A stretch of 32,000 nucleotides of DNA, from positions 1,230,001 to 1,262,000 of the forward strand of contig NZ_CP030918.1 of assembly GCF_003324675.1 (NCBI RefSeq). The letters run 5' to 3'. This DNA comes from Paracoccus suum. Its GTDB lineage: Bacteria; Pseudomonadota; Alphaproteobacteria; Rhodobacterales; Rhodobacteraceae. This document shows positions 1 to 32,000 of the stretch, one piece after another. Position 1 is the first letter of the stretch. The number at the start of each line of letters is the position of its first letter. The notes below the pieces were generated by a model. It did not search any database. It worked only from the letters and a program-made list of their open reading frames with translations, and was not told the DNA's origin. Made by a program: the position numbers and the translations under genes.

Positions 1-358
1 GTCCGAGTTCATGCGCGGTCTGTCGGACGATCTGAAGAATGCGGCGCGCATCGACGGACTGTCGGAATACGCGATCTTCTTTCGCATCATCCTGCCGCTG
101 GTGCGCCCGGCCATGGCTACGGTCGCCGTGTTCACCATGATTCCGATCTGGAACGACCTGTGGTTCCCGCTGATCCTGGCCCCGGCCGAGGCGGTCAAGA
201 CCATCACGCTTGGCACGCAGGTTTTCCTTGGCCAATTCGTGACCAACTGGAACGCGGTGCTGGCTGCGCTGACGCTCGCCATCGGGCCGGTGCTGGTCCT
301 TTACCTGATCTTTTCGCGCCAGCTGATCCGCGGCATTACCGCGGGCGCGGTCAAATGA
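1..358 (+). CDS. Carbohydrate ABC transporter permease, C-terminal fragment (MalG/UgpE-like); 5' end lies outside the window
   Basis: The frame is open from the window edge. The translation (...[29 protein letters not shown]...) matches the EAA-loop region and last transmembrane helices of binding-protein-dependent sugar permeases. It is followed immediately by the ATPase gene. Confidence 0.85.
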
Positions 359-359
359 G

Positions 360-1367
<1,008 letters not shown>

Positions 1368-1573
1368 TCTGACGGTCCGAGGGCCTCTCCATCTAAACGC
1401 CGCGAGGTTGGCCCAGAGGGATACAGGCCCAGCCATACAAGATGCTCAGGACTGCGTGCTGGGCGGCGCACCCCGGCCCTATCGCTTGGCCATTGCGCAC
1501 AGCATCCCTCACGACCCGCCCGGGCTTGCCTTCGGACGCGTGGTGGCTCAACCCTGCGCCACCATCCTCGATC

Positions 1574-2782
1574 ATGCGATCCCCAATGCGCCCCATGACC
1601 ATCGGCCTTGCCGCGCTCGTCGCGGGCTATGGCCTCAGCCAGTTCTATCGCGCCTTCATCGCGGTCCTCGCGCCCGCTCTGGGGGCCGAGATCGGCGCGA
1701 CCCCGGGGGATCTGGCGATCGCCTCGGGCCTGTGGTTCCTCGCCTTCGCAGCGGTGCAACTGCCCATCGGCTGGGCGTTCGAGGCGGTAGGGCCGCGACG
1801 CACGACGGCGGCCCTGCTGGGCGTTTGCGGGGCAGGGGGCGCGGCAGTCTTCGCCATGGCCACCCGGCCCCTGCACCTCGATATCGCCATGGCCCTCCTT
1901 GGCGCGGGCTGCGCGCCGGTGCTGATGGCCGCCTATTACCTCTTGGCGCGGTGCTGGCCGGCCTCTGCCTTTGGCACCATGGCGGGGGTGACGGTTGCGG
2001 TCGGCAGCCTTGGCGACATCCTTGGCGCCGCGCCGCTGGTGCGGCTGATCGAGGCCTTCGGCTGGCGCGCGACCCTCTGGGCCTTTGCGGCCATCACGCT
2101 GGCTATCGCGGCGCTGATCGCGGCCCTCGTGCGCGATCCGCCGCCGCCCGAGGGGCCGCAGCGGACCGGCAAGTTGATCGACATGCTGCGCCTGCGCGGG
2201 CTGTGGCTGATCATGCCCATGGTCTTTGCCAGCTATGCCGTTTCGGCCGCGATCCGCGGACTGTGGGCCTCGCCCTACCTCGCGACTGTGCACGATGCCG
2301 ATGCGCGCATGATCGGCAGGGGCGTCCTCGTCATGGGGCTGGCGGTGGTGGCAGGAAACCTGGCGGTCGGGCAGGCAGTGCGGCTGATCGGCGGTCCGCG
2401 CCGAGCCTCTATCGTCAGCACCTGCTGCACCGCGACGGCGCTGATGGTGCTGTGGCTCAGCCCCGATGCCGGCCTGCCGGTGGCCTATGCCGCACTGGCG
2501 GTGATCGGCATGTCGGGCGCGAACTATGCCCTGCTGATGACCCACGCGAGGGCTTACCTTCCGCCGCATCTGGTCGGGCGGGGTATGACGTTCCTCAACA
2601 TGGTCTCGCTGTCCGGGGTCGGCCTGCTCCAATTCGCCTCGCGGCCTGTCTACGATTCGGTGCTGGCGGCACGTGGGCCGGTGCCAGCCATTGCCTCGGT
2701 CTTCCTGTTCTTCCTGATCCCGCTGCTGATCGGGTTGGGCTTCTACCTCTTTTCGCGCGAGGCCGCGGATGCGCCCGCCTGA
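1574..2782 (+). CDS. MFS transporter
   Basis: Polytopic hydrophobic protein with an MFS-like G-P-R-R loop (EAVGPRRT). I chose ATG 1574 (MRSPMRPMTIGLAAL...) because the ORF-track N-terminus (1442) is non-hydrophobic and looks non-coding. The 3' end overlaps the next gene by 14 nt. Confidence 0.75.
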   Translation: MRSPMRPMTIGLAALVAGYGLSQFYRAFIAVLAPALGAEIGATPGDLAIASGLWFLAFAAVQLPIGWAFEAVGPRRTTAALLGVCGAGGAAVFAMATRPLHLDIAMALLGAGCAPVLMAAYYLLARCWPASAFGTMAGVTVAVGSLGDILGAAPLVRLIEAFGWRATLWAFAAITLAIAALIAALVRDPPPPEGPQRTGKLIDMLRLRGLWLIMPMVFASYAVSAAIRGLWASPYLATVHDADARMIGRGVLVMGLAVVAGNLAVGQAVRLIGGPRRASIVSTCCTATALMVLWLSPDAGLPVAYAALAVIGMSGANYALLMTHARAYLPPHLVGRGMTFLNMVSLSGVGLLQFASRPVYDSVLAARGPVPAIASVFLFFLIPLLIGLGFYLFSREAADAPA

Positions 2783-3806
2783 GATCGAGGTCATCGCCCC
2801 GAACCTCAAGCGTCGCCTCAGCGGCGTGACCGCGACCGTGGTGCGGCTGATCCCGGTGCAGTCACGCATGATCGGCATCGTCGCCACTGGACCGGGCCTG
2901 CCACCGGACCTGCCGCACATCCCCCTGGCCCGCGCGCTGAGCCTATCGCGCAGCCGGTGGCGCGTCTGGCACGCCCGCCGCAATACCGAGATGGTCCTCG
3001 GGCTGATCGCACGCCGCATCCTGCGGCGGCGGTTTCGGTTGCTCTTCACCAGCGCCGCGCAGCGCCGGCACACCGGCCTGACCCGGTGGCTGATCCGCCA
3101 GCAGGACGCGCTGATCGCGACCTCGCCGCAGGCCGCGTCATACCTCGAGCGTCCTGCCGAGGTGATCCTGCACGGTGTCGATCTGGAAGTCTTCCATCCC
3201 GCTACCGATCGCGCGGGCGACCGGCGCGCGTTGGGCCTCGATTCCGATACGGTTCTGATCGGCTGCTTTGGCCGCATCCGCGCGCAAAAGGGTGTCGATC
3301 TGCTGGTCGATGCGGCGCTGCGCCTGCTGCCCTCGCGGCCCGAGGTGCAGGTACTGTTCACCGGCCGCATCACCCCCGACCAGCAGGCTTTCGCGGACGA
3401 GTTGAAAGCGCGCATCGCCGCCGCCGGGCTGACCCGGCGCATCCGTTTCCTGGGCGAGTTGCCCTGGCCCGATGTGGTCGCCCTTTACCGCTGCCTCGAT
3501 CTCTTCGCCGCCCCCGCCCGGTGGGAGGGGTTCGGCCTTACCCCGCTGGAGGCGATGGCCTCGGGCGTGCCGGTGGTCGCGGCCCGGGTCGGCGCCTATG
3601 AGACGCTGATCCGCGACGGCGTCACAGGCTCGCTGGTCCCGGCAGATGATGCGACCGCCTTGACGGCGGCGCTGCAACGCTGGCTCGACGATCCTGGCGC
3701 CCGCGCGGAAGCCGGGCGCGCTGCGCGCGGTCATGTGGCAGCCAACCACGGAATCGAGGCCGAGGCGCGGGCCATCACCGCCGTTTATCGCCGGCTGCTT
3801 GCGTGA
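2769..3806 (+). CDS. Glycosyltransferase family 4 (GT-B, retaining type)
   Basis: C-terminal E-x7-E region EGFGLTPLEAMASGVPVVA, typical of GT4/GT1 glycosyltransferases. The ATG overlaps the end of the MFS gene, and its stop overlaps the next start (GTGA). Confidence 0.85.
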   Translation: MRPPEIEVIAPNLKRRLSGVTATVVRLIPVQSRMIGIVATGPGLPPDLPHIPLARALSLSRSRWRVWHARRNTEMVLGLIARRILRRRFRLLFTSAAQRRHTGLTRWLIRQQDALIATSPQAASYLERPAEVILHGVDLEVFHPATDRAGDRRALGLDSDTVLIGCFGRIRAQKGVDLLVDAALRLLPSRPEVQVLFTGRITPDQQAFADELKARIAAAGLTRRIRFLGELPWPDVVALYRCLDLFAAPARWEGFGLTPLEAMASGVPVVAARVGAYETLIRDGVTGSLVPADDATALTAALQRWLDDPGARAEAGRAARGHVAANHGIEAEARAITAVYRRLLA

Positions 3807-4417
3807 ATCGCCTGAGCTTCAAACTCGCGGCCTGGACCAGCGAGGATGTGACGCTGATGCACCTGTCCGTGCCACAGCAGGCGCTGCTCGACGAGCTGAA
3901 CGGCAAGCACGTCGCCCTGATCGGCAACGCACGCGCCCTGGCCGAGGGGCAACAGGGGGCGGAGATCGACGCGCATGACCTGGTGATCCGCATCAACCGC
4001 GCGCCGATGCCGGCCGCCGCCAGCCACGGCACGCGCACCGACTGGCTGGCGCTCGGAATCGGACTGCCGCCAGAGGACCGTGCCCGGCTGGCCCCGCGCC
4101 GCACCTTATACATGGCGGCAAAGCGCAAGCGCCTCGACTGGGCCACGGCGACCTCGCCCGGCTTCTACCTGCATCCGCGATACCAGATCGAAGGGCTGGC
4201 GCGCGCGCTTCGTGCCAAGCCGACCACTGGGGCGATGCTGATCGAGCTATGCCTCAGGGCGGAACTGAAAACGCTTGACCTTTACGGCTTCGATTTTTTC
4301 GCTTCACGCTCCCTGTCGGGACGGCGATCGGCGGAGGACGTTCCACACGATTTTGGTGCCGAGGCCGCATGGGTCGCGGCCCGCGCGGAGGCCGATCCGC
4401 GCCTCAGCCTTCGCTAG
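3803..4417 (+). CDS. Small GT29-like (sialyltransferase-fold) glycosyltransferase
   Basis: Hand alignment places HVALIGNARALAEGQQGAEIDAHDLVIRINRAP on sialyl motif L, PTTGAMLIELCLRAELKTLDLYGF on motif S, and HDFGAE on motif VS (H-x4-E), in canonical order. The GTG start overlaps the GT4 stop. An alternative ATG lies at 3857. Confidence 0.55.
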   Translation: MNRLSFKLAAWTSEDVTLMHLSVPQQALLDELNGKHVALIGNARALAEGQQGAEIDAHDLVIRINRAPMPAAASHGTRTDWLALGIGLPPEDRARLAPRRTLYMAAKRKRLDWATATSPGFYLHPRYQIEGLARALRAKPTTGAMLIELCLRAELKTLDLYGFDFFASRSLSGRRSAEDVPHDFGAEAAWVAARAEADPRLSLR

Positions 4418-5390
4418 CGCGTTTCTGGCGGCCAAACAGGCCAGTGATCGCCGTCATCAGCGGGTTGATGACCTTGGTCGCTACCGGGATCAGCACCAGG
4501 CCCAGCGCCAGCCCGAAGATGCCGTCAAAGAACGCGGTGACGGCCCATGTGACCAGGCCCGCGAGGCGAGAGATCAGATTTGCGGCGGTCTCGGCGCGAT
4601 GGTGGATCGCATCATAGGGGGCGGTAAGGCCCAGTTCAGCCAAGCCGTGCAGGACGATGTTGCCGCCGACCCAGATCATGGCGGCGGTCCCGATGATTGT
4701 CAGCACACGCATGAAGCCCGGCATCGTCTTTACGATCCCCCGCCCGATGGTTGCGCGAATGCCGCCGCGCCTGACCAAGTGCATGCCGAAATCATCGGCC
4801 TTCACGATCAGCGCGACAAAGCCGTAGACCGCAAAGGTGATTGCGACGCCCACCACCAGCAGGATGACCGCCTTCATCCACCAGGGATCCTCGGCCGGGA
4901 TGGTCGACAGGGCGATGGTCATGATCTCGGCCGACAGGATGAAGTCGGTCTTGATCGCGCCCTTGACCTTGCTCTCCTCCAGCCGGGCCGGATCGCCGCT
5001 TTTCTCGGCGTCTTCCTCAGGATGCGCGTCCTCGTGCGGGTACATCGCGTGCCAGACCTTTTCCGCCCCCTCGAAACAAAGATAGGCACCACCGATCATC
5101 AGAAGCGGAGAGATCAGCCACGGCGCGAATTGCGACAGCAGCAGTGCCACCGGCAAGAGAATGATGATCTTGTTGAAGATCGAGCCCTTGGCGATCCGCC
5201 AGACGATCGGCACCTCGCGGCTGGCGTCAAAGCCATCGACGTATTTCGGCGTCACCGCGGCATCATCGATCACCGCGCCTGCGGCCTTGGCCCCAGCCTT
5301 GGCGGCCTGTCCCGCGACATCGTCAATCGATGCGGCGGCGACCTTCGCAATGCCTGCCACGTCGTCCAGAAGCGCGATCAGTCCGCTCAT
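4404..5390 (-). CDS. DUF808 (YedI-like) inner-membrane protein
   Basis: The N-terminus MSGLIALLDDVAGIAKVAAASIDDVAGQAAKAG... is characteristic of DUF808/YedI, followed by several transmembrane helices. I chose ATG 5390 rather than the extended ORF start at 5504. Confidence 0.8.
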   Translation of the reverse strand: MSGLIALLDDVAGIAKVAAASIDDVAGQAAKAGAKAAGAVIDDAAVTPKYVDGFDASREVPIVWRIAKGSIFNKIIILLPVALLLSQFAPWLISPLLMIGGAYLCFEGAEKVWHAMYPHEDAHPEEDAEKSGDPARLEESKVKGAIKTDFILSAEIMTIALSTIPAEDPWWMKAVILLVVGVAITFAVYGFVALIVKADDFGMHLVRRGGIRATIGRGIVKTMPGFMRVLTIIGTAAMIWVGGNIVLHGLAELGLTAPYDAIHHRAETAANLISRLAGLVTWAVTAFFDGIFGLALGLVLIPVATKVINPLMTAITGLFGRQKRASEG

Positions 5391-5649
5391 CCACCCATCC
5401 CTTGCCGTCCGGCCCCTCAACCGCGTGGGCCATATCGCGTTCCCGGCGCGGGGCACAGCCCAAAGCCGGCGCGTAATTCTGCCGACGCTCCCCGGCTGCG
5501 CCACATCGCCCCGGATGACGCAACCATCCCGCGGTTACCGCATTTCCCACGGAGCGCGCTGCGGCGAGAACGCCGAGGGCCGATCCCCGGCAACCCTTGC
5601 ACCTTCATTCTTATTGTACGATCAATCAGCGGCCCTTTGACATGGATGT

Positions 5650-6624
5650 ATGATGCTGGACGCTACCGCAAAACCGACCGAGGACGTCGACCTGCGCGAG
5701 GTGTTCGGCCTCGACAGCGACATGAAGGTCAAGTCCTTCGCCGAGCGGACCGACCGCGTCCCGGAGATCGACCCCACCTACAAGTTCGACCCCGACACCA
5801 CCATGGCGATCCTCGCTGGCTTTGCCTACAACCGCCGGGTGATGATTCAGGGCTATCACGGCACCGGGAAATCGACCCATATCGAACAGGTCGCGGCGCG
5901 CCTGAACTGGCCCTGCGTCCGTGTGAACCTCGATTCCCATATCAGCCGGATCGACCTGATCGGCAAGGACGCGATCAAGCTGCGTGACGGCAAGCAGGTA
6001 ACGGAGTTTCACGAGGGCATCCTGCCTTGGGCGCTGCGCAACCCGGTCGCCATCGTGTTCGACGAATACGACGCCGGCCGCGCCGACGTGATGTTCGTCA
6101 TCCAGCGGGTGCTGGAACATGACGGCAAGCTGACCCTGCTCGACCAGAACGAGATCATCACGCCCAATCCCTCATTCCGCCTCTTTGCGACCGCGAACAC
6201 CGTGGGGCTCGGCGATACGACCGGCCTCTATCACGGCACTCAGCAGATCAACCAGGCACAGATGGACCGCTGGTCGCTCGTGGCGACGCTGAACTATCTG
6301 TCCCACGACGCCGAGACGGCGATCGTACTGGCCAAGGTGCCGCACTACAATACGGACAAGGGCCGCAAGCAGATTGCGCAGATGGTAACTCTGGCCGACC
6401 TGACGCGGACCGCGTTCATGCAGGGCGACCTGTCCACCGTCATGTCGCCCCGAACCGTCATCAGCTGGGCCCAGAACGCCCGCATCTTTGACAACATCGG
6501 CTATGCCTTCCGGCTGACTTTCCTGAACAAGTGCGACGAGCTGGAGCGCCAGACAGTGGCCGAGTTCTACCAGCGCCTGTTCGACGAGGAACTGCCCGAG
6601 AGCGCCGCCGCCCAAGCGAAGTAA
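5650..6624 (+). CDS. cobS: Aerobic cobaltochelatase subunit CobS (AAA+/MoxR-type ATPase)
   Basis: Walker [10 protein letters not shown], and long stretches that match my recollection of Pseudomonas denitrificans CobS ([54 protein letters not shown]). Confidence 0.92.
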
Positions 6625-6630
6625 GGAACG

Positions 6631-6653
6631 AGGGGCCCGTCAGCCGGGCCCCT
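6631..6653. terminator. GC-rich hairpin between the convergent cobS and FMN-reductase genes
   Basis: A 9-bp perfect stem (aggggcccg / cgggcccct) with a 5-nt loop sits 7 nt after the cobS stop. The U-tract is poor on both strands, so it is only a weak intrinsic terminator. Confidence 0.4.
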
Positions 6654-6672
6654 TCACGATGCGCTGGCGCTA

Positions 6673-7257
6673 TTATGCCTCGCGCGCAGCCTTCGTCGCC
6701 TTGGTCCACCAGGTCAGGTCGGTCAGCAACCCGCCTAGCGCGTTCTCCAAGTTGCCCTCTATCTCACTGATCGGAGCGTTGCCGGCGCCGGGCCAGACCT
6801 TGAAGAAGTCGGCGCCCCCGATGTGGACCGCGCCGCGGACCGGGACCATCTGCAGCTCGACGCCGATGGCGCGCAGATGTTCCAGCGCGCGGGCGCCCCC
6901 CATGCTGCCATACGCGAGCGCGGCCATCGGCTTGTGAACCCACTCGTTATAGGCCTGGTCCAGCGCGTTTTTCAGCGCCGCGGTGATCGAGTGGTTGTAT
7001 TCCGAGACGATGAACACGAACCCGTCGTAGCTGGCGATCTTTTCCTGCCAGGCGACGGCCTTGGGATCGCTGGACGGCACCCAGGCGTTCGAGGCAGGCT
7101 CGTCAAAGAACGGCAGGTCGGCATCGCGCAGGTCCACGACCTCGAAATCGAGGTCCGCGTTTCCGGCGACCTTTGACATGAACCATTCGGTCGGCTTGTC
7201 TGCGAAACGTGTCTTGCGAGTCGAGCCGATGATTACGGCAATGCGAGGCTTGGACAT
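6673..7257 (-). CDS. NAD(P)H-dependent FMN reductase family oxidoreductase
   Basis: The flavodoxin-like N-terminus MSKPRIAVIIGSTRKTRF and the EYNHSI motif are typical of the NADPH-dependent FMN reductase family. It is divergent from an HxlR regulator. Confidence 0.85.
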   Translation of the reverse strand: MSKPRIAVIIGSTRKTRFADKPTEWFMSKVAGNADLDFEVVDLRDADLPFFDEPASNAWVPSSDPKAVAWQEKIASYDGFVFIVSEYNHSITAALKNALDQAYNEWVHKPMAALAYGSMGGARALEHLRAIGVELQMVPVRGAVHIGGADFFKVWPGAGNAPISEIEGNLENALGGLLTDLTWWTKATKAAREA

Positions 7258-7331
7258 TTAAGTCTCCATCAGTATCTAGGTTTCTGGCGGTAACTTACTG
7301 GCCGGCCGGACCGACGCAAGAAGGCACCTTG

Positions 7332-7745
7332 ATGATACCGTGTGACACCCAGGATACGGTCCACTGCGAGCGCCTGAGCCGCATGCTCTCGCGCATCGGC
7401 GACAAGTGGACGCTGCTGATCGTGCGGGCGCTGGGCGCGCAGCCGCTGCGCTTCAACGCGCTGAAACGCGAGCTGGGTAGCATTTCGCAAAAGATGCTGA
7501 CGGTGACGTTGCGCAATCTGGAGCGTGACGGGCTGGTCACGCGAAAGGTGACGCCGACCACCCCGCCGCAGGTCGAATATGCGCTGAGCGCGATGGGGCG
7601 CGATCTGCACCAGCCGATTGCGGCTCTGGCAGAATGGGCCTGGGCGCATGCCGATGCGATCGATCGGGCCCGCGCGGACTATGACGCGCAGGACGCCCGC
7701 GGCCCCTCGACAGAGGGCGCGGCGCGCGCGACAAAGACGGCATGA
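7332..7745 (+). CDS. HxlR-family winged-helix transcriptional regulator
   Basis: The core C-x-...[13 protein letters not shown]...[34 protein letters not shown] is a typical HxlR core. ATG 7332 is preceded by aagaagg; the ORF-track start at 7329 is TTG. Its stop overlaps the cobT start (ATGA). Confidence 0.9.
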
Positions 7746-9604
7746 AACCCAGCGACAACCCCGCCGATCCGTTCAAGAAGGCCCTGGCCGAGGCGACCCG
7801 CGCCATGGCCGACGAGCGCGAGTTGAACGTCACCTATACCGCCGATCCGTCCGGGATCGCGGGCGACACCATGCGCCTGCCGCAAATCAGCCGGCGGCTG
7901 ACGCGGGACGAAATCCTGCTCGCGCGCGGCACGGCCGACAGCCTCGCGATGCGCCTGCGGCATCATGACCCGGCAACGCACATGCGCTATGCCCCGGCCG
8001 GGCCGATGGCGCGCGATCTTTACGAAGCAATGGAAACCGCCCGCAGCGAGGCCGTAGGCGCGCGCGAGATGCCGGGCGCACTGTCCAATATCGACGTCAA
8101 GCTGGGCGCCGAAGCCGAGCGCAAGGGCTATGGCCGCCTGACCTCCACCTCCGAGGCGCCGCTGGCGGTCGCCGCCGGCTATCTGGTCCGCCAGATGGCC
8201 ACCGGCCGCGCCCTGCCGCCGGCCGCGCAGAACCTGGCCGATCTGTGGCGCCCGCTGGTCGAGGCCGAGGCGGGCGGCACGCTGACCGGGCTGCAGGACG
8301 CGCTGGGCGATCAGGCCGCGTTCGCGCGGCTTGCCCGGCAGGTGATTGCCGACCTGGGCTACGGAGATCAGCTGGGCGACGATCCTGATGCGCCCGAGGA
8401 AGACGACGCCGAGGACGAGGCGACCGAGGAGGAAGAGGCCGGCGACGCCCAGTCCCGCGACCAGGACGAGAGCGAGGAGGCCGAGGCCAACCCCGAGCGC
8501 AGCCAGGAATCAGAGCAGGACGAGCAGCAAGCCAGCGTCAGCATGGACGAAAACGCCGACGATGAGATGTCGGACGACACGGAAATGCCGGACTCCGAGC
8601 CGCCGCCGGACCTGCCGCCGCCGGTCAGCGATGCGAGCGCCGATTATCGCGTCTTTACCCCGGCCTTCGACGAAGAGGTCAAGGCCGAGGACCTGGCCGA
8701 ACCGGCCGAGCTGGAGCGCCTGCGCGCCTATCTCGACAAGCAGCTGGAGCCCTTGCGCGGCGCCGTCGCGCGTCTTGCCAACAAGCTGCAGCGCCGCCTG
8801 CAGGCGCAGCAGAGCCGCAGCTGGGAGTTCGACAAGGAGGAGGGCGTGCTGGACGCCGGCCGCCTCGCGCGTGTCGTCGCCAACCCGACAACGCCGCTAT
8901 CCTTCAAGGTCGAGAAAGAGACCGAGTTTCGCGACACTGTCGTCACCCTGCTGATCGACAATTCCGGCAGCATGCGCGGCCGGCCGATCAGCATCGCGGC
9001 GATCTGCGCCGATGTGCTGGCCCGCACGCTGGAACGCTGCCAGGTCAAGGTCGAAATCCTCGGCTTTACGACTCGCGCCTGGAAGGGGGGGCAGTCGCGC
9101 GAAGCGTGGCTGGCGGCCCATCGGCCAGAGCATCCGGGCCGCCTGAACGATCTGCGCCACATCGTCTACAAGCCGGCCGACGCGCCCTGGCGGCGGGTGC
9201 GCCCCAACCTGGGGCTGATGATGAAAGAGGGGCTGCTGAAGGAAAACATCGACGGCGAGGCGCTGGAATGGGCGCATCGCCGGATGGTGCGCCGTCCCGA
9301 AGCCCGCAAGATCCTGATGGTCATCTCGGACGGCGCCCCGGTCGACGATTCGACCCTCAGCGTGAATCCGGCGAATTTTCTGGAAAAGCACCTGCGCGAC
9401 GTCATTGCCATGGTCGAAAAGCGCAAGCAGGTCGAGCTGCTGGCCATCGGCATCGGCCATGACGTGACCCGCTATTACCAACGGGCCGTGACCATTACGG
9501 ATGTCGAGCAGCTGGCCGGCGCGATGACCGAGCAGCTCGCCGCGCTGTTCGATGCTGACCCGAAAAAGCGCGCACGCGCCATGGGACGGGGCAGGGCGGC
9601 CTGA
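7742..9604 (+). CDS. cobT: Aerobic cobaltochelatase subunit CobT (acidic linker plus vWA domain)
   Basis: The N-terminus [32 protein letters not shown] is CobT-like. There is a long D/E-rich central region and a C-terminal von Willebrand A domain with MIDAS motif LIDNSGSM. Confidence 0.92.
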
Positions 9605-9609
9605 CGGCC

Positions 9610-9627
9610 GCCTTCCCTAGGGAAGGC
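9610..9627. terminator. Short hairpin between the convergent cobT and DUF2945 genes
   Basis: A 7-bp stem (gccttcc / ggaaggc) with loop ctag sits 6 nt after the cobT stop. Only a weak T-run (gttt) follows. Confidence 0.35.
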
Positions 9628-9643
9628 TGGGCCGTTTGACCCC

Positions 9644-9856
9644 TCAGCTGCGCAGGCGCGTCAGCGCGCTGCCCTTGTGAACCGCGACAGTGCCGGTCTT
9701 GTCGCTGGTCAGTTCATACTGCGGTTCCTCCGCCGAGCAGTGTCGCGTTCGGCCGCGGAACTCGAAATCCGCGGTGTGGATATTGATCACCCGTCCCCGG
9801 ATCCGCCCGGCTTCCGAGTTCCAGCTGACGTGATCCCCGACCTCATAGCGCGCCAT
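9644..9856 (-). CDS. DUF2945 (hypervirulence-associated TUDOR-like) small protein
   Basis: This 70-aa protein (MARYEVGDHVSWNSEAGRIRGRVINIHT...PQYELTSDKTG..AVHKGSAL) matches the DUF2945 pattern as I recall it. Confidence 0.7.
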   Translation of the reverse strand: MARYEVGDHVSWNSEAGRIRGRVINIHTADFEFRGRTRHCSAEEPQYELTSDKTGTVAVHKGSALTRLRS

Positions 9857-10021
9857 CTCAACCTGCGGTTCGTCTGATCCAACGACCGGAGGGGCGCGCC
9901 GTTCCGCGCCTGCCTCACGCGCGATCTTTCAGCGGCGCAATAAAGTGCATGACCGCAAAACCCCCTCCGCAGGGGGCGGCGTTGCGGTATGGAGAGGGGG
10001 GTGCGCGCGCGGAGGGGCGAG

Positions 10022-10375
10022 ATGACCGGTTGGCTGACAACTCATGTTCTGGACACCGCCCGTGGCAGCCCCGCCGCCGGGATGGAGATCACTCTGTTCC
10101 GTCTGGACGGCGATCGCCGCTCCGAAATCGCGCGGATGCGCACCAATGCCGATGGCCGGACGGATGGCCCGATCCTGCCGCAGGACGCCTTTGCGCCCGG
10201 CGTCTACGAGCTGGTGTTCGCCGTCGGCGCGTGGCTCGATTCGCTGGATATTCCTGCGCCCTCGCCCCGGTTCCTCGATGAGGTGCCGATCCGCTTTGGC
10301 ATGGCCGAGGCTAGCCATTATCATGTGCCGTTGTTGGTCTCGCCCTACGGCTATTCGACCTACAGGGGTAGCTGA
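10022..10375 (+). CDS. uraH: 5-hydroxyisourate hydrolase (transthyretin-like)
   Basis: MTGWLTTHVLDTARGSPAAGM... together with the C-terminal YHVPLLVSPYGYSTYRGS tetrapeptide signature of HIU hydrolases. ATG 10022 was chosen as the start. The stop overlaps the puuD start (TGATG). Confidence 0.9.
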   Translation: MTGWLTTHVLDTARGSPAAGMEITLFRLDGDRRSEIARMRTNADGRTDGPILPQDAFAPGVYELVFAVGAWLDSLDIPAPSPRFLDEVPIRFGMAEASHYHVPLLVSPYGYSTYRGS

Positions 10376-11613
10376 TGGATCCGATCATCCTGATGGACTG
10401 GGCCGGTTTTGCGATCCGCTGGCTTCATGTCGTCACCGCCATCGCCTGGATCGGCTCGAGCTTTTATTTCATAGCGCTCGACCTCGGGCTGCAAAGGGCC
10501 CCGGGCCTGCCGGCCGCCGCGCATGGCGAGGAATGGCAGGTCCATGGCGGCGGTTTTTACCACATTACCAAATACATGGTCGCGCCCGAGCGCCTGCCCG
10601 AACACCTGACATGGTTCAAATGGGAAAGCTACGCCACCTGGCTTTCAGGGGTCGCCATGCTGGCGATCCTCTACTGGGCGCAGTCCGAGTTGTTCCTGAT
10701 CGATCCTGAAAAGCTGGCGCTGCTGCCGTGGCAGGCGATCGCCATCTCGGCCCTGTCGCTGACGATTGGCTGGCTGGTCTATGACGCCCTGTGCAAAAGC
10801 CCGCTGGGCGAGCAGCCGACGGTCCTGATGGTACTGCTTTTCCTGCTGCTGGTGGTCATGGCCTGGGGCTACAACCAGGTGTTCACCGGCCGCGCAGCGC
10901 TGCTGCATCTGGGGGCGTTCACGGCGACGATCATGACCGCCAACGTGTTCCTGATCATCATACCCAACCAGCAGATCGTGGTGGCCGATCTCAAGGCGGG
11001 GCGCGCGCCGGATCCGAAATACGGCAAGATCGCCAAGCTGCGGAGCACACACAACAACTACCTGACGCTGCCGGTCGTCTTTCTGATGCTGTCCAACCAC
11101 TACCCCTTGGCCTTCGCCAGCCGCTACAACTGGCTGATCGCCGCGCTGGTGTTTCTGATGGGCGTGACGATCCGCCATTTCTTCAACACCAAGCATGCGC
11201 GCAAATCCTGGCCGTGGTGGACCTGGGGGGTGACGGCAATCTTGTTTGCTGCCTGCGTCTGGCTGTCGGCTCTCGGCACCCAGCGCCTGCCGGACGACGA
11301 AACCGCCCTGACGGCGACCCAGGCGCGCTTTGCCGCCGCGCCCGGCTTTGACGCGGTGCGCGATGCGGTCATGGGCCGCTGCACCATGTGCCACGCGGCC
11401 GAGCCGTCGTGGGAGGGGATCGTCACCGCGCCGCGCCATCTGGCGCTTGACAGCGACGCCGCCATCGCCCGCGCCGCCCGCGACATCTACGTCCAGGCGG
11501 GCCTGACCGATGCCATGCCGCCGGCCAATGTCAGCTACATGGAGCCCGAGGAGCGGGCGGCGATCCGCGAATGGTTCCGGGCGGCGAACGGGGCGCAGGT
11601 GGCGTCGAACTGA
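10375..11613 (+). CDS. puuD: Membrane-bound urate hydroxylase PuuD (integral membrane domain plus C-terminal cytochrome c)
   Basis: Multi-transmembrane N-terminal domain (RWLHVVTAIAWIGSSFYFIALD) and a C-terminal haem-c motif CTMCH. It is coupled to uraH inside a purine-catabolism cluster. Confidence 0.85.
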   Translation: MDPIILMDWAGFAIRWLHVVTAIAWIGSSFYFIALDLGLQRAPGLPAAAHGEEWQVHGGGFYHITKYMVAPERLPEHLTWFKWESYATWLSGVAMLAILYWAQSELFLIDPEKLALLPWQAIAISALSLTIGWLVYDALCKSPLGEQPTVLMVLLFLLLVVMAWGYNQVFTGRAALLHLGAFTATIMTANVFLIIIPNQQIVVADLKAGRAPDPKYGKIAKLRSTHNNYLTLPVVFLMLSNHYPLAFASRYNWLIAALVFLMGVTIRHFFNTKHARKSWPWWTWGVTAILFAACVWLSALGTQRLPDDETALTATQARFAAAPGFDAVRDAVMGRCTMCHAAEPSWEGIVTAPRHLALDSDAAIARAARDIYVQAGLTDAMPPANVSYMEPEERAAIREWFRAANGAQVASN

Positions 11614-11632
11614 CGCCGTTTGTCCCGGCGGA

Positions 11633-12526
11633 TCAGAAGCGGGCCTTCAACTCGCGCGCGGCAAAATCGGTGAACAGCCGTACCTTGGGGTCCTGCAACT
11701 GGCGATGCGGGGTCAGCACGCCGAACTGGGCAGCCAAGGGCGGGGTTTCCGGCAGCACCTCGACCAGCCGGCCGGCCTGAATATGCTCCTCGACCTCGTA
11801 GCGCGGCCGGTTGGCGATGCCCGCCCCCTCCAGCGCCCAGCCGATCAGCACATCGCCGTCGTCGGCATCGAACCTGCCCGCGACCATCATCTTGCGCCGG
11901 CCCTCGGGCGTCTGCAGCACCCAGTAATATTCGGGCGAGCGCGGGAAACGCAAAAGCAGGCAGTTATGCGCCTTCAGATCGTCCGGCACTTGAGGTGTGC
12001 CGCGCGCCGCTAGGTATTCGGGCGCCGCCACCAGAACCCGTGGGCAGTCAGTGATCTTGCGCCAGATCAGGGCGGAATCCTCGGGCTGGCCGAGGAAAAA
12101 GGCCACGTCGATGCCGTCCTCGACGATGTTGACGCTGCGGTCGGACAGGCGCAGCCGGACCTCGACCTCGGGGTTCTCGGCCACAAAGCGCGGCACTAGG
12201 GGTGCGACTAGCCGCCGGCCAAGGCCCAGCGGCGCCACCACGCGGATGACCCCCTGCGGCGTGCCGGAATAGCTGGCGATCACCGCCTCCGCCTCCTCCA
12301 GCGCGGCTATCACCTTGCGCGCGTTGTCATAGAGGACCTGCCCGATCTCGGTCGTGGTCAGCTTGCGCGTGGTACGGTTCAGCAACCGCACGCCAAAGCG
12401 CGACTCGAGATCCTTGATGCGGTTCGACGCGCCCGCGGGTGACAGCCGCAGATCACGCCCCCCGGCGGTGATCGATCCCAGTTCGACCACCCGCACGAAC
12501 ACCCGGAGGCTGTCGAGATAGGACAT
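11633..12526 (-). CDS. LysR-family transcriptional regulator, divergent from xdhA
   Basis: N-terminal helix-turn-helix MSYLDSLRVFVRVVELGSITAGGRDLRLSPAGASNRIKDLE. I chose ATG 12526 because the ORF-track extension to 12958 would overlap xdhA and shows no homology. Confidence 0.9.
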   Translation of the reverse strand: MSYLDSLRVFVRVVELGSITAGGRDLRLSPAGASNRIKDLESRFGVRLLNRTTRKLTTTEIGQVLYDNARKVIAALEEAEAVIASYSGTPQGVIRVVAPLGLGRRLVAPLVPRFVAENPEVEVRLRLSDRSVNIVEDGIDVAFFLGQPEDSALIWRKITDCPRVLVAAPEYLAARGTPQVPDDLKAHNCLLLRFPRSPEYYWVLQTPEGRRKMMVAGRFDADDGDVLIGWALEGAGIANRPRYEVEEHIQAGRLVEVLPETPPLAAQFGVLTPHRQLQDPKVRLFTDFAARELKARF

Positions 12527-12640
12527 CGGCACCGGCTTTCTTGAAATCGTGTAAACTGTTCCCCCTTCCACGGCGTTTATGCAACAGTCAAGGTAAGGCA
12601 ATGCTGGGCCGGCCCACAGCGGGGTCAGGGGGACCATGGC

Positions 12641-14092
12641 ATGACCGACGCGATCCGCTTTTTGCTGAATGACAGCGAGGTCAGGCTGACCAGCGCGGGG
12701 GCCGGCGACACGCTGCTGGATTTCATTCGCCTCGGCCGCGATCTGACCGGCACCAAGGAGGGTTGCGCCGAGGGGGATTGCGGTGCCTGCACCGTCCTGG
12801 TCGGCCGCCTGCACGAGGGCGCGCTGGTCTACGAGCCGATCAACGCCTGCATCCGCTTTCTGGCCGCCTGCCACGGCTGCCATGTGGTTACGGTCGAGCA
12901 TCTGCGCGGCAAGGACGGCGCGCTGCATCCGGTCCAGCAGGCGATGGTCGCGCACCATGCCAGCCAGTGCGGCTTTTGCACGCCAGGCTTTGTCATGGCG
13001 CTTTACGGGCTGTGGATGACCAACCCAGACCCCACGGTGGTCGAGATCGAGACCGCACTTCAGGGCAACCTGTGCCGCTGCACCGGATACGAGCCCATCG
13101 TCCGCGCCGCCCTCGCCGCTGCAAGGGCGGGCGGTCAGGCAATAGACGCGCTGGCGGACGAGCGCGCGGCGGTCACCGCCAAGCTGCAGGCGCTGGTGGG
13201 GGTGCGGGCCGATGTCTCACGCGGCGAGGATCGCGCCATCGTCCCGGCCGACGTCGATGAATTCGCCGCAGCCCTGCGGGACAATCCCGCCGCCACCATC
13301 GTCGCAGGAGCGACCGATGTGGGGCTGTGGGTCACCAAGCAGCTGCGGCCCATCTCTCCGGGTATCTTCATCGGCCATTTGCTCAAGGATATCGCCGTGA
13401 CGGGCGACGCGATCACCATCGGCGCCGGCGTCACCTATTCCGAATTCGCCCCGGTGATGGAGGAGTATCTGCCGGATGGCCTCGACTATCTGCTGCGCGT
13501 CGGGGGCTGGCAGGTACGCAATGCCGGTACCATCGGCGGCAATATCGCCAACGGCTCGCCCATTGGCGAGACGCCGCCCTTCCTGATCGCGCTCGGCGCG
13601 CGCATCACCTTGCGGCGCGGCGACGAGCGGCGGCAGATCGCGCTGGAAGATTACTTCATCGAGTACGGCAAGCAGGACCGGGCGCCGGGCGAGTTCCTTG
13701 AAACCATTGCCATCCCGCGCCCGAATGGCGCGCGGATCGCGGCCTACAAGGTGTCCAAGCGGGCCAATGCCGACATTTCGGCCGTCGCCGCCGGTTTCTT
13801 CATCCGCACGGAAGGTGGCGTCATCCGCGAGGCGCGCGTCGCCTTTGGCGGGATGGCCGGCACGCCGCGCCGGGCCGCGCATGCCGAGGCGGCCCTGACC
13901 GGGCAGCCCTTTGCCGCTGAAACCTTCGAGGCGGCCGCCAATGCCGTCGCCAGCGATTTCACCCCGCTGAGCGATTGGCGCGCGAGTGCCGCCTATCGCC
14001 AGTCTGTCGCCGCGAACTTCTTCCGCCGCTTCTGGCTGGAAAATTCGGACCAGACCATGCCCGTGCGCCTGAACCGCGCCGTGGGAGAGTGA
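12641..14092 (+). CDS. xdhA: Xanthine dehydrogenase small subunit XdhA (two [2Fe-2S] clusters plus FAD-binding domain)
   Basis: Cysteine motifs CAEGDCGACTV, CGFCTPG and CRCTGY, followed by a FAD-binding/CO-dehydrogenase flavoprotein-like domain. Confidence 0.93.
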   Translation: MTDAIRFLLNDSEVRLTSAGAGDTLLDFIRLGRDLTGTKEGCAEGDCGACTVLVGRLHEGALVYEPINACIRFLAACHGCHVVTVEHLRGKDGALHPVQQAMVAHHASQCGFCTPGFVMALYGLWMTNPDPTVVEIETALQGNLCRCTGYEPIVRAALAAARAGGQAIDALADERAAVTAKLQALVGVRADVSRGEDRAIVPADVDEFAAALRDNPAATIVAGATDVGLWVTKQLRPISPGIFIGHLLKDIAVTGDAITIGAGVTYSEFAPVMEEYLPDGLDYLLRVGGWQVRNAGTIGGNIANGSPIGETPPFLIALGARITLRRGDERRQIALEDYFIEYGKQDRAPGEFLETIAIPRPNGARIAAYKVSKRANADISAVAAGFFIRTEGGVIREARVAFGGMAGTPRRAAHAEAALTGQPFAAETFEAAANAVASDFTPLSDWRASAAYRQSVAANFFRRFWLENSDQTMPVRLNRAVGE

Positions 14093-14093
14093 G

Positions 14094-16409
14094 ATGAAGC
14101 AGGACGCCATCACCGCGGGGCAGGCGCTGCCCCAGAACGCCTCGGTCGTGCACGAATCCGCCCATCTGCACGTCACCGGGCGGGCCGATTATACCGACGA
14201 TCTGCCGACCCCGGCCGGCACGCTGCATACCGCGCTGGGCCTGTCGCAGGTCGCGCACGGGCGCATCGCGGCGATGAACCTTGATGCGGTGCGCGCAGCG
14301 CCCGGGGTCATCGACGTTCTGACCGCAACCGACATTCCGGGTCAGAACGACGTCAGCCCGGTTGGCAAGCATGATGACCCGATCCTCGCCGACGGCGAGG
14401 TGCAGTTCCACGGCCAGCCGATCTTTGCCGTCATCGCCGAAAGCCGCGACCAGGCCCGCCGCGCCGCCGCGCTCGCCAAGGTCGAATACGAGGCGCTGCC
14501 TCATGCGCTCGACCCCATCGCCGCGCGCGACGCGGGCGTTGGCTATGTAACCGAACCCCTGACGCTGCGCCGGGGCGATCCGGCCCCGGCCCTCGCCGCC
14601 GCGCCGCGCCGGGTTGCCGGCCGTTTTACCGTCGGCGGGCAGGACCACTTTTACCTCGAGGGCCAGATCGCGCTGGCCCTGCCGGGCGAGGATGACGAGG
14701 TCACGATCCTCGTCTCGACCCAGCACCCGTCCGAGGTCCAGCACATGGTCGCACATGCGCTGGGCGTTCCAGCCAATGCGGTTGTCGTCAATGTCCGCCG
14801 CATGGGCGGAGGCTTTGGCGGCAAGGAAACGCAGATGAACCTGTTCGCCTGCGTCGCCGCCGTCGCCGCGAAGAAGTGGCGCCGCCCCGTCAAGCTGCGC
14901 CCGGACCGCGACGAGGACATGATCGCGACCGGCAAGCGGCACGACTTCGTGGTCGATTACGAGGCGGGTTTCGACGATCAGGGCCGCATCCTCGCGGTCA
15001 GCGGCGACTGGTATGCGCGCTGCGGCTTTTCCGCCGACCTCAGCGGCCCGGTCACCGACCGCGCGCTGTTTCACGCCGACAACGCCTATTATTACCCCGA
15101 TGTCGAATTGCGCTCGCACCCGCAAAAGACCAACACCGTCTCCAACACCGCTTTTCGCGGGTTCGGCGGTCCGCAAGGCGTGATCGTGGCCGAGCGCATC
15201 ATCGAGGAAATCGCCTATGCGACCGGGCAGGACACCCTCGCCGTGCGCCGCGCCAACCTCTACCGCGATGGCCAGTTGACCCCTTATCACCAGGCGGTCG
15301 AGGACCAGATCCTGCCCCGCATCTTCGACGAGCTGGAGGCGAGTTGCGACTATGCCGCGCGGCGAAAGGCGGTGCTGGACTGGAACGCCAAGGGCGGTGT
15401 CATCCGCCGGGGCATTGCACTGACCCCGGTCAAGTTCGGCATCAGCTTTACCGCGACGCATTACAACCAGGCCGGCGCGCTGGTGCATATCTACACGGAC
15501 GGCTCGATCCTGCTCAATCACGGCGGGACCGAGATGGGGCAGGGTCTACACACCAAGGTCGCGCAGGTCGTCGCCGATGCCTTTCAGGTCGATCTGGCGA
15601 CGATCAAGGTGACCCGGACCGCGACCGACAAGGTTGCCAATACCTCGGCCACCGCGGCATCGTCCGGAACCGACCTGAACGGCATGGCCGCGCTGGACGC
15701 CTGCAACCAGATCAAGGCGCGGCTGATCGCGTTTCTCTGCGAGGCAAAGGACGTGACGCCCGAGGAGATCACCTTCGCATCAGGCCATATCATCGTGCGC
15801 GGCGAGGCGATCCCCTTTGCCAAGGTGATCGAGATTGCTTACCTCGCCCGCGTCCAGTTGTGGTCCGACGGGTTCTACGCCACCCCCAAGATCCATTGGA
15901 ATCGCGCGACCGGGCAGGGGCGCCCGTTCTACTATTTCGCCTACGGGGCCGCCTGTTCCGAGGTGTCGGTCGACACGCTGACCGGGGAATACACCATCGA
16001 GCGGGCCGACATCCTGCATGACGTCGGCCATTCGCTGAACCCGGCGATCGACAAGGGCCAGGTCGAGGGCGCGTTTGTGCAGGGTACCGGCTGGCTGACG
16101 TCTGAAGAACTGTGGTGGGACAAGGAGGGGCGGCTGCGCACGCACGCGCCCTCGACCTACAAGATCCCGCTCGCCTCGGACCGGCCCAAAGTTTTCAACA
16201 CGCGCCTCGCCGATTGGTCGGTCAATGCCGAGCGGACGATCAAGCGCAGCAAGGCCGTGGGCGAGCCGCCGTTCATGCTGGCGATCTCGGTGTTCGAGGC
16301 CATCGGCCAGGCGGTCGCCTCGGTCGCGGATTACCGCGAGTGCCCGCGGCTGGACGCCCCGGCGACGCCCGAGCGGGTGCTGACGGCGATCGAGCGGCTG
16401 CGCGGATGA
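14094..16409 (+). CDS. xdhB: Xanthine dehydrogenase molybdopterin-binding subunit XdhB
   Basis: This 771-aa aldehyde-oxidase/xanthine-dehydrogenase Mo-cofactor domain protein has RRMGGGFGGKE, FRGFGGPQG and GEPP motifs. It starts 2 nt after xdhA. Confidence 0.95.
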   Translation: MKQDAITAGQALPQNASVVHESAHLHVTGRADYTDDLPTPAGTLHTALGLSQVAHGRIAAMNLDAVRAAPGVIDVLTATDIPGQNDVSPVGKHDDPILADGEVQFHGQPIFAVIAESRDQARRAAALAKVEYEALPHALDPIAARDAGVGYVTEPLTLRRGDPAPALAAAPRRVAGRFTVGGQDHFYLEGQIALALPGEDDEVTILVSTQHPSEVQHMVAHALGVPANAVVVNVRRMGGGFGGKETQMNLFACVAAVAAKKWRRPVKLRPDRDEDMIATGKRHDFVVDYEAGFDDQGRILAVSGDWYARCGFSADLSGPVTDRALFHADNAYYYPDVELRSHPQKTNTVSNTAFRGFGGPQGVIVAERIIEEIAYATGQDTLAVRRANLYRDGQLTPYHQAVEDQILPRIFDELEASCDYAARRKAVLDWNAKGGVIRRGIALTPVKFGISFTATHYNQAGALVHIYTDGSILLNHGGTEMGQGLHTKVAQVVADAFQVDLATIKVTRTATDKVANTSATAASSGTDLNGMAALDACNQIKARLIAFLCEAKDVTPEEITFASGHIIVRGEAIPFAKVIEIAYLARVQLWSDGFYATPKIHWNRATGQGRPFYYFAYGAACSEVSVDTLTGEYTIERADILHDVGHSLNPAIDKGQVEGAFVQGTGWLTSEELWWDKEGRLRTHAPSTYKIPLASDRPKVFNTRLADWSVNAERTIKRSKAVGEPPFMLAISVFEAIGQAVASVADYRECPRLDAPATPERVLTAIERLRG

Positions 16410-17149
16410 TCCGCGTCCGCGTCACCAGCGCCCGAGGCTCGACCCCGCGCGAGGCCGGGGCCGAAATGCTGGTCGGGGCGGATTCGGTCAGCGGGACCAT
16501 CGGCGGCGGCCAGTTGGAATATCTCGCCATCGACCGCGCCCGGCAGATGCTGGCGCGCGGCGAGGAGAGCGACACGCTGGATGTTCCGCTTGGACCGGAA
16601 ATTGGGCAATGCTGCGGCGGCCGGGTGCTGCTGACGCTCGACCGCAGCCCGGCCGCCCCGCCCCTCGCCGCGCCGCCGGTCCTGATCTTTGGCGCCGGGC
16701 ATGTGGGGCGGGCCCTCGCCGCGGCCCTGCTGCCGCTGCCGGTGGCACCGCGCCTGATTGATGAGCGGACGGCGGAACTGGCTTTTGCGCCGGCGGACGT
16801 ACCGATCACCCTGACCCCGCTGCCCGAGGCCGAACTGCGCGCCGCCCCGCCCGGCACCGCCTTTGTCATCCTGACCCATGACCACGCCCTCGACTTTCTG
16901 CTGGCGGCGGAGGCTTTGGCGCGCGGCGACGCCGCCTATGTCGGCATGATCGGCAGCCGCACCAAGCGTGCTACCTTTGCCCGCTTCGCCGCCGCCCGGG
17001 GGATCGGGGCGGATGCGCTGACCTGTCCCATCGGCGGGGGCGGGCCACCCGACAAACGACCCGAGGTCATCGCCGCCTTTACCGCGACCGAGATCCTCGC
17101 GCGCTTGCATGCCCATGCCTCAATTCGAAAGTCGACATGCAACAGCTGA
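16406..17149 (+). CDS. xdhC: Xanthine dehydrogenase accessory/maturation protein XdhC
   Basis: The ATG overlaps the xdhB stop (ATGA). MIRVRVTSARGSTPREAGAEMLV...GTIGGGQLE and a Rossmann-like GAGHVGRAL match XdhC/CoxI family features. Confidence 0.8.
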   Translation: MIRVRVTSARGSTPREAGAEMLVGADSVSGTIGGGQLEYLAIDRARQMLARGEESDTLDVPLGPEIGQCCGGRVLLTLDRSPAAPPLAAPPVLIFGAGHVGRALAAALLPLPVAPRLIDERTAELAFAPADVPITLTPLPEAELRAAPPGTAFVILTHDHALDFLLAAEALARGDAAYVGMIGSRTKRATFARFAAARGIGADALTCPIGGGGPPDKRPEVIAAFTATEILARLHAHASIRKSTCNS

Positions 17150-18429
17150 TCCGCGGCCGCGTCCTGAGCTTTCACGCCGACCCGGCGGATACCGCCGACA
17201 ACCACCACTACTGGCCCGACGGTGCGATCCTGATCGAGGGCGGGCGGATCACAGCCGTCGGCGATTATGCCGACCTGCGCGCGGCGCACCCGGGCCTCGA
17301 TGCGGCGCTGCAGATCGACCACCGGCCGCACCTGATCCTGCCCGGCTTCATCGACCCGCACATTCATTTCCCCCAAGTCCAGGTGATCGCCAGCTGGGGC
17401 GCGCAACTTCTGGAATGGCTGAACACCTATACTTTCCCGGAGGAAGCGCGCTTTGCCGATCCCGCGCATGCGGCGCGCATGGCGGATGCCTTCCTCGACC
17501 AGTTGACCGCCCATGGCACCACGACCGCCTGCGCCTTTGCCTCGGTGCATCCGCAATCGGTGGAGGCGTTGTTTACCGCGGCCGAGGCGCGGAACATGGC
17601 CATCATCGCAGGCAAGGTAATGATGGACCGCAACGCCCCGGAGAGCGTGCTGGACACCGCGCAGCAGGGATATGACGACAGCGCCGCCCTCATCGCACGC
17701 TGGCACGGCAAGGGGCGGGCGCGCTATGCCATCACGCCGCGCTTTGCGATTACTTCGACGCCGGAGCAGCTGGCCGCAACACAGGCGCTGGTCGCGGCCC
17801 ATCCCGACTGCCATGTCCAGACGCACATGTCGGAGAACCTCGAAGAGATCGCGCTGACGCTGAGCCTCTACCCACTCGCGCGGGACTATCTGGACATCTA
17901 CGAGAGCTACGGCCTTCTCGGCCCGAACCTCCTCCTCGGGCACTGTATCCACCTGGAGCCACGCGAGATCGCGCGCATGGCCGAATCTGGCAGCCGCGCC
18001 ATCTTTTGCCCAACCTCGAACCTGTTCATCGGCTCGGGCCTCTATGATGCGCGGGCGGTGCGCGAGGCGGGGATCGTCGCCGGCGTCGCGACCGATGTCG
18101 GCGGGGGCAGCAGCTATTCGATGCTGACGACGCTGAACGAAGGCTACAAGGTCATGCAGCTGAAGGGGCAGAACCTGCATCCCTTCGCGGCATTTCACTG
18201 GATGACCCGCGGCAATGCGCTCGCCCTGCGGATGGAGGATCGCATCGGGACGCTGGAGCCCGGCACCGATGCTGATCTGGTCGTGCTGGATTCGCGCGCG
18301 ACCCCGGCGATGGCCCTGCGGATGGAGCGCGCGACCACGTTGGCAGAAGAGCTGTTCGTGCTGCAGATCATGGGCGACGATCGAGCTGTCGCGCAGACCT
18401 ATGTAGCCGGGAAGGCGATGAAGGCTTAG
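17137..18429 (+). CDS. guaD: Guanine deaminase
   Basis: Amidohydrolase metal motif PGFIDPHIHFPQ, and WLNTYTFPEE, characteristic of guanine deaminases. It overlaps xdhC by 13 nt. Confidence 0.9.
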   Translation: MQQLIRGRVLSFHADPADTADNHHYWPDGAILIEGGRITAVGDYADLRAAHPGLDAALQIDHRPHLILPGFIDPHIHFPQVQVIASWGAQLLEWLNTYTFPEEARFADPAHAARMADAFLDQLTAHGTTTACAFASVHPQSVEALFTAAEARNMAIIAGKVMMDRNAPESVLDTAQQGYDDSAALIARWHGKGRARYAITPRFAITSTPEQLAATQALVAAHPDCHVQTHMSENLEEIALTLSLYPLARDYLDIYESYGLLGPNLLLGHCIHLEPREIARMAESGSRAIFCPTSNLFIGSGLYDARAVREAGIVAGVATDVGGGSSYSMLTTLNEGYKVMQLKGQNLHPFAAFHWMTRGNALALRMEDRIGTLEPGTDADLVVLDSRATPAMALRMERATTLAEELFVLQIMGDDRAVAQTYVAGKAMKA

Positions 18430-18622
18430 GGTCTCGCACTGGGGTGCCGCTTGGCGTGCGACCATCGGGCGATGAGTTGATCACAGCCAGCCTGTGTCAT
18501 CCGGCGAAGCATTAGCCGCGCGAAGGGGACCGGCCGCGCCAAGGTGAGCGGGGCATATGCCTCTAACTGCAAATCCCTGTCGGCGGACTACCCCCCGCAG
18601 ACGGCGGCGCGGCTGGTCGCTC

Positions 18623-19555
18623 TCAGCGACCTACCGGCCAGAGCGGCGCGTGGCGGTTCACGTCCTTGTAGAGCAGGTAGCGAAATTTGCCCGGGCCGCC
18701 AGCGTAGCAGGCTTGGGGGCAGAACGCGCGCAACCACATGAAATCGCCTGGTCCGACCTCGACCCAGTCGCGGTTCAGGCGGTAGACGGCCTTGCCTTCC
18801 AGCACGAACAGGCCGTGTTCCATGACATGCGTCTCGGCGAACGGGATCGAGCCGCCGGGTTTGAAGGTCACGACCGTGATGTGCATGTCGTGGCGCAGGT
18901 CGGTCGGGTCCATGAATCGGGTGGTCGCCCAGGCGCCCTCGGTGTCGGGCATCTCGGACGGGGCGATGTCACCTTCGTGCACCACGAAAGCCGGGGGCTT
19001 CTCGATCCCCGCGGCAGGCTGCCAGCGTTTGCGCCACCAGTGAAAGCCGGCATTTCCAGGGGTTGCGTTATGCACCGACCATAGGGCGCCTGCGGGAATA
19101 TAGGCGAAATGACCGGGCCGCAGGCGGCTGGTGACGCCATCGACCGACAGGTCCATCTCGCCGCCGGTGACGAAGATCGCAGACTGGACAGTCGGATCGT
19201 CCTCGGCCCGGTCGCAGCCGCCGCCCTCGGCCAACTCGACGATGTACTGGCTGAAGGTTTCGGCGAAGCCGCTCAGCGGGCGCGCCAGCATCCACATCCG
19301 CATGCCGGTCCAGCCGGGCAGAAAGCTGGTGACGATATCGCGCATCACAGTGCGCGGAATGACGGCATAAGCTTGGGTAAAGACCGCGGTATCTGTCGTC
19401 ATCCCTGTCTGCGGCGGCAGTCCCGCGACGGGGCCGGCATAGGTCGGGCCGGAGCGGGGCGGCGCCTTCGGTGCCGTTTCGATCACGTCGCTGACGACGG
19501 GCGCGATATCGCCCTTGGGCGCGGTTGCCGGGCCTTCGGCCGGGGTGCTGGTCAT
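18623..19555 (-). CDS. allE: (S)-ureidoglycine aminohydrolase (bicupin, AllE/YlbA-like) with a Pro/Ala-rich N-terminal extension
   Basis: The C-terminal cupin DMHITVVTFKPGGSIPFAETHVMEHGLFVLEGKAVYRLN...YKDVNR aligns well with my recollection of E. coli YlbA/AllE. ATG 19555 overlaps the upstream stop (ATGA). An alternative internal ATG lies at 19402. Confidence 0.8.
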   Translation of the reverse strand: MTSTPAEGPATAPKGDIAPVVSDVIETAPKAPPRSGPTYAGPVAGLPPQTGMTTDTAVFTQAYAVIPRTVMRDIVTSFLPGWTGMRMWMLARPLSGFAETFSQYIVELAEGGGCDRAEDDPTVQSAIFVTGGEMDLSVDGVTSRLRPGHFAYIPAGALWSVHNATPGNAGFHWWRKRWQPAAGIEKPPAFVVHEGDIAPSEMPDTEGAWATTRFMDPTDLRHDMHITVVTFKPGGSIPFAETHVMEHGLFVLEGKAVYRLNRDWVEVGPGDFMWLRAFCPQACYAGGPGKFRYLLYKDVNRHAPLWPVGR

Positions 19556-20973
19556 GCCTCGGTCTCCATCAGGGACTTGATGCGCAGGGCGGCGATGCGG
19601 GCGACCTGGCGCTCGGCCTCGTCCCGCTCGGTCGCGGTGTCGTTCTGCACCCGGCGCTCGAAAGCGCGCAGGATGCCAGGCTTGTCGTGATCGCGCACGG
19701 CGATGATGAAGGGAAATCCGTGCTTGGCGATATAGGCGTGGTTCAACTCGGTGAACCGCGTGCGCTCGTCATCGGTCAGGGCGTCGAGGCCGGCCGAGGC
19801 TTGCTCGGACGTGCTGTCGGGGGTCAGGCGGCGGGCCGCGGCGAGTTTTCCGGCCAGATCGGGGTGCGCGTTCAGGACCGCCAGACGCTCTGCGTCGGAA
19901 GCTGCGCGGAAATGTTGCGCCATGCCCGCGGCCAGCCCCTCGGCGCTGTCGTGAACCGCGCCCATCTCGGTGTCGAACAGGCGTTCGGCAACCCAGGGCG
20001 AATGCTCGAACACGCCGCCGAACCGCTGCAGGAAGCTGTCCCGGTCCATCTGCGAGGGGCGGGTCCGCGCAACATAAGGGTGAACCGCCGCCCAGTGACG
20101 CGCGATGTCGAGGCGGGTCGCGAACCAGACCCCTTCGTGGCTGCGCGCGTGATCGAGGAACCGCTGGATCGCCATCGCCCGGCCGGGTCGGCCGGCGAGG
20201 CGGCAGTGCAGGCCGATCGACATCATCTTCGGCGCACCCGCCGCGCCCTCGGCATAGAGCACGTCAAAGCCGTCGCGCAGGTAGTCAAAAAACTCGACCC
20301 CCGTGCCAAAGCCCTGGCCGCTGGAAAAGCGCATGTCGTTGGCGTCCATCGTATAGGGCACCATCAATTGCGGCTTGCCCTGATGAACATGCCAATAGGG
20401 CAGGTCGTCGGCGATGCTGTCAGCGAGATAGGCAAAGCCGCCTTCCTCGCACCCCAGCGGCACCGTGTTCATCGAGGTGCGGCCTTGGTAGAAACCATAG
20501 GGCCGCTCGCCGGTAACGGCGGTGTGCAGGCGGATCGCCTCGGCGATATCGCGGGCCTCGTCCTCGCGCGGGACGTTGCGGTAATCGATCCACTTCAGGC
20601 CGTGGGTCGCGATTTCCCAGCCGGCGGCCTGCATCGCCGCGACCTGCTCGGGCGCGCGGGCAAGGGCAGTCGCGACGCCATAGACCGTCACCGGCACATC
20701 CTGCAGCATCCGGTGCAGGCGCCAGAAGCCGGCGCGGGCGCCGTAATCGTAGATCGATTCCATGTTCCAGTGCCGCTGCCCAACCCAGGGCTGGGCGCCG
20801 ATGATCTCGGACAGGAATGCCTCGGAGGCGGCATCGCCATGCTCGATGCTGTTCTCGCCGCCCTCCTCGTAGTTCACGACGATCTGGACCGCGATCCGCG
20901 CACCGCCCGGCCATTTCGGATCCGGGGTGTGCCGACCATACCCCCGCATGTCACGGCTATAGCGCATCTGCAT
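19552..20973 (-). CDS. puuE: Bifunctional allantoinase PuuE (polysaccharide-deacetylase type) / OHCU decarboxylase UraD fusion
   Basis: The N-terminal ~300 aa (RDMRGYGRHTPDPKWPGGARIAVQIVVNYEEGGE) is PuuE-like. The C-terminal ~165 aa (FGGVFEHSPWVAE...AHPDLAGK...GFPFIIAV) is OHCU-decarboxylase-like. The start is ATG 20973 or 20967. Confidence 0.85.
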   Translation of the reverse strand: MQMRYSRDMRGYGRHTPDPKWPGGARIAVQIVVNYEEGGENSIEHGDAASEAFLSEIIGAQPWVGQRHWNMESIYDYGARAGFWRLHRMLQDVPVTVYGVATALARAPEQVAAMQAAGWEIATHGLKWIDYRNVPREDEARDIAEAIRLHTAVTGERPYGFYQGRTSMNTVPLGCEEGGFAYLADSIADDLPYWHVHQGKPQLMVPYTMDANDMRFSSGQGFGTGVEFFDYLRDGFDVLYAEGAAGAPKMMSIGLHCRLAGRPGRAMAIQRFLDHARSHEGVWFATRLDIARHWAAVHPYVARTRPSQMDRDSFLQRFGGVFEHSPWVAERLFDTEMGAVHDSAEGLAAGMAQHFRAASDAERLAVLNAHPDLAGKLAAARRLTPDSTSEQASAGLDALTDDERTRFTELNHAYIAKHGFPFIIAVRDHDKPGILRAFERRVQNDTATERDEAERQVARIAALRIKSLMETEA

Positions 20974-21093
20974 CCCCCGGCTGTGATTGCCGGTAAATCG
21001 CAGGTGGGCGCGCAAAGGCCAATGCCGAAAGACTGAAAGCTGTGTTCACCAACTCGGCCCAACGGGCGGGCGGTTGGCCGCTGCGGGGCCGGA

Positions 21094-21594
21094 TCAGTAA
21101 ATGTAGCGGATCTGATCGCCCCAGAAACGCTCGATCCGGCGCCACTGGCGATTCACCCCCTCCAGCGGCGGATCGTCGAGCGTGCCCGACATCGCAAGGC
21201 CGTCGGCATGGCGCGCGAACAGGGCCGCCACGGTGCGGCGGATCGCGATGCCTTGGGGCGTCAGGCGGATCCTCACCGCGCGGCGGTCGATATCCGAGCG
21301 TTCGTGATGGACATAGCCCATCATCACCAGCTTCTTCAGGTTATAGCTGACGTTGCTGCCCTGATACATGCCGCGCGAGCGCAACTCGCCCGCCGAAACC
21401 TCCGAGCCCCCGAGGTTGTAGAGCAGCATGGCCTGAACCGGGTTCAGATCGATCCCGAGCCGCTCGAACTCGTCCTTCACCAGGTCCAGCAGCAGCCGGT
21501 GCAACCGCTCGAGCAGGTGGATGCTTTCGAAATAGCGGGCGCGCGGGTCCTCACCCTCGTTGCGGGCAGGCAGGTTTTGAACTTGTGAAAGCAT
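21094..21594 (-). CDS. MarR-family winged-helix transcriptional regulator
   Basis: Helix-turn-helix and wing region SAGELRSRGMYQGSNVSYNLKKLVMMGYVHHERSDIDRRAVRIRLTPQG (MarR D-x-R-R wing). I chose ATG 21594 over the TTG at 21621. Confidence 0.75.
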   Translation of the reverse strand: MLSQVQNLPARNEGEDPRARYFESIHLLERLHRLLLDLVKDEFERLGIDLNPVQAMLLYNLGGSEVSAGELRSRGMYQGSNVSYNLKKLVMMGYVHHERSDIDRRAVRIRLTPQGIAIRRTVAALFARHADGLAMSGTLDDPPLEGVNRQWRRIERFWGDQIRYIY

Positions 21595-21685
21595 CGGTCG
21601 CCCCTGTCTTGCTGAGGGCAACCTGGCAGCAATTCCCTGATGTCCGGTTAATACCGGGCAGAAATCCCGCGGATGGCTAAAATCG

Positions 21686-21967
21686 TCAGGATTTCGCCAG
21701 CCGGGCCGCTGCCGCCGCGGCGATGCGGTCGATCAGCGGGGCATATTCAGCCGGGGCGGGGCTGCCGGTTCCCCCACCGCTGGCAGCGATGACCCAAGCA
21801 TAGAGATCCTGGTCATTCTCCTCCAGCAAGGCGGCATAGGCATCGCGCTCGCGGGGCGGCATTGCCGGCAGCTCGGCCTCGGCAAAGGGGCCCAGCAGCA
21901 GGTCCATCTCGCGCATTCCCCGCCGCCAGCTGCGCATCGTCAGCATCTTCACAGCCGTGTCGGTCAT
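21686..21967 (-). CDS. sdhE: Succinate dehydrogenase flavinylation/assembly factor SdhE (DUF339/SDHAF2)
   Basis: Signature R-G-x-x-E-x-D motif (WRRGMREMDLLLGPF) and ...DQDLYAWV. ATG 21967 was chosen as the start. Confidence 0.8.
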   Translation of the reverse strand: MTDTAVKMLTMRSWRRGMREMDLLLGPFAEAELPAMPPRERDAYAALLEENDQDLYAWVIAASGGGTGSPAPAEYAPLIDRIAAAAAARLAKS

Positions 21968-22024
21968 CGCCCTGGTCCCCATTGCCTGAAACGGCGCGCG
22001 ATCCTATGACGGCGACGCCCCTGA

Positions 22025-23257
<1,233 letters not shown>

Positions 23258-23309
23258 CCGGAACCCCGGCGGCGAGGGGGCGTTTGGCGTGGTAACATCG
23301 GAGGACACC

Positions 23310-23693
23310 ATGCTTGCCCATAACGCTCTCGTCGTGGTCGCGGACGGTCATCAGGCGATCCTGTTCCGCAACACGGCCAAGAACAGCATCGAATTGAACG
23401 AGGTCGAGCGCGTCTCGCCCAGCAACCTGCAGGACGAGAGTCAGGGCAAGCAGCCGCAGGAGACGACGCCCAAGGACGAGGACGAGGCGACCTTTGCCAA
23501 GCAACTGACCGAGCGGCTGAACCGCATGGTGCTGCAGAACAAGGTCGATGAACTGGCCATCATCGCCGACCCCAGCACGCTTGGCATGATGCGCAAGCAT
23601 TACCACAAGGAATTGCAGGGGAAGCTGGCGAAGGAGGTCGCAAAGACGCTGACCTCGTCCACCGGGTTGGAGATTGCCAAGGCGCTGGAGTAA
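23310..23693 (+). CDS. Host-attachment-protein-family small protein
   Basis: The ATG is preceded by ggagga. The N-terminus LVVVADGHQAILFRN and the C-terminal ...IIADPSTLGMMRKHYHKELQGKL resemble the 'host attachment protein' family. The assignment is from memory only. Confidence 0.6.
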   Translation: MLAHNALVVVADGHQAILFRNTAKNSIELNEVERVSPSNLQDESQGKQPQETTPKDEDEATFAKQLTERLNRMVLQNKVDELAIIADPSTLGMMRKHYHKELQGKLAKEVAKTLTSSTGLEIAKALE

Positions 23694-23710
23694 CAGCGCG
23701 GCAGGATTGG

Positions 23711-23750
23711 CGAGCCCCGGTGCATCCGCCCGGGGCTCGTCTTTTTTTTA
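23711..23750 (+). terminator. Rho-independent terminator
   Basis: A perfect 10-bp stem (cgagccccgg / ccggggctcg) with a 9-nt loop is followed by tcttttttttt, 18 nt after the stop of the preceding gene. Confidence 0.75.
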
Positions 23751-23996
23751 TCACCAGTAGGCGCCACGTGCCCGCAGATCGAACGTGCGGGCATCGGCTT
23801 GCGGGGCGGCGTAGGGGCTGACAAAGCCGATGTCGGCCTGCAGATGCGGGGGTAGGGCCGCCATCTGGCGAACCGCCCGGCGCAGCTTGGCCTCGGCAAT
23901 ATAAGCCGAGATGCGCTGGCGAATGCCGCTGGCGGGGCGCGGGACGTCCCGTGTGACGGGGGTGGCGGGCGCGAAAGCGTGGGTCGCGAAGGACAT
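23751..23996 (-). CDS. Small (81 aa) hypothetical protein, DUF1127-like C-terminal half
   Basis: A strong AGGAGG lies 5-10 nt upstream of ATG 23996, and GC3 is high throughout. The segment LRRAVRQMAALPPHLQADIGF resembles the DUF1127 motif (L..L.D..L.DIG). The family call is tentative. Confidence 0.55.
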   Translation of the reverse strand: MSFATHAFAPATPVTRDVPRPASGIRQRISAYIAEAKLRRAVRQMAALPPHLQADIGFVSPYAAPQADARTFDLRARGAYW

Positions 23997-24093
23997 TGCA
24001 GCCTCCTGAATGATTGGTCTGCGTGCCTTGAATATGCTATCGTTGGGACCGCCCGACCAATTCGACCTTCGCAACAACCCATAAGTGTGGCTA

Positions 24094-24972
24094 ATGTCAC
24101 TGCCGCCCCTCCCAGCCTTGCGCGTGTTCGAGGCCGCGGCCCGTCACCTCAGCTTTACGGCGGCGGCGGCCGAACTGGGGATCACCCAGGCGGCCGTCAG
24201 CCACCAGATCAAGCTGCTGGAGGGGATTCTGGGGGCACCGCTGTTCCTGCGCCAGCCGCGCGGCATTGCGCTGACGGTCCTGGGCGCGCGTCTGGCGCGC
24301 CCGACCACGCTGGCCTTTGACCAGTTGCGCGACGCCTTTGCCGAAGAGGCGCGGCTGGCGCGAACCCTGACCATTTCGACCTTCTCGTCGGTTGCGGCCA
24401 ACTGGCTGGCCCAGCGGATCGGACGCTTCCAGATGGCCCATCCCGACCTCGCGGTGCGGCTGGACACCTCGGACCAAGTGGTCGATTTCGCCCGGTCCGA
24501 GGTCGACGTCGCCATCCGCCACGGCAGCGGCGCGTGGCCAGGGCTGGTCGCGGTCAAGCTGTTCGAGATGGTCTATTCACCCATGCTCTCGCCCCAACGG
24601 CTGGCCGACTGGGGGCCGTTGGAGCGGCCCGAGCAGATCATTCCTCTGCCATGGCTCGATAACATGGACCCGGCCTGGCATGCATGGCTGACCCAGGCCG
24701 GTGTCGATCGCGGGGTATGCGACACGCCCCCGCGCCCCTCGCTCGGCAGTCAGGTCCACGAGGCGCGGGCGGCCATGGCAGGCGAAGGTGTGGCCTTGCT
24801 CAGCCCCCGCTTCTTCCGGTTCGAGCTGGCAACGGGGCTCCTGGTCCAGCCGTTCGAGCAGGTCTTTGGCCTCGGCACCGATTGCTGGCTGGTCTATCCC
24901 GAGGCACGCCGCAACCGGCCCGCGATCCGACAGCTACGCCAGTTCCTGTTGGCTGAGGCGGCGGCGGGTTGA
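24094..24972 (+). CDS. LysR-family transcriptional regulator (GcvA-like)
   Basis: Helix-turn-helix LPALRVFEAAARHLSFTAAAAELGITQAAVSHQIKLLE and a LysR substrate-binding domain. The start is ATG 24094, or GTG 24085. Confidence 0.9.
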   Translation: MSLPPLPALRVFEAAARHLSFTAAAAELGITQAAVSHQIKLLEGILGAPLFLRQPRGIALTVLGARLARPTTLAFDQLRDAFAEEARLARTLTISTFSSVAANWLAQRIGRFQMAHPDLAVRLDTSDQVVDFARSEVDVAIRHGSGAWPGLVAVKLFEMVYSPMLSPQRLADWGPLERPEQIIPLPWLDNMDPAWHAWLTQAGVDRGVCDTPPRPSLGSQVHEARAAMAGEGVALLSPRFFRFELATGLLVQPFEQVFGLGTDCWLVYPEARRNRPAIRQLRQFLLAEAAAG

Positions 24973-25050
24973 ATCGCCCCGCCGCCAGTCACAGCGTCGC
25001 TCGGTTGTTCATGCTGCGCGCGGCAGGCAAAACTGGGACCGGCGTCAGGG

Positions 25051-25833
25051 TCACAGCGCAGTCCAGCCACCATCCACGCTGATCGTCGTCCCGGTCACCT
25101 GATCGGCGGCGGGCGAGCACAGGAATACTGCCGTCCCGCCGATCTGCTCGGCGGTGACGAACTGCCCGGAAGGCTGGCGCGCCAGCATCACCTTGGCGAT
25201 CACATCCTCGCGGCTCATGTTGTGGGTCTTCATCTGGTCGGGGATCTGTCCCTCGACGATCGGGGTCAGCACGTAGCCGGGGCAGATCGCGTTACACGTG
25301 ACGCCGCTTCCCGCAGCTTCGAGCGCAGTGACCTTGCTGAGGCCGACAATGCCGTGCTTGGCCGCGACATAGGCCGACTTGAACGGGCTTGCCGTGAGGC
25401 CATGGGCGGAGGCGACGTTGATGATCCGCCCCCAGCCGCCGGCGCGCATCGCGGGCAGGGCTGCAGCCGTCGTGTGGAAAGCACTGGTGAGGTTGATGGC
25501 GATGATAGCGTCCCAGCGCTCGACAGGGAAATCCTCGAGGGGCGAGACGAACTGGATGCCCGCGTTGTTGACCAGGATGTCGCACCCTTCAGCCTCGGCG
25601 ATCAGGCGGCGGCAATCCTCGCCCCGGCTCATGTCGGCGGGGATGTAGCGCACCGCGACGCCGAACTCGGCCGCCAGATCGCGCGCCAGTTCGTGATCCT
25701 CGGGCCGGTCGGTAAAGCTGTTGATGACGACGTCCGCGCCGGCTGCGGCAAATGCGCGCGCAATCCCAAGGCCGATGCCAGAGTTGGATCCCGTGACGAC
25801 CGCGCGCCGCCCCTCAAGTGTTTTGTCCGCCAT
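25051..25833 (-). CDS. bdhA: 3-hydroxybutyrate dehydrogenase (classical SDR)
   Basis: Rossmann motif TGSNSGIG, NNAG, catalytic S...YVAAKHG, and the BdhA-typical C-terminus ...TTISVDGGWTAL. I chose ATG 25833 because the extended ORF start lies inside a terminator hairpin. Confidence 0.88.
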   Translation of the reverse strand: MADKTLEGRRAVVTGSNSGIGLGIARAFAAAGADVVINSFTDRPEDHELARDLAAEFGVAVRYIPADMSRGEDCRRLIAEAEGCDILVNNAGIQFVSPLEDFPVERWDAIIAINLTSAFHTTAAALPAMRAGGWGRIINVASAHGLTASPFKSAYVAAKHGIVGLSKVTALEAAGSGVTCNAICPGYVLTPIVEGQIPDQMKTHNMSREDVIAKVMLARQPSGQFVTAEQIGGTAVFLCSPAADQVTGTTISVDGGWTAL

Positions 25834-25900
25834 GATGGCCCCCCTGCTGCGGGGCCACCATACCCGACCCGGCGGCGGGCGCGAGGGGCTGCGCAGGCAG

Positions 25901-25927
25901 AAAAAAAACGCCCGCACGAAGCGGGCG
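25901..25927 (-). terminator. Canonical intrinsic terminator on the minus strand, 68 nt upstream of the bdhA ATG (orphan terminator or attenuator)
   Basis: The minus strand reads cgcccgc-ttcgt-gcgggcg followed by T8: a 7-bp GC stem, a 5-nt loop and a U8 tail. No minus-strand gene ends upstream of it. Confidence 0.55.
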
Positions 25928-26093
25928 CCAAGTCATGAGGCAGGTTTCATACAGGCAAGAAACCTATCGAGCAGTGCATTCTTATTACGCTTTTCCGCTG
26001 GTTGATCCAAGGCAAAATTGCGAAATGCGCCCGGCGGCGATAGGGTCCGGCGCAAGGCGCGGCGGCAGACCGCGGCAACGCGGCGGGCGCAGG

Positions 26094-27971
26094 ATGCGAA
26101 TCTTCAAATTCTCTAACGATTGCGCGAGCAGGGGCAGGGGGACCGTCCTCGGCCTCGTGCTGGCGGGTGTTGCCGCGATGCCGCTGGCAAGCCGGGCTGA
26201 AGGCGTCCCGGCGCCGACCGAAGGGCTGGCGATGTATGGTGAGCCGGCCCTGAAACCGGGCTTTCAGAGCCTGCCTTACGTGAACCCGGACGCGCCCAAG
26301 GGCGGAACGATTCGCCTCGGCGAGCCGGGCTCGTTCGATTCGCTCAAACCTTGGGTGTTGAAGGGAAATCCGGTCCAGCCCCTCAGCTTTCAGCCAAACC
26401 TCGTGGTCGAGACGCTGATGATGCGCTCGCTGGACGAAGCGTTCACCCTCTACTGCCTGCTGTGCGAGAGTGTGCAGACCGACGACGCGCGCAGCTATGT
26501 CGAGTTCACGTTGCGCCCCGAGGCGCGCTTCAGCGACGGCAGCCCGGTCACGGTCGAGGATGTGATCTGGTCGCTGGAAACGCTGGGCACCAAGGGTCAT
26601 CCGCGGTATCTGGGCACCTGGGCTAGGGTGGCCAAGGTTGAAAGCCCCGGTCCGGGGCGGGTGCGGCTTACATTCACTGCGCCCGATCGCGAACTGCCGC
26701 TGCTGATGGGGATGCGGCCGATCCTGAAAAAGGCGCAGTGGCAGGGGCAGGATTTCTCGCAAAGCGGGCTGACGCCGCCCATCGGCTCGGGGCCCTATGT
26801 CGTGGGCGAGGTCGATCCCGGCCGGCGTATCACCTTTCAGCGCAATCCCGATTACTGGGCCAAGGACCTGCCGATCACGCGCGGGCTGAACAATTTCGAC
26901 ACGGTCCGCTATGATTATTTCGCCGACAGCAACGCCATGTTCGAGGCCTTCAAGGCAGGCGAGATCGACGTCTGGCGCGAACAGAACGCCGCCCGTTGGG
27001 CCCGCGATTTCAGCTTCGCCGCCGTCACCGACGGCCGCGTCATCAAGGAGGAGATCGCGCACCAGCGTCCCTCCGGAATGATCGGGCTGGTGATGAACAC
27101 CCGCAACCCGATCTTTGCCGACTGGCGGGTGCGCGAGGCGATGATCGACGCCTTCAACTTTCGCTTCATCAACAACACGCTGACCGGCGGGGAGGATGCC
27201 CGCATCACCTCGTATTTCGACAATTCGCCGCTGGCGGCGGGCGCGGGGCCGGCCACTGGCGCTGTCCTCGACCTGCTCAAGCCCTTCGCTGCCGACCTGC
27301 CGCCCGGCACGCTTGAGGGCTACGCACTGCCGGAAGGCAGCGACCGCCCCCTTGATCGGAAGGCGATCCGCGGCGGCCTGAAGCTGCTGGAGGAGGCTGG
27401 CTGGACCGTGCAGGACGGGCTGCTGAAGAACCAGGACGGCAAGCCCTTCGCGTTCGAGATCGTGCTGAACCAGACCGGCTCGGCCATGCGGTCCTCCTCG
27501 GAGGTGCAGCAGATGGTCAGCATCTATGTCGAGGCGCTGCGCAATCTGGGCATGCAGGTCCAGGTCACGACGCTGGACAGCGCCCAGTATGTCGAGCGGG
27601 TGAATAATTACCGCTTTGACATGACCTGGTATGAACGTGCCCTGTCCCTCAGCCCCGGCAACGAGCAGACGCTCTACTGGGGCAGCGAGGGCGTGACCGA
27701 GCCGGGAACGCGCAACCTGATGGGCGTTGCCTCGCCCGCGGTCGATGCGGTGATCGCCGCGCTGCTGCAGGCACGCGACGATGCCGGGTTCAAGGCGGCC
27801 GTGCAGGCGCTCGACCGGGTGCTGACTGTCGGGCGCTATGTCATCCCGGTCAGCTTTCAGCGCGCCTCGCGCATGGCGGTGAGCGCAAGTCTGGCCCATC
27901 CGAAGCGCCTGCCGGTCTATGGCGACTGGCCCGGCTGGATGCCCGACGCCTGGTGGCAAAAACCGCAGTAA
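26094..27971 (+). CDS. ABC transporter periplasmic substrate-binding protein, family 5 (YejA/peptide-type)
   Basis: Signal peptide MRIFKF...VLGLVLAGVAAMPLASRAEG. It is a large SBP_bac_5-type protein (...RFSDGSPVTVEDVIWS..., NPDYW...). ATG 26094 was chosen as the start. Confidence 0.85.
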   Translation: MRIFKFSNDCASRGRGTVLGLVLAGVAAMPLASRAEGVPAPTEGLAMYGEPALKPGFQSLPYVNPDAPKGGTIRLGEPGSFDSLKPWVLKGNPVQPLSFQPNLVVETLMMRSLDEAFTLYCLLCESVQTDDARSYVEFTLRPEARFSDGSPVTVEDVIWSLETLGTKGHPRYLGTWARVAKVESPGPGRVRLTFTAPDRELPLLMGMRPILKKAQWQGQDFSQSGLTPPIGSGPYVVGEVDPGRRITFQRNPDYWAKDLPITRGLNNFDTVRYDYFADSNAMFEAFKAGEIDVWREQNAARWARDFSFAAVTDGRVIKEEIAHQRPSGMIGLVMNTRNPIFADWRVREAMIDAFNFRFINNTLTGGEDARITSYFDNSPLAAGAGPATGAVLDLLKPFAADLPPGTLEGYALPEGSDRPLDRKAIRGGLKLLEEAGWTVQDGLLKNQDGKPFAFEIVLNQTGSAMRSSSEVQQMVSIYVEALRNLGMQVQVTTLDSAQYVERVNNYRFDMTWYERALSLSPGNEQTLYWGSEGVTEPGTRNLMGVASPAVDAVIAALLQARDDAGFKAAVQALDRVLTVGRYVIPVSFQRASRMAVSASLAHPKRLPVYGDWPGWMPDAWWQKPQ

Positions 27972-28071
27972 TTGCCCCATTGCAGCCCGAACTGCCGGAA
28001 CCCGGATGGCCGCGCGCGGTTGACGGGCTGAAGCCGGCAGCAAGCGCGCGGCATGACGAAAGGGCAGGACC

Positions 28072-28425
28072 ATGAAATGGCAGCACGTCCAGGCGAATTG
28101 GCCGGCGTTCTTTGACGCGATCACCTCGCGGTGGCCGGATGCGGACCCGGATGAGCTGGACAATATCGACGGTGATCAGCGCGCCTTCATCGCCTACATC
28201 GCCGATCTGGAAGAACTGGAGCCCTCCGAGGCGCGCGAGGAAATTCGCGAGTGGATGGAGGGCGAGATCCCGGCCGACGTCGTGATGGATCCGGTGCACG
28301 ACAACCGCTCGATCACGCTGTCGGCCAAATATGTCGGCGAGGGCGAGGACGAGTCCGATGACGATGCCCGCTTTGGGGATGACGACGAAATCCCCAATGA
28401 TGGCGACCGCACCGGGCGCGTGTAG
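28072..28425 (+). CDS. CsbD-like stress-protein domain with a strongly acidic C-terminal tail
   Basis: The N-terminal ~65 aa follow the CsbD pattern (W..v...W..f...I...W.....DELD.IDGD...FI.YIA......EAREEI.EW). The C-terminus is D/E-rich (GEGEDESDDDARFGDDDE). The assignment is by hand alignment only. Confidence 0.5.
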   Translation: MKWQHVQANWPAFFDAITSRWPDADPDELDNIDGDQRAFIAYIADLEELEPSEAREEIREWMEGEIPADVVMDPVHDNRSITLSAKYVGEGEDESDDDARFGDDDEIPNDGDRTGRV

Positions 28426-28487
28426 CGGACTGGGTGCCTGGCGCCTCCTGTTCGGAAGCAATGGTGGCGAGCAAAGGGGCAAGAGCA

Positions 28488-28516
28488 TTGACTTTTCGTC
28501 ACCTCCCGCCTAACTC
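28488..28516 (+). promoter_or_regulatory. Sigma70-like promoter candidate for the DEAD-box helicase gene
   Basis: TTGACT, a 17-nt spacer, then TAACTC. It would give a leader of roughly 190 nt before ATG 28713. Confidence 0.3.
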
Positions 28517-28712
28517 ACCCAAGTCGCCGCCAGCTGCCGCGTGAGTAGCTGCAGGATCGTCCTGCCGTGGCCCGACACCTCATCCGGTTCCCGTCTTCAC
28601 GCGTGGGTTCCAGCGGGTCCTGACCTTCCCGCTTGCCTATGCAGCCGTCCGCCTTTGCGGACCGGCCCAGCCTCGCGCCCGTCAGGTGGCGCCGGGCACG
28701 ACGGAGACTGAC

Positions 28713-30104
28713 ATGACCACGACGACCACCAATGCCCCGGCCCGCCACGCTGACGCCGGCAAGCCCGCCCGTCCGCCCCGCGGCCGTCGCGGCGGCACCT
28801 ATACTGGCCCCAAGACCGAGAACATCGGCCGCCGGGCGCCCCCCCGCGATCCGCTGGCCGAAGGCCCGTTCTTCGACATGGGGATCGATCCGCGCATCTG
28901 CGCCAACCTGCCCGCCATGGGCCTGAACCAGCCGACCCCGATCCAGTCCGAGGCGATCCCCGCGATCGTCGCCGGCCGTGACCTGCTGGGCCTCGCCCAG
29001 ACCGGCACCGGCAAGACAGCGGCCTTCAGCCTGCCGATGCTGACCCGCCTGCTGGCCGTCGGCAAACGCCCCGAGCCGCGCTGCTGCCACGCCCTGATCC
29101 TCGCCCCGACGCGCGAGCTTGCGACCCAGATCGCGGCCAATGTCGACAGCTATGCCGAAGGCACGCCGATTCGCAGCTTTCGCGTTGTCGGCGGCGCCTC
29201 GATCAACGTCCAGATCGAGCGTCTGTCGCGCGGCGTCGATGTCCTGATCGCCACCCCCGGCCGCCTGATCGACCTGATCGAGCGCGGCGCCGTTGACCTG
29301 ACCCGCACCACCTACCTGGTGCTGGACGAGGCCGACCAGATGCTGGACATCGGGTTTATCCATGCTCTGCGCCGGATCGCCCGCCTGCTGCCCAAGTCCC
29401 GTCAGACGATGCTGTTCTCCGCCACCATGCCCAAGCTGATGTCCGAGCTTGCCGACAGCTACCTGTCCGAGCCGGTGCGCGTCGCCGTGAACCCGCCGGG
29501 CAAGCCCGCCGACAAGATCGCGCAAGGCGTGCACTTCGTGAACCAGGGCGACAAGGCGACGCTGCTGGCGGAATACCTGCGCAAGCACGCGGGCGAGCTG
29601 GCGATCGTCTTTGGCCGCACCAAGCATGGCAGCGAAAAGCTGGCCACGCTGCTTGGCAAGTGGGGCTTCTCGGTCGCCGCGATCCACGGCAACAAGAGCC
29701 AGGGTCAGCGCGAGCGTGCCCTGGCCGGGTTCCGCGCGGGCCAGACCCAGGTCCTGGTCGCGACCGACGTCGCCGCGCGCGGCCTCGACATCCCCGAAGT
29801 GGCGCATGTCTACAACTTTGACCTGCCCGACGTCGCGGAAAACTATGTCCACCGCATCGGCCGCACTGCGCGCGCCGGTCGCGACGGTCGCGCCGTCGCC
29901 TTCTGCGCCCCGGACGAGGCCGGCGCGCTGCGCGACATCGAAAAGGCCATCAAGGCCGACATCCCGGTGATCGGCGGCGAACCCCCGCTGCGCCCGGTGC
30001 CGCAGCGCGCGCGCGGTGGCGGCAAGCCGGCGGGCCTCGACGGCGGTCACAAGCGGCCGGCGCGGCGCCCCTCGCGTCAGCCCCGCGCACAACAGCGCGG
30101 CTGA
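28713..30104 (+). CDS. rhlE: DEAD-box ATP-dependent RNA helicase (RhlE-like) with a basic C-terminal tail
   Basis: Q-motif region TPIQSEAIP, motif I AQTGTGKT, motif II VLDEAD, SAT, and motif VI HRIGRTARAG. The C-terminus is Arg/Gly/Pro-rich. The start is ATG 28713, or GTG 28686. Confidence 0.92.
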   Translation: MTTTTTNAPARHADAGKPARPPRGRRGGTYTGPKTENIGRRAPPRDPLAEGPFFDMGIDPRICANLPAMGLNQPTPIQSEAIPAIVAGRDLLGLAQTGTGKTAAFSLPMLTRLLAVGKRPEPRCCHALILAPTRELATQIAANVDSYAEGTPIRSFRVVGGASINVQIERLSRGVDVLIATPGRLIDLIERGAVDLTRTTYLVLDEADQMLDIGFIHALRRIARLLPKSRQTMLFSATMPKLMSELADSYLSEPVRVAVNPPGKPADKIAQGVHFVNQGDKATLLAEYLRKHAGELAIVFGRTKHGSEKLATLLGKWGFSVAAIHGNKSQGQRERALAGFRAGQTQVLVATDVAARGLDIPEVAHVYNFDLPDVAENYVHRIGRTARAGRDGRAVAFCAPDEAGALRDIEKAIKADIPVIGGEPPLRPVPQRARGGGKPAGLDGGHKRPARRPSRQPRAQQRG

Positions 30105-30122
30105 GACGCCAGAACCAATGCG

Positions 30123-30151
30123 AAAGGGCGGCCCCACGGCCGCCCTTTTTT
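30123..30151 (+). terminator. Rho-independent terminator shared by the convergent helicase and glyoxalase genes
   Basis: aaa-gggcggcc-ccac-ggccgccc-tttttt: an 8-bp GC stem and 4-nt loop, with a T6 tail on the plus strand and a short T-run on the minus strand. Confidence 0.75.
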
Positions 30152-30171
30152 ACATCCGCCGCGGCCCCGGC

Positions 30172-30594
30172 TTACCAGTGGCCGGTGTTCGGCATGCTCG
30201 CCCAAGGCTCTTGCGGGGGCAGGTGGCCGTCCTGCAGCAATTCGACCGAAACATTGTCGGGGCTGCGCACAAAGGCCATGTGCCCGTCGCGCGGCGGGCG
30301 GTTGATCGTCACCCCGGCATCCATCAGCTTCTGGCAGAGGCCGTAAATATCGTCGGTGCGATAGGCGAGGTGGCCGAAATGCCGGCTGTCCGACGGCAGG
30401 CCATCGTCGCCATCCCAATTGTAGGTCAGCTCGACCGGCGCCTCGGGTTGGTCAGGCGGCGCCATGAACACCAGCGTAAAGCGGCCCTTTTCATTCTCCA
30501 TCCGCTGGATTTCCTCCAGCCCCAGCAGTTTGAAAAAGGCCATCGTCTTATCAAGGTCCAGCACCCGGACCATCGTGTGTTCGTAACGCAGCAT
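30172..30594 (-). CDS. gloA: Lactoylglutathione lyase / glyoxalase I (VOC superfamily)
   Basis: H-T-M-V-R-V at the N-terminus, ELTYNW, GHLAY and VELL, positioned as in my recollection of E. coli GloA. Confidence 0.78.
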
Positions 30595-30737
30595 GGCTCA
30601 CCATCCCAGTTGCAGCCCAAGGGCCGGATAGGCGCAATGTCGCACGGAGCGGGGACGAGGGCCACCGCCCACAGCCCGTTGCGCGAATCCCCCGAAGCCG
30701 CCACAAGATGTGCCAACACCCCACGCCGGAGCCTGCC

Positions 30738-31643
30738 ATGACCCTAACCCCTGACCAGACCGCCGAAATCGACGCCGCCCGCGCGGCCGAATCGCGCACC
30801 CTGCGGCCGGTCAGCCCGGGGATGGAGGCGCGGCTCTATACCGCGCATCCGGTGCTCGATCACGGCTTCGTCCGGGTTATCGACTACATGGGCGACGATT
30901 CGGCCATCGTGCAGGCGGCGCGGGTCAGCTACGGCCGCGGCACGAAGAAGGTCAGCGACGATGCCGGGCTGATCGCCTACCTGATGCGGCACTGGCACTC
31001 GACCCCGTTCGAGATGTGCGAGGTCAAGTTCCACGTCAAGCTGCCGATCTTCGTCGCCCGCCAGTGGATCCGACACCGCACGGCAAATGTGAACGAGATC
31101 AGCGCCCGCTATTCGATTCTCGACCGCGAATTCTATATTCCCGCGCCCGAAAACCTCGCCGCGCAGTCCGCCTCGAACCGGCAGGGCCGGGGCGAGGCGC
31201 TGGAGGGGGACGAGGCGCAGCGCGTCCTAGACTGGCTGCGCGACGACGCGACGCGCGCCTATGACCATTACGAGGCGATGCTGGGGCAGGAAGGGCAGCA
31301 GGGCCTCGCCCGCGAACTCGCCCGCATGAACCTGCCCGCGAATGTCTATACGCAATGGTACTGGAAGTGCGACCTGCACAACCTGTTCCATTTCCTGCGC
31401 CTGCGCGCCGACCCCCACGCGCAATTCGAGATCCGCGTCTATGCCGAGGCCATGGCCGAAATCACTGCCGACTGGGTGCCGCTCGCCTACGCCGCCTTCG
31501 AGGACTACCGCATGGGCGGCGCGCAATTGTCAGCGAAGGGCGTGAAGGTGCTGAAACGGCGCTTGCGCGGGGAGGTGGTCTCGCAGGAGGATAGCGGGAT
31601 GAGCAAGGGCGAGTGGCGGGAGTTTGAGGGGGTGTGGGGGTGA
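30738..31643 (+). CDS. thyX: FAD-dependent thymidylate synthase ThyX
   Basis: ThyX signature [15 protein letters not shown], and WHSTPFEM. The start is ATG 30738, or ATG 30708 in the same frame. Confidence 0.92.
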
Positions 31644-32000
31644 GGGAACTTGCACAGATCGAAAACTTCGGCGGAACCGACGCAGACGATGATCCACTTT
31701 TATTGGTCGCCTTTGAGGATCACCGCTCCTATATCGCAGTGCACGATCTGCGGCGATACGTCGTTTTAGGTCGCAAGGGATCAGGTAAGACCGCGATTTT
31801 CCGCAAGCTCTTAAACACGGATACCGGGAATGTTCTTGTGGAAGGCCACGTTTTTTCTGATTATCCGTGGCACCACCACGCTATGCAAAGATCGACAGGA
31901 GTCCCAGACGAGCTTTGCTATGTGTCGAGCTGGGAGTACCTCATAAATGTGTCGTTCGCAAAGATTTTATTGAATAGAGATGAGTCATATCCTTATGCGG
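31640..32000 (+). CDS. P-loop NTPase, N-terminal 120 aa only (runs off the window); low-GC, probably horizontally acquired
   Basis: It is absent from the ORF track because it has no in-window stop. My hand translation from GTG 31640 gives (M)[119 protein letters not shown], with no stops. The Walker A motif is GRKGSGKT. A gaggggg Shine-Dalgarno-like run lies upstream. The start overlaps the thyX stop (GTGA). An alternative GTG lies at 31634. Confidence 0.6.

Follow-up and report, generated by a model that had tools for sequence, protein, structure and literature searches.

Defence hot spots flanked by core genes have been described for the pan-genomes of Escherichia coli and Pseudomonas aeruginosa. 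Here we describe a gene from Paracoccus suum that encodes a P-loop ATPase of the Sll1717 family and lies directly behind thyX, in a slot that resembles these hot spots. Among the closest described systems is DS-41 of E. coli (AAA2, WP_033812887.1), whose single gene, of 502 aa, was validated with Bas phages in the DefensePredictor study (PMC13092281). GT4-conflict domains, one of which occurs in a relative of the P. suum protein, are predicted effectors fused to STAND modules (PMC8195603).

The window, that is, the whole stretch of 32,000 nucleotides of P. suum DNA that was analysed, ends within the ATPase gene. The features of this region are listed in the table. The ThyX protein encoded in the window is 100% identical to ThyX of P. 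suum (P0169), and its C-terminus, REFEGVWG followed by the stop, is common to 88 of the 120 closest homologues. An earlier note on this DNA had described a GTG start that overlaps the thyX TGA and a frame that remains open over 120 codons as far as the edge of the window, and this is what we found. The Met of relatives falls on this GTG, as does the start of the RefSeq protein of P. suum (P0308). The GTGA overlap is the exact break point of both composition and homology.

Features at the thyX-ATPase junction (positions in the window)
Feature	Position	Strand	Remarks
thyX, flavin-dependent thymidylate synthase	30738..31643	+	301 aa; Pfam Thy1 E = 1.7e-56
GAGGGGG, Shine-Dalgarno-like, within the thyX tail	31626..31632	+	sequence reading; 7 nt 5' of the cargo GTG
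GTGA overlap	31640..31643	+	thyX stop TGA 31641-31643; ATPase start GTG 31640-31642
Sll1717-family P-loop (AAA+) ATPase gene	31640..32000	+	codons 1-120 of 519; NF047389; P0308
N-terminal motif FGGTDADDD	31667..31693	+	residues 10-18; about 30 residues ahead of the P-loop
Walker A / P-loop GRKGSGKT	31769..31792	+	residues 44-51; invariant G44, K46, G47, G49, K50, T51
Family-specific motif DYPWHHH	31859..31879	+	residues 74-80; after strand 2 of the nucleotide-binding domain

G+C is 66.9% at positions 1-31640 and 49.2% at 31641-32000 (z = -5.6); the minimum among all other 360-nt windows is 57.5%. The new ORF has a GC3 of 0.54; the value for thyX is 0.87, and that for 23 reference ORFs in the same window is 0.85. 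The codon TTA occurs 33 times per 1000 codons in the new ORF and 0.1 times in the host reference, AGA 16.7 and 0.4 times, respectively, and the log-likelihood of the ORF under host codon usage corresponds to z = -7.6. The computed profiles bear out the sharp break at the thyX stop codon that had been proposed, together with the hand-counted line values (computed 60-nt values of 0.50, 0.53, 0.48, 0.53, and 0.40), and the DNA 3' of thyX is accessory, as had been proposed, and compositionally foreign. The reported shift in codon choice holds for GC3, TTA and AGA, but the rarity of TTT had been overstated, since the host uses this codon 11 times per 1000.

The boundary between thyX and the ATPase gene leaves no space for a promoter or terminator. 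Since the ATPase gene has no promoter region of its own and its GTG overlaps the thyX stop, it is probably cotranscribed with thyX, and its translation would be coupled to that of thyX. The putative ribosome-binding site, read from the sequence, would be the GAGGGGG in the thyX tail; other Paracoccus loci have the same thyX tail ahead of the first codon of their cargo. No tRNA was found in the window, and neither an Rfam match nor a meaningful repeat was found at the junction, in keeping with the earlier observation that tRNAs and direct repeats are missing here.

It had been thought that the ORF could not be placed in a named family from 120 residues. The family and its name are, however, already known from RefSeq, where the exact protein, of 519 aa, is annotated as "P-loop ATPase, Sll1717 family"; the family itself is uncharacterised. 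Residues 2-120 of P0308 are identical to the window ORF, and residue 1 is the Met written for GTG. The full-length protein matches NCBIfam NF047389 with 286.9 bits (E = 3.3e-85, cut-off 75), its residues 10-484 covering model positions 1-454 end to end. The 120-aa fragment scores 68.9 bits (E = 4.5e-19), below the cut-off, because only positions 1-107 of the 454 are present. The same RefSeq name is carried by a protein of Paracoccus sanguinis. Judging from the RefSeq protein length, the P. suum gene is expected to end near 33199, outside the window.

With the 120-aa query, searches gave short fragments only, and a pseudogene was considered. When a chimeric full-length query was used, the intact 519-aa protein was recovered, so this reading was rejected. 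Its length is typical of the family (about 490-520 aa), and most relatives have 485-520 aa. Comparison with the P. sanguinis orthologue over 119 codons gave pN = 0.15 and pS = 0.84, and the resulting pN/pS of about 0.18 indicates that the gene is under purifying selection.

P0308 carries every residue that is invariant in 66 relatives (about 80 invariant columns in alignment A4). The Walker A motif had been placed about 45 residues from the N-terminus and is found there. The acidic segment said to precede it is present as well, but it is not peculiar to the P. suum copy: it belongs to the motif FGGTDADDD, which is conserved throughout the family and in which G11, D14, A15, D16, and D18 are invariant. 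In DYPWHHH, the invariant residues are Y75, P76, W77, and H80. Further invariant positions include the Walker B motif FDELD (210-215; D212, L214, D215), R257, R337/R339/D340, and H477, and P338 is nearly invariant. R257, after strand 4, and H477, near the end of the winged-helix region, recall the sensor-1 Arg and the MHD-type His of STAND proteins, which we take as a lead.

An AlphaFold2 model of P0308 (pLDDT 87, pTM 0.85) predicts three parts, namely an AAA+ domain for nucleotide binding into which a long helical segment is inserted, a helical lid, and a winged helix at the C-terminus; the model of a relative, P0024, reached a pLDDT of 93.5. The insert is large (residues ~75-200) and lies between strand 2 and Walker B, and the C-terminal tail (residues 490-519) is charged and modelled with low confidence. 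The order of secondary structure elements fits a tripartite module, a layout common to STAND and Cdc6/Orc1 proteins. Since Cdc6/Orc1 AAA+ proteins have the same layout, it does not separate the two classes. The protein is, as had been recognised from the fragment, a stand-alone P-loop NTPase, and it is of the STAND / ORC-Cdc6 type.

The best Foldseek match in the PDB was Cdc6/Orc1 (2qby_A; E = 1.6e-5, TMq 0.38, TMt 0.49), and the other leading matches, 9zll/9zdx among them, were ORC subunits, SSO1545 (2fna_A, TMt 0.49), and BREX BrxC; these groups came first for both models. MalT, CED-4, and Avs4 were listed as well, ranked lower than Cdc6/Orc1. TM-scores to all solved structures stayed below 0.5, and sequence searches of the PDB gave matches at the level of the P-loop only. 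Cdc6/Orc1, ORC, SSO1545, and BrxC combine an AAA+ base with a helical lid and a winged helix, as P0308 does, but at TM-scores of 0.25-0.49 and identities of 9-13%, P0308 differs from all of them in its helical insert, and it matches none of their sequence families at threshold. Pfam ORC-CDC6-like matches were sub-threshold (E = 1.4e-4 to 0.12) and covered the P-loop only.

No Pfam family reached its threshold for the ATPase proteins. Among STAND families, sub-threshold matches were obtained to nSTAND3 (13-17.5 bits, cut-off 27.2), NACHT (11.5 bits, cut-off 26.7), AAA_16 (at most 29.3 bits, cut-off 32.6), and ATPase_2. Unlike defence STAND NTPases, typical Sll1717 members of about 500 aa have neither TPR, WD40 or LRR sensor repeats nor a terminal effector domain; searches with members of 485-520 aa matched no family of repeats or effectors. 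The relative P0027, a rare longer variant, ends in a PF20706 GT4-conflict domain, as in STAND fusions.

The Sll1717 family and DS-41 are both single genes of about 500 aa that encode a P-loop NTPase module only, and both are widely scattered, including in archaea. Alignment by hhalign of the family profile A2 with 399 of the 502 residues of DS-41 gave a probability of 84.4% (E = 7.1e-6, 315 collinear columns, 17% identity). The N-terminal motif, Walker A, Walker B, and the helix 'SPRELIKLCD' / 'RPRDMIKFCN' are collinear, and FGGTDADDD stands opposite 'NPFEHYTAENEPD' of DS-41. The model NF053860 ("DS41_1 anti-phage protein") gave weak repeated matches (E = 7.5e-9, 7.8e-7, and 3.9e-5), with 22.8 bits for P0308, 35.1 for P0337, and 28.4 for P0024 against a cut-off of 370. 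These scores and an identity of about 17% place DS-41 outside the family, as a probable remote homologue. BLASTP against DS-41 gave a local match only (E = 0.006), and a member on a Klebsiella plasmid did not match the DS-41 model.

The PADLOC search that had been proposed for the ORF returned nothing significant from PADLOC-DB v2.0.0, either for the fragment (PbeC, E = 0.093) or for full-length P0308 (PDC-M28C, E = 0.0042); among relatives the best PDC-M28C match had E = 1.9e-5 and spanned about 100 residues. A literature search for "Sll1717" found nothing. A 2006 study reportedly dealt with Synechocystis Sll1717 and the redox state of plastoquinone, and we have given it no weight.

Comparison of the thyX-downstream locus across related Paracoccus, as the earlier note had advised, revealed fixed borders with unrelated cargo in the same place. 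Glyoxalase and thyX genes are conserved on the left side, and thyX forms the conserved left border of the slot. On the right, an Abhydrolase_1 gene is found in L083, L099, L100, L103, and L107. The loci compared hold at least eight unrelated cargos, which in other Paracoccus include two restriction-modification (R-M) systems (MT-A70 + BglII), SIR2 fragments (ThsA/LmuA/Dsr-like), and orphan genes, several of whose proteins have no family match; orphan cargos lie at 8903-10174 in L100, 8911-10200 in L098, and 5969-6871 in L103. Non-defence cargo also occurs, namely a GFO/IDH/MocA oxidoreductase with a WecG glycosyltransferase (L104/L106), and the slot of P. contaminans contains degraded cargo only. 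By analogy with P. contaminans, the window ORFs at 25935-27971 and 28515-30137 were considered as RecQ and PLD, which BLAST did not support.

L099 and L105 have one R-M system in common, the only similarity seen between cargos, and the cargo borders have no repeats or common sequences except for short right-flank segments. The first cargo gene usually starts 0-5 nt from the thyX stop, and the GTG that overlaps the TGA serves as start codon for at least three unrelated cargos. A Sll1717 ATPase, a ParA-like ATPase, a 423-aa orphan, and a 300-aa orphan are all joined to the thyX tail with start-codon precision. In nine other Paracoccus-type loci homology stops directly after the thyX TGA (TAA in L099), and the GTGA junction recurs in P. 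sanguinis L107. With its conserved flanks and unrelated cargo, including MT-A70 + BglII and SIR2, the locus is a core-flanked variable (defence) hot spot. It is like those of E. coli and P. aeruginosa in its fixed core borders, its unrelated low-G+C cargo with R-M and SIR2 genes, and its lack of an integrase, while it differs from them in a left border that is exact to the stop codon and in cargos of only 1.2-3 kb. The Paracoccus copies are unusual within NF047389 in that they have no upstream region of their own and overlap the stop codon of a core gene.

At locus L107 of P. sanguinis, thyX is followed by the ATPase gene (GTGA overlap, G+C 0.47), 62 nt, and a convergent Abhydrolase_1 gene, and past the ATPase gene G+C returns to 0.69-0.75. 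In a comparison of 46 unrelated genomes, a drop of 13 to 15 G+C points stays within the ATPase gene, with values of 9 points for the 200 nt upstream and 5 points for the 200 nt on the other side; in 45 of the 46, G+C of the gene is below that of its host. The low-GC island had been supposed to extend mostly beyond the window. From the RefSeq protein length, the orthologous P. sanguinis locus, and the family G+C profile, it most probably amounts to one 1.56-kb gene with core genes directly behind it. This arrangement, present at the P. sanguinis locus, corresponds to part of what had been named as speaking against an accessory island, but the gene is not a housekeeping gene. The features of a classical integrase-mediated island are missing: there is no tRNA in the window and no repeat at the junction, and the P. 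sanguinis islet consists of the ATPase gene only.

The family was found at no fewer than 275 loci in 185,579 species genomes (about 0.15%), retrieved with two peptide patterns, one of them DYPWHHH. It comprises more than 1,000 protein clusters and extends over many phyla, including CPR bacteria and archaea, with 45-58% identity kept across phyla. Copies occur on 8 plasmid records and 14 IMG/VR contigs. In 80 loci there is no conserved neighbour or partner gene; the immediate neighbours are mostly housekeeping genes with few defence genes, and 131 different Pfam families are represented among 146 of them.

The best explanation, which we hold with moderate confidence, is that an intact 519-aa Sll1717 ATPase gene forms a one-gene, low-G+C islet between thyX and the hydrolase gene and most likely encodes a single-protein anti-phage (conflict) NTPase. 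A defence role for the P. suum ATPase is plausible, and conflict or defence is the best reading because of the remote, collinear homology to DS-41, the R-M and SIR2 cargo of the slot, the patchy distribution, and the GT4-conflict fusion. The position behind thyX could also mean that the ATPase has a physiological role alongside ThyX or in nucleotide metabolism, as a regulator of the host or a chaperone-like protein expressed from the thyX operon. The GTGA overlap in two Paracoccus species, the missing promoter, the purifying selection, and neighbours elsewhere that include class II ribonucleotide reductase (3 loci) and NUDIX (2) would fit such a partner. We consider it quite unlikely, since most Paracoccus genomes examined lack the gene and have unrelated genes in its place, outside Paracoccus it never adjoins thyX, its neighbours there are as diverse as described above, it is so rare among species genomes, and its G+C is 14 points under that of the host almost everywhere. 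What is more, the three ribonucleotide reductase loci may be from related genomes with common synteny.

The leading structural matches, Cdc6/Orc1 initiators that bind origins and have a winged helix, raise the prospect of a mobile-element remnant or solo module, for example an Orc1/Cdc6-like replication initiator or a maintenance ATPase from a plasmid or phage-like element that had integrated, which would be selfishly kept. Copies on plasmids that are conjugative or mobilizable, others in contigs predicted to be prophages, and a Desulfolithobacter copy among IS elements are consistent with this. Such an origin is nonetheless very unlikely: the P. sanguinis islet is the ATPase gene alone and lacks an integrase, an origin of replication, repeats, and any further genes of an element, integrases make up only 2 of the 146 neighbours and none of these neighbours is conserved, the TM-scores to Cdc6/Orc1 are low with no Cdc6/ORC sequence family at threshold, and the plasmid copy is separate from the RepB gene of its plasmid. 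The least probable account, and one to which we attach very little weight, is a recent functionless or decaying passenger, expressed by accident of its place after thyX. About 10 of 80 relatives are truncated, one relative is split by an IS element, and the neighbouring species P. contaminans holds nothing but degraded cargo. The P. suum protein is, however, full length with every invariant residue in place, and the low pN/pS, the identity retained across phyla, and the confident predicted fold all argue against decay.

If the favoured defence reading is correct, the ATPase might be a switch that depends on ATP, responds to a phage component by recognising it, and then oligomerises or binds DNA through its winged helix, with the outcome that the phage would be blocked or the cell stopped. 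There is no recognisable effector domain, so this mechanism is conjecture. A more far-reaching proposal, which we regard as unlikely, is that the 3' tail of Paracoccaceae thyX (…GAG GGG GTG TGG GGG TGA) serves accessory or defence genes that have no promoter as a fixed expression pad, that the slot is turned over by recombination, and that Sll1717 proteins are a new effector-less class of single-protein anti-phage ATPases. The tail would supply both the Shine-Dalgarno-like GAGGGGG and the GTG that overlaps the stop, and immune cargo would be expressed in step with an essential gene of dTMP synthesis. Turnover could be based on microhomology (ATGA/GTGA) or on recombination promoted by G-runs.

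What annotation gains is modest: there is a genuine break, RefSeq has a name for the gene, and the supposed island most probably comes down to this gene. Should the Sll1717 family prove defensive, a widespread group would join the few immune genes that, like DS-41, encode one protein with an NTPase module only. The Paracoccus thyX slot, with identical borders, about eight cargos, and several orphans that match no family, is a compact natural test bed, and its orphans are ready candidates for a direct screen for new defence functions.

The compositional break that an earlier note on this DNA had placed at the thyX stop codon was borne out by calculation, as was the accompanying shift in codon choice. 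G+C is 49.2% in 31641-32000, against 66.9% elsewhere in the window (z = -5.6), and the lowest value of any other 360-nt stretch in the sliding profile is 57.5%. The new ORF has a GC3 of 0.54, whereas thyX has 0.87 and the 23 high-confidence ORFs used as the window's reference have 0.85. TTA and AGA occur in it at 33 and 16.7 per 1000 codons, compared with 0.1 and 0.4 in host reference ORFs, and its log-likelihood given host codon usage is 7.6 SD under that of host genes. The upstream gene matches Pfam Thy1 (E = 1.7e-56), and its product is 100% identical to Paracoccus suum ThyX. As had been described, the ATPase ORF starts at a GTG overlapping the thyX TGA, stays open as far as the window edge and encodes a Walker A motif, GRKGSGKT, at residues 44-51. 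No tRNA was found across the window and no meaningful repeat at the junction, also in agreement with that description, and Rfam gave no match at the junction. The boundary between the two genes leaves no room for a promoter or terminator.

The NTPase, which the earlier note could not assign to a named family, does belong to one. In NCBIfam, the 120 residues hit the model NF047389, named "P-loop ATPase, Sll1717 family" (E = 4.5e-19, positions 1-107 of 454); neither Pfam nor PADLOC gave a match at threshold. With a chimeric query, consisting of the 120 residues of the window and the remainder of the closest relative, we recovered the full-length protein (P0308), which has 519 residues and already bears the RefSeq name "P-loop ATPase, Sll1717 family [Paracoccus suum]". 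Over residues 1-120 it differs from the window ORF only in the Met shown at the GTG start. The gene is thus intact, with an expected end near 33199. P0308 covers the entire NF047389 model with 286.9 bits (cut-off 75) and has all the residues that are invariant in 66 relatives, including Walker A, Walker B (FDELD, 210-215), R257, R337/R339/D340 and H477. We conclude that the window ends with the first part of an intact Sll1717-family AAA+ ATPase gene, which probably makes up a one-gene accessory islet within a variable slot.

The P. sanguinis orthologue (P0337, 516 aa, 69% identical) occupies the same genomic place. There, thyX is followed by the ATPase gene (G+C 0.47), with the same GTGA overlap, then by 62 nt and a convergent Abhydrolase_1 gene, and G+C is back to 0.69-0.75 beyond the ATPase gene. 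The P. sanguinis islet is exactly one gene, and the same is expected for P. suum from orthology and the G+C profile of the family. Of the low-GC island proposed earlier, the accessory, low-GC character stands; its extent is probably reduced to one gene, as in P. sanguinis. Over 119 codons the two ATPase genes give pN = 0.15 and pS = 0.84, values that indicate purifying selection. Between the two species the ATPase gene has reached saturation at synonymous sites, and pS for thyX is 0.37. This contrast may reflect independent acquisition, allele replacement or merely differing codon bias; because thyX and the ATPase gene differ strongly in base composition, we do not conclude independent acquisition from it.

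Comparison of the region downstream of thyX across strains, as suggested earlier for finding island boundaries and flanking repeats, placed the left border. Paracoccus-type loci are near-identical through the stop codon of thyX, and immediately beyond it they are unrelated. The left border of the slot in Paracoccus lies exactly at this stop codon, and at least eight unrelated low-GC cargos start at the base after the TGA. They are 1.2-3 kb long, with G+C of 0.42-0.65, in all cases lower than the surrounding 0.67-0.69, and show no sequence similarity to one another except for one R-M pair. The orphan cargos of 423, 429, 300 and 154 aa have no Pfam or PADLOC match and are candidates for as yet unrecognised accessory or defence functions. 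Wherever the contig extends far enough, an Abhydrolase_1 gene comes next after the cargo. On the left, the slot is flanked by conserved glyoxalase and thyX genes, in the window as well. Further upstream, the genes of the window are unlike those of P. contaminans and P. salipaludis, and BLAST of this region against the RecQ, PLD, MarR and IclR genes of those species gave no match; since upstream genes differ between species, conservation on the left side is limited to about 1.5 kb. In P. contaminans the slot content is entirely decayed: what remains is ParA-like ATPase sequence in pieces of 65 and 255 aa, along with a pair of SIR2-like pieces matching ThsA, LmuA, Dsr1 and Dsr2 models.

Coordinates of the features and of the slot intervals compared; L102-L106 were also included in the comparison
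Locus	Source	Feature	Coordinates	Slot interval compared
Window	P. suum	Genes upstream of glyoxalase-thyX	25935-30137	
Window	P. suum	thyX (+)	30738-31643	31620-31643
Window	P. suum	thyX stop codon TGA	31641-31643	
Window	P. suum	ATPase gene (+), first 120 codons, GTG at 31640	31640-32000	
Window	P. suum	ATPase codons compared with P. sanguinis	31640-31999	
L107	P. sanguinis	ATPase codons compared with P. suum	999-1358	980-2620
L083	P. contaminans	Degraded ParA-like and SIR2 (ThsA/LmuA/Dsr2-like) fragments	10897-12753	10880-13000
L098	Paracoccus sp. S-4012	429-aa orphan	8911-10200	8890-10300
L099, L105	MAG and metagenome contigs	MT-A70 methyltransferase and BglII endonuclease; same R-M system, 76% identical		8890-10400 (L099)
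L100/L101	P. salipaludis	423-aa orphan	8903-10174 (L100)	8890-10200 (L100)
L102	Metagenome contig	Unknown partial gene		
L103	Metagenome contig	300-aa and 154-aa orphans	5969-6871; 6859-7323	
L104/L106	Metagenome contigs	GFO/IDH/MocA oxidoreductase and WecG glycosyltransferase		
L001	Desulfolithobacter dissulfuricans	Split ATPase gene	10001-13276	
OK490418.1	Klebsiella phage Kp4865-2	Very distant relative of P0024	30794-32266	

The cargo ORF begins at a GTG overlapping the thyX TGA in the window, L107, L100, L083 and possibly L103, and 1-5 nt past the thyX stop in L098, L102 and L104. Within the thyX tail, GAGGGGGTGTGGGGGTGA, an SD-like GAGGGGG precedes the overlapping GTG by 7 nt; the tail encodes the C-terminus REFEGVWG, which is present in 88 of the 120 closest homologues. 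The first gene of the cargo is probably expressed through translational coupling to thyX. Such precise joints could have arisen by microhomology at ATGA/GTGA, by erosion of intergenic DNA under selection for expression, or by homologous-recombination exchange through the flanks. Hot spots flanked by core genes are already known, as are single-gene defence NTPases; the thyX slot, stop-codon-precise and probably translationally coupled, is the less ordinary part of the finding, and its orphan genes could be screened for new defence functions.

A pattern scan of 185,579 genomes, one per species, gave 275 matching loci, spread over Alpha-, Beta- and Gammaproteobacteria, Acidobacteriota, Actinomycetota, Bacteroidota, Spirochaetota, CPR bacteria and one archaeon, every one of them at 58% identity to the query or less. 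Among 80 retrieved loci the gene is one ORF in 75, usually of 490-505 aa, and about ten copies are truncated. A DDE transposase gene breaks the Desulfolithobacter dissulfuricans copy into 131-aa and 383-aa parts; this copy has several IS elements around it, along with a reverse transcriptase of the group II intron type. Clustering of all ORFs within 6 kb of the gene gave no conserved neighbour. The 146 immediate neighbours match 131 Pfam families, each in at most 3 loci, and are mainly housekeeping genes, with few defence matches. In 46 intact loci from many phyla (among L003-L082), the gene has a lower G+C than its host in 45, with a mean difference of -13.6 points. The dip is restricted to the gene (-13 to -15 points within it, against -9 over 200 nt on its upstream side and -5 over 200 nt on its downstream side, and near background past ~400 nt), and gene G+C follows host G+C (slope 0.67, r = 0.85). 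Eight plasmid records carry copies, Klebsiella IncF conjugative plasmids among them, as do 14 IMG/VR contigs.

AlphaFold2 models of P0308 (pLDDT 87, pTM 0.85) and its relative P0024 (pLDDT 93.5, pTM 0.91) have a common layout of P-loop alpha/beta domain, long helical insert (~residues 75-200) and helical domain, and both end in a helix-helix-strand-strand unit that we read as a putative winged helix. The best Foldseek matches in the PDB are consistently Cdc6/Orc1 (2qby_A, E = 1.6e-5, TMt 0.49), ORC subunits, SSO1545 (an archaeal AAA+ ATPase; 2fna_A, TMt 0.49) and BrxC, the ATPase of BREX, with MalT, CED-4 and Avs4 ranked lower and all TM-scores below 0.5. The models support a predicted fold class, the AAA+ module of ORC-Cdc6 / STAND type; membership of P0308 in the Cdc6/Orc1, ORC, SSO1545, BrxC or STAND families is not supported. 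A PDB sequence search found similarity at the P-loop level only. Typical family members have no visible effector domain; P0027 (964 aa) carries a C-terminal fusion (residues 569-948) to the PF20706 "GT4-conflict" glycosyltransferase (E = 8e-128), a predicted effector often joined to STAND modules (PMC8195603).

NF053860 ("DS41_1 anti-phage protein") matches P0337 (E = 7.5e-9), P0024 (7.8e-7) and P0308 (3.9e-5) weakly and repeatedly, far under its 370-bit cut-off. In the DefensePredictor study (PMC13092281), DS-41 (AAA2, WP_033812887.1) is a 502-aa single-gene system of E. coli, validated as anti-phage, classed as a remote homologue of Avs1B and with homologues as far as Halobacteria. Our family profile, compared with 399 of the 502 DS-41 residues, aligned over 315 collinear columns (probability 84%, E = 7e-6) that take in the N-terminal motif, both Walker motifs (A and B) and the 'SPRELIKLCD' / 'RPRDMIKFCN' helix. 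We read the two as probable distant homologues, not members of the same family.

A role in defence is the best-supported prediction, and we give it slightly better than even chances. It is favoured by the other cargo of the slot and the patchiness of the family, by the low G+C of the gene and how often its copies have decayed, by carriage on plasmids and prophage-like contigs, and by the GT4-conflict fusion and remote DS-41 homology. Against it stand the lack of PADLOC and Pfam matches at threshold, the mainly housekeeping neighbours elsewhere and the non-defence cargo of the slot. A physiological role linked to ThyX, to which the overlap of the two genes might point, is less likely than defence; across the family no neighbour is conserved. 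Less likely, too, is an initiator-like remnant of a mobile element: Cdc6/Orc1 is among the best structural matches, at TM-scores below 0.5, and the P. sanguinis islet holds this one gene. The truncated copies would suit a functionless passenger, again a less likely reading than defence; the P. suum protein is complete in all its invariant sites, and pN is well below pS between P. suum and P. sanguinis. In a defence role, P0308 would, judging by its fold class, work as an ATP-dependent switch, oligomerising or binding DNA once it has sensed a phage component.

Two longer variants, P0043 (654 aa) and P0060 (646 aa), have C-terminal extensions without family match. The relative in Klebsiella phage Kp4865-2 lies in an unannotated record and shows 20% identity over 96% of P0024 (E = 2e-5).
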